DNA from: Basidioascus undulatus
Lineage: Eukaryota
Assembly (NCBI GenBank): GCA_000826855.1
Contig: JTLS01000003.1
Location: forward strand, 1 to 64,000
Direction: 5' to 3'
Length of the DNA: 64,000 bases
The notes under the pieces are model-generated. The model saw only the letters and a program-made list of their open reading frames with translations. It made no database searches and had not been told where the DNA came from. Position numbers and translations under genes: made by a program. Of the stretch, positions 1 to 64,000 are shown piece after piece (the stretch's first letter is position 1; the number at the start of each line of letters is the position of its first letter).

Positions 1-2043
1 CGCAAGCCGAGGCTGCGCGTGCGCACAAGCGGGCCAAGCACGGCGACTACACGCTTGCCGCTCTCCTTTCCGGGTCGCCTACGACCTACGTCGCGCCGAC
101 TGCGACCGCCGTCGAGGTTAAGCGCGGCTCCTCCCTCGCGACGCCCGCTTCGGACTCGCTTCCTACGCCACCTCCCACTTCCCCGACCGCCGCCGCCGCA
201 CCCGAAACGACCCCGGACAACGACGAGTCCGCGCTGCTCGAGACGCTCAAGGGGCTCGCGCTCGCTCCCCATGCACGGCGCGTACCGACGCCGGAGGATG
301 CGGAGGAGAACTCGATGCCTGAGTCGTTGCAGAAACTCAAGGATGACTTGAAGGGCATGAAGCCCGCGGCGTTCGCGAAGGTCACGAACGAGCGCGTCTA
401 CACGATGCAGATGCACCCAGTCAAGGAGAAAGACATCGGTAAACTCTACACCTGGTCCAAACGCGCGCAAGATCGCTGATGCGCAACGCGGGCTATTAGT
501 CTTCGTTGGTGACAAGAACGGCCAAGTCGGGATTTGGGACGTGTCTGCCGCTCCGGCGACAGAAGAGGAGGAGGAGACGCGCGAAGGCCGCGTCTGGCGG
601 ATCCAAGCACACGCGAAGAGCTCGATCTCCTGCATGAAGTTTGATCCTTCGCGATCCAACTCGGTAAGACCGTCGCCGATGAAGCTTGCTGCGCGAGACT
701 CGTGTTGCTGAACGCGTTTTCTTCCCTTGCAGCTTCTCACGAGCAGCTACGACTGCACGCTACGCTCGCTCGACTTCGAGACCGGCCGGTCAACCGAAGT
801 CTTCCGCACGATGGACGCGGACGGGTCCAAGTCTGATGTGCGACGCTCTCTTCTTACTTTTTCCGCTATGCTGAACCCTGACTCTTACGAAATTTGCCAT
901 CGCAGGTCCTCATCTCCCACTTTGACATCTCCCCCGCTGCGCCGCACTCCCTGTGGGCGACAGACAACGCCGGGTGCCTTATCCCACCCCTCGTTCGTTC
1001 GTCATTTTCGAACCGGGTCCTGACCTCAATCTTTGTCATGACGGTTTTAGTGGGCTCTCCTTACGCGACCTGCGCGTCCCGCTCACCGAGAACCGCGGGC
1101 GGCGCTGGGAGATCTCGGACAACAAGGTCGGCGGGTGCAGCGTCAACCCCGTGCGGCCCGAGCTGGTGCTGACGTCCAGCAACGACCGGACTGTCAAGTA
1201 CGTCTCCGGCGCCTCATCCTACACTTCGTTCCTCACGCAGACTGACGTTCGGGCCGGGTGCACCAGGATCTGGGACACCCGCAACCTCCAGCGCATGCCC
1301 GCGCCCGCGGTCGAGCTGCGCGGGGAAGAGGAGGAGCCCGAGCTGCCTACGATCGACTGGGAGGCGGTCGAGCCGTGGATCAAGAAGGAGAAGAGCACGC
1401 TCAAAGCTTCGTTTGAGCACGGCAAGAGCGTGCGTCTTCCGCACGCACTCACGTTTCCCCGCACAGCTTGCAAGATCCTGACGCGGCTTACATCTTTGAC
1501 AGGCGTCTTCGGCTTACTGGGACCCGTCTGGCCGACGCGTCGTCTCGACCTCGTACGATGACACTTTGCGCAGTGCGTCTCTATTGCTTCTTCACTGACC
1601 CTCCTTTCTGCTCCAACTGACGTTCTCCCCCACAGTCTGGGACCTCAACGCGCAGGCGCTCGCCCTCCCCGGCGCGCTGAAGTCGTTCAAACCCAAAACC
1701 GTCATCCCGCACGACAACCAAACCGTACCTCTCCTCTTCCCTATTCCCACAGCTCAGCCGCTGACCTCCCCTTTCTCTCCTCCCGCAGGGCCGCTGGCTC
1801 ACGATCCTCCGCGCGCAATGGGCGCCGCACGCGCACACCTTCCCGCACTTCACCGTCGGATCGATGAAGCGCCAGCTCGAGGTCTGGTCCGCGACGGGCG
1901 AGCTCCTCGCGAGCTTGTACGATCCCGACTTGGTCACTGCCGTGCCCGCCGTGACGTGCGGCAAGGAGGGCCAGGTCGGCCGCGTTGCGGGTGGGAATGC
2001 GAGCGGGCGGTGCGTGCTTTGGAGCACGGGGAGGGCAGAGTAG
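1..2043 (+). CDS. CMR1: WD40-repeat DNA damage-binding protein, Cmr1/WDR76 family (multi-exon, 5' end outside the window)
   Basis: Spliced peptides AKVTNERVYTMQMHP..VFVGDKNGQVGIWD, VLTSSNDRTVK/IWDTR, FEHGKS, HDNQTGRWLTILRAQW and LVTAVPAV are recognisable Cmr1/WDR76 motifs; GT-AG introns; stop TAG at 2041-2043. Confidence 0.85.
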
Positions 2044-2238
2044 GTTGGGCGGGTTGGCGAGGAGATCAGGTGTACGATCGATTATATAGTGGAGACGCGA
2101 TACGGATTTGCCATGCTCTCAATATGATTGAACTACTTGCACATCTGCGTGGCTCGACTGCAATGCACCAACTTCGACTTCTGGTCTGCACACATTGCTG
2201 CAACTCGCATCAAAACCGCAGCTAGCATGCATCGTCCC

Positions 2239-4726
2239 TTAACCCCCACCCGCTCCCTCCTCCTTGACCTTCCTCATCCCCTCCCTCGTTCTCACGAACT
2301 CGTCCCTTCCCTCCCACCGTCTCCCCATCCTCTCCTCCCACTCCCGCAGCGCGTCCTCGTCCCACTCCTTGTCCTCCGTGCTCCCCTCGGGCAGCAAGAA
2401 CCGCTTCTCCTCGATCTCGGGCGGGAGGTACTCCTGGAACGTCGGGTGCGCGTAGGAGGGCGTGTACAGATACCCTTTGGCGTAGCCGAGGTCTTTCATC
2501 AGTGAGGTTGGGGCGTTGCGGATGTGCATGGGGACTGGGTGGGAGCCTTCGAGGGCGGCGGCCTCGGCCTGTGGGGAGGACAGCGGTGTACGAGCGGGTT
2601 AACGAAAGCGAACAGAGCGCAAGACGATGGAGGCGGTACGGGGCTTCGGACAGTACCTTGTGCATCGCGCGGTACACGCGAATGGACTTTGGCGCTTCGG
2701 ACAGGTAAACTGCGCAATGTGAGAGGTTGATCTGTCGGATAACATGCCGTCAGTTCCCGTCAGTTTCCTATCCGTTGAGCCAAATTAATGGCAACTCCGA
2801 AAATACGGCCGTACTTTGCACTCCGGGAGGCCGATCATTTGACACGCGTTGAACGTCGCGGTTGCCTGCCACAGACAGCAGCACGTCAGTGTTGTATCAC
2901 AAACGCAAAGAATATAGGAGATTGCCAACGTGGAAACGTGAAACTCACCAGAGGTAGTGCATGCGAATCCGCCATTCCTACATCCTCCGACGCAACCACG
3001 ATCATGCGCCGCGCGATGTAGAGCGGATCCTCGCCGGCCGTGATCATCCTGAAATGCGCGCGCTCAGGTCAGCCAACATTCCGTGAGGATCACGGATACG
3101 GTAAACGGACCGCATGACCTGTTCGATCAGTCTTGTCAGTGCGCGTGGGGGCGCCAACGAAGGCAGGGCGACGTACCCAATACAGCGCCGCATCCGCGTC
3201 CCCGCCGCGTATGCTCTTGTGCATAGCGCTGATCATATCGTAACTACCCCCCGCATCCCACTTCTCAGCTCCCTTTCCGCTCCTTTCACCCCTAACCTCC
3301 TAGAGCCAGTCACGCACTGGCTATCCCCCGTCCGATCATAGCGCAGCACAACCCCCCGCTTCAGCGCGCCCATCAGCTCGTCCTCCCCCAGGGACGGGCG
3401 CTTCTCGAGCGTGTTGAGCGCGAGCTCGAGCGCGTTGAGCGCGACGCGCGCGTCCCCGTCCGAGAGGCGGGAGAGGAAGGTGAGGAGCGCGGGGGAGATG
3501 GCGCTGGGCGAGAAGGTGGAGGAAGATGAATTGGACGGGGGGAGGGAGGCGGTGTAGCGCGAGAGGGCGTTGGTGAGGAGCAGGAGGATCTCGGGGGGCG
3601 AGAGGCGGGATAGGGTGTAGACGCTGAGAAAGAGATTGTCGGTGATGCGTGCGGGGAAGTGGATGTGCTGAGGAGACTGTACCGGCAGCGGGAGAGGAGA
3701 GCACCGTTGACCTGATGATTGAGAAGTCAGTGGACGAAGGAACGAAATGGCGGTGGTCGGGCAGACCTTGAACGACGGGTTCTCGGTCGTGGCGCCAATG
3801 AGCTGAACCGAGCCATTCTCGACATAGGGAAGAAAGATGTCTTGCTGAGCAGCCCGATGATTTTTGTTTCAATTACGACCCTCGTCTTCTCAAGATAAAA
3901 GGGGGTACGAACTTGTGACTTGTTATATCGATGACTACCCGCCTCGCCTTCAACACCAGGCCTAGGCTCGCGAAACAGATGCCGAATAGTAGACTCACAT
4001 CTCGTCGCAGAACAGGATTGTCCGCCTTCCCATTAATTGCAGCGTGTTCTTCGCCTCATCGAATATCCCTTTCACCTCGCCACTATCATCCTCACAAGCT
4101 AGTTCAGCCCAAGCGGAAGCCTCGAATGGAGAAAGCAGCACTCACGTTCCCGTGTTGGTCGCGCTGATCTCCTTGAACACCGCCTTCGTCTCCTTCGCAA
4201 TCAGTCGCGCAAGTGTAGTCTTGCCTATCATCCACCCCATGTCTCTTCAGCGACTCCCCGCCGTCAGCATATCGTTAACTAAAGACGCACCTGTCCCCGG
4301 GGGTCCCCAAAAGATACAGCTCCCCACACGGTCCTCCTCAATTAGCGCGCGTAGCACGCCCGTCTCTGGATCGAGCAGGTTCGCCTGCCCGACGTACTCG
4401 TCCAAGGTCGTGGGGCGCAGGCGCTCGGCCAGCGGCTGCGCGGCGAGGACGTGCGCGGGGCGGCGCGCCTTTCTGGGAGGTTCGGGTGCGGGCGGTGGGG
4501 AGGATGGACGCTTGAGGGATGCAGAGGCTTTCGGCTTGAATTGGGGTGTGGGTTTCGCAGAGGAAGAAGGGGCGACTTGGATCGGGGAGGAGCTGGTCGA
4601 TGCCGCTCCGTCGGTCGGGGGCACGCAGTCCTTGGAGTCCAGATGCGTGTTGATACTCCCGGCTGGAACCCGCCGTGTGCAAATGGGACAAGAAACGAAG
4701 TGAGTACCGTTTGCTGAAACCGACAT
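2239..4726 (-). CDS. MGS1: MGS1/WRNIP1 (RarA/MgsA family) DNA-dependent AAA+ ATPase with N-terminal UBZ zinc finger
   Basis: CPIC...INTHLD (UBZ); [17 protein letters not shown]; Walker A WGPPGTGKTT split by an intron; [32 protein letters not shown]-terminal [21 protein letters not shown]. Confidence 0.93.
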
Positions 4727-4804
4727 TGGCAACGAAGATTAGCAACGAAGATGATGAGTAGAAATCAAGGAGGGCGATGGTGCCATTTGGCCAAGGTCGC
4801 GGCG

Positions 4805-4821
4805 ACGCGCGGAAGACGCGT
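4805..4821. promoter_or_regulatory. MCB-like boxes (ACGCGC, ACGCGT) upstream of MGS1
   Basis: ACGCGC at 4805-4810 and ACGCGT at 4816-4821, about 80-95 bp upstream of the inferred MGS1 ATG. Confidence 0.4.
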
Positions 4822-5440
4822 TCTGGTGAGGGCGTCTAAGTGATGAGTCGAATGCTTAACGATGAATTGCCAAACAGCATTGTGGATGAAGACGTTCAAG
4901 GGGATGACTGTCATGGAGAATACCGATAACAAAAGGTCTACGAACGTTACTGACTTTGTACGTGAGAGACAGAAACTTTTCATTTCTTGAACGGGGAGAC
5001 GGTGGAGGCGACTTTGTCGCGTTGCTACAAGTGTCCGCACTTTGACTCCAGTCGAGGCGAAGATCGAGTGAAAACAATGATCATTCAGGGAAACGTGTTC
5101 AACACACTGACATGCGTAGGATCTCGAAGGTTCACCATTCCTGCGTCCACAGTGATGCCAGGCTGCACCGCGCTGTGAGTGTCGGGGAAGTCGATTCAGC
5201 CCCACTTGCACAACGGATGGACAGCTCGTGTTGGTTTTCAATTGATCCCACACTAGCACCAACCATGCCCAGCGGGGCAGTGTTTGCATTGCAGTGTGCA
5301 TTGCGGGCAGTCGTGCGCCGCTGCTCTGAGCGAGCATCAAGGCATATAAGAGACCGCCGTACTTTCAGGAGCTTCCCCAGATAGCCAGCACAGACCTAAA
5401 AATCAACTTTCCACCCTCCTACTCGTCAACCAACGGACCA

Positions 5441-5598
5441 TCATTTCCCCTCGACCATCCTCTCCCTCTTCGCCTTCTCTTCCGCCCCGCTCTCCGCCCC
5501 GCTCACCGCGCGGATCACCGCAAACACAGGCGCGGCCGTCGCGGAAGGCTGCACCTTCTGGCTCAACTCATGCACCTCGTACCCCTGCTCGTGGCCTC
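5441..5598 (-). other. Orphan coding-like 3' fragment with no visible 5' part
   Basis: GC3-rich frame GHEQGYEVHELSQKVQPSATAAPVFAVIRAVSGAESGAEEKAKRERMVEGK* that changes abruptly to AT-richer sequence near 5598. Confidence 0.25.
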
Positions 5599-5944
5599 TT
5601 CATTTCATTCGCTTTTGCATTAAATTGTCCTTGGCGAAGGGAGGAAAGTTTTGGTGCTGCACATGCATCGCCAGCGTGTGGAGCCGTTGAAGCAGCAAGA
5701 CTCTTATTTCGGGGGGAATTGATCGAGGGACAGCAAGAGTCTAGCGAATCAGAAGATTTATTCCTGGCGTTCGAAAGTGGACATATGCTCATCCCCGCGA
5801 AAACAATCAGAGCAAACAAGGAGATCAAGAATCTGAGGCAAACATCGTTGGCTACTTTGTTTCCGTCTCAACGCGTTACGACACGGCTCATACACGTCTC
5901 ACGCCCGATGCGCCTTGCACCACTGCAAGAACGGGGGAGTCAAG

Positions 5945-7050
5945 TCAGTTCCGCAGAACCTCAGCCACCGGCAAGCAGGATACACACCGTCTTATGCTTC
6001 GGCTAGTCCTCCCTTTGGTGCTCCGACCCACAGTACGCGACCTGCACACGACTTGCACATCGATCGAGAGTCCTTTCCGCAGACACCGCAGAGATTCTCG
6101 AATACATTCAGACATTCTTCGATTAACTTTCCGAAAGCGTCCAGCTCCTCTCAACAGCAGCGTCTCCGGACCTCGAAGGTGGCAGCAGAGCTCCTCCAGC
6201 ATGTCCACGCGCCGCGAGGGGCTCTCGGCGTCTCCAGCAAGCGTAAAGCAGACGCGTGTCGTCGTCGATGGCGGGCTGCGGTGTGTAGTGGTCAATGTCG
6301 TATTGAAGCCCAGGCGTCGCCCGTTCCGGTGAGAAGTACCGAAACCATACCGAGGGTCGTGGCCACGTGGGACCCATACCGCACAGCAAATGCCTTGCTG
6401 TCGTGAGGCGAGTGTAGAGCAGAAAGTGGAGGTGAGGTATGCGTCAGAGTGACCAGGCCTTTCTTGGATTCGCAAACCACCGTGTTTTTTTGGCTCGATG
6501 GAGTAGAGCGAGTCTCGAAAGACGATGCGTGGATGGCCACTGCCAGGAAGAGCATCGACGAGGGAAGCGATCATGGCCTGGGTCCAGAGAGCCCGAGTTG
6601 CAACTCGGTTCGGTGTTCCTGACGGGAGGAAGGACGTGCCGTTGACCTCGTCTTGGTCGGATGAGCTCTTCAAGAGCCTTTCCAGTGCTGCTACGAGGTC
6701 CTGTCCAGGCTTCGAGTCTGCCGCGGGACGGAAGACGAAAATGGCAGAGCCGCATTGAATCATCATAGCCGAGGCGCGCGGGGGCAATTGCTGAGATGCA
6801 GAGTCCAGCTCCGGGAGTGGACGAGTCGATTACGCCGATGCCATACGAGGTGATGGGGTGAGTGAGTACGGTCTTTCCCTCCATAACAGTGAGTGGGCGA
6901 GAGTCATTGCCTAGGTACTGAATGATGAGGAGCATGATTGAGCGTAGCAGAGAAATACGGGTCGTAGGAGACGGTGGAAGTTGGAGGGTAAAGGCGGAGC
7001 AAGGGACGTCCACGGAGTCCTATGGCAAGCAGAAACCTGAAGACCGTCAG
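5945..7050 (-). pseudogene. Hypothetical or degenerate coding sequence, family not recognised
   Basis: Overlapping 280-aa and 189-aa ORFs in different frames that appear joined by a frameshift near 6780; no diagnostic motif. Confidence 0.2.
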
Positions 7051-7280
7051 CGGAACGCGGAACGGAGAGTTTCCCTGACCAAACTCACATTTCAGAACCT
7101 TTCCCCTCAACGGTAAGAGCATAGTAAGATAGCAGCCTCGAGTAGCATTCGTTCACCTTTCTGCGCCGGATCGCCAGAGATGTTAATGTAGTTTCGCCTT
7201 TTTTCTCTCATGAATTCAGAACCGGGTGTATCGTGTGAGCCTCTTGTTTGGTTCAGTAGTGTAAGTTAAGCTAAAAACAA

Positions 7281-7850
7281 TCAGGACCCAGCGAGGGTAT
7301 AGCCTGGCGAAGCGCGCCACATACTGAGGGACATGAACTCAAAGCATACGTGGCTATCAGGACCAAATTTCTTTCTAAAGAGGCGGCAGGATCTGGAGAA
7401 GCCGAAAGAAAGGCTATTGGGGTGTGGACTTGTATGTATGCTGGGTGCATCTCCCACCAGTACTCTGAGGTTGCTGGAATTGAAGTATAGCCCTGAAACT
7501 TGTGCCTTGTTCAAAGGCAAACATAAACCGCATCAAAAGTAGCGGCAAGCAGAACCTGCGGCAACCGCAGGAGCACCACGAGCGGTACAGCCCACTAGCT
7601 GCGCACCGACCGAAGTCCGTCCGCAAGGTGCAGCCGTTCGGCCACTGACCAGTAGCACTGTAACATTTGTCCGTGGGGCCTCGTGTCTCCCAACTTGATA
7701 AAAGGTACACCTATAGATTAGGCAGTTGAAGCGGCATCCGGAAGCTTGAGAGGGCCAAGCATGTTTATACCAACTGGTATTCCCAAGATGTGTGGTGTTC
7801 AGCGCTTCCAAAGCTTGGTTGTCGCACTTCCAACCACTAATCACATCACA
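7281..7850 (-). mobile_element. Possible highly degenerate CACTA/Tnp2-like transposase remnant
   Basis: Broken frames contain GQWPNGCTLRT and LRVLVGDAPSI..CRLF, loosely like fungal Tnp2-type segments (LW..G...T; ..GD.PA..CR.C). Weak. Confidence 0.15.
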
Positions 7851-9364
7851 TAAAGCACGTAAATCGTGATTGAATCAAGTAGATTCTCCCACCTCAAGAC
7901 CTTTAACTCGTCAAAAGATACAGCTGCAACAGCGTCGAACTAAACTCGACTCTCAAACTTTGGACTCGAAGTGCAAGGGCTCGGCCTTGTCCGCGTTGTC
8001 CTCTGGAGTCGCCGTTCCCGGACGGTCGTGGTGCTCCTTGGTATGCTGCGAGACCGAATCTCAGAGAGAATCTCAGAGAGAACGACCTTGTGTGCATGGC
8101 GGGGGGCAAGTCCAGGGCGGAAGAGCATGTCCCTGTCCTTTCAGGAGGGCACGTCGGGTCAGCGATGATGTTTAGCTAGAGGACACAGTTATCAAAAGCC
8201 GCAATGACCCACCTCTTAAGGGATACCCTTCGTCTCTGGAATCATGAAGTAGACCCAAGAGATAGAAATGGTCCTGAGCGAACCGGAGAAGTCAAGATCT
8301 GGTCGAGGCACTGTCAGTGAGGCTTCCTCCTGCCGCGGATGCGGGTGTGTATGTTGGCGATGTGAAGGAAGCACTCACAGATGACATATGCAAAGTAAAA
8401 AAAAAACAGGAAACAGGAACGGGGAAGTTGTGGGGCTTGCGCCTCGAAGCCTTCTACCTCGTCGTCGGGCTGCAACAGAATGCCACAAACACTCCCGCAG
8501 GTCTGGCTGGCTGTTCGTCGCGGGGGGCTGATCCTGTAGGTAGAGTGTTCATTCCACTTTTAATAAGACGACCTCGGGCTTGGGAAAGGGCCAAAGCTGC
8601 GTGCAACGTGAACCTCTTCGTGGGCCTGCAGACCGCCGCCACGAACGTCGAACCCTCCCAGCGCTGCATGTCTGTCTGTCTCTTTATGGAGCTGAAAGCA
8701 AAGCGGAAGCCCCCAGAGTCTACATGTCCCTGGGAAACAATGCGGCTTGCCGAACAGGCTATCCCATACTAAGCAGCAAGGTGCCCAGCCAGTCGCTGTT
8801 CGATCAACCTCTCCGCCCTCGCCGCTCTCACAAAGCCGGCTTCAGACACCCGCACAGGTTCGCCCATACTTTCCTCTTTTGGTAATACGGCAGACGGTTT
8901 CCGACCTGGTTGTACGCGTTACATTGCCATACAGGGGGATCATGCACTGCTGCGAAGCCCATCGCGCCGAGCCAGAGAGAACTGTTTCACCGCCCTGGCG
9001 CTCGCCAGCTCCCCAAATGCACTCTGCTGCGTGGACTGGTAACATCTGATGTAAGGATGCCGAGAACAGCTACGTATCGAACCGTGCTTCCCTCAAAAAG
9101 CGAGCGTCCGCCGAGCGTGCGATGAGACGTTCTCGACATGCACACCGGCCGACACAAATCCCGCATCCCAAGCTCGCACCCTCTCCACGTCTCTCCAAAA
9201 GCCTCAGTCCATCGCCGCCTCATCACCCCACCATCACCCAATCTCCATCCTCTCCCCGTCCCCCGCTCCCCTCCACCCCACTCTCCTTCGCCCCCGCCTC
9301 ACACTCCGCCCTCCTCTCCTTCTCCCTTCTTACCGAAACTGACGCTCCCCCCGCTCGCGAACAG

Positions 9365-10657
9365 GGACGCGGACCCCCGCGGCCCCGAGCGCGTCTTCGG
9401 GATCGTGGGAGGGACGCGTTTCCCGGAGCTGGGGACGTTTGCCGAGTACGTTGCCGTCGAGCGCGGGCAGGTGCTCGAGACGCCGGGGCACCTCACGGAC
9501 GTGCAGGCGGCGGCGTGGCCGTTGGCTGCTGTTACTGCTTGGAGGTGCGTTCACCCCCTTCTGCTTTCTCCTCGTTCCCTTATCCCCTTCCTCGTTCCTC
9601 TTTCTTCCCTTCCTCCTCCTTCCCTTCCTCTTTCTTCCCTTCCTCCTCCTTCCGCTTCAGAACACCGACCCTCCCCCGCTGCCCAGGGCCGTCTTCGTCA
9701 AAGCCGCCGTCCGCCCCGGCCAGAACGTCCTAATCACCGGCATCGGCGGGGGCGTCGCGATCCAGGCGCTCCAGTTCGCCGTCGCAGCGGGCGCGAACGT
9801 GTGGGTGACGAGTGGCAGCGCGGAGAAGCTCGAGCGCGCGCGGTCGCTAGGCGCGAGGGGCGGGGTGAACTACAAGGATGGTGCGTTTCTTTCTTCGATC
9901 CACGCGAAGCGTCATCTAGGACTTTGAGCTGAGACGTGAGGGAAAGCCGACTGGCCGCAGGAGCTTGGCAAGCTCCTCCCGAAGGAGGCACCGCTTTTGG
10001 ACGTGGTTATCGACTCTGGTGCGTGGGCCACTCTCTTCGTTCTTCGGTAGGAGGGGAGGGGGCTAACTTTTGAGGGACTGGGTGGAACAGCTGGCGGCGA
10101 GATCACCGCGCAGGTGAACAAGATCCTCCGCGCGGGCGCTGTCATCTCCGTGTACGGCATGACTGCCGCACCGAAGATCACGTTTACGATGCGGGAGGTG
10201 CTGAAGAACATTGAGTGCGTGCACCCTCGCCTCCGTCTCACCCCCCTTTCCCGCCGTGTTCTGACTGGGGCTCCGCTGCAGGTTGAAGGGTGGGTTTCGC
10301 GGCTCGTTTCGACTGCAGGCTGTGGGAAGGCGGAGAATGCTGATATGTTCTGCTTATGCCCGGTGAAAAGGAAGCACCATGGGCTCCCTCCAGGACCTGA
10401 AGGACGCTACGGCGTTCATGGAGAAGCACAAGCTCGTTCCTGTCCGTCCTTCCTCCCCTCCCCCTCCTCCTTCCCACCACCCGCTCATCCCCCCTCCCCT
10501 CCTTTTGCAGGTCGTGCACGACACCGTCCTCCAAGGGCTCGAGTCTGCCGAGGACGGCTTCGAGCTGATGAAGGCAGGGGGCCAGTTCGGGAAGATCGTC
10601 ATTGACTTGCAGAAGGGCGTTGGTGCGGCGGCGGGGGGGCAGAAGGGGAAGCTCTGA
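9365..10657 (+). CDS. MDR-superfamily zinc-type alcohol dehydrogenase / quinone oxidoreductase-like protein, 5' part not found
   Basis: GTFAEYVAV, AAAWPLAAVTAWRA, VLITGIGGGVA (Rossmann), GGVNYKD, VYGMTA, LKGSTMGS, GGQFGKIVI; stop TGA at 10655-10657. The first visible exon starts mid-domain at (W)DADPRGP. Confidence 0.85.
9596..9653 (+). repeat. Approx. 30-bp pyrimidine-rich tandem duplication inside an intron
   Basis: TTTCTTCCCTTCCTCCTCCTTCC occurs twice, 30 bp apart. Confidence 0.7.
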
Positions 10658-12853
10658 TGGGAGGTTGCGGAACGGACGGACGGACAGACGTATGGTTGAT
10701 GCTGAGCGGATGGAGTAACTTGATTAGCGCGTGAGCAACGACTTGACTTATGCTCTGAAGTAGGTAAATTTTGCGGACGACAAGCGCTGCGGCGTTGAAA
10801 GTGTCGGTGAGGTTGAACGCGTACTTGGGCTGCTCGAGGCTGCCGTACTCGCCCGGCTTGGCGGAGGGGTCGCGTGAAGCGCTGAATGAAGGGAGTGCTC
10901 GCCATCTTTGAGAAGGAGGAAAGCTATAGGATGGGTGTGCTGGAGGCTGGGAGCAGCAATATCGACGCTCAGCCGAGCCGCGCTGCCTCGCGAAGGAACG
11001 GGTTCATTGTTTAGTCCCCGTCAGCCGTTGTCAAGGAACTTACCGGTGCGCAGCAATGTTGAACATATCCTGGAATCTTCTCGGCAATTCAAGATCACTC
11101 GGCATCAATGCCTTCGTCGTTTCGTTTCGTGAACGGCAGCCGGTGCACGAGCGTCGGCACAGCTAGCGGGGCTGAACGTCCGTGTTTAGAAAGATTCAAA
11201 GTGAAGTCCTCAAGAATGCCCTATTTTTCAACTGGGAAATGGTAGGGGAGGAAGTCGCTCTCTTGACGACCGCTTCGGTAGAAAGATTCGCACTGGACTG
11301 ACGCTCGGATGCACGCGGCACGCGCGGTGCAGTAAGGAGTTCCGTGTAGCTGGAGCTTCACGGGAGGGAGGGCTGCACGGGAGAGGGCTGCACAGGAGGG
11401 CTTCGGAAGCGCCCCAGCTCGAGAAGCTGAGGTCGGATCAAACAGGAGCCCCGATGTGTTATTGTCAACTTGTTTCTCTAGACTTTACAAGTAAGAAAAG
11501 AGGGCCTGTCTATGAAAGCCTGCTCTGGGAAATGGGCCATGCGCAACGACAGACTGCAACTACAAGCCATGAACGACTGTAACCGCACAACATGGCCACC
11601 CCGACTATTTGTCATTAAAGCTCAAGGTCTTGCACTTATTTTTGAGTAGTATCAGTAAACTTGGTGCAGCAAGTGAGTGGGAGTGCCAGCCGTGACTGCG
11701 TAGCTAACGGTAGCCAGTCGCACAGAGAAGTTCAGTGCTTGTCGCATTCTTCAGGGATGTTATTGAGCCTCTGAACACTCTTTAAACACCCAAGATTTTT
11801 TGAAGTGTAATTGAAGTCGTACTAGGGGCCTGAAGCATGCAGGAGCTTGAGCCAAACTGAGCCCATGAGTGCCCGCGTCTAACACGCTTCTTCTCGTGCT
11901 GTACAGCTTGCAGTGACCGATCGAGAAGTGGTAGATATCTCAAAAGCTGCTGCATTACAACATCCATATTTTTACAAGTATTACGTCTAGAGGTCGGACA
12001 TTTCCCCTCTACCGCTTACTCGCAGGAAGGGCGACTTTGCGACACACAAGTACCAGGTCGTGCGTCGTGCCACCGGTTGAAAAGTGGCGGACTCCGAAGC
12101 ATTTATGCCTGTTACATCTGCGCATTTACAACTAGTGTTAAATTACGTAACTGAAACAATGCAGACGCTATATCGTAACTTACGGGGTGCTGTCTATCTC
12201 CAAGTTGGGCTCTGCTTGTATGTGATCGTACATTGCTTCTTCGTGTGACTCTGATCTGATGTGATCCTTGCAGGGGTAGCGTCCCCAGACATTCAGCTTG
12301 TTTTATGCAACAGAGTTGCCTGAATAGAGGTCTGTTCTCAAAAGCACGTGCAGCGTGCATGAAACGTACACGCAGTGAAAGCCGCGCGTCTTCAGGAGAC
12401 TTGGTGATGAGAGTTGCACAATAGCAGACTTCCAAAAAAGAAATGAAGCAAACACGATGCTCTACCCCGTCCTGCTCTGATGGCCAGGTCGACTTTCGAC
12501 AACTTAGTCTTGTGCGCGCTCAACGCACTTGGGCTGCACTATGATATATGTCAGTGGCATCGTGAAGTTCATATAAATGTAGATATGCCTGCCAGCCAAA
12601 AATAAAGAATTAACCAACTGTCTTGAAGGTCTTGCTTTAGAAACTAGAAAGATAACAACAGTCAACGTCCGTTTCACATTGTCATTGCCGTTCGCGGGTC
12701 GTCCACAGCGGCACGCAATGCAGTTTCCAAACGCCGCGTTGATTGAGCATCTCACAGATTCCGTCGGCTGGTCTGAGTTTCCTTTGGCTCAAGTTGCCTC
12801 ATCCTCCTCATTCACCGTCACCTCCCCAGCACTACACCACTCCCACTCTGGCG

Positions 12854-14043
12854 ATGTTCCGCACACCAGACTCTCGCCACACCTCGTCGTTCATCCCCGA
12901 AGCCATCGAGCGCGTGGTGCGTAACCGTGGAGACATAACACCATCCACCCTGGGAGTACGCCCATGGCCTGGAGAGGAGGAGCTGGAGTACGGGGACGAC
13001 GAGCCTAGTCCTATCTCCGCCGAATATCGTCCACCTCAAGCCAAAAAGCCGCCGCCGTCGTCCACTCCTGGCGAGGCCGCTTCCTGGCTTGCGTGGGTAA
13101 GTTGGTGCAGCAGCATTACCTTGGCTTCACTGTTTAGCTGAGTCGTCGTCCCCTCAATTACAGCGGCCTCTGACTACTTGTGAAACCCGAAGCCACTCCC
13201 CAAAGCCACTCCCTCACACGAGGCACGAAGTTACTGACGATGGCCACGCAGATTTCGCAGACTTACCAGTCGAGATCCTGCCGGCCAAGAAGCTTTCTCC
13301 TCGAGAGTGGAAGCAGCTTCGTACTTTTCAAGAGCTTTGGGTGAAGAGACTGGAAGGCATCGGCTTCGTGGTGAGTGTAGCGTGCTCTTTTCATCGTTCC
13401 CTACTGACCGCAGTCTCCAAGGCGTCTATCCTCACTGCGGCGATCATCACGTTCGTCATGCAAACCATCCAGGCGGTCGAAACTCGAGCGGATGAGACTG
13501 TCAATTCGCTCGGGTTTCTCTCCCTCTGCCTGTCGATCTACTGCACGGCTGTGAGCCTGTTCAGACCTCTCTCATGTTTCTTAACGCATCGCTGACGAAA
13601 GCCAACAGTTCGCCTACCAAGGCCGCGACTGGATCCTGACCGACAGACTGGACAAGCTCGTCGAGTTCGAGCGTCTCGCCTGGCCTGTCATTGAGAGTCT
13701 TCCGATCCTCCTCCATCTCGCGGCCGGCTGCTGGATCCTCGCCGTTCTCATACTGCTTGGCGCGCGCTTCAGCCTGGGCATGCTCTTGCCATCTCTGGTC
13801 GCCACCGCCCTGGGCGCAGTCATTTACGGGTACCTGACGCTGAGACCGTTTCTGCGGCCGGAAGGGTCGGCTACGCGCGAGCTGTGGCAGCAGGGCCGAA
13901 TCCGGTTCGAGGACGACTTCGGCACGCCGCTGTACGAACTGGTTTTCCAGGCCGCGTTCCGGTGGTTGCCGAGTGTCTTATATCCACGTATCGCCGCAAC
14001 ACTAGTACGTGGCAAGAATGAGGGTTCCTTTACCATGGGCTGA
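12854..14043 (+). CDS. Multi-pass membrane protein, DUF6535-like
   Basis: Spliced frame with hydrophobic segments ASILTAAIITFVMQT, VNSLGFLSLCLSIYCTA and IESLPILLHLAAGCWILAVLILLG, resembling the basidiomycete VN.L.FLSL...LP.LLHL pattern; canonical introns. Confidence 0.55.
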
Positions 14044-15158
14044 CGGGTTACATTCTCCGTTGCAGCGCACCCCGGAAGTCTATCCCGCCTTGGCTCGTTA
14101 GAAGGCCTGTGGCAGCTTTGAGACTGTGAAGGCCGGGTATTCTTGATGTTCTTGGGGATGCATTGCAGCTCTCGTCTCATGTGTGCTCTGCTTGTGTCTG
14201 ACTAGGTGTGCATGTGAGCCAAAGCGCAGCCTGTACATATTACCGTCGGCAGAGGTGTGCTGTAAGGTCATGGAGGGAATGAAGATCAGGCATGTCTATA
14301 TGGTCATTAGGGAAACCCAAGGCTGAAATTTAACTTCTAGATGCCGTTGTGGACTTGAGAGCTGCAAAATAGCTATTTCAATGAGAACGACCGCTGGCAA
14401 TCGCGCGTACATCTGGACCTGCCGCGGTTTTCGACAACGGACGTACTTGATGTCTTTTCTACTGTCCTCATTGTTCGGTTTTATGCGTTTACCTGTCGTA
14501 CAGATTTGACAGCAGCTTTCCGGCTGGACGCGCTTGCACTACTGAACCACGACAGAGCGCTGCCTGCGATAGGCAAGTGGCACGACTCCAACCATCTTTT
14601 CTGTAGAGCATTATTTCCAGGACGTCTGTAAGTCTGATGTATCAGTAAATAATGTAATCAGAGGTTGTCGTGGGCACTCCCGGCTGCCTGAAAGAACATG
14701 TAGACAGGCCGCAAGCGCACTGAACATCGGCTGGTGCATTTCACGACTCTTGCTCGCTCTTCCCCAAACAGACAAGATTGGTCCAAATCAACAAGTCCCA
14801 TCCTCTCATGTTGCAAGGGCAATCCTTTCGGGCTCTCAGTTGGATGCATGCCCCCAAGAGGGGGAGCGGCCCGACAGCCTGCACCTGTACTGGTTACAGC
14901 TGCCGCACTGCTTCTCGGATACCAATGAATGCTCGTCACGGACAACATCGTCAACAAGCGCCGCGCCGACAGCCTTTCGAGGCAGCGACCGCCGCTCGGG
15001 TTAAGTAACAGCGAGATGCCTCGTTCTCGGCGCAGGCCTCAGAGGGATATAACAGAAAAAAGGAAGAACGCCTCGGAAAGATGCGGAGTCAGTAGAACGT
15101 TCAAGCCATGCTGTCCAACGCGCCCGCTCCCGTCCACTCCATCTCCCTGGCTGCAAGC

Positions 15159-16420
15159 TCAAGTCGTCTTCGGCGGCGGGTACGCTCCCAGGATGCCGCG
15201 CGTGTACTTGATGAGTTCCTGCGCGTCGAGCGCGATCTGCCCGTGGCCACATCGCACAAGCGCGTCAGTCTCCTCCGTCCATACCTACTCGCGGGAAAAG
15301 AAAAAGCAAGAGAGGGAGGGGATGAGGGGAGAGGTCGAGCGCCGGCGCTGCCCGCTCGCCTTCTGCTTCTCTACGTAGTGCTGCACGTTGGCCCGCGCCT
15401 TCTTGAGGAGGCGGCGACGCTTCTTTTCGAGTTTGGGGCGGCGGGATAGGACTGTGCAAAGGGATCTCAGTGAGGGATGAAGGAAGAGGGGGAGGGGGAG
15501 GGGAGAAGGAAGACGCACGCAGGTCCCTGTCCGCCTGGAACGACTCCGGGTCGTCCGGGCTCGGCTGGAGCTCGGAGGCGATGGTGCCGAGCGACGCGTG
15601 CGCGGCGTCGGCGAGGGTCTGATGAGATATGAGCTTTAGAAAGTGCGAGGAGAGGTGAAGGACGGTCGACGTACGTTGCGCGTCTTGAGCATCTCGCCGA
15701 TCGCGTCGAGGTCCGGCACGTCCGCGCCTGCAATGCCGATGGTGGCTTCCTCGAAGGCTTTGATGCTCGCGTCGCTATTAATTTGGAACGAGCTCGTGAG
15801 AGGCGTGAAAGAGGGAGGGGGAGGTGGAGGGAAAGAACGAAGACGCACAGACGCTGGTCAAACTCCTCGCGCATGAGCTTCATGCGCGCCTCCGAGTCGT
15901 CGAGGATCGCGTTACCCTTGGCCCGGAAGTGCTCCGCGCGCGCGGACGTCTTGTTGGCCTTCTGCTCTGTGGACGGGGGTTGCGGGAGTCAGGGGGCAGA
16001 ACGGAACGGATCGTCAATTGGATGGGGTGAACAGACTCTGGAACGCCTGCGCGAGGGTGCGCATACTGCGACGCGTTCCACCGATAAGAATCACTGAAAA
16101 GGGAGTTCGGAAGGGGTGAAAAAGAGCAAACGTACGTGTCTTCCTCGCCCTCGCTGCCCACAGCCCTGTCGTCCTCCTCGTCGTCATCTTCCTCCTCGCT
16201 CTCGCTCTCCTCCTTCTTCTTGCCCCTCTTCGATCCTCCAGCTTCAGGGGCGCTCTTGCGCCCGGCCGTCGCGGCGGCCTTCCTGGGGGCGTCGGGGCCG
16301 GTGGCGCGGCGAGTGCGGGCTGGTCAGCGGCCCGGGGACGCGTAAGTAAATTGTTTGCAGGTTGCAGTCGGGCTCGTAGGGGAGTGCGCAGCATTTACTC
16401 TCGGTCTTGGCGGGAGGCAT
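15159..16420 (-). CDS. Hypothetical charged, probably coiled-coil protein (multi-exon)
   Basis: MPPAKTE|TRTRRATG...KRGKKKEESESEEEDDDEE, DSEARMKLMREEFDQR, KKRRRLLKKARANVQHYVEKQK|IALDAQELIKYTRGILGAYPPPKTT*; GT-AG introns and coding-like codon bias. Confidence 0.7.
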
Positions 16421-16619
16421 GACTTATGTATTGGAAATGTGATGTATGAAAGTGTGTTTTATGGCAATAGTCGGGGAGTGGATGGTGGTTGTCCGAGGTC
16501 AACCCGGGGGGATTCGAACGCGTCGAGGACGCGCGCCGGCCGCAATTACTTTGGACGCGTCTTGCCCTCCTCCCACGCCCACCCTTTCTTCCACTCACTC
16601 AACGCCATACTCACCAGTG
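16421..16619. promoter_or_regulatory. Approx. 200-bp bidirectional promoter with MCB-like boxes
   Basis: Lies between divergent ATGs at 16420(-) and 16620(+); ACGCGT at 16518-16523 and 16555-16560, ACGCGC at 16529-16534. Confidence 0.5.
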
Positions 16620-19600
16620 ATGGAATTAAACGGTCTTCTCGATGGTGACGACACGCTCGACGCGCAGCAGTCTGCCGCGGGCGACGGTGGTGCGCTGAAG
16701 GGTAATGGGCTGCTGGAGGAGGATGAGCAGATGGAGGACGCGTCGGCCAGTGAGCCTGATCTTTCGCTCTCAGCTTGGATGACATCCGGCGAACTGCGCT
16801 CCTTACACGGGATGGATCGCTTTGAGACGCAGGTTCTGGAGCTGGCGGAGCGCTGGAGTCGAATGGCCTGCTCGACGAGCTCGACGATCCAGCAGCACCG
16901 GCGCCTGCTCCTGCCGTAGCCTCGATACCTCAACCTGCTTCCAGTGCGCCCTTTCCCGTTCCGGGCTCCACAGAATTGTTTTATAAACCTCCCGCGTCTG
17001 CTTTCTTTTCAGACGACTTCTCCTGCAACGGCCTCCTGGACGAGCCCGAACCCGCAGCCGGTACCTCGACCTCTTCCGCCGCTCCCTCTCTCCCCACCAC
17101 GTCTTCAACAGCCTTCGCATCCAACGGCTTGCTGGATGAAGAGCCATCGGACGATACGTCGAGCGCGCTCGCGGCGCTTCTCGACGCTGAAGCAGCGGGC
17201 GAACTGCGGTCCAATGGACTGCTGGACGAGCCGGGCCTTTCGAGGCTGTCGCGTGCGTGTTCATCCCTGTCTTGCTGCGTAGACGATAGAGCCTTACATG
17301 GTCGGGTGGGCAGCCTCGCCGTTTGCGTCCAATGGGCTCCTCGATTCCCCAAGCGACGCTCGGCGTCTTTCACGTCAGTCCCTCGCTCGACAATTGAACG
17401 CCCTGACCGAAACACTCAAGCCTGCTTCCTCAGCTTCCCCTCCGTCCGCCCCACGCACCTCCACCCACGCCGCCAGCTCCTCCACCTCCCTCTTCCACTT
17501 CGCCGTCCCCTCCACCTCCCCTCTTGCCTCCGGGACGATTCCCCTTGGCGCCGCGACCGGCAAGTCCTTCTCGGGTACGATGCTGCGCTTCGAGCGGCGG
17601 AAGAAGCTCGACGCGCTGCGGCAGGTCCGTTCGCTCCTCAACCATTTTCGCTGCTGGGGAATACCAGTCGCTGAACGACCTGCCGACAACAGAAAGCCTC
17701 CGCGTACGAGCAATCCGCCTCAGCGCGGGTGTCTTTGCTCGAGACGCCCATACACCGCCTGCTCGAAGAGCTCGAGTCCGAGCGCGCACTCGCCCCCGAA
17801 CGGTACGCTTTGCCAAAGCCCCCTTCGTGCCCCTCTTCCCCAGCGTCCTCACGCTACAACGCGTCAGACTCGCGGCCAACCTGCCGTCCAAGCCGCGGAC
17901 GCAGCAGACGCAGCTGTGGGTGGATCAATACCGCCCAAAGAAGTTCACGGATCTCCTGGGGGATGAGGTTGGCCTCCCTTCTTCCCGCTTAGGCTAGAAA
18001 AGGACGATCAGACGCTGATATGGGGAGGCGGGCAGCGCGTACACCGCGAGACGATGGCGTGGCTGAAGGAGTGGGACCAGTGCGTGTTCAAGCGCTGGCC
18101 GGCTAAGGCGAAGCGGCAGAGAGACGATAAGGAGAACTTTGTGAGCCCCTCCTCATTTCTGCATCCTCATGCCAGCTGGAGCGTTATTGAAACTCCCACG
18201 CACAGGTCTACCGCGACCCAATGGGACTGGGCCGACCGCAAGAACGGGTGAGTGCTCTCGACGTGCAGCACAGCGGCGGTAGGAGCTGAAACGGGGTGTG
18301 ATGGTGGCGGCAGATCATGCTCGTCTCCGGCCCACCCGGCCTAGGCAAGACGACCTTGACGCACATCGTGGCGCGGCACGCGGGCTACCGAGTCTTCGAA
18401 GTGAACGCCTCGTTCGTGTGCCCTTTCTTCCCTTTCCTTCCTCCATCCTGCCGCCGCCCGCTGACGATAGGCTGGTGGTACAAGGGACGACCGCTCGGGC
18501 AAGTCGGTCGAGGACCGCGTGCGGACGGCGCTCGAGACGGCGAGTATCACGCAGGAGGGCACGACGGACACGAGGCCGACGCTCATTGTCATTGATGAGA
18601 TCGATGGCGCGAGTGGAGGGGAAGGCGGCGGGGTGAGCGATGGGTTTCCAGAAGACGGCGGAGCGAAATTGCTGATGCGTTGAGGGACAGAGCTTCATCC
18701 GACAACTCCTCAAGCTCATCCAGGACGTTCCGGCGAAGAAACGTCAGTCGGCGTCACCGAATTTCTGGCTCCCCTGTCCATTTCACTCACCGCAGGACGT
18801 GATCCTCATACAGGCATAAACGGCACCAAATCCGAAGCAAAAGCGCTCCTCCGCCCGATCATCTGCATCTGCAACGACCTGTTCGTCTTTCCCTCCCTGC
18901 CATCCCATTCCGGCTGCCATTGCCCGGCTCACCCGCTCTTGCCCCTGGCAGGTACGCGCCCTCGCTCCGACCGCTCCGCTCCGTCGCGCGCCTCGTCCGG
19001 TTCAAGAAACCGCCCACGGCGGCGCTTGTCGCGCGCTTGCGCGAGGTGTGCGCACAGGAGCGCCTCGCAGCGGACACGCGCAGCTTGAGCCTTCTCGCGG
19101 AGGTGACGGGCGGGGATATCAGGAGCTGCTTGAACACTCTGCAGGTGGGTGTCCTGTTCCTATCCATCAGATCCTCTTATTTTAGGTTTCTGACGACCGT
19201 TGGATGGATCACGAGCAGTTCATCAAGTCCAAGTCCGACTCCGTCACCGAGGCGTCTCTCCGCGCCGCGGCGGTCGGGAGCAAGGACTCGGGCTCGTCCG
19301 TCCACGTCGTGTGGGACCGCCTGTTCCGTCCGCCGGGGAAGAAGGACAAGAAGACGATCGGGCTCGGGGAGAACGCGAAGAAGGACGCCGAGGACGGCAA
19401 GTTCGTGTCCCGCCTCGTGCACGAGCTCGTTTCCTGCGGGGAGTACGACAAGGTCTCGCAAGGTCCGTTGCCGTTTTTCCGCCCTGTCCTGGGCCCAGGC
19501 GAAGCTGGATGCTAAACGCGCGATGTTGTGGGGCACAGGCTGTTTTGAGCACTATCCGAGCCTGCGCGCGACGGACGCAGGGTGGACGAAGTACGTCGCG

Positions 19601-20927
19601 GCGCACGACTGGCTCGCGTTCACCGACCGCCTATCGAGCGCCGCGTACGCGGAGCGGGAATATGAGATGCTCGGGTACATGCCATACTCGCTCGTGTCGT
19701 GGTACCATTTCTTCAACAGCGTGTCAAACACGGTGGTCGCGTACCCGAATACGGACTATGAGGTGCGTCTTTCTTCATTGATACCCTTGGCGTACGTTGC
19801 CTGATAGCTAGCGCCTCTCGGCGTCTCCGCAACAGAGCTACCTCAAGCGCCAGACGAACGAGGAGATCGCCGGCCAGCTCCGGCAGGCGCTCCCCCCGAC
19901 GCTGAGCTCCGCCTTCAACCGAACGACCGTCTGCACCGAGCTCGCGCCGCTACTCATGCGCATCGTGTCGGCCAACCTCAAGCCCGTGCGTGGTAGCTTC
20001 CCAGGCTCAACGTTGAGACTTTCTGGCGATGCTGACTGCAGCTGTTGGAATGACAGGTCAACCAGCAAGTGGTGAAGCCCGAGGAGAAGGCTGCGCTCGT
20101 GCACGTCGTGGACGTTATGCTCGCGCTCAAGCTTGCATTCGTTCAGGACAAAGGAGAAGATGGGCAGATCGTGTACCGCCTCGAGCCGTGCGTGGCTGAC
20201 CCGCTCGCTATCAGGCTTGAGCTCCCCCGGCTAATTGGATACCTGTTTGCCAGGCCAATCGACGTCTTCGTCCACTACGAAGGCAAGCGCGCAGCGGACA
20301 TCGCTGTCTCGCGGTATGCCGTCCGGCACCTGGTCGCTCGCGAGGTATACGATGGTTCGGCCGGTCGTCGAGTCCCGCAGGGAACTGACTGCTCTTCCGA
20401 ACGCGACCCCAGATGGATGCCGAATTGATCCGCCGGCAGGAGAAATCTGGCGGGGGCCCGGCGAAGGACTCGGCTGCAGCGATCAAGGCGAAAGCGTGCA
20501 CTGCTCGCGATCATCTTCAGCAAAGACTGCCACGCTGACATCTCCATCCACCCCTGCAGCAAACCTGCGGAGAAGGTCGAAGCGACCGAAAGGGTGCGTC
20601 TTCACTCCAAGCTGGTCAACGAGTGTCTAGCGAGCTTTACTGACATGGCATGCGCAGCCCCCGACCGACTTCTTTGGCCGTCTCATTGTGCCCAAGGCCG
20701 CGCCCGGCGACTCGTCGGCATCTATCACGGCTGGCTCCGATTCAGCAGTAGCCGGTACGCCTTATCGTTGCCTTGGATTTGCACATCCACTATGCTGATA
20801 ACTGTACTATATGTCGGGGGCTGCAGGCGCGCCGCCTCCTGCCAAGAAGTTCCGCGCATTCTACAAGTACCACGAAGGATTTTCGAACGCTGTCCGAAGG
20901 CCTGTCAAGATGTCCACGTTGCTCTGA
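16620..20927 (+). CDS. CTF18: Chromosome transmission fidelity protein 18 (RFC1-like clamp-loader subunit)
   Basis: [93 protein letters not shown] and terminal [19 protein letters not shown]. Confidence 0.95.
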
Positions 20928-23686
20928 TCTTACCATGCTGATGCGTTCATACATGGGTTTAAATGCTTTGCAGCTGTGTGCCGACGAAGGACATGCAGTC
21001 TAGAGTTGCTGCCACGGGCATGCTGCAGGCTGCTGTCGGCTGAAAGTTACAGTTTTTCGCGGCTGCGGTTAGGTACCTTCTTTCAGGCAGCCTGTCTGCT
21101 GCGCACCAATCTCTAGCTGCCAGTGAAGACGATGATGCGCTTTAACGGAACGGTCTTTAATTCTGCCAGTGCACTCGGTATCTGTTCAAGCTGCCCCTGC
21201 GCCTTGCAGAGTCGAAGGCAGCACAACGCGGCGGGACCGTGATTGCTCTCATGGCGTTGCAGCACTTGCCACATCCGCGTGTATGCCATGTCTGTCACCT
21301 TTGCCACGATTTGCCACATGGCTGCATGAGGCTGAGAAACTTAAGGGAGTTGACGAGGTTTTGTTCGCCCACGTGGATGCGCCACGCACAAGCCACAGCG
21401 CAGGCGGCACAGGCAGCAGTCAGTAAGAGCTCTCGACTGCGGCTGTATCGCAGCTCGGTTGCGCGTGGTGTTGCCTTTCTTGTGAAAGCCGCTGGAGTAC
21501 GGATCCAAATCAGATTCTCCCAGTCTGGGCGCATCGACCTGCTGCCGGGGTGCCACGATTCAGGCCAGGCCTTGGAACTCACAAATTTTCGCAGCTGTAA
21601 TAGAGATCACAGTCAATGATGGGATCTGCAACATGAATTGGTAAATAGCCTGGCAGTGCTGCAAGGGACGGCGCAACTTCTCACTGTCAAACTCAGAAAC
21701 ATTGCTCGCCTATCTCTTGCAACTCCAGTTCATCATTAGAGGAGAAGGACTTTCGAGGTATAGAATAGGGAGTATGCATTAAAAGTGCTCTGTAATGTCG
21801 GTATGTCGCCTAAGAATCTGCCAGAATCTGTTACAGTAGCAGCTTCAGCGCGAACCGATGCACGAAGTTTCACTCGGTTCTGCAGGCAGCGGTCGAAGGG
21901 CAACTCCATGATGCCCATGCTGGGCGCTCACTTGCAGAATCCTGAGCATATGTTCATTTCTGCTGTTCTGCTGACATTCTGTTCGTCAGACGAAGAGTAA
22001 GCAGTGTGTCCTGTACCCTCCCTCGGGCCAGCGACTGTTGTGTCATGACGGTTCAGCAGTATATCTACCGTACTCCCCATTTCTCACTCTTCCAAAGAAA
22101 ACTTGTGTGTAACATGTTCAGTCGATAAGAAGTCGTAAAAACGGCTAGTAACACCTGTGTTTCGACTAATTGCAGCGCCTTCCGGACGTCCGCAATTAGC
22201 AAAGCCTGATTCACATTTGCAATCGCAAGATGTGATCTTTGGGAGAGTAAACGGAGATTGTGGAGCTGTTTGCAGGATATTCACCCCAAGCGCTGTGCCC
22301 ACGTCGACGTTGAAGTTGCCGAACGACAGCTGGCCCTTCGAGCTGAACTGGAAAGCAAAAGCAGGAGGCGTCAGCCAAGCAGCGAGAGTGCTCACACAAC
22401 CTCGCGCAATAGAACTGACAAGAGGGAGACAAAAGCTTCAGATAGCTGAACCCGCGACAGAGGATTTGCGCAGCGCAACTAGAAACTCACCGAACCGAGG
22501 GAGGAGTACCTTGCAGATCTGTCAAGCCGATGATCGCTCAGCCGGCGGGAGCTGATGATGATCCCAGGCGGGTTCCTTCGATCAATGCCATTATCGTCTC
22601 CGGAAGTACTTCTGTTACCCGACGACGGAAAGTATTCGGTTGAGGTTGGAGGAGGTGTCCTCCTCTGGCGTTGAGGGCCTGAGGCTCGCGGCATCGACAA
22701 GCAGTCTTGGCTGGCACCAGTTCCTGCAGAGTCCCGCTCTCGAAAGCCCCCAACATCGGCGTCGTCCGCATTATCTTTATAGTTTCAGAGTCTCGGGCGC
22801 TGCTGATAATATGGCGAGCACGCGGGCGACACACGATGAGGCTGACAGAGTGATACTATTAGTGATACCGCCGGCTGACGAGTCTGAAGGAGTCTTGACC
22901 GGCCGGCCGTTGTCCGCATGCAGATCATGCGCGATGGCAACGGCAAGGGCACTGTTGGAGCAGGAGCCGTATCTCGGCCGGCGCTATTGTGTAAACACCA
23001 TCCTGGTCGGAGCAAGACGGAACGGTCCTTCATCTGGCGGAGTCGGGCCATACCCTGCAGCTTGCTACAACATCACGCCAATGTCCGTTGAAAGTGCTTC
23101 ATGTGAGGCATCGATATTCGGCCGTATGCACGCCCAGAAAGCTATCGCAAATGTCCGGTATGATAGGCGGAGAAAGGCGATCAACACTCGTCAGACCAAT
23201 CAAGCCCCAGAAGACTCGAAGAGAGCTTTCAGAGCTGTTCTCGCTGTGCACTGTACTGCCGATGACGACCACCTTCTTTTCAAGCCAGCGCCGCACCTCC
23301 AGAGAATGGAATGATGCGGTGCAATGAGCTGTTGGCAACAACTTGTACTTTTGACAGGCACTTGCGCCAGACAAGTCCAACGAGCACGCAGGCAGTCTTG
23401 CACACTGCAGGCGCCGCAAATATAAGACAACAGATGACTGCGTTCAACATGCCTAAGAAGTGATGTGACAGAAGCGACGGGAAAATGGGAAGATGCGATG
23501 CGAGGGACAGAATTAAGAGAAAGCATAGGAATGAGGGTAACAAATGAGGCATGCAGCGGAATGACAGATGGATGGGCAGGGCAGCAAAAGTGAAGAAACG
23601 GGCGCATCAAGCGCAAACGAGTGACTGGGAGGAAGAGGGCAGGCAGGGAGGGAAGAGGAAGGGGAAGAGTCCAGGAGAGTGCGGGC

Positions 23687-26609
23687 TTATGCGCCCAGGC
23701 GCGGCGAGTCCTCGAAGTTGAGGTACGCGCCAAAGTAGCCGAGCGCGGCGCTATCCTTCTCGGACGCGGAGAGCGCGTCGTCCGACTCGTAGCGCTCGTA
23801 CGGAGCGGGGTGGACGCCCGAGTCCGCCGCGAGGGGCGCCTCGGCGCGCGGCCTGCTCGCAGCGTCGGCGGCGCTGAAGGTCGCGAAATCGGCGGGGGAG
23901 TGGAGAGCGGGCGGGTAAGACGTGTGCGGAGAGTGCGCGTCGTGTGCGTACGCGTTTGTCGTCATCCAGCTCATCGTGTGCGCGGCCGAGTCTGCCCCAG
24001 GCGTGACAGCGCCGTGGTCGTGCGAGAGGTAGGGCGAGGGAGGGGGGAGGACGGGGTTCGCGCTCGTGGGATCCGGGGCGTAGACGACAGCCGAAAAGCT
24101 CGGGTTCCACTCCGGGTTGACCGGCCACGACTCGGGCGTGGGGTGGCGGTGGTGACGGGGCGCGGGCTGGCTGATGACCGGAGGTTGGAGGGGGGTGTGG
24201 ACGACTTGGAACGCGGGCGTGATCGGGTCGTGCTCGCCGTCCGAGCTGTGCGCGCTGTGCGTCGAGCTCGCGGAGAGGGGGACGGCGAGGCCGTCGCCGG
24301 TGGTCGCTTGGAGGTGCGCGCTGTGCGGGGGTATGCTGACGCTCAGGCGCAGCCGGTTTGGGTCGCGCCGGGCGGTCGACGCGCTGAAGCCGTGTACGGA
24401 GACCGGGCGGGCGAAGCTCGACTGCGAGGGGGGTATAGGGCTGGGCGCGACGACGTTGAGCGTGGGCGCGTGCAGCTCGGCGGGGCGGCGCATGAGGTAC
24501 GAGAGCGTGACGGAGCCGCCGTCCGCGGAGGGTTGACCGCTCGGCGAGTCCGGGACCATCTCGAAGTCGTACACGACGACGAGCACGACCTGGCCGATCT
24601 CGGCGGCGCGGCACGACTTGACGCCCGACGGGCCCGGCGACGGAACCGTCTCGGATGGGACGACGAACTCCTGCACCATCGAGAGGGCGCTGAGGGGCGA
24701 GGCGAAGTCGGCGCGCTCCGCGGCGGACTTTGCGAAGATTTTGCCGGGGCGACCGCCGCCGTGGCCGACCTGGCCGCCGAGAAAGCCCGCGAAGAAATCG
24801 CCGCCGAAAGGAAGGCCGTAGGAGAACTTGTGGGTCGAGGAGGCTGAGCTTGACGTAGACGGCGAGGAGGGGTTGGAGCCGTCGAACGACGCGCGGCGGT
24901 GCTGCGGCGCGAGGCGGTCCGGGCGAGCCAGCGACTCCTCATAGCCGAGAACGCGAGCGCCGAAGGAGTAAAAGTTGGTCACAGCCCTGAAGGAGAGAAA
25001 TGACAGTATCAGTTGTGAAAAATGAACAGCGCGGCCGGTTGGCATACATGAGCGGAACGTCCTGAGCGCCGGTCAGGGACATCTGCGCCGAGACGCCGTC
25101 GAAGTGATCGATGGCGTACATCTCGCTGCTGGGGAGGGCGAGACGGATGCGGGCGTGCATGAAGGGGCACTTGAGGTCCTCGTACATCGCGCCGAGGCCG
25201 GGATAGCGCGCCTCGCCGAGGGGGAGCTCCTCGACGTAGACGGTCGTGCGCGGCGTGGAGCCGACCGCAATGGACGGGCAGAGCTCGGTGTAGACGTGCG
25301 CCGTGTCGTGCTGCTCGCCGTGCGCCCAGATGCTCAGCTTCCACGGAAGGAGCATCGGGCGAGTCGGATCGCCGCTGGACGGAGGCGTGTCGGGCAGAGA
25401 GGGCGGCATGGGGAACTGGGGCGTCATGTCGGCGATGGCGTGGGAGAGGCTCGAGGTCGTGCTCATGGGCACGCTCGCGGGGCTGTGGTCGCGATGATAC
25501 GAGCCGTCGTACGAGTGCGAGCGCTGCATCTCGACAGGGGCGAAGCAGGGCGAGTGCTCGGCCGGGGGGCCGTAAGGAGAGTGCAGCTCGGGCGTGACCG
25601 TCGAGGTCGGCGAGGGGGTGCAGAGGTACGGGGCGGGAGCGTGGGGGTGGACGTGAGCCGCGGGCGATTGCGCTGCGCCGGCCGACATCTTGGCCTGGTA
25701 GTGCAGCAGCATCGGCTGCAGCGACGACTCCTCCTCCGCAGTCGGCTCGCCGACAAGCCACATGACTGTCAAGGTCGAGGGTGTGGATATGAGCAAGAGC
25801 TTCAAGCAGCTTCGAGCGTTATCCAGGCGGAAAGAGGGCTTACAGTGTGCGTCGTTCCGGCGGACATTCTTGAGCACCTGGATGTGGCTCGAGACCTGCT
25901 TGCGCGACCGCACGACGCCCGTGCGCATCTTGATGAAGTTGGCGATGAGCTCGTTGCGGCCGCAAGGCTTGCCGTGGACCATGACCTTGCGCCTGCCGAG
26001 ACGAGGAACAGACACGAGCGCTGCGAAAGGGAAGGTACGAGTCAGTCACGACGCGTCCCCGATCGCGTTTGATAAGTTTCGGGCACACCTTCGTAAAATG
26101 CCTCGTCCACGTCCGGCGGCCAGACCTCGTCGTTCTTGCTGTCCGGCAGCACGACAATCCCGCCCGCCGCAGGGCCCGTCGTCGCCGAGTCGGCGTCGAT
26201 GCCGAGGGCAGCCAGACCGGCAGGCGAGCCCGCGCTCGGCGCGTCGAGGTCGGCCGGCGCGGTCCTCCGCCGCTTCATCTCGGGTCGAGGAGAGCTGAAC
26301 GGCGCGAGGAGCTGGTTCTGGGGCGGGTGGGTGACGAGCGGCGAGTGGTCGAAGAGCGGTTTGGGCTTGGACGGGTCACGAGCGGGCGGGTGACCATGAT
26401 GCGCGACCGCCGGGAGACCCTCCTGCACAGGCGGACACTGGTCGTGGCTCGATGCGCGACTGCGAACCTGGTGCGCGGTGCCGCCCGGGAGCTCGTGCGG
26501 GCCGAGGTGCGAGTGGTCGCGCTTGCGGTTCGGCGTCTCGAGCTGGATATTGGCGAAGTGCTGCTGGAGCGCCGGGGAGGGAAGGAAGTTGTAGGAGGCA
26601 GTGGAGTGC
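23687..26609 (-). CDS. TEA/ATTS-domain transcription factor (Tec1/AbaA/TEAD family) with TEAD-like C-terminal domain; continuous in frame with the upstream GPAT
   Basis: EVWPPDVDEAFYE|AL..VPRLGRRKVMVHGKPCGRNELIANFIKMRTGVVRSRKQVSSHIQVLK is a canonical TEA domain; stop at 23687. The 5' boundary is approximate. Confidence 0.92.
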
Positions 26610-28677
26610 GTGGGCGCCTTGAGGTACTGCGATACGGCGGCGAGGTCGTAGTCCCACTTCTTGGGCAGCCAGACGCCGACCAGCACGCGCCACGCCGCCA
26701 TGACCCGCTTGAAGCCGTTGTACTGTTCGAGCGATACACGATTCTCATCAGCGATTTGTCTGGGTTTAGAGGGACAGGACAGCAGTGGGATTGGTAAGAG
26801 AAGGGCACGCACGTTGTCGTCGATCAAGCTAACATGGTACACCGCGAACGCCCACACCGCCGCAGCGGCGACGATCGCACCGATCGGGCTAAGGAACAGG
26901 AGCGCCCAAACCGCGAGGAACAAGACGGGGTACGTGAGCACCGTCAACAACAAGCCAAACACGATCTTGTTCTGCGCCTGGGTCTCCACCTCGTGCTCGA
27001 CTATCTTCCCGCCCAAGCGCGCAAGGATGTACGCGGGGGCGTGTACGAGGAGGGGGAGGGCGAAGAACGGCAAGCGGACGAGGGAAGCGAGGGACGTGCC
27101 GATGAGGGAGAGGAACGTGGAGAGCCGCGTGGGGAGGGGGTACGGGTGGTATGGGTCTAGAGGGCGCGGGAGGGGAAGGGAGGAGAGCGTGCTGTGCGTG
27201 AGGGACGTGCGGGAGAGGAGCGCGGAGTAGGTGATGAGCGTGGATTTGAGCTTGGAGAGCTGCGGGGAGGGGGAGGGCGTCGAGAGGAGGTCGACCAGCC
27301 TGGGGGAGAGGGAGGGGCGTGAGCTGAACGTGTGGAGAGGGTGGGGGAAGGGAGGAGGACGCACACTTGCGAAACGGGAACGAAGTCTTCCAGCGGCAGG
27401 TCCCGCTCGTCCTCCCACAGCATCTCGCGCGCCATCTTAGCCGCGTAGAAGGTGTCCCTGCGATCGCCCCACCGAACAGTCAATACCCCACCTTCGTTCC
27501 AGCCCAACATAGCACGACGCACCAGTCAGGCGCGTTGATCGTCAGCTTGCGGAGCTCCGACTCGATCCGCGCCGAGAGCTTCTTGACCGCCGCCTTCGGG
27601 TCGACCGAAAGGAACTCCTTCTCGAACTCGGTCATGTAAATCGGCTTCCCGTACCTGTCTCCCTCACACCCACAAATCAGCTCCTCCTTCCCCTTCGCAG
27701 CGCTCAAAGAAACCAAAACAAACAAGCACGCACTCAACGACCGCGCGACTGCGGTACTTGCTCTTGTTGGTGTACGTGATCCCGCACGGCACAACGGGGA
27801 CGTCCTTCCCGTGCTCGATGTGGTTGTCGACGACGTACTTGGTGTACTCGAGCGCGGCCCACGACACGCCGTCCTTGATGCCCAGGATGGACGGGGAAGT
27901 GTACGACGTCCCCTCGGGGAAGATCGCGACGACCTCGCCGCGCGCGAGCGCATGGAACGTCCCCTTGAAGAGAGCTTGGTTGTCCTTGTTCTTTCGGTCG
28001 ACGGGGATGTTGCCCGCGTCCAGAAGACTGGAGGGAGGGGCTGGTAAGTCCCGGACGGAGGGAGGGGCCAGGAGGGGAGGGAGGGGAGGAGACGAACATG
28101 GCGCGCACGGCGGGGACTTTGAACAGACTGTCCTTCGCCCAGTAGTGCACGCATCGCGCGCCGGGGAATGTGCATGCTGTGAGGAGGGGAGACGTCAGTA
28201 TGGGGGGTTAACGGGTGGGCGATGAGGCAGGGCGAGCGAGCGTACACAGCGTTGCGGGGTCCACTGCCATGTTGTGGTGGGACGAGGCGCTGCGGAACAG
28301 CCGAAGACAGAATCAGCATCGTCGGAACAACGCCGGGCTCTCACAAGAGCTTTGGAGATGTAGGTCCCTCGGCCGAGAGCAACTGTGTCTTTCGACCTCC
28401 CCATCGAATACCACTCCCCACTTAGCTGTCGATCTCCTCGTCCTCAACCTCCCAGAACTCCATTTCCAGCGCCCAGTCGACCTTGACCCCAGCGAGCCCA
28501 GCGTCCAAGATTCCCGCGTGGTCGTGCGAGCGCTCACACGATGACGCCCCCCTCGCGGGGGACGTTGTCGCCGTTGACGACCTCGACGCGCTGGAAGAAC
28601 GAGTAGAGCGCCCAGCTCGCGAGGTGCCGGATGAAGTAGTGCGTGTACCCGAACCCGGTCGCGGCGGTCGCGGGCAT
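26610..28677 (-). CDS. Glycerol-3-phosphate/DHAP O-acyltransferase (SCT1/GPT2 family), no stop codon of its own
   Basis: HHNMAVD (HxxxxD), HYWAKDSLF, GNIPVDR, IFPEGTSY, GIKDGVSWAALEY, VVPCGITY, LTINAPDW, then transmembrane segments and AAWRVLVGVW. Confidence 0.9.
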
Positions 28678-28896
28678 GGCGGGCGGGGTTCTTGCCAGGA
28701 GAAGGAGGAGGGTTGGTGGAGAGGGAAGAAGGTAAAGCGGAGTATGGAGACGACCGGGCCTAGTTAGATGCCGGGCTTGAGGTGCGGGAAGCGCCAAATT
28801 ACGCAAGTTTGTTGAGGTCGTGCGGCGGCTTTCAGACCCGGATTGTCACCTTTGCACACAGAATACTCTTGGAAAGTAGGAAATGGGTATAATGCA

Positions 28897-31177
28897 ATGC
28901 CTAAACACGCATGCTTAATCCTCGTTCCCCACTCCTCCCCCGCCGCCTTCCCCGCCCATCAACACGAGCCCACGTCGCGCATCTCGAAGCGCCGTAGCTT
29001 CCTTCCCCTTGACGCGGTGCCCATGGGCCTCGGCCTGTCCAGCATACCACTCTCGGCGCCGATGCTCGGGTCGCCCATCGGTGAGGAGGAGGAGCAGTTC
29101 CCCAGTCCCGGGCTGGAGGGGCAGCGAAGGCAGGCGCTCTACTCTGCCGGCTTCAGGGTAATCATGTCCTACCTTCGAGATGTGCGTGTCAACCTCTTGT
29201 CTGCAACCGCGCTTAGAGCAACGTCCTGACTTTTCCATCAATGCAGCTGCACGACCTCGGCGCCGGCGGCGAGGACGACGAGCCCGCCTCGCACCCTCCG
29301 TCCTCCGCCTCGCGATACGGCTCGATCGGGTCCAACACGCGCCCGAGCATGGGCCGCTCTGCAACCAACTCGAGCCTCGCGTCCCGGAACCCATCCGAGT
29401 CGAGCTTGGGCGTCGGCTCGTCCGCGCGCACGACGTTGAGCGAGTCGTCCGATGAGCGCCCGTCCGTCGGCTCCAATGGCGACGCGATCAAGCACAAGGA
29501 TGACCCGGCGCGGAGAGAGAAGATCGTCAGGGAGATTATCGAGTGAGTCGCGCCTGGTTCTTTGCGTTGGTAGTATGTTCGTCGGGGAGCTGGATGATGA
29601 TGGGTGGGCATCGCAGGACCGAGCGGACTTACGTGCGCGGCCTGGCGGAGCTCACGGAGATCTACGTCAAGCCGAGCGCGCTCGAGGTGCCCGCCGTCGA
29701 GCGCAAGATCGTCTTCAACGGCGTCGAGAGCCTGCTTACGTTCCACCGCGAGTCGTTCCTCCCCGCGCTCGAGAACGCCGCCGCGTCGCTGCTCCTCTCG
29801 GCGCGCCCCGCGGACGTCAGCCGCGAAGAGTTCTCACTCGAGATTGCCAGCCAGGTCGCGCTCGTGTTCTGCAAGCACGCGGCGTTCTTGAAGATCTACT
29901 CGTCGTATATCAAGTGCGTATTTGTTCCTTCAGATGAGCGCTCTTGGCTTGGCTCGAGAGAAGGAACTGATCGGGATGGTGTTCACAGCAACTTCGACTC
30001 GGCTCTTCTGCGCCTGACGCACTGGAGCAGCAAGGACTCGGGCTCCGCGCGCTCGAGCCCCGCCATGTCGCCCAGCTCGACCCAGCTCTCGTCCCTGACG
30101 ATCAGCACCGGCTCTGTCTCGCCCGTCGCAATGCCCGCGACTCCCGCCGCCGCGAGCGGCTCTCCCATCCCCGCGAAGGAGCGCAAGCGCATCCGCCAGT
30201 TCCTTAAGGCCGCGCGCAAGCACCCGCGCCACGCGCAGCTCAACCTGGAGAGCTACTTGCTCCTCCCCGTGCAGCGCATTCCGCGGTACCGGCTGCTGGT
30301 GCGTTGATCCTTCTTGTCGAGGGGAATGAGGGGTGGGACTGACAGAAGGCGTGGGGACGCAGCTGGAGGACTTGGTCAGGTGCACGCCGCCCAAGACGGA
30401 CCCCCTCGCCTTCGACCCGCTCGCCAGCGGTCTTGAGCAGATCTCGGCGCTCGCAAACGACATGAACGAGGGCAAGCGCGATGCCGAGGGCCGGAACCGC
30501 CTTGTGCAATGGCAATGTGCGTTTCGCGCTTGCGCTGTGCCAACACACCGGCGCCGTACTGACAGATCCGCACTGATCCACCCACAGCCCGCATTCGCGG
30601 CAAGTTCCCCTCGCCGCTCGTCCAGCCCCACCGCCGCCTCCTGCTCGACGGCGGCCTCGTCCTCACGCGCGTCGTCAAGCGCACCGTCGCGTTCGTCGAG
30701 GTCGACTCGGGCGACGGCAGCCGCGGCGGCGACGAGCACAAGTCGGTCGTGCAAGTCGACTGCCTCCACCAGGAGAGCGCGCAGAGCAAGCCGCTCGTTG
30801 GCCTCCTCTGCACGGACCTCATGGTCCTCTGCAAGGACCCCTCCCGCGGCATGGACCAGACGAGTCCCGTCGACCTGTACGCTGTGCTCCGGCTCCAGAA
30901 CACGAGCCATCCGGCCGTGGTTCACGGGAGCAGTACGTTTTCGTTCTTTTTGTGGGGGGTCGAAAAAGCGTTTGCTGATCTCGTTCTGGTACTCATTGCA
31001 GCTTTGCGGATCGTCGATTCGCGCGCTATCCTTTACCTCGACTGCGCGGACGTCTCTGCTGCGCTCACCTGGGCACAAGGTTCGTTTCCTTTCTACTCAT
31101 CTCACCTGCACTATTTCAAGCTTAACAATCGTGTTCACGCCCTTGCAGCCATCAACAACGACATGTCGTCCTGGTGA
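28897..31177 (+). CDS. Rho guanine-nucleotide exchange factor (DH plus PH-like domain); start uncertain
   Basis: REKIVREIIE|TERTYVRGLAELTEIYVKP, FLKIYSSYI|NNFDSAL, LESYLLLPVQRIPRYRLL|LEDLVRCTP, LVQPHRRLLLDG; stop TGA at 31175-31177. Confidence 0.9.
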
Positions 31178-32426
31178 TGCCGCTCCCGTCCTCCACCCAG
31201 TCTCATCACATTTACTCCCATCATGTCCACCCGTCATCACTACTATCACCGCATCGTCTTCGCCATCCCACCTTCATCGTCGTTCCCTGCTGCGCACTTC
31301 GGTTCTCTCCCTATCCCATCTTGCTCATCTTCGGCCACATAGCGGCGCCTCGCCGTCGTCCCCGGACACTCATAGCCCTCCTTTCCGATTTTCGTTTTCC
31401 TCTTCAACTTCCCGCAGACTCCTCCCCATTTGCCTTGCTGATTGCGCATTTGTCCTTCCACGCTCGTTTGCTCTCTTAGTCGCTCGTTTCACCAGTCGCT
31501 CGTTTATCGTCTCTGATGTTCCTTGTCTTTTCATCGCTTGTGCTACTCTGCCCTTCATGCTGCATATTGTTGTACTTCCCTCCTCATTCGTCTACTGGGT
31601 TCTGCTCTTGTTTTTCGAGACTACGGAAAAGAAATTAAACACTCGGGTTGCTTGCCGACATGGGCTGTGTAGTCTGCGTCAATGTCCTCGAGTGCAGCAG
31701 GCGTTTGTTGTGGGCGCAGATCCGCGCAACTGGTTCGCGTTCATTCAATCTTGTATCGGTGAAAACGGACCGCTGTCGAAGGCTAAGGAGGACGTTCGGC
31801 GGAATATGGGAGACGAGGCTGTGCGGCAACTCGATGAAGAGCACGAACACTGTAAGCCTAGTACCTGCCGGTGGTTTTGGGTGGAAAGGCAAGCCAAGGA
31901 TGCTGACGGTTGCGGAGACATGCAGGTTTGAGGTCAGCAAGAATCAGCCTTGCTCACATTCTCGAGGCGCAGAAATGCTGTGGTACCCACTGCGATCTCC
32001 GTGTCTCGGAGGGAGGTTGTGAAGCAGGCAGCAGCCCGAGGCTTGGAGGACTGGTGGAGTACGCTGAGAGCTAGGATCCGGGCGGCAGGACCAAGTTTAT
32101 GGATTGCTCTTTACCGATGCATGCCCAAAAGTTTTCTTCTCATGTGCGTCTGAGTCTGTGTACGGAATGCTATTGCGCTGGATGCTGCGCAGGGACGACA
32201 TGGGACTGGCGCTGCCATCTCGTGTCTCGTCCGCCCAGTCACACAATGGATTGTACGGTGTTGTTGGCGCAGTTTGAGCATTGAACACATAGTGCTGCGA
32301 AAATGGTATCTGATGACGCTCTCCCACGTCAGTTCAATAGGCACGATGCATCAATGGACGTACACAAACGAGGCCCACAATAGAATAAGCGTTAAACAAG
32401 TGCAAATGGTAAACCAGACTTCTAGC

Positions 32427-34010
32427 TCATGGTTTGATAGCATACCCGAAAACGACGTAGAATTCGAGAGGCAGCGTTTGGAACTCGCGTCGGATATGGC
32501 TGTGCATCTTTTGCAGCTCCGCCTCGAACTGGCCGGCACGGACGAGGTAAGGAATAAAAGCTCTACAGGAGACACCCGCTGTTCAGTCAACGAAGGGATA
32601 ACATCAAGCAAGAAAAGGAAGGCGCACCGGACGAGCTCGTTCCCAGTCGAGCTCCCCCCAAGCGACCCGACTCTTCTCAGCCGCTCATCTGTTCCCAAGC
32701 TGCATGCAAGCGTGCGTGTTGCCGGATGCCATCAGCGATTCAGCAGACCTGACCGCCGTGTTGCCGGATGCCATCAGCGATTCAGCAGACCTGACCGCCA
32801 ACCACCAAGCGGAAGCTTGAGCGTGTCGACCTTCTGGCTCCGTAGGATGCCCTGGTCCAGCAGAGAACCGAAGTACTGGGGGACTGGGTGGCTGAGGAGA
32901 TTGTAAGAAGACTTCGCTACCAAAGAGGTATGTACGAAGGGCGTACTCTTGAAGGCAGTCGAGGTATCAAGGCCCCGCTTGTCGAAGAGAGCCGTGACTC
33001 TGGACAGTATAGCTGCTGAAGACGGGGTCGTTGCCCGGCACCGAACCATCGAGTAGCGGTAGAAGGTTGGGCTCGATCATGCATAGAATCCCGCCGGGCC
33101 GCAGATGCGCAAGCACTGCTCGATGACGCTGTGTCATTTGTGGATCTGAAGAGCGTGCACCGTGAGACAGTAGGACGCGCGGACGGACTTCGATCCAGCA
33201 CTCACGCCGAGGGCCAGCAGACGGATGTGCACACAACAGTGAAGGATGCGGACGGGTAGAGGTCGAGATCCTCCGTCACATCGCATACCTCGAAGCTGAC
33301 GTTCGGCGGCACGGTCCTGCTGGAAGCATCAATGAGTTTGCTGGGGCTCGTGGGAGGATTTCAAGCCTAAGAGACACGAACTGGGCTGCACAGGGACCAT
33401 GTCGACGCCTGTGACATCGGCAGACTCGGAACTCCTGGGCGATTTGAATAGCGCTGCGTACGGCGACAGATGAGCATTCAGGGGACACAGGGAGCAGGCA
33501 TCGTCTTCTCACCATGTACTAGATCCAGTACCGATGTCTCTGTTCGATCAAGTTCGTTCAGCATCAAACTGAGAGAGAAGGGGTGCGGCGACGACGCACA
33601 GGATCTTCGGACGACCCCCCGCGTTGCGGTAGGGGAGACTTACCTGGATGTCCAGTCGCTCGAGCTCCTCGTCTGTTACGTCCGCTCGTCAGCGTTGCAG
33701 CGCGGTACGTGCTATAAGCAGGAGAACAATACCGTCGCTCGTCAAGGAATAAACCTCATTCGTCAAATGATATCTCCTGCCTGGAACGGAACCCGTCAGT
33801 GACCGCGTTTTACGATGAGCGTAGTTCGGCCAAGAAACAGCGCCCTCGCACCTTGGTCGAACCCCTACAAACCTTCCTGAATCTTGTGCTCAGCGAGGAC
33901 GTGCTCGCCGCGGACGAAGTAGGACGGTCCTCAGTGCCCATCACAATACCAACGGTTGGGGAACTGGTGGTTTGATGAGATGGCGGTCGGAAGCAAGAAG
34001 GTGTTTGCAT
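32427..34010 (-). pseudogene. LaeA-like class I SAM-dependent methyltransferase pseudogene
   Basis: Family motifs scattered across frames: DEELERLDIQ, VLDL, IAQEF..VTGVDMVPVQP, PPNVSFEVCDVTE, IRLLALG, LRPGGILCMIEP, KLPLGGW, YVVFGYAIKP*. In-frame TGA at 33134-33136 where W is expected, plus frameshifts. Confidence 0.75.
32715..32798 (+). repeat. Perfect 42-bp tandem duplication
   Basis: CGTGTTGCCGGATGCCATCAGCGATTCAGCAGACCTGACCGC at 32715-32756 and 32757-32798. Confidence 0.95.
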
Positions 34011-35849
34011 TAGTGCAGCTGATCGTTCTGATTATTATGTAAGGAATCAACGGATCCGTGAACTGTCGACTCGGAACTCCACATAGCGCGATCTGTCGCT
34101 GTGGCCGTGACAGTTGAAGCTCGAAGGATACCGGAATGTTGACCTATGTCAGCTCATTTCGGTATAATGAAAGAGTCCAAGCCCGAAGAGTTTACCAGCA
34201 TTCGTTTCTAGTGTTGTAATGCAGACGGTGGTTGTAAAGATGATATCCATCTTCAGGGGTACCTGAGCCTTTGGGTGGTAGAGTGAGTCTACAAGAGCTT
34301 CAGGATAAGGCAAACTGTGGTACTTCGGAGAACATGATAGGCCTACTGAGCTAGAATTTGGGTAAGATCACTCTTGGGACACACCGTAATGAAGTTGTGC
34401 AAGATGCGACATCGACGCGACCATGTCTCACAGTAATTTAGACGTGAGAGTGCGTTCCCTTGTGTGCAAGGCAGCCGGATTTTTCTGCAGACACCATTCG
34501 TACACGTGGTAACTCCTCCCCATCCAGCTAAGGTGTGGATGGGGGCAGCCAGACTGGGCGTATGGTGTCTGCCCGCTCCAGCGTGCTATGCCATGTTCCT
34601 CAACGCTCGCCCTTACCAGGCCAAATGTGCTTGGTTGATCTGGATAACTCCTTTTGTTCTCAGGTCTTCCTCTCTCCTGCTCTGATTATACGGCCACCAT
34701 TTGGCGCGACAAAGGCATGGCTGCAGTAGTTGAGGATCAATGTAAGTTGCTAACAACCAGGGCATAGCCCATCCTGGTAGCGACGTGACTTTGGAATTTT
34801 CAATGAATTTGCAGGGCAACAAAGCCCCCCCCCCCCTTTATCGGATCCGGATCAGCTCTTGAAAGCATACCCGCGCTTAGAGATTTGGCGGGACATTTCT
34901 CACCGGTGCGGTTAATCGTCCCCAGAAGACAGCGACTTGTTCGCTCTCATTCGAGGTTAACAGCTGGTGGCACGTTCAATATTATGCGAGTTTATACAAA
35001 GGTTACTCTCTCTTTGTATTCCAATGAAACGTGGTAGCGGGGGCTGCTGCCAAGCTGCATGAAACAGACCTTTCATACATGCTGGCAGACCACTAGAATG
35101 GGCAGCCTTTGAACACGGTTTCACCGAGTATAGTTCGATTTCGAAGGCATTATCGTTGATCAATTATTACGAGACGAGTGGTCAAGCAAGGTCAAGCAAT
35201 AGCTGCAGCTCACAAGACTGCTTGCTCCTTTGACTTACCCGGCAGAACACAGAGCGCGCATTTGGATAAGATGACGCTCTGTAATACGGCAACCTAGCAG
35301 TGAATGACATACTTCAATTGAAACTTGGGCGAAACCTCGTTGCTGCTTGACGGCTCGCAGTGAAACTACCCCCTTATTAGACCAGAAAGTCTTTAGGGGG
35401 CACACCGACTATTACCCTCAAGAGTCAAGATCGAGAATGAGGCAAGCAAGCCGGGTCACTACTCCTGGCGAAGGGAGGCCAAGAAGACGCTGAAGGTAAC
35501 CTTTCTTCAAAAAGTACGTCTTCCCGCCGGCCCAGTCGGCGAACAGCAAGGACGATGTGCTGGATTGGGCTTAGGAGTCAACGTTCCCTGCGAGAAAATT
35601 TGGCAGCGTTGTACATTTGTGGCAGATCTACAAGAAGAGCAAAGGCAGCCTTGCGTCGATCTTTAATGGTGTGCCCGCTGCTCAAGGTGCATGAAGTTCA
35701 GAGCATCAACCGAACACTGGATAGATTGGAAAGACGTATAGCAAATCTGCAACAGCTGCTCATCAATAAAGCTCCCCACACTGCGGAAAGAACGTCCTCT
35801 TCTGGAAAGCGGACAGTGCGATATGGTCGATGCACGGTCAGTGCGAAAA

Positions 35850-36900
35850 TGCCCGTTGTCTACGCAAGCTTCGATCAGCGCGTGCGCCCTTGCGGCGAGA
35901 GGCACCGAATAATGAAAGGCGAGATGTCGGAGCCCTCGTTCATCTTAAAGATGACGCAGAAGCTTTCGAAAGTCTGGAAGAAGTCGATGTCGGGAGATGC
36001 GGGTCCGCTGCGATGCGAACGTGGCGAGGGATGCGGGCGTACAACGCACAGTGGCGGAACAAGATAGGCCTTTCCTGCAGAGTACGGACCGCCATGGCGC
36101 GGTCCTCCTCGTTGTAGAAGTGCACGACCAACCCGCCGTCGGGCTACCCCCTCGTGATGGAGTAAATGGGCCCGAATTCGCGCAGGCTCTCGAAAGCCGT
36201 TGTGGGATGATCTGTTCCGTATCGCGTGTCAAGCCGGCTGGCCCCCAAACTTTCTCGACCGGATGATGAGAAGGCGTACGGTTTCTTGGAGGCCAATCAC
36301 AGATGCGAAGAGGGCGTGCGGTAGGCTGTGGGTCAGGGCCCGATTCGCGCACATGAAAGCGTAGCACGCCGCGACGGTTGACCCGCGTGCCGTGGAGGCC
36401 CGCGTACGCTCTCTCGGCTACGAGTGGGGTACCGTCTCAGCGGTTTCTCGGTATCCCAAGGCTCAGGAGGCTCACCTGTCTCGATGCACTCGACACCACT
36501 TCGCTGCGCGGGATATACCCAGTACGCGAGCGCTCAATGCAGAATCTGACGGGTGCGCAAGGTGAGCAACGGCCCAGCAGCGTTGTTAGAGCTTCTCACT
36601 TGGTTCTTCCCATTTCATAGGACTTAGAGCACTGTCCGGCACGAAGCGGCCTCGAAGCCGTCCAGCCACAGCACCGGCTCGGTGAGCAGAGCCCCCGGCC
36701 ATGCGGTCGCGGTGAAGAGGTTCCAGGCATGGGATGACGGGGTGAGGTAAAAGATGCGAGAAATGAAGGAGGGACCGAGAAAACGAGCCTGGAGGCGGTC
36801 GTGGTGGAGCGAAGGCAACGCCATGGCGGACGGCTTCTTGCGACTCTCCACGTGCGGGATCGCCGCTGGTTGAATTGTACGAGAATTGGCCTGTGGAAAT
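35850..36900 (-). pseudogene. Degenerate gene, possibly an RRM-containing RNA-binding protein
   Basis: Broken frame ESLREFGPIYSITRG*PDGGLVVHFYNEEDRAMAVRTLQ resembles an RRM (F..FG.I.S; V.F...EDA..A); stop and frameshifts present. Confidence 0.3.
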
Positions 36901-38000
36901 GCCCTGAAAGTGAACTGGCCCCGTACATGTTCATGCTATGTGATACTATGGTTGCAGTTGTAAGCGGTGAAATAATCTCGTCCTTACCTATGAGCTAATT
37001 TGAGCAGCGCCTGCAGGATGCGTTGCATCGAGGTTCTGTCTGGTGAGGGAAACGTACAGAAGAATCCACGGGTTTGAAGGTCAAAAAGGCTTCTTATGAT
37101 TCAAAAGTGTCCATGTGGGCTGTGCGGTTGGCTACGAAGGCAGACGCCCCGAGTCGCGTGCAGGGATCATTGAACAGCGAGCTTGAACGCGCCGGCGTCC
37201 CGCTCCCATGAGATCTTACGCAAAGATCAACATAATATCTACTCATTACTCTACGGTGAATTAATGTACACCTGATCTTGACCAGCTTGCGAGAAGGAGG
37301 CACACCGGGCGCCATTTGCAACTGACGGTCCGTTCAGGGCCACGCTTGCCGCATTGATGACTATATTGGTCAATGCGTGTCTCCTGTTGAAAGACAAGTC
37401 CCCAGCATTTCAAATACAAGTTTTTCAATGTGCAGTACCGCATAGAGCTTGGCGGGCCATCTACGTCTGCACACGCCCCGCAGACCACGGTAGTACTAAG
37501 CCTGTTCCGCACCATTCGACGTTCAACCGCATGTCAGTACCGAGAAAAAGTAATCGTAGGTGGACGCTGGCTGCAAGGTAGGTTGCACTAGCGCGTCTCG
37601 TCCTCCGAGCCGATCACTTGCTCGCGTGTCGCAGCTCGCTAGCAGCACCACTGTACCAGTCGGTCTGGCGGGCCAGCTCCGGAGCCCTTCCACTGACAAC
37701 TTTCCCTGTGCTGTGCACAACTTCTGGCCTCACCCAGACGCTGAGCACAGGACTTGCCCAAAGCACCCTGACTGTTCGTCCCACCCCCTTCGGGGGCAAA
37801 CCCCAGCTCTATCATTGTCATTGAGCCCGTCCTTCTCTCCACGCTTCCCTCTTCCCACTTCTCAAACCCACTTCACGTTTCCCAACCCACTCCAAACCCT
37901 CAAGCCCGGCACCAACCGAAATCCCCCAATCCGCCAGCCCACGTCCCTCTACCACACCGACAAACCACCTCTCGCACGCCTCTTCCTCCTCCGCATCCGC

Positions 38001-38019
38001 AACAACAACAACAACAACA
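38001..38019 (+). repeat. (AAC)6 microsatellite
   Basis: aacaacaacaacaacaaca seen directly. Confidence 0.9.
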
Positions 38020-38343
38020 ATCAATCTCCCATCCCACCCCACCCCTACTCCTCCTCCTCGTCCTCATCGTCGTCATCCAACAACACGTGCGCCTGACTCT
38101 TGCCCCTCCCGCCCTGCGTCCCCCCGCGGCCCTGCTGCTCCCGGCGCTCGGCAATCTTGATCCTGGTGTTTCCCCAACCCCGCATGCACATGATCAGTTC
38201 TTTGCTCTTTCTCATTCTCGGGGCGGTGTAGAGAAAGAGCGGAAGGGGGGAAGGCGAGGCGGAAAGAGAACGGGGGTGGGGCGGAAGGAGGAAGGGCAGG
38301 GGCTGATCAGGGTGTGGGGTATCTGGGTGTTGGGGGTGGATAG

Positions 38344-38572
38344 GTGGGGGAACGACGAGTGGAGAACTCGGGACGGACACAGTCACGCTCGCTGATTTCA
38401 CAGTGGACAATGTCACGCTCGGTGAGTCCCCTCTTTCTTTCCCTTACGTTCGCGCTCACACCCAGCTTCTGCTACCTTCCCTTTTTCCCCCCACGTCCCC
38501 ATCATCACAACCCAGCCGCATGCGACCACGTCTCCTCCACGCTCGTCCGTTCACCCGTCAGCGGCATAATGG
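38344..38572 (+). other. Two isolated exons of a pepsin-like (A1) aspartic protease
   Basis: Exons 38344-38421 and 38516-38572 splice to GGTTSGELGTDTVTLADFTVDNVTLAACDHVSSTLVRSPVSGIMG, matching the A1 G.LGTDTV...SGI.G segment; no DTG motif exon found nearby. Confidence 0.6.
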
Positions 38573-38681
38573 GTGCGTCCCCCTTCTCCTCTCTTCCACA
38601 CCCACCTACCCTCTTTCCCCTCATCCCTCCTTCCCCCCCTCCCCTTCCTCTCGACCTCATCCTCCCCCCACCCGCTCCCAG

Positions 38682-39788
38682 GCTCGCAAACGTCATTATC
38701 GGCTCCGCTTTGGAGCAGATGGACATGGAGGTCCGCCTTCCTTCCCCCCACCTCCCGCTTCGCCACGCTGAGGTCTTGGAGGGGTTGGTGTAAAGCGCCT
38801 AATTGAAGAGCTCGGCGAGACGGTCGCCGCGCGCGCTGCGGCGGGAGAGGATGTAGACGCCGTTGCGCGCGATCTGCATGAGCGCATGGAGCGCAGGGGA
38901 GTTAGCACTAACCATGTGGCTTTTGAGGATATCTATGTGTGCGTCGCGTCTCCCCTCTCCTCCCCTCTGCTCTTCTCTCCTCTTTCTCTGCTGCCTTTCT
39001 TTCTCCCTTCTTATGCTTCCGATTGGCTTCCGCTTTTGGGCGGCGTGAGACTGACAACCTCAATGAGTGGGTAACGGACAGCGACACGGACGACGCGCGC
39101 CACAACCGCGACGTGTGGACGTCATCGACGTCTCTCGCGTTCGGGCGCAGGGCGACTAGGGTTGTACGTCCAGTCCCCTCTTCCCAATCTTCCTTCTTCC
39201 TGTCCTCTCCCTCCTCCCCCTTTCCCCTCCCACATCTTGCGCCTCTTCCTGCCGCCATCCTCTTCTCCCCCAGTCTCACCCCTCCCCTCTCCCTTTCACC
39301 CAGGCCGCTCCCGGTGCCCGCCTCACGCCCGCCTACGTTGGGGGTGCAACGCACGCGCGTACGTCCCCTCCCGCCCCAAGCGGCGGCGGTGCCCGCCGTA
39401 CGCCAACGTTCGGCGGCTTCGGGGGCGGCGGCGGTCTCTTCGGTGCCGCGACGGGTTCCGCCGGCCCGCCATCGACATTCGGCGGCTTCGTCAGCCTCGG
39501 CTCAGCCACCCCGCCGCCCGCGTACAGCGGCCCTCCGCCCCCGCCCGCGCGTTCCGCCGCCCCTGCACCACCTGAACCGCCCGCCCCAGGCGCCGCTCCC
39601 CGGGTTGGCCATACGCCGTCGGTCGTTTCGCCCGTGTCGTACCACCAGGTGCGTCTGACTTGGGAAGAAGTGTGAAGATGATGATGATCATGGTGCTGAA
39701 TGTGGGGAATACGCAGGTCCGCCGAGTCGCGCGCTCGGTCGTATCACGCAGCTCGCCGTTGGCGGACGCTGCTGGGAGGGGCGAGTAG
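38682..39788 (+). CDS. 3' half of a basidiomycete vWA-domain (vwkA-like) protein; N-terminal vWA exons not found
   Basis: LANVIIGSALEQMDME|..EELGETVAARAAAGEDVDAVARDLHERMERRGVSTNHVAFEDIY|..DDARHNRDVW..PGARLTPAY, a G/P-rich tail and VRRVARSVVSRS...*. Recognised from memory of the family only. Confidence 0.5.
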
Positions 39789-39870
39789 CGGACGGCTTGG
39801 AGGTGCCGGTGCGCCTGGGGTGGTGCATGTAGGGTATCAAAAGGAGGGTGTTGAGCGTTGCGCGTTGCGC

Positions 39871-39903
39871 GTTGAGTGTTGAGTGTTGAGTGTTGAGTGT
39901 TGA
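39871..39903 (+). repeat. (GTTGAGT)n 7-bp minisatellite, about 4.7 copies
   Basis: gttgagtgttgagtgttgagtgttgagtgttga in the 3' region of the preceding gene. Confidence 0.9.
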
Positions 39904-40739
39904 CTATTGTGATTGTTTGAATTGAGTGCTATGTTGTCGAGTTTATCATGTTGCCTGGTCATTATGTATTGCGTGTTCCGATAAATGCAGTTTGCCTTGC
40001 TATTTCACTTCTTTCGCGGGATGTCATTCATTTCAACTCTAGCGCCGCGTGTGGAGCCCAACTTGCCCGTTGCAGCTCGTGCAGCTGGAGTAGGACAGCT
40101 TCGTCAATGTGTCTATGTGGAGCTTGCCGGGGATGGCTACGCTGCCGACGACAGTCTGAAAGGACGGCGGGGCGGACACTGCGGTTTCGTTGACTCGGCT
40201 GCTTGCATGCGATTATTTCGAATCTGATTCGTCTAGTCTCTGTTCTTTCTTCTCTGTTCCCCTCTTTCTTTCTCCTTCCACCCAAACAGAACACCCTATA
40301 ATTTCGGAACGCCTACCTCGCCTCGCGCGGCGAAGGCAAGGGACAGCAGCTGTGGGTCGGCCGCACGAGCTCACCATGTTCGGCATTGCCCGTCTTCAAA
40401 ACCATCTTTTGATCCTTATAAGGTTGAAAGACGTAAGACCCATGGTTCATCGCTTCAGGGAAACCAAGCAGGCTGCGGGACGTTACTCTAACACCGCTGA
40501 TCGATAAACCGACGTCCGTGCAGCAAGTGAGAACCAACAAACCATCCGTATAAAACTTTGAACCTCAAGTTACAACCGAAACGCCATATAATTTGTTCAT
40601 CAGGTGAAACCCTCCCACCACTCTTGCCCGCTCACCCCACCCTCGTCTGCACGTCCCTCACAGTATTCGCCCATCCACCACTCCGCCACATGCACGACCT
40701 CCCTCACTCCGTCCTCACCATGGCGTATAACAAACCCAT

Positions 40740-41917
40740 AAAGGTTGTCGTTCCCCTGGCTATCAATCAGCAACAGTTTCCATCTGCACTTGCGCAGCCG
40801 CGGGCACGCAGCGGCAATCTGGCGCGCTGCTTCCCACCGGCGCGTACGGCAGCGGCGGTATCAGGGAACGTCGCGATCCTCGGTAAGCGGATCGTTTGCC
40901 TTGCAGCTCAAAGTCGTGCGAGAGGATGAGCTGCTCCAGGTCGAGTAGGGTGGACAGAGGTCGAATGAAGTCGTCCTGAGTGGTGAAGACTCGGTCAGCA
41001 AAGAGGACACGCTGACAAGATCGTGTTATTGAAGTGCACACACCTTCCAGCTCAGCGACAAGTCATCATGGCTGTTCCATGCAATAGTTAGATCCTTGAA
41101 CTTTGTGAATAGCTCGCAGATGGACTCGAGCGCCTCGGTGTCCGATATATGCGTGCGATACGCGAACGATTTTAGTCGCGGCGGCGCCCACAAGCGACCG
41201 AAGACCGAAAGGAGTGCCCGAATTAATCTCGAGCCGCACAAGCGTACGAAGTGACGGCTGAACGAGAGCGTGCAAGTGCGCGAGAGAGCTGCCTGGAGCG
41301 GGAAATGTGTCCTTCAACGACCAAAAGACTAGCCCGGCGCGGCCGGCACAAGGCACGCTTGAAATAGTGGGTTTCCCTGAGACGTGGAGGATGAGCGAAC
41401 GCAGCTTTGGGAGGGCGAATATGCAGCTGGCGAGAAGTCTTCGGAGGTCCGACAGAGGCACGATCGAGGCGTATTGCGGGAAGGGAGAGGCTGTCAAGGT
41501 TTCTGAGCGAACCGAGTGCGCTGAAGAGCCGGTCGGATACGTCCGGGGTCTGGCGGCTCCTCCAAGGGATAGGACAGTAGTCCAGATCCACGCGCATGCG
41601 TCTGCAGAACGTGGAACCTGGTCAGCTTCGCGCCTGCTAGCAGCACTTCACCATCACCTTTGGTGCACCTAATCACGCCCTTCAACTCGTCCGATGCACT
41701 CTCAGAATGACCAACGCCTCGAACCCCTTGCTCCGAGAACCAATGAGCATTTCCTGTGCGCCACCGAAGATATGCGGGAGCACGAGGGAGCGACAAGAGC
41801 GCGAGACGAGCGAAAAGTTGCCGAGGTTGGCCGGTTCGAGAAAAGCGGATACATAAATGCTAAGATCTCGGGGGCAAGGTCCAACAGCGAAAAGGTGCAA
41901 GCCACTGGGTCAGTCAT
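40740..41917 (-). pseudogene. F-box/LRR-like protein pseudogene
   Basis: The F-box is split over two frames: MTDPVACTFSLLDLAPEILAF / SAFLEPANLGNFSLVSRSCRSLVLPHIF. Downstream LRR-like pieces (LRNLDSL, ALPKLRSLILHV) lie in shifting frames. Confidence 0.6.
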
Positions 41918-42932
41918 TGCAGAGCATGTGAAGTTTGACAATGGTAATCAAGCTGAGCTGGACCAGAAGAAAGTAATGAGTGGCGCGATGCACCATGGAT
42001 AGACGGCCTCATCCTGGAATTCATTGGGTACAATGAATCAGATTTTCCGCTGATTCGCCTCGTGCAGCGCCAGCCGGCAGACTGCGCATGAGTGACACGA
42101 TCGACTGTGGAGTGGACCTTGAAAGTCACTGGAAAGTTTTAATGGGCCGAATCGTGGTAGGCTTACGTGTGGATATTCAGCGAGAACGGGGATTGAACCT
42201 TTGAATACGAGCGAGCTGACGGCGCCTCCATGCTGTGTTTCCTTGAATCTGCTTGGGAGGTGCATATCTGTCATTCTTGCGCCTAAACACGACCGCTGTT
42301 CAATGTTCCAGAGTGTTTTCAAAGATGAGAGAACTGTGGGCGTTGTAATCGGGTCGCTGAACTTTGCAGTGTTGCGGATCGAAAGCTTCCTTGTCCTTGC
42401 TACAGGCTGGGTTATGGATTTCATTGTACTCACTACCCACCAGGAGGAACGTGAAATAATTCAGACAAAGCTTTTATGTCAATTGAGGGCTCTTGGCATG
42501 AGACACCTCATGCACACATTGTCGATCCCACCGCAGGCGAGAAGCTGCCAAGGGCGTCGCCTCAGACTGTTCGACAGTGTCGTATGGTAGATAATGATGT
42601 TAGTAATAGAACGTCGAGTAATTATTAGCGGAGCTCGCACAGATGGGAGTACTAGGGCCTCCTGGCCCTTTTGCAACTGCAGCGTTGGGAGCGGGAATAC
42701 TGAACTTTGGTCGGGACGTTGGACTACCGAGTGACTCTCATAGGCTGTCGCTCTTGCCGAACTTGTTTGCGATAAATTCTCCTCATGTTCCAACAAGCAG
42801 GGCGTAGAAGGCAAAGAAGCTTTTGATTTTGGAATGAATAATGAATGTCGTGTATGCGTCGTAAAGAACAGAAGAGCGTTTCAGCAGCCATCAACCCCGT
42901 TCCCGCAGCTAGGCAGACTCCGCGTCGCCTCC

Positions 42933-44331
42933 TCAGCTGCAGCTCAACAGCGGGCCCAGCACCCTCACAGCCGTCTTGCGGTCCGCTGCGCTCACGTCCC
43001 CGCCACCGCCATTGAACGGGCTGATGCTCGCGCGGCACTCGAGCGCGTCCAGCAGCGCGATGGTAGCCTCGCCGGGGACGTCCCCGCACTGCTCCGTGAT
43101 CCCCGTCGACCAAGTGTAGATTTTGGACAGCGTGAACTTGAACTTGGCTGGGTCGGCGCAGGGAGAGGGGAACGGCCCTTGGCCGGGCTCGGTCGAGTCG
43201 ATCGCGTTGGCGCGCGGGAGGTTGATGTTGAGCGCGAGGGAAGGGGGGAGACCGCCTGTCGTTGGGAGAGTGGAAAGGGAGGGGATGAGTGCTTGGGGTT
43301 TGGGGTGGGGAGGGGCCGAAGGAAGAGCGCACCACCAGCGATGACTGCGTTCAAGACGCGCAGTGCAACGCCCGCGTACACTCGGGCGTTGTCCTGCGGT
43401 CCGCCGAGCTCAGTGAACGGTCGGTGGGTCGTGTGTGCTCCAGAAACGCTGTATATACCAACGCCTGGATAAGAACGATGCGGGGCAGGGAAACTGTATG
43501 AAAGGACGCACGCGATGGATGGCAGCCCCTGCAGGACGCCCTCTTTCGCAGCGTTGAACGTGCCGGAGATGCGAGTGACGAGGTTCAGGTTCGCTGTGGG
43601 TTGAGCAAGGTCCACTCAGTTTCCCACGCAGGTAAAATAGTTATAAAATAAGGCGCACCCCCCTCGTTCAGTCCCGCCAAGAGCAGATTGGGATCACTGC
43701 CGAGTTTCTCGAGCGTGAGGTTGGCGAGCGCGTAGCGGACGGAGGAGACCGGCGTGGTATTGACGTAGCAGAGGTTGGCTGTGTTGGAGAACAAGACATC
43801 TTCAATACGATTTCTCAGAAATGAGCAGCACGGGTCACACACGGTCGTCGTCTTCGCAGCCTGTCTCAGGGGCGCCGGCAGGCAGGAGGCCGAATTCGCT
43901 CTCGCTTTCGAGAGGGACCTGTAGGAGTCGGAAAGGCCAGAAGGGTCAGAAGATAGTGAAACATGGGGTGGGGCATTTGCGGCGAAGGACGAACCGCGTC
44001 GGCTGTCGCGTCCCCCTGCCCCGACTGCTGTGTCGCCGGCGCGGCCATGAGGACCTGGTGGCCTGCGTCTTTCAGGGCTCCGTACAGCGCCCGAACATTA
44101 GCTGTGCCCCAGGTATCACTGTTCAACCCGTCAGCCCTGATGTGAAGTCCGGTGTCGGTGCCGAGCAAGAGGGCGCACTCGTCTGCGATTCGCGACCGGA
44201 TGGCGAGTGGAGCGTCAGCAGCGATCGAGCTTGGTGGGGGACGCGATCGACAAACTCGTGAGGAGGATCTTGAGCGCTTCCGCTTGAGAGAGTGCGCATG
44301 CGAGGGCGAGGATGGTAAGGGAGAGGAGCAT
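42933..44331 (-). CDS. Secreted SurE-family 5'/3'-nucleotidase / acid phosphatase
   Basis: Signal peptide MLLSLTILALACALSQAEA; KILLTNDDTWGTANVRA (via microexon); APATQQSGQG; YVNTTPVSSVRYAL; ISGTFNAAKEG; ends LGPLLSCS*. Confidence 0.85.
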
Positions 44332-45099
44332 CGCGCGTGGTGAAGGGGTATACAGTGTGGTGAGCGTGTGGGCGTTAGAACGACGAAAGCTCGAACGGCA
44401 GGGTGGGTATAGAGTAAGTCGTGACTGAAGTGGGTATGAGGGGGGTATGCGAGGGGGGTGAAGAGGGAAGACGTAGAGTGAGAGATGGTGGCGGTAGGAG
44501 GGAAATAGGCGAACGATGAAACGATCGGCAACGGCAAGAACGGGGCTCGTCGCGTGAAGGCGCCGCTGCCGGACGACTGCATGAGCTGCACGTGCCTGTG
44601 CCAGGTACCGGCTACCATGGCGCTTCCATCGTCGTTTTCTCATTATTTGGGTGCGCTTGGAGGCGAGGATCGCCAAGTTCGAGCTGGGATGCACAGCCGT
44701 GCTTGATGTTCTGAGATGCGTGGACGATGTGGTACAAGCAGGAGCAGAAACGGACACGGCCTTCGGACCGAGGAGACGCAGTTGAGTCGTTGCGCCTCCC
44801 CGATGTCGTTGGGGCAAGCTGGAAAGTCTGGATTCAGTTTAAGAGGGCGATGTATCTTTTACGTTAGAGTTGAACCATTAGGGCACGAATGGCCTGGATG
44901 ACCAGCGTTCAACTGAACGCGTCGTCTTCTCGCACCCGCTCTTCGCAGCCACCCCTCCAATGCCCCACCATTCCAGCTTCCAATTCAAGGATCCATTTCA
45001 AGGCTCAGTATTTATAAATTGCACTCGGTCCCCGCGGAGGAACAACAAGATACGCAGTCAAACGGAGCGTTCATCAAAGTGTCTTTCAAGGTCCAATCA

Positions 45100-46000
45100 T
45101 CGTCCCTCTACCCATGCCTCTGCTGCTCCTCCATGTACTCCTCGTCCGCCCGCCTCGAAAGGGTCTCCTTGTCCTCCCCGTGCGCCTCAACATGCTCCTC
45201 GGTAACCTCCGCTTCACGCGTGCGCTTGTCCGCCTGCTCCCTGCGCGCTCTTGGACAGCTTGCGCTTCGGCAGGACACCCCACTCCTCCGTGAGCTCGTC
45301 CATGAGCTCGGATTCGCCCTTGTGCCCGCTCCACTGAAATGAGAATGAAGTTAGGATTAAGCGAGAAGCTTGAGAAAGACAAGGTAACGATGATCCCGAC
45401 TGACCTTGGGGACACCGTCGTGAATCTCCATGATGCGCTCTCTGAAAGCCGGCAGTGAGTCTGCGCGTAGGCAAGTTCAAACGCACCGAGATACGCACTT
45501 GTAGAACTGTGACACGACGGAGGAATCAGTTTCTTATCTTTGAAAGGAGTCGCAGAAGACAGGACTGACGATGTGTGCCGTAGGCATGAAGCTGTCTGGG
45601 ATTCGCCCCACGCGCTTCCACTCGTTGCCTTCGTCTGCAGGGTGGAAGATGAAGGAGCTCGGGTATCTGCAGCGCTCATTGCACGTCAGCCACCAGATTC
45701 GCAGTCCCCCTCTAAAACATCATATGGACAGGCACGCGAGGACCTGTCATAAGCATGGCGGAGTCAACGCAGGGCAGAAAGAGGAAAGGCAGCAGTCTCG
45801 GGCGCACCATGTTTCTTCCCTCGTCAGCTAGAGGCGACCGGCAATTTCTGGCAGTCCCGGCCGAATATAGCTGGGAATCTTGGCTGGATGCTTGAACACA
45901 CACCTGCACGAGATCTTGCACGGGACGTGGTGGTCCGAGTTGCGGGTTGCTGTGCTGTTCGGGAAGTTCTCGGCGTCAGGGCGCGTGAAGATTCTCAGAA
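45100..46000 (-). pseudogene. Degenerate multi-exon coding fragment, family not recognised
   Basis: Exon-like pieces RYPSSFIFHPADEGNEWKRVG, LPAFRERIMEIHDGVPK and WSGHKGESELMDELTEEWG between intron-like sequences; frames are inconsistent near the 3' end. Confidence 0.3.
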
Positions 46001-47580
46001 GGAGTAAGGACATGGCCGAGAAAAATCTTATAGTAAGAGCGCACCTGTAGAAATCCAGATGCTCGCTGCCCTTCACCAGCCTGACGGCGGTCTACGGATG
46101 ACAACTGTCAGAGGACGAAAGCCGGAACCACGAAGACCTAGCTAACCTTGTGGAACAGCGCAGCCCATTGGAACGGTGCTCCTGGAAAAAAAAAAAAAAC
46201 TTGAAGGCATATTTGGACTCGGGTTTGGATTCTAATGAACCGACGAACCATGCAGCTTCTGGCATTGGTGGCAGTGGCAGTGCTTGGCGTCTATGGGGTC
46301 CGATTGCGAACTCGAATACCACTATTGAAGTAAGGGATTGAGAAACGGTACGGGGTGTTTAGAGTCCGCATCAGCTTACCTGCACCGCACCAGCATTTAC
46401 TCTGACCATACCAGCATATTAAGCCCCACCCCTCCTCCCAATCGGCAGGAACTGACGCACGGTGTACTTGGCTATGAACTTTTCGCTGTTCCAGGTGTCT
46501 GATCATGGCAGCCCTCTCAGTTCGACCATTTCCCAACAGCTTTCATAAGGAAGAAGCACGTACACGGCGGCTTGATAATCCAGTCCTTCTCCGTGTCACC
46601 ACCCTCCCGCGAAGGACTTCATGGAGCAAGAAAGTGATTAGTCCCCGAATATGCTCCAGCGATTGAAACCACCCACATCGGCTCTTCCCACCCGGTCTCA
46701 GGAGGCTTTGACGACATTCTTGGTGAAGTAGAGAAGTTGAAACGGAGAGGAAGAGTGGTGGCGGGGGAGACGTGCGCGAAGGTTGTCGTTGTGAAGGGTA
46801 CGGGCAAGACGCGTAGCATGCGCGATGGATGGGAGCTCGAAGGATGCAGGGTTGGCTGACTTTCGGGTCTTTGATTCGATTCACGTATGTCGCTAATAGC
46901 ATTGGTGTTGGGCCGTGGAGAAGCAATAATGAGGGTTGTGTTCACCTCAGTGAGGTCATCATGAGGCCGTGAGACCTTGCACGCTCGTGGGTCGCGTGAA
47001 CGTCTTCGACGGAGGGTTCTTCAAGATCTGACCGACATGAAAACAGCGCGAAGCGTGTATGTTTACATCTAAAACCGGGTTGGATATCCCATATACGTAA
47101 TATGCCGCTCAGTACCCGAAATCGAGTCGTGCTTCATGGAGGTGGAGCGCAGAGAGCAGCGGAAACACACCGCCGCACGACTAACGAAGACGTTTTATAG
47201 AGCAATGTATGATTTTCAGTTTTGCTGATGAAGTTGAGATCCTTTTTGGACCCATTCGGTAGGAGGATTTCCGGAATGTCCATTGTATCTGTTGCGTTCC
47301 CAGTACTGGCTGCCGTAGCAGCGACTGGCTTCCCCGACTCAGTTGGCCGGAGATGAACATAATGCTCGGCGTCAGATACAGGCAAGTTAACTGCTGGCCT
47401 CGTCTTTCAGATATATGAGATAGTGTTTCCTCATCCCATCTACCGTGGACAGCAACTGCGTAGCCGGTAGCTGGTCAAGCAAGCTTGTGCGCCCGAATCG
47501 GTGGATGGTTCGTAAGATGTGCATTTTCATTCATTTGTATCAGATTTCTTTGCCATTTCCTCCTTACCCAACGCCCAACT

Positions 47581-50338
47581 CTACTCCCGACGCTTCATGC
47601 CGACATAGCAGTAAAGCGGCTTGCGGAGGAAGCCCTCGCTTGTCTCGAGCTGTAAGGTGAAAAGCTTAGCTCGGCCAGGCGGAGAGTGGGCCTTCACAAA
47701 CAGGTACGAACCGTTGCAGACGGGTCGGCGAGGACGAGGTCGTAGCGCTTGATGATGGTCGAGATCTGTGGATGCCAGTCGGTCTCGTCAGCAATGCAGT
47801 TTTGGACATGGCAGCACAACCCGCACAATGAGCTGAAGCTCCAGTTTCGCCAAGTTCTGGCCAACGCACTGCTCAAATTTGATCAGTGAGCCGTGCCATC
47901 CGTCACGTAAGTACCAGTGCACGTACAGCTCTAGGTCCCTGGGAGAACGGGATGAAGTTCTTGCTGAGCTTCTCCCTCGCGCCACGCTCCAGCCAGCGCT
48001 CAGGCCTGAACTCCTCCGCATCGGGGCCCCAGATGTCCTGCAGCCTGTGAAGAGTGTAGGAGGGAACGGAGACGACCGTTCCCGCCTTTAGGGGAACACC
48101 CGCAATCCTATCGCCACCAAACATCAGCGTCTGGGAACGAAGAATAGTCACATGGAAAGGAGGGAATCCCTCACGTCTGGTCATGAGGGATCTGTGGGTA
48201 ACTGGGGTTAGAGCAGAAAGCAAAGGAAGTGAGATGGGAAGTGGCGCACAACGCGCGGGAGACCAAGTGCGGAGGTGGAGTGCAACCGAAGGGATTCGTC
48301 GATGCAGGCCTGGAGGTACTCGAGTCCCTTGACCTATTCCCAAGGGCTCAGCTTTCGAGGCTGCAGCGTTTGCGTCGGACTACACAAAGGACGTACAGTT
48401 TCGTATTGAGTAATTCCGTCCGAGCCTGCCTCAATCTGCTCGAGCTCCTGAGCAAGCTTGTCCTGCGCATTGCGGTGGCGAGCCAGATAATAGAGGATTG
48501 CCGTTGAGGAGTTAGAAGTAGTGTCGCTGCCAGCGATCTGTTGTGTTTTTGCTCGCTCAGCTTCGTCCACTGCGGATAGAGCACAACACACTGACCAGCT
48601 GGGTGAGCGCCTCCGCGGTGACCTCATCCCGCCCGAGCGGCTTCCCGTCCGGGTCCTCAGCCTGAAGCAGCCGGGAGAGGATGTCGTCCGAACGCGGGGA
48701 TTCCTGAGCGAGGCGAGCGGATACACGGGCGATAGCAATCTGAAAAGCATGCGGCTATCAGTTTTTTTGTTGTCGTTCGATGCAGGTTGAAAACGGACAC
48801 CAGCGAGCGCGTCAACGGAAGCCTTGCCCGACCTAGCCCAGGGAAGAATTTGGGCGAGAGAGCTGACGAAAGGAATCGGTATCAGTGTAAACGCGTGTGC
48901 AGGTGGAGGGACGGGCTGCAGCAGGCGTACCGCAACGGAGGCGACATCACTCCCATGGTGGCTGTAAATAGAAGTTTCCTCTCTCAGCACTGATGTGACG
49001 GCTTTCTCTCTCTTCCAACTCACCCGAGTACTCTCCACGCTCGTTGAGGACCTGCACAGCGGGAAGCTCCGTAACGCCTTTGCCATGCTCGTATTCGACG
49101 CGAGCGACGTCCTTCTTCGCCTCGAGCATGCCGCTAAGCCGGGATGTCAGCACGTTATCCCTGCATTAGGAAATCAAGATTCCTTACAAAGGCTCGCCGA
49201 ACGCCAGGTCGCCCTTAGCGACCGCACAACGTCTTCAACTCCGGCGACTGAAACCTGAAGAGACAGAACACGCACGATGATATCGAAGGCGAGGAAGTTG
49301 GTCCAAGGCAAAGTGTCGAACCAAACGCGCTTGTCGTTGTCCTTGCCCGCAGGAGCAGGGATCACCGATTCGTGGTTGCTCGGACGCGGGTCGGCGCAGA
49401 GCTCGTCCCAGCGGCGCACGAAGAGAGCCATGCACGAGTGAAGGTAGGGTTCGAAAAGTAGGACATTTTTCTAGCGTGCTTCAGTGTCAGGAAAGGCCCG
49501 ATAGACTGTGGCAGGACGAGAGAGTGCGGACCTGGGAGAAAACAGCAGAAACGATCTTGCGCTTGCGAGCGTGCTCAGCCCGGTCGCTGTAGAGGAGAAG
49601 AGAGTCAGGCTATGTGCGAAGGCCGAGCCAACGAGAGGATTACGAACCGGGTGTCTGTAAGGCTGGTCAGCGATTGGAAGCCACAGGCACAAGAATATAG
49701 GCTTACTGAAGAGCCCGCGCTTGATGGAAACGAAAGCGTCTGGAGAGGCCACCTCGGGATAAGAAAGGAATAGGCTGAAGAGGGCGCTTGATTTATACGA
49801 ACCGTAAAATTGTGACTTGGGGAAATGGACAGAGTGCTGTAGGGAGTACATTTGTTCAGACCACCTGAATTTGACCATATAAACCTTTTCTCAACCCACC
49901 TGGTAGACAGTGCTCAATGCTTCCGGGTCTGCGATGCTAACGTGGTCGGGAGCAATGCGGACGACCTTGCCTGTCACGGTGGCTCCACGTAGTGAGCAGG
50001 CACTCTTGGGGAGACTTTGTATTGTACTTGAGACGCACCATACTTCTCATGCGCCTCGTCAACCTTCTTGTATCTCTCGCCCTTTCCTGCAGCCCTTGCG
50101 AGCCAGAGGTCGGAGAGCCCCGCCCAGACTGAGGGAGTCGGGATCGACCTCAAGTGGTAAGGGTCAATGAGGTACGGAAGGAGTGTCTGCAGCGCGAATA
50201 GCGCAAGCAGCGACTAGGGCAGCAAGGGGGTTTTCAATCAGCGTGGGTGCACGAGAGAGATGGATACAGACGGCTTACGACCGGAATGACGATGTATGGC
50301 GGAATGTCGCCGTTGAGGACTGCTTCAACGAAGCTCAT
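47581..50338 (-). CDS. CYP53: Cytochrome P450 CYP53 family, benzoate 4-monooxygenase
   Basis: VVRIAPDHVSIADP, DAFVSIKRGLFNTRDRAEHARKRK, NFLAFDII.DLAFGEP, IAGSDTTSNS (I-helix), LRLHSTS, VSVPSYTLHR, FRPERW, FSQGPRACVGQN (heme Cys), LETSEGFLRKPL..VGMKRR*. Confidence 0.92.
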
Positions 50339-50615
50339 GATTGCGCTTTGCGTTCGTCTATGCGAGAAGCTATGGCGGGGAGAGTTCTGTCCGGAGGAGG
50401 AAAGGGAGAAGATGGTGGTCGGAATGCAAGCCTGTCTCTACATTTGAGGCCGCCGTCGACTCGCAATCGACGCCAGTCGTTGGCACGGAGCGGGTTACGT
50501 TCGGCATCGGGACCACGGATGATAGAGCTCCACGGCCGTCGCAGTTTTCAAGCACATGTGATACGCCGGTCCGCTTCTACATAGTATTTAGTATTCCCAT
50601 CAGTCGATCAGTGAC

Positions 50616-50687
50616 TTCGGGCAACAGTGCCCGGTAAAGCTTGTCAACAATTTCGGGCAACAGTGCCCGGGAAAGCTGGTCAACAAT
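50616..50687. promoter_or_regulatory. 36-bp tandem duplication, each unit containing palindromic CGG-N10-CCG (putative Zn2Cys6 site), upstream of CYP53
   Basis: TTCGGGCAACAGTGCCCGG(T/G)AAAGCT(T/G)GTCAACAAT occurs twice, about 280-350 bp upstream of the CYP53 ATG. Confidence 0.6.
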
Positions 50688-51309
50688 GGTCAAGTGAGGA
50701 CGCAGCCAAGGGCCGGTCGTACCCGGTCACGTGTGACAAAACGGGCAGGATCTTATCGAATGTATACATGACATATGGTGGAACTTTTTCTCATTCGAGA
50801 TGTCCAGCGACCTCAGTGCATCCTTGCATAGGATTAGGTGTACTCGGAAAAAAGTGCCTGGATCCGCTCATGCGTTCCGAGGCGGGGCCAAATCTGTCTA
50901 GACGGCTGAAATAGTTCGCAGCGGCTGCTTCGGCGAGTCTGTTGTGCTGCTGTTGATCACGTATGCATGCAGGATCTTGAAAATACACCATCAGTCTGGA
51001 TTAGGGAGTTATAAAGACTTAGGCACAACTTCGCCGTGGTTACGGCTCCCGAAAGCTGCTGAAAGCTGTCCGCCAACCTGCGCAGTGAGCGCTAGACAGC
51101 TAGGTAACATAAGTAGAAATTAGGAAGTCAGCTGGAATAGGTAACTGTTCCTTTAGGATATAGGAAGTCTGCGATCCGCGCAGCCATTCATAAACTGGCG
51201 CTTGGGGCTGCGCGGAAGGCAAGGCAGTTGTCAAAGGCCAGCTAGTTTGGGAATATTAGGCTCGATGTCCCACCGATACGCGTCTAGCTCTACAGGATAT
51301 AACAACCAC

Positions 51310-54300
51310 CTATCGGACCTCCTTGACCTTGTCCGCCTCAGTATCAGGCGACTCTTTGGCGTTCTCGCGGTGCTGGACCTCCGCCTTCGCCTCCGGGTCA
51401 TCCGTGTGCTCGAGACCGAAGATCTCGTCCATCTTCTCGAGAGGGACACCCTTGGTCTCGGGGCAGAAGCTGTAGCAATAAACGCAGTGTCAGGGACTAT
51501 GTGAATCTTATAAGTAATGGAAGTTGCGCACAAGTAAACGGCAGGAATGGCCAGAGCCATCCAGGCAGCATCTGAAATGTTCACTAAGTCAGAGCCTCAT
51601 TAGGACAGCATTAACTAAGACCTGGTGGACATACAGAAGATGTATGTCCCCCACGAGAGACTGTCCTCTGCCAGCATGTAAGGAGTCGCGCGGGTGATGG
51701 CAAACTGAAAAGAACTACGCATCAACACCCATCGTAAGTACCTCGACAAGATGGTTAAGCGTACCTGCATGAGCCATTCTGTTAAGAAGACCAAAGATTG
51801 CGTCAGACTTAGTGGTGATACCGTCAAATCCGGATAGAGATGGAAGCCGAGAAGTAGAGGGCGAGCCTAGTCGAAAGAGACGTACGGGTTTGGACCGCGA
51901 TGGAGTTGCAGAGCGCGCGGACGTGGTTCGGCCAGATCTCTGCGCAAATGATCCAAGCAATACCGCTGGAAAAAGATGAAAGCCAAGAAGACGCCAGGGC
52001 GTCTCAGTCAGCACCGCACCTGACCGGGGCCTCTGAAGAGGAGACGATAAGAGATCTCATGCGTACCTCCAGCTCATGCAGAATGCGACAGCGTAACTGA
52101 AATAGGCGATAGGTCAACACTGCAATGGACACCTGATATAAGCAGCCCGACGCACATGAACAGCATGGCAACACCAGCACGGCCAGCAGCAGTGGGATCG
52201 CTGTCTGCCGTCGGATGAGCAACCGCGATGTAGATGCCGATGCTGCAAGAGACTGGTAAGACTGGGCGTAAAATGGGAGGTGGTATACATCTCAACGCAC
52301 TAGAGCATGGTTCCAATAATCCAGACGCTGGCGAACATGAGCGGGATCCGGCGCCCGATCCTGTCGACGAGAAGGTAAGCCTCGGCCGGCCACTCAGGGC
52401 ATTGTGTCTAGCTATGTACCTGTCAACAAGGAAGACGAGGAAAATAACAGATGCCACCATCTTCACAACACCGAATACGCCTGTATGATCAGAACATTCA
52501 TGAGTCTCGAACGTGAGACCGTGAGGACTGCAGCGCGTTGTCACGCACCGGTCATGAGGAGGGCGTTGTTGCCGCGCATTCCAACGGACTTGAAGAACGC
52601 TGTTGAGAAGAAGAGTAGACATACGGTTCAATATCGCCAAATATGAAAGGACAAAAGATCTGGGACAGCACGTACTCGGAGCATAGTAGTTGACTGCCGG
52701 CGAAGGTAGCAATGTGTCAGCGGCATGTTCAATTTTTTGCGGCTCGAAGTCGCTTACTAGCATTCGCGCCTGTGAGATTTTGGAAGACCCTACAATAACG
52801 AGGTGTGTTAACATGCCGGTTTCATGCTGATCTGCTCGGGCCACGTACATGATGCCGATGGCGAGAGCGACACGGTTGCGAATGCCCGGGCGTAGGAGCT
52901 CCTTGAGCGTACCAAACCGTCCACCCTTGTGAGCCTGGAAGGTGAGGCGCTCGTTTTGATCGTAGGCGGCGGTAAGAATGCCGCGGACGTCTGAATGGAG
53001 CTCATCAGCATGCGCGTATCGAGGATGGACGCAAGACAAGACAGACAAGGGTGATCGCGCGGCAAATTGTTGAGCCACACTTGTGCCTTCTCCGCCTCTT
53101 CAAAGTTCCCCGACTTGATGAGCCACCGAGGCGACTCGATCTGCGGTGACGAGGTGAGTTGGTTCCCCGATGGAGTTGAGATATCGCGGCGACCCACCAT
53201 GAAGATGGAAAAGATCAAGGACACGGTGATGAAGATGAACTGCAGGCCGAAGGGAATGCGGAACTGGACATGAGAAAGGTGAGCATGTTGTCGTCGACCG
53301 TGAAGGGGCCCACACTCTGCACGCACCTGAGTCACGTTGGGAACGGTCTCCGCGGCGTCTGCCCAAGTTGGTTGTGTGACAGCAACGGCGTATGCAATGA
53401 CTGAAAACATGCCCCCGTCAGCACACAGCATACGAGACCTCATTAAATTAGTATAACGTACAGAAGCCCACAACGGCGGCAACTTGGTAGGCGATCTGAA
53501 CCAAATTGACGACATTCAACACCTGTGATCAATGCACTCAAGAGTTGGCGTTGGGCTCACCTCGTATGCTCCGATAAGAATGCCGCGAATAGCCGGGGGC
53601 GAGATCTCAGCCAAATAAAGAGGGGACGTTACTGCGCTTGGTGGTGAGCAAGCCATAGCGCAACCGTGAGAGGAAGAGACGTACAGGTGATGAGTCCGGT
53701 TCCCAACCCCACAATGACCCGCCCAGCATACAACAGACCGAGGGTCGACTCGTCATGTGCGATAGTGGTCGATACGGCCCCGACAGTAGCAAGGGTCGTC
53801 GCGAAGAGCTGAATGGAGTCCGGTTGTTACTATGGCTGTCGTTGAAGGATATCTAGAATGTGGGCACGCACCATAGCTGGTCTCCGACCGAATCTGGATG
53901 CCACTGGAGGTGAGGACTCTGGTGCGCAGGTGAATAGCAGCTGCAGACGCACTTCTCAGCAAACGGGAATCCGAAGAGGGCGCCGCCGAAGCAGCCCAAG
54001 TGAAAGACGGAGCTGTTGTGGCGGCGATGTCAATATACAAATCCTCAAGAGTGATCAAGGAGAGGCCGTACGTGATGTTAGAGGTGATGAGTTGTTTTTG
54101 TGCGGCGCAAATATCATTGCCCAAGAAGCCGAAAGCCGTGCCCGTGCTGGTAAGGCCCAAGGTACCGCCAATGAACTGTGCACGGCCACACGGATCAGCA
54201 ATGTGGGTGGACATCACGCTGAGCGAGAAATGCGCTGAGAAGCTGATTGACCCACGGATGACTCATATCCGAATACTGAATAAGGAGTTCCTCATTTACC

Positions 54301-54523
54301 TCCTGTTTCGCGAGTCTTCGCTTGTGAGGGTAGAGGAAGGCGAAGACGTACCTGTGCCACCGAATGCAGTACCCAAACCCATCACCCACATCCTCCAGCC
54401 TGTAGATCCGTCGCGACGCCGGTTCGTTAGCGCTCTGCCTCATGATATTGGTGGTAATCGATATGGCGGACCGTAGACTTCGGGAGGCGTAGGACGGTCC
54501 TCCTGGCCCTTTTTGAAACCCAT
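51310..54523 (-). CDS. MFS sugar-porter family transporter, quinate permease (QutD/qa-y)-like
   Basis: N-terminal MGFKKGQEDRPTPPEVYGWR (QutD-like), VFGYESSFIGGT, YLAEISPPAIRG, ESPRWL, NYYAP, TGVFGVVK, LVDRIGRR, PETKGVSLEKMDEIFG. Confidence 0.85.
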
Positions 54524-55699
54524 ATTGGCGGTTGAACGACGAGTGCGAGGTGCGAGTCAGAGAAGCAGCAATGGAAAGCTCGAAGGGTACGGAGTTGCGA
54601 ACTTCGCGCTGCGGATAGGTTCCCACTCGTTTGATGAAGGTCAAGAAGAACCCGTTTGATAGTGATGGGGTCCCTTGGTCAGAGAAGGCGCTAGGTACAT
54701 CTTTCTTTCGGGCCCGGTCCACTGTCACCCTGCGGGGCCCGCTATGGGCAGGCAGGCGGAGGAGGCAAGAGGAAGCGGAACAAAGTCTGCAAGAGAGCGG
54801 GGAACATCTCCATTCCTAGCCTCCAAGGCGCGGGGCGATTGAGGCACATCAAGAAACGAGCGCGCGCACATGGACTCAGGATGAGGAGCTCCGCAAAGAA
54901 GCGCACTGCGACGTCGATGCGGGGCCCACCAGTGACGTTCGGCCCTTCCGACCGGCCGACGTCAACCCCATCCGTCTCACCGCCACAGCCTGCAACAGCC
55001 GTGGTATTTTCAGACAATTCGCACATCAATGCTTGACTGAACCAAGACCATCGATAGCAGGAACGCAGGCGATGGCCATTTGTAGACTGGGCAAAGCTGG
55101 CCCAACGCCTGCACGAGCGTGCGACGTGAAACTACCTCCCACAGCTGGGATTCATGGTGGGGTTTTTCATCGGTAGGTAGTTAAGAAATCCCAAAGTCCA
55201 GCAGTCGACCTGCTTTCTCCTTGCGTCCCGGACGCGGCCTACATAAAGGCCACGCACCGGGCCGAAGCTGAGCCACATCCGAATGAAAATAACTTCAATG
55301 GGCGGCCGAGCAAATGGAATAAAGTCCTCCGGCAGTCTACAACCTATGTATCTAAACATCACAGTCATCGCAACTACCTCATTTGCGATATTACATATTG
55401 AAAGGCTTTGTATACGCAAGCTATCTAGGGGTTTGTTGTCACATGTATGTTCGTTTGCCACGCCGTGCGTAGAGCCGGTACACCCCTGCAGACGTACACT
55501 TCTATTTCTTGTATCCTGTGTCGAGTTGGCTCCTCGGGCTTACGATCACGGACTGTACACTCCATGCCAAGAACTATAGGTACATGATCGATTACCAGCC
55601 TTTGTCGTCATGAGAGCGCATGTAAAAATTGCAGGCGATGTATAGACACAAAACCACACGAATAACAAGACCCTTCACTTGAGCAACTGCATAGCCCGC

Positions 55700-56075
55700 C
55701 AATTCTTATGAAACTTGACACCCAAGCCCGAGAAAGATACACGTCGTGGTGAATGACTGGCCCTACAGGGCCATCAAGCTTAAGATGCCGGTTCCGAGGA
55801 GTGGCGTCGGGCAGTCCCGCAAGTGAACGGGGCAGGCCACGGTGAAAGGTTTGGCATCTCCCACAACCTTTCAGTGAGTACATTCTTGAACGTTTCCACG
55901 CATTCGTACACAGAGACTGCCGCGTATTGGTAACACCGCAGCCTGCCGTAGGTTCCGCACCGCAACCGCCAGAAGTAAAGTAACAATTCTGGGCGGTGCA
56001 TGGTTACTCGTTGAACTAGGGATAATCCCCCCGATAAGCTCATGCAGTTTTCTGGCCAAGCTGAAAGCTTCAATC
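55700..56075 (-). mobile_element. Possible degenerate CACTA/Tnp2-like transposase remnant
   Basis: Fragments PENC.., IGGIIP..SNH, PELLLYFW and KVVGDAKP in shifting frames loosely follow fungal Tnp2 motif order. Weak. Confidence 0.2.
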
Positions 56076-56720
56076 AGAGCTTGACCAGCGAGAGCTGCGT
56101 CTAAACATTGGCAGTGCGCCTGCTTGAGACGTCATTTTCCAAGCGAAACGGCAGGTGTCATACACCGTTTCTCAACTGATTCTTGTACATGTATGTCGCA
56201 GAAGCTCCAAAAACTTAAGGCCAGTTGCATAGGACTGCTATGTGACTGTCTGGCAGCTCCCGATACCACAGCACCACTCAAGAGGCCAGCTCCGCTCCGC
56301 TTCTCCGCTCTACAAGGCGGCTCTTTGGCTTGGGAGAAAGCACCATATATACTGACATGAATAAAACGTCTTGAAGCAAAACTTTCAACTGTTTAGTTTA
56401 CATATTCGCCGGCTTTTTCTGCATGCCGCAGTAGTGTCGGGGCTGTACAGTCAAGCTTCGCAAATTTTCTCGCCCTCTGGTCGTGCTCGACTTTCCCGTT
56501 CTTGAAGGTTTTGCTCCTGAAAATACAAAGACCTCAACGTAAACATCCACACTGTCCTCGATCCCCGGGCTGGTACCTCGATGAATGCCCGAGCTAATCA
56601 CAGTGGATGACACTGACACGTGAAAGCGTGACAAGGCACGCTTGAGGGGATCGACGACCACACGTCTTGCCCATCAACGCCCATCATCTCCACGCCTCAG
56701 ACTGAAAGACACCAGGCGCA

Positions 56721-58290
56721 ATGAATCTGCTTCGTATTCTTCAGCCCCCAATCTACCCTCCGGCCTCCCTTGCACGTCTCGTCCCCCTCACCGGGCCGGC
56801 TGCATTCTTCCTCCGCTTCGTGCGCCTCCTTCACTCGATCCTCACTCTTCCACTCCTCCTTCTCGCGGTCTTCCTCCCGAGCGACACCTCTTGCCCACCG
56901 ATTATCGACCCATCCTGGCGTCTTTCGCAACGCCTCTTCGCCCGGCTCGTCTCCCAAGGCGTCTGGTTCCTTACGTACGGCCTCCCGCCCGCCTTCCTCG
57001 AGGATGGCCGCCATCAGGTTCCGCGACTAAGCTGGCTCATATGGGGTTGGCCGCGTGGCACCCATGCGCGGTCGATGAGGATTGGTAGGGCTGACGACTG
57101 GTTGAGGAAGGGAGTACTGGCAGATGAGGAGGCAGGCCCAGTCGAGGCAGACGGGGTTGACTGCTTCTGGGCTTGGCGAGGAAGACCGGATGGCCCGCCT
57201 CGGAAGATGGATGGGGACAACGTGATGCTCTATTTAGTCGGAGGTGGATGTGAGTCTTATAAGTTTTCTCTAAAAGATGGCTGTTGCTGAACGATGCCAT
57301 CAGTCGTCTCCGGAGCACCACTCGAGGTGTGCCTTCCATATCCCTCTACCGATTAATCGCAGCTCACCTGCTTTCCCCTATAGGGCCCCCTAGCCTGGTC
57401 GCTCGCAGGTCGCTTGTGCCTTCCAATCTTCTGCGGTTCGTCTTTTCAAATGCTACTAGCAACCTCGCCCTGATACCTGTTTGCTTCCAGCGAACTACCG
57501 CAAGACGACGACCGACCGTTCGACAGCCTTTCCTGCGGCGTTACATGATTCGTTAGCCGCGTATTCGCACCTTCTCATGCTTGGATACGCTCCCTCGAAC
57601 ATCTTTTTGGTGGGAGACTCGGCTGGTGGAGGCCTCTGCGTCACCGTGAGGCGCTGGACCGAGAATGAGCTGATAGGTCTTAGAGTTCAGCCGCTGACAC
57701 AGTGATGTTTCCGCTCACAGTTGACACTCTATCTTGCCAGCGCCGGACTGCCTACTCCAGCGGGCGTGATCGCACTGTCGCCCTGGCTCGACCTGACGTG
57801 CAGCGAGTGCTCGCATATCTTTAACAAGGGGACGGATCTTCTCAACTCGGCACAGCTGCACACCGCCATCGCAGTCTACACTGCCAACTTTCCCTCTCCC
57901 GCCAGCGCCTCCTCTTCCAGCGGGAAGCCTATCCATTCTACCGCATCCCTCACAGCCTTCGGACCCGCCCATCCGTTCTTCTCCCCATCCCTCCTCCCGC
58001 CGACTCACCCGCTCTTGGGCGCACTCGCCCAGACTCACACTCGCTTTCTGATCACCTACGGCGCTGCCGAGCGCTTCGCCGACGAGGACGCGCGGTTCGC
58101 GCGCTCGCTCAAGGGTGCGGGTGTGCGTGGGTTGGAGGTGGACGTCGAGCTGGGCGGCTGGCACAACTGTGGACTGCTGCCGGTGGGAAAGAACGGGTGT
58201 GTGGAGAGGGTGTTGAGGAAGTTGAAAGCGTTCGTCGAGGCAGGGACAGGCGTCGACAAGAACAGCGGGTCGGACGTGGCTTTGAACTGA
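56721..58290 (+). CDS. Alpha/beta hydrolase fold-3 (HSL/GDXG family) esterase/lipase
   Basis: [38 protein letters not shown] (nucleophile), [23 protein letters not shown]; hydrophobic N-terminus. Confidence 0.85.
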
Positions 58291-58485
58291 ACAAGAGAAG
58301 AAATGTATTCTCTTCCGCAGTGGCGAAGCGGGCGTGTGCCTGTTGTCAGGGCTGTTGCGCCTTTCAAGTCACAGACAGGCCTTTGAGCACCCAGTCTCTT
58401 CCCTGCCGACCATTATACTCCTTACATGACCTGTGAGCGACTAAAGCACTCTGGCTTGTCCAATAACGCTTCCAATCTATTCAGG

Positions 58486-60359
58486 TCACTCCAGCGTTAC
58501 GGCCACCCCATCACCCGCCCCGGACTGCTGATCTCGAGCCTCGACCCCAGCCTTATTTCCCGCATGTTCTGGCATGATCTCAAACATTTTGTCATAGTAA
58601 GCCGCTGGGAACCGGCGTGCGTCGGTGCTTCGTGCCAGGCAGGCGTCGATCTTCTCTTCTCCAGCGAGCAGCAGCAGGAGCCAGCCGATGTTGCTGCGAA
58701 ATTGACAGCGAACAGGTCAGTCAGTCCCCTGCTAAATTATTCTGTGAAACAACCCACCTGTTCGCTGAGCAAACCATCCCGTCCGCCTTCCGCCCCAGAT
58801 AAGTCAAGTCCCTCACGAGCCTCTGCGTCGCCGCCTCGACGCGCTCGCGCCTCGGCCGCTCGTTCAATGACAGCTGCGCGTGGCCGCTGCCTCCCCGAAC
58901 GCGCAGTGGAGACTGTGTAGAACGCGCGGGACAGCGGGGACTCGAAGAGGTGCGACAGGGCGAGGTACGGGTCGTCGCTGAAAACCACGAGCGTGTGCTT
59001 GTGCGTGGAGGAAGGGGAAGGCGAGGAGGAGCTGAAAATGGAGACCATCAAAGATGCCACGGTGATGAATGGCGTCGCGTCGCCGAACACGCGAGAAATT
59101 CCCGACAGCTCGATGGGCATATTCTCTGACCACTACGAGTGTGCATTGAGACTGTCAGATCACTGAACAAACGGAAAGTGACGCATCAGAATCACGGAAC
59201 TTGTCGCCTAGCCGCAGATGCACCCCAATGTCGGTATTCTTCTCACTTTGCTTTGCCTCATTACGGCTACTCAGCCTCGAGCGCCTCACGTTTCCAACAG
59301 CACTCTTGCGCCTGCGCTCGGCGATCTCCGCCTCCAGATTCGCGACCACGCCCTGATACAAACAGAGGTTCAGTACCACGTTCTCTCACTGTCTCCACTA
59401 CAAGCAAGCATAGCTGCACGTGCGCGTTAGGCCTCCAGAGCTGGTTGAAGAGCTAGGCTTCCGCGCGGTAGAAGCGCTTGAGCGCTGGGTGCAGCGTCTG
59501 CCCGGTGGGCAGGATTCCCAGCCCGTCGGCTTGGTTTGCGTGGTCCTGCGCGACAATGGCAGTAGCATCGGCGGTCGTCAGGAAGCGCGAAACGAGATGA
59601 GAGTCGACAATTTCCAGCCTTATGGAAGCGGCGGAGTGAGTTTGGTGTACCCACGCGATCTAGAAACATGCAGCGCACTCCTCCCTTCCGGCCTGGCGTG
59701 GTCGGTAGCTTCCCACCCGGGGGAGCCCACCGTTGCGCGTCTGCGCGTGAGCCAGTCGTCGGGGAGTGCACATTCGATCTCGGGCGTGATGAAGTAGTCG
59801 GCGAAGGAACCTAGGTGAACGGAGGTTGTCAACAAACGGGTAGGCGTGACAGTCTTGAAAGGTAGCCACCATACCGTAATTCCACTCGCTCCGTTTTTAC
59901 GCGCGAAAAGTGCAGAGCGGATCTGCGTCGCGTAAAGCATGAGCTGGGTACTTTGAGGGCGTCGAAGAAGGCTGCGCGTACGTAGAGCCCCAGGTCTGGT
60001 GGATAAGATGGGAGAAGTTGAGCAATCATGCCAGGAACGTGTAGAAGTGTTTCTGATCTCACCAGAACTAAAGCCCCAATTACTATCGCACACGAATAGG
60101 AGAGTGCGATCGCACCGTCTCAGGGCGCCACCTTCGGCGCCTGCACCGAGCGACGCGGGCGAGCGTGACAGGGACTGTTCTGAGGATGAAGAAGGCCTGG
60201 CGGCACGTTAACATGAGCGCGTATCGGTCACTCACGAATTGAACAGGCGTGCAACGCACTACCAGCACGGCTCCCTCACCCACCAAGAGTACCTCGCGCC
60301 GCGCACCCGGCGAGCATAGAGGCGAGGATGAGCCAATCGAGGCGCGAGTAGTCGCCCAT
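58486..60359 (-). pseudogene. GT23/FUT8-like fucosyltransferase-type glycosyltransferase pseudogene
   Basis: CDRTLLF..WGFSS, FADYF, LWRPN, IGVHLRLGDK (motif I), VVFSDDP (motif II), LVRDLTYLGRKADGMVCSANSNIG (motif III). In-frame TAG at 59453-59455 and a frameshift near 58900. Confidence 0.65.
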
Positions 60360-62049
60360 AGCAGCGGGAGCCGGAAGGTAGCGAGGACAGGGAGAAGGAC
60401 GTGAGAATGATATGGTGGAAGATATAAGAGAGAGAAGAGGTTGACGAGATTTGGGCCGAGAAACACGGCGTGGCACTCGATCGTCCTGGAACCACGATTC
60501 GTTGTCCCCGGTCCGAACAGAACTTCACACAAGAAGCTTGTATCAAACAACCTCCCATGCTCCAGGTAGAGGCGGAGGCACCGTTGAGTCTACCGAATTT
60601 GGGGGGAGGAAGATGAGGAGACAGCTCCGGCCAATGTCTCACCTCTGGGTGAATGACAGCCTGGTCCGATGCTGCGCGTCGAAAATAATGAATAGCCAGA
60701 AACAAGCCAAATAATTACTTTGCCTCTGTTATTCTTGCTGATCCTCCGAAATAACACATATTATTTCGGTCCTTGGATGGAGGAGGCGGAGTAACTCAAA
60801 CGATTGAGTGTGAAGTCTCATGAGCGCGGTGAATAGGAGCAGTGACTCCCTGTTTTCCACGCCCTCTGCGCAGATGATGGATGAAAGAAAGCCCTTAGGC
60901 GGTGAGTTGTGGGTGATGTGTCTGATCAAACTGAATAGGACGCAATAGGACTGTCATTGCAGCTGAGCGGAGACCGACGAGCAACCTTCCGACTCGCTGC
61001 AGCGTTATATTGGGCTGTCAGAGACCTGCCCCATCCTAGTGCCGCCCCTTCCAGTTGGTACATATCACAGAACGCTTTGGTATTCTTGTAACTGAACCAA
61101 TCAACAATAGGTCTCCGAGTCAAACTCCAACTTCAAAGGAGCCTTTAAGCCGGAACGCGTGGCACCGGATGTGCAAAACGTTGGATCGCATTTGGTAGAG
61201 TTTTCTGCATCCCTCTACCTTTGCGAACGGCAGTAAGTGGAATATAAAGGCAATAATCCAGGCCCCATACTCCTTCCCACATAGCAACACGTCCCCCCGA
61301 TGCACACACCGCCAGCACCACGTGCACCAACTGTACTCCGCTTGTCCGCACGTCCAGTCAGCTCGAGCTGCAAGATCACCTTCTCAAGGATCTTACGACT
61401 GTTAGCAGTGCGTCATGAATGGTCCCTGGATTCTCTGTAGTACCACCGCAGTTCCAGATCTCTGTGAAAGGCAACATCCCCAGTCTCTCCATTAGCCCCG
61501 GAGGATCGACATGCCTCTGGGACTCCCACCATACGCTTCATACAGTTTTAGCAAGCTCGCGTTTCCGTTTGTAAAACAAATCAATTTATTCCGAACTTAA
61601 GTTTCCTGATAAACACCCGTTGGAGAGCCGTCGGGAGGTGGACAAGCTGGGCACCCACGAGGACGCACTCCTCTGAGGCACAGCCCTGCAGCCCTGAGCA
61701 GCATCCAAGCTGCTTTGCAGAGCCAACCGCTTTGCCAAGCCCTATTCAACCGCTTTGATCCACTTGATTTCGGTCACAGGTTATTGTGGTTAAGCTTTTC
61801 TTTCTCAGTATCCACATCGTCCACTGCGGTGCCTGCCCATTCCGTCTGTCGCCGGTCCCTGTCCCAGCACAACGGTGCCCACTCCAAGTCCTGGTCGTGA
61901 ACCTTTTTGTGTCCTCCTTATACTCACGTTGCTTGACGCAAGGATGCAGACATATTTAAGCGGTTCGTCCAGGGGATGTTCCTGTTCATCGTCACTCTCA
62001 TCTCACCTTCAATTTCTAACCTTCCAACCTTCTATACTCACCATTTACA

Positions 62050-63206
62050 ATGCGTTCCACAATCGCTTTCTCTATCGCGGCCACTGTAGCCGTAACGCAG
62101 GACAGGTCAAGGCGCTCAACGATGCTAGCACCGCTGTGGAGCGTTAGCGAGTGTCAAGTCTCCATCTCTGTGAATTACTTTGACACTGAGACTTGAACTT
62201 CAGCGCTGTCCTGGCCAACAACGCGGATTTGGTGTTCGATTTCCTGAACCCCCCCGCTGCTGCAAGTCAGCCGGCGGCGAAAGCGGTGTCCTTGTGCGTC
62301 CTTCTCTTCAGATCTGAGCCCTATGTACGGTAACATGATTAAAAACTCCCCTCTAGACGTCCGCGAGGACCAATACCTTCCCCGCTCTTCTCGGATCCGA
62401 CATCGCCGTGACGGGAGCATGGCTGGAAGGTACGGACTTTTACCGTTTCCACCAACTGCGACCGAGCGGCAAGCTGAGCACAGTGATGTTGGAATAAACA
62501 GCGTGTGCGCTCATCACGCCCCACACCCACCCGCGCTCGGCAGAGTTCCAACCCTATGTCAACGGCGAACGCATCCTCACGGGCACGTTCCCCGAGAACG
62601 GCATCCATGCAGAACGAGGTCAAGCAGGGGCAGACGGTGCTGTTTGACAAGGGCAGCGTCCACTTGTGAGTCTCCATAGTCTTTGATACAGTGAGAATAT
62701 GGCCTTTCTGACTGGAGTCAAGTCTCGGGCCACAGCCAGCAGAACTTTGGCTGCGAGGAGGTCCTGTTCATCTCGGCGTTTGGCAACGATGATCCCGGCA
62801 CGGTTCAGATTGTGCGTTACATCTTCCAACTTGGCCGTAGCTGCTGCTACAATTCTAATGTTGGTTCCTGTATCAGGCCCAAGCCTTCCTCATCGAGCTC
62901 CCCTCGGGACATCGTCTCCGTCACGCTAGGCGACCAGCTCTCCCCGGAGCAATCGACGCCATCGCTGCGCGTCTGCCCGCGGAAGTTACCACCGGTCTGG
63001 TACGTTCCTCCACCGTCCCAAAATTACCCCCATCCCCAGGGCAACTCATCTTCTTCTCCCTCCGTAACCAGGCGGAATGTCGCGTCCGCTGCGGTATCGA
63101 CACCTCGGCCTCGCCGCACCCTAATAAGCGCCGCCGCTCGGAGGCCACCTTCGCGCCTCTGGATATCGCCGCTAGGTGGCGCGGGGCCAAGAAGGAGCGC
63201 CTCTAG
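62050..63206 (+). pseudogene. Spherulin/germin-like cupin pseudogene (secreted type)
   Basis: MRSTIAFSIAATVAV, DLVFDFLNP, NTFPALLG, ITPHTHPRSAEF (germin box), FPENG, FDKGSVH, QQNFGCEEVLFISAFGNDDPG, ECRVRCGI; several frameshifts (near 62146, 62608, 62907, 62951). Confidence 0.8.
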
Positions 63207-64000
63207 GAGCCCGAGTGAGGAGTGCGCTCGCGCAGCGCTGGGGCTGTCCCACTGGGATAGTGCAAATACAAGGATTTTTCAAGATAGCTTTTGATTTTCT
63301 GCTTCAAGGGTGCTGCGGCGCAAGTACTTTTCAGCACTCTTTTCCTTTATTTCTGTGTCCAAAGTGATATGGACATGCTTGCTGTTATCTTTTGTTGGCG
63401 ACACTGTCAAATTGCCCTGGAATCTGAAACGCCACATGCACCTATGCACCCATGCACTGAAAGCAAGCTGCACACCTATCGCACCCATGCCGTCAATACC
63501 ACCAGACACCAAAGAAGTTGCTGTGTCTTGCTAGCTTTTGCGAAAGATCCCATACATGGACCTTATGCGACCACATGGATGTCGCATCCGTCTGTCTCTG
63601 TCCATCGGTGTCCCATCTCTCTGTCCGCTTGTGACGCCAGGTAAAATCATTTGTGCCTCAGAACATGTGAGTTGGTTCCCAAGACAGCGCTCGCTCGTTT
63701 GCGAGCAACGTTCGTCAGCCGGCCCCCAGCCTCTCGTGCTGCTCCTTTCGACTTCAACCCTCGCTTCATCATCGACTGTCAAAACAACACCACAATCCTC
63801 ACAGTTATGAAACAAGTCATCAAGTAAGTAAGAAGGAACTAGAAAACTAAGTGGTATGTATCGCCCTACCCCCACACCCGCGTCCCCTGCACCCCTCCTC
63901 TCACCACTCTGGCATCAATCACGCATGGCTCCTCGCCCTAGCCAACGAGTTCCTGCATCAGCGAGTACTGTCATGTCAGCAAAAGGCTGACTGAGTAGGG

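Follow-up and report, generated by a model that had tools for sequence, protein, structure and literature searches.

A single open reading frame (ORF) joining the core of an ER-type glycerol-3-phosphate acyltransferase (GPAT) in frame to a TEA transcription factor was found on the minus strand of the 64-kb window (the whole stretch of DNA analyzed), between positions 28677 and 23687. It is best explained, with a probability of about one half, as a real deletion-type fusion encoding a chimeric, ER-anchored TEA factor. The ORF runs from a start codon at 28677–28675 to a stop codon at 23689–23687, comprises 1365 codons in 11 exons and is open throughout. Nine of its introns are GT-AG, and the fifth is also GT-AG after a 1-nt boundary shift which leaves the protein unchanged; the ten accepted introns are 61–248 nt long. 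The in-frame GPAT-TEA fusion proposed in the first-pass annotation was confirmed for the DNA as assembled. Pfam searches with six pieces identified both halves and nothing else: PF01553 (Acyltransferase; 35.9 bits, cut-off 23, E 7.7e-09) at 27736–28026, in exon 4 alone, and PF01285 (TEA; 71.4 bits, cut-off 25.1, E 7.6e-20) at 25845–26018. The features of the ORF are as follows.

28538..28677, minus strand: exon 1, GPAT N-terminus (tblastn with P0124 residues 1–47 and P0143 residues 3–41)
28246..28289, minus strand: exon 2, HHNMAVD (HX4D-type) acyltransferase motif (tblastn of GPAT homologues)
28098..28176, minus strand: exon 3, GPAT (tblastn of GPAT homologues)
27734..28027, minus strand: exon 4, GPAT catalytic core with GNIPVDR, FPEGTS and VVPCGITY (PF01553)
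27523..27654, minus strand: exon 5, GPAT, boundary shifted by 1 nt for a GT-AG intron (tblastn of GPAT homologues)
27365..27457, minus strand: exon 6, GPAT (tblastn of GPAT homologues)
26813..27299, minus strand: exon 7, GPAT membrane region (57% identity to P0122 over query 1–162)
26723..26812, minus strand: intron 7, 90 nt, GT-AG, in frame and stop-free, hence read through in raw ORF lists
26624..26722, minus strand: first 33 codons of the junction exon, last GPAT-homologous residues, YNGFKR...AVSQY (tblastn)
26327..26623, minus strand: mid-linker, 99 codons, origin not assigned to either family (codon bias)
26089..26326, minus strand: end of the junction exon with the RPEMKRRRTAP box, GLAALGID and NDEVWPPDVDEAFYE, the first TEA-domain residues (BLASTP)
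25844..26020, minus strand: exon 9, core of the TEA/ATTS DNA-binding domain (PF01285)
25048..25765, minus strand: exon 10, disordered region and first half of a TEAD-YBD-like domain (tblastn with P0002 residues 180–464; homologue fold)
23687..24986, minus strand: exon 11, second half of the YBD-like domain, long disordered tail and stop codon (tblastn with P0002 residues 451–610)

Residues 1–456 are predicted to form the entire catalytic and membrane core of a GPAT of the ER type. Acyltransferases of this type carry an HX4D-type sequence, GxxxVDR, FPEGT and a motif IV, and the spliced product contains HHNMAVD at residue 51, GNIPVDR at 93, FPEGTS at 124 and VVPCGITY at 166; motifs I–IV are named in PMC7613133. 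Two hydrophobic segments (Kyte-Doolittle), at residues 324–352 and 371–422, were the only ones in the 1365-residue product. Both are encoded by exon 7, upstream of the junction and C-terminal to the catalytic core, in a membrane region showing 50–57% identity to GPAT homologues. The homologues are continuous over the position of intron 7 (IDDNY/INDNY).

Downstream of intron 7 the frame YNGFKRVMAAWRVLVGVWLPKKWDYDLAAVSQYLKAP... remains free of stops for 211 codons, up to the donor at 26089/26088. The EVWPPDVDE sequence of the TEA domain starts at codon 199 of this exon, 161 codons past ...KAP, in agreement with the run of about 170 codons noted earlier. Within this one exon (26722–26089) and in one frame, GPAT homology extends to 26624, the same end being obtained in the tblastn alignments of P0122, P0124 and P0203, and homology to TEA proteins begins at 26326. 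The annotated introns thus cannot separate the two halves by alternative splicing. BLASTP of the end of the exon showed 56% identity (E 4e-16) to residues 97–172 of the Wallemia TEA protein P0002 and 60% identity (E 8e-15) to P0003. Neither a stop nor an ATG was found in frame between the GPAT homology and the conserved TEA box.

The 99 codons between the two homologies had no match to either the GPAT or the TEA family. They encode a stretch rich in P, H, S and A, and residues about 457–555 are a disordered, codon-biased linker. In the fused frame its successive thirds had codon log-odds of +1.13, +0.56 and +0.44 bits per codon, and all three were negative when read in either of the other frames (for known exons, +1.03 ± 0.32 in the correct frame and no more than −0.06 in the others), which bears out the coding-like bias reported for it. 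The linker has a GC content of 0.69, as compared with 0.59 for introns and 0.53–0.58 for the flanks. By GC and codon bias no intergenic-like DNA is left between the halves, as the first-pass annotation had stated. The absence of stops is in itself weak evidence and within chance, since the fused frame stayed open in 394 cases (20%) when the 534 nt were dinucleotide-shuffled 2000 times, and 71 stop-free runs of at least 178 codons were counted over the six frames of the window; the observation rests on the phase-locked codon bias together with the homology on either side within one exon.

The weakest codon bias of the ORF was located in the linker, at about 26490–26357. Here a 35-codon window had a GC3 of 0.686, a value matched by none of 883 windows elsewhere in the ORF, and the 12-codon GC3 on both flanks of the patch, directly beside the GPAT homology and beside the TEA homology, was 0.83–1.00. 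The 33 GPAT-homologous codons of the junction exon had a GC3 of 0.97. The patch may be a scar of once non-coding DNA or an unrecognized in-frame intron. The candidate 45-nt in-frame intron suggested for this region lies at 26467–26423 (2 nt from the position first given). A CTRAY-like branch motif is absent from it, and each of the ten accepted introns is longer.

Residues about 556–1365 appear by homology to be an otherwise complete Wallemia-like, TEAD-type factor which has lost its own start codon, with a putative order of basic RPEMKRRRT box, TEA domain, YBD-like beta domain and long tail. This half is collinear with the Wallemia TEA proteins at 43–46% identity, up to residue 610 of 839 and across the beta-rich C-domain, and the TEA profile matched the structures of TEAD DNA-binding domains with E 1e-29 to 1e-30. 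The predicted fold of the C-domain of the Wallemia homologue P0002 resembled the TEAD YAP-binding domain (YBD) (Foldseek E 5.9e-13, TM 0.63–0.73 on the target). Pfam did not detect PF17725 in the pieces scanned, a basidiomycete-only profile reached no YBD chain at E ≤ 1, and the profile which did reach YBD chains (E 7e-07) had taken in five Mucoromycota sequences carrying PF17725. The RPxMKRRRTxP box and the GLAALG...NDEVWPP region, both conserved in TEA proteins, are kept. Basidiomycete TEA proteins begin about 95–130 residues upstream of this box and its EMKRRR methionine, and the approximately 96 residues N-terminal to the box in Wallemia had no detectable counterpart in the fused ORF. The EMKRRR methionine, at 26278–26276, had been described as the only in-frame one before the TEA domain. 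It is the only one after ...KAP, but a second in-frame methionine lies in the GPAT-homologous part at about 26701–26699 (RVMAAW), with G at −3 and +4; and since the EMKRRR residue is conserved and internal in basidiomycete relatives, its presence does not point to translation starting there.

The GPAT half lacks the conserved, cytosolic C-terminal tail of its family, and no normally spliced form supplies it with a stop codon. Among 120 homologues at least 540 residues long, the tail had a median length of 177 residues and a minimum of 78, and an RHVLRxR-type motif (RHVLRxR...FLxxRGA domain in basidiomycete homologues) was present in 110 of them. In the predicted model of P0124 (pTM 0.85) the tail contains a confidently folded domain of about 100 residues (pLDDT blocks of 83–96). 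A tail HMM run against the six frames of the 64-kb window gave no match, the best E value (0.079) coming from an unrelated ORF on the plus strand, which confirms the tail loss suspected from the first reading. A deletion artefact or a crippled allele would likewise deprive this GPAT, possibly the main one of the ER, of its tail.

The principal competing explanation is an assembly artefact, which we consider possible, although on the unlikely side. Two separate genes, adjacent or not, would have been brought together by the collapse of about 1–2 kb (GPAT tail exon or exons, 3′ UTR, intergenic DNA, and the 5′ UTR and start of the TEA gene) or by the mis-joining of contigs, the in-frame ORF being accidental. 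The missing parts, the folded GPAT tail and the TEA start, are exactly the end of one gene and the beginning of the next; open frames are cheap in this GC-rich DNA; the anomalous low-bias patch falls within the linker; and both halves were found together in none of the 389 relatives retrieved. Among the matches listed, PF01553 was present in none of 120 TEA relatives and PF01285 in none of 120 GPAT relatives, and metagenome scans found nothing. The deletion or mis-join near 26610 which the first-pass annotation had weighed equally remains just as live and is better defined, with GPAT homology ending at 26624 and a conserved folded tail gone. The window contains no N, and the junction is therefore without a gap. 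In addition, the junction 33-mer is single copy and no repeat was found at the junction, so that a gap or collapsed repeat has left no visible mark. Base-level quality looks good, as frame is kept across all 11 exons. The join is also co-oriented, in frame and spanned by coding bias in one phase, which a random mis-join would manage in only a few per cent of cases. That a random chimeric join would need co-orientation, frame and a coding-to-coding junction is a prior argument, and not a computed one, in favor of a real fusion.

In the preferred reading, a real fusion, the most likely origin would be a deletion between co-oriented neighboring genes that took away the tail domain of the GPAT, the DNA between the genes and the 5′ end of the TEA gene, its in-frame outcome being due to luck or to selection. 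At the level of the ORF, a membrane anchor and a transcription-factor domain are combined in one polypeptide. Provided that the assembly is correct and the chimera is translated, the hydrophobic segments of the GPAT would anchor it in the ER and leave the entire TEA moiety facing the cytosol. This orientation is suggested by analogy with yeast Gpt2, whose C-terminus is described in PMC7613133 as facing the cytosol, so that a TEA moiety placed C-terminally would have the appropriate orientation. The TEA part would reach the nucleus only via proteolytic release or through additional synthesis from an internal start. The conserved basic KRRR box is the sole feature seen which bears on release or nuclear import, and regulated release is entirely hypothetical. 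The ER-tethered factor envisaged by the first-pass annotation is thus supported by the hydrophobic segments upstream of the junction, the reported Gpt2 topology and the retained box, and is weakened by the lack of the fusion in relatives.

A more ambitious form of this reading, in which the fusion is old and functional, is rather unlikely. The GPAT, which catalyzes the initial step in making glycerolipids, would then serve as ER anchor and sensor, and the TEAD-type factor would be freed by proteolysis in the linker of about 100 residues according to lipid or acyl-CoA status. GPAT consumes acyl-CoA. The fold of the animal TEAD YBD holds covalently bound palmitate or myristate, according to the titles of PDB entries 5emw and 5oaq, and TEAD autopalmitoylation is described in PMC9643419. 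An old and functional fusion would be a "Rosetta-stone" link joining two modules which handle acyl chains.

It is unlikely that the DNA is correct and the halves are, for the most part, expressed apart from each other. In that case a TEA mRNA would arise from the 3′ region of the GPAT gene (intron 7 or the junction exon), with translation beginning at the methionine at about 26701 (MAAWRV...) or that at 26278 (MKRRR...), and the GPAT could come to an end in a fraction of the transcripts, for instance where intron 8 is retained. That intron has an in-frame stop, and its retention would give ...AFYEGVPETYQTRSGTRRD-stop at 26042. The two in-frame methionines, the first with G at −3 and +4, would fit such a scheme, as would the consideration that a TEA factor permanently welded to a membrane enzyme would otherwise need a release mechanism, itself hypothetical. 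However, the 90 nt of intron 7 are the only non-coding-like DNA available for a promoter, an out-of-frame ATG in that intron precedes the methionine at about 26701, the codons upstream of the conserved internal methionine at 26278 are coding-biased, and every normally spliced form lacks a GPAT stop. Chance read-through of a non-coding spacer lacking stops, the ends of both genes having gone unrecognized, is already disfavored and highly improbable: the proportion of stop-free shuffles and the low GC3 of the patch would suit it, but each third of the linker is positive in the fused frame and negative in the others, GC3 is high on either side of the patch, and the GPAT would be left without an in-frame stop and the TEA gene without a usable ATG, the sole one in the patch (26397) being out of frame.

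Returning to the proposed chimeric ER-anchored factor, its N-terminal half shares the acyltransferase core with its motifs, PF01553 and the two hydrophobic regions with fungal ER GPATs of the Sct1/Gpt2 kind, an assignment made from the source names of the homologues and from Pfam (basidiomycete homologues of 560–734 residues, including Hydnum rufescens P0273 and Auriculariales P0122); it differs in having a TEA factor of 900 residues in place of the C-terminal tail. The TEA half shares the TEA domain, the RPxMKRRRTxP box and the GLAALG...NDEVWPP region with the proteins of Wallemia mellicola and W. ichthyophaga (P0002, P0003), from which it is set apart by the lack of a start codon of its own and by its fusion to a membrane enzyme. 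More distant TEA/ATTS factors are animal TEAD and fungal Tec1/AbaA.

Long TEA models with an unrelated N-terminal family, in which gene predictors had merged neighbors, were found in 3 of the 120 TEA relatives listed, from Malassezia cuniculi (PF08584), M. caprae (PF07978) and a Cyphobasidiales MAG (PF01425). Evidently, a TEA gene whose N-terminal region is long and open is readily merged with the gene upstream. As these models carry other families and not GPAT, GPAT-TEA adjacency is no known conserved arrangement, a point in favor of an artefact. Unlike such annotation models, the present ORF has no stop, ATG or spacer in the DNA and both homologies within one exon, and it is not a choice of the gene predictor.

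SREBP/Sre1 is an ER-membrane-anchored transcription factor released by processing. The same is indicated for yeast Mga2/Spt23 in bioRxiv 10.64898/2026.08.31.748402 and PMC7005026. Membership of the fused ORF in either family was rejected, as Pfam gave PF01553 and PF01285 only in the six pieces scanned; it has no IPT/ankyrin or bHLH domain, and no processing or cleavage signal or Rsp5-type motif was identified in it. The proposed likeness is one of mode of action: hydrophobic segments would retain a transcription-factor moiety at the ER, where it would face the cytosol and be tied to lipid metabolism. In contrast to Mga2/Spt23 and SREBP, the anchor is here an entire enzyme at the N-terminus, and neither a tail anchor at the C-terminus nor a partner system that senses sterols, and, if the assembly is right, the chimera would be an unprecedented membrane-anchored regulator.

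The fused gene was modelled on the minus strand as 11 exons running from an ATG at 28677 to a stop codon at 23689–23687, with the exon ends anchored on the sequence. The resulting ORF of 4098 nt (1365 codons) contains no internal stop. Nine introns are GT–AG as printed, the intron sizes range from 61 to 248 nt, and the fifth intron becomes GT–AG after a one-base boundary shift (exon 5, 27654–27523; exon 6, 27457–27365) that leaves the protein the same. Pfam scans identified PF01553 (Acyltransferase) at 27736–28026 (35.9 bits, cut-off 23) and PF01285 (TEA) at 25845–26018 (71.4 bits, cut-off 25.1), each within a single exon, and the other four ORF pieces scanned, the junction exon among them, gave no Pfam family match. 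The introns around the junction and the neighbouring features are the following:

26723–26812, minus strand, intron 7: 90 nt, a multiple of three and stop-free; retention keeps the frame
26021–26088, minus strand, intron 8: in-frame stop at 26042
25766–25843, minus strand, intron 9: 78 nt, a multiple of three and stop-free; retention keeps the frame
29504–30307, plus strand, RhoGEF-domain ORF (PF00621, E 1.6e-21), divergent from the GPAT start
18803–19804, plus strand, weak RFC1-like AAA-lid match (23.7 bits, under the cut-off of 34.9), downstream of the TEA end

Since introns 7 and 9 are stop-free multiples of three, raw stop-to-stop ORFs read through both of them (26042..27436, 464 amino acids, and 24939..26045, 368 amino acids). 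Retention of intron 8 would give a product with the GPAT core, the linker and the TEA N-terminal box, which ends in ...AFYEGVPETYQTRSGTRRD-stop and is devoid of the DNA-binding domain.

The junction lies in exon 8 (26722–26089, 211 codons). When six full-length GPAT homologues and one fragment were used as tblastn queries against the window, the GPAT homology was found to span exon 7, cross intron 7 and end in exon 8 at 26624 (...AVSQY), a position equivalent to residue 433 of 642 in P0122, 462 of 643 in P0124 and 76 of 257 in P0203 (all GPAT homologues). Homology to TEA proteins starts at 26326. By BLASTP, exon 8 residues 133–211 matched residues 97–172 of the Wallemia mellicola TEA protein P0002 (56% identity, E 4e-16), and residues 146–211 matched residues 109–175 of its W. 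ichthyophaga counterpart P0003 (60% identity, E 8e-15). This stretch includes an RPEMKRRRTAP box, present also in Wallemia and microbotryomycete TEA proteins and in a weaker form in Ustilago, as well as GLAALGID and the opening residues of the TEA domain proper, NDEVWPPDVDEAFYE. Thus, one gene family ends and another begins within a single exon and a single frame, and the open frame across both halves noticed in the first-pass annotation was confirmed as an observation. The methionine of EMKRRR (26278–26276) is a conserved internal residue, with the relatives extending 95–130 residues further upstream. A gap at the junction was discarded: the whole window contains no N, and no repeat was found at the junction. 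The junction sequence occurs only once in the window.

The GPAT-homologous and TEA-homologous parts are separated by a linker of 99 codons (26623–26327). In Smith-Waterman comparisons of this linker with four Wallemia N-termini, the observed score was reached by 886, 530, 547 and 906 of 1000 shuffles, and in comparisons with 107 TEA N-termini and 118 GPAT tails the observed mean was reached by 30 of 60 and 28 of 60 shuffles, respectively. Since the linker performs no better than shuffles, its MAFFT alignment with the Wallemia N-terminus is no evidence of homology. The coding-like codon bias previously ascribed to the linker was reproduced when 722 homology-supported codons of the fused locus served to train the codon table: its thirds scored +1.13, +0.56 and +0.44 bits/codon in the fused frame and were negative in both other frames, the known exons giving +1.03 ± 0.32 bits/codon in frame (minimum +0.43) and −0.06 or less off frame. 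The GC content of the linker is 0.69, versus 0.59 for the introns and 0.53–0.58 for the flanks, and GC3 is single-phase throughout exons 7 and 8. Nowhere in the ORF is the codon bias weaker than in a patch at about 26490–26357, where a 35-codon window has a GC3 of 0.686; none of 883 windows elsewhere in the ORF is as low (mean 0.905, minimum 0.771). This patch may be a junction scar of once non-coding DNA, fast-evolving disorder or an in-frame intron.

The GPAT half corresponds to residues 1–456, with HHNMAVD at 51, GNIPVDR at 93, FPEGTS at 124 and VVPCGITY at 166, and its hydrophobic regions (324–352 and 371–422) are the sole ones in the 1365-residue product. Its closest relatives among the matches listed (best 120 of 177, no Wallemia protein among them) are stand-alone agaricomycete GPATs with about 50–53% identity, which have PF01553 as their single Pfam family or none on record; the 120 proteins listed comprise 408 to 714 amino acids. 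The tail past the AVSQY-equivalent position has a median length of 177 residues (range 78–259) in 120 homologues of at least 540 amino acids, and an RHVLRxR-type motif and [FL]LxxxG[AG] are present in 110 and 104 of the 120 tails, respectively. The apparent lack of this tail had already been pointed out, and in agreement with it the fused-gene product contains no RHVLRxR-type motif and a GPAT-tail profile run against all six frames of the 64-kb window had no match (best E 0.079, an unrelated plus-strand ORF). A single GPAT locus and a single TEA locus were found in the window. The AlphaFold2 model of P0124 (57-sequence alignment, mean pLDDT 84.7, pTM 0.85) shows a disordered spacer at 483–516 followed by a confident helix-and-strand domain at about 520–620 (pLDDT blocks 83–96) with invariant L537, R540 and L547. 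By this model, the basidiomycete ER GPAT tail is more than a disordered regulatory region and has a predicted folded domain inside, so that what the fused gene has lost is a conserved folded domain and more than a floppy end.

The same architecture was sought in relatives. PF01553 was present in none of the 120 TEA relatives listed (best 120 of 398 at E ≤ 0.001) and PF01285 in none of the 120 GPAT relatives listed (best 120 of 177). With exon 7 through exon 8 as query, 1.84 billion representatives were searched exhaustively and without a profile; of the 170 matches obtained, those listed contain the GPAT part, or the TEA N-terminal part only (P0193, P0205), none being two-part. Local BLAST of five ORF pieces against the 389 retrieved proteins detected the GPAT part in 263, the TEA part in 122 and both in none. 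The junction exon searched against longer proteins gave 3070 candidates, none at E ≤ 0.001; metagenome scans gave 179 pattern matches for the junction exon alone and 252 for an alignment (A1), none of them confirmed; and the best ESM Atlas score for the junction exon was 0.77, with no usable match. No relevant report of a GPAT–TEA fusion was found in the literature library searched, the papers listed being unrelated or on plants. Among the best 120 listed TEA relatives, three long TEA models carry other N-terminal families (PF08584 in Malassezia cuniculi, PF07978 in M. caprae and PF01425 in a Cyphobasidiales MAG); together with a Ceraceosorus entry named PTPLA-like, the long models are P0065, P0069, P0103 and P0051. 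Each is a merged gene model or else another TEA fusion. TEA genes are evidently readily merged with upstream neighbours, and the neighbour in those lineages is not GPAT.

These data fit a deletion, made either in the organism or by the assembler, that took away the GPAT tail together with the intergenic DNA and the 5′ end of the TEA gene, and a real genomic fusion encoding a chimera is given a probability of about 0.5. The two genes are joined in the same orientation and in frame, no non-coding DNA is left over, both halves are intact, and the base-level quality is good. Fusion through loss of the spacer between neighbouring genes is a common evolutionary route. The same properties of the join, the halves and the base-level quality speak against an assembly artefact, which we consider a doubtful, if possible, explanation. 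For an artefact, or for a crippled allele, speak the disappearance of a conserved folded domain from what is possibly the main ER GPAT, the absence of the fusion from all relatives retrieved and the anomalous low-bias patch in the linker. Were it an artefact, the locus would illustrate that, in GC-rich fungal DNA, an assembly loss of 1–2 kb can yield a “fusion” that is perfectly in frame and codon-biased. The interpretation in the first-pass annotation is thus supported in part, its ER-tethered factor and its deletion or mis-join both still standing.

It is unlikely that the DNA is correct and the halves are made mostly as separate products. All GT...AG pairs of 42–260 nt within 26640–26300 were surveyed for hidden introns. 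No pair in this interval combined a CAG acceptor with a CTRAY branch. Introns separating the two genes were rejected, the pairs with better donors being in frame or shifting to bias-free frames without an early stop. Of the 45-nt in-frame intron suggested earlier, the GT...AG pair was found (26467–26423), and the CAG acceptor with a CTRAY branch was not. A candidate 102-nt intron (26467–26366) overlaps the low-bias patch and has TGAC 13 nt before its end; its AAG acceptor is used by none of the ten accepted introns. As both candidates are multiples of three, either would leave the fusion unbroken. Two compensating indel errors (GPAT stop TGA at 26378, TEA start ATG at 26397) were also rejected because the ATG is upstream of the TGA, two errors are required and no spacer would be left. 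The DNA holds nothing that separates the GPAT and TEA halves.

The open frame alone is no more than chance. When the 534 nt after AVSQY were dinucleotide-shuffled 2000 times, 394 of the shuffles were stop-free in the fused frame, and across its six frames the window has 71 runs without a stop that are at least 178 codons long. The length of an ORF is no reliable guide by itself in this GC-rich genome. The case for the fusion stands on phase-locked codon bias and on both homologies in one exon, and chance read-through is very improbable.

The TEA half is collinear with the Wallemia TEA proteins up to residue 610 of 839 (43–46% identity), and among the matches listed it is closest to Wallemia (43–45% versus 30–36% for other basidiomycetes). 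The protein collections seem to be without a close relative of B. undulatus. The model of P0002 (mean pLDDT 57) has folded blocks at about 160–260 and 365–608 and matches the YAP-binding domains (YBDs) of TEADs (Foldseek E 5.9e-13, probability 1.00, target TM 0.63–0.73), which suggests a factor that is TEAD-like in overall architecture. The beta-rich C-terminal domain of basidiomycete TEA proteins, predicted to fold like the animal lipid-pocket YBD (365–608 of P0002), corresponds by homology to about 25400–24485 of the window and contains a nearly invariant cysteine (C425 of P0002; DLKCPFMH in the window's protein). For the window's own protein, the predicted TEAD-like architecture is only partly secured: PF17725 was not detected in it by Pfam, the last exon had no match at E ≤ 1 in a single-sequence PDB search, and a basidiomycete-only profile retrieved no YBD chains at E ≤ 1. 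The profile that reached YBD chains (E 7e-07) includes five Mucoromycota sequences carrying PF17725, a family recorded for Mucoromycota matches only among the TEA relatives listed (best 120 of 398). A 417-codon stop-free run is located antisense to the TEA tail (plus strand, 23594–24847).

If real, the fusion would join an essential lipid-synthesis enzyme to a developmental TEAD-type factor, a combination unseen in the 389 relatives retrieved, as a membrane-tethered transcription factor or a Rosetta-stone fusion of an architecture not seen elsewhere. It would imply that fungal GPATs can do without their conserved folded C-terminal domain, or with another part in its place, and, by the logic of fusions, it would suggest that TEA/TEAD signalling is functionally tied to glycerolipid or acyl-CoA metabolism. 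In a bolder reading, the GPAT and TEAD modules may both be acyl-chain handlers, the acyl pocket in the fungal domain being putative. GPAT uses acyl-CoA. In animal TEADs, palmitate or myristate is described as covalently attached to the YBD (titles of PDB entries; PMC9643419), and because animal TEADs are lipid-modified a link between glycerolipids and TEADs would be of interest beyond fungi.

As a membrane-tethered factor, the chimera would be of a new type with an enzyme as the anchor, probably held in the ER by the GPAT hydrophobic segments. Both termini of yeast Gpt2 are described as cytosolic, its C-terminal tail being a phospho-regulated cytosolic region (PMC7613133), and if the chimera is alike, its linker and entire TEA moiety would face the cytosol. 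Nuclear action would then require cleavage in the disordered linker of about 100 residues, at a site upstream of the conserved KRRR box; alternatively, an internal start could supply the TEA factor. Mga2/Spt23 are reported as ER-anchored precursors processed by the proteasome (bioRxiv 10.64898/2026.08.31.748402; PMC7005026); the proposed release of the TEA moiety would have no homology to that system and would be alike to it in logic.
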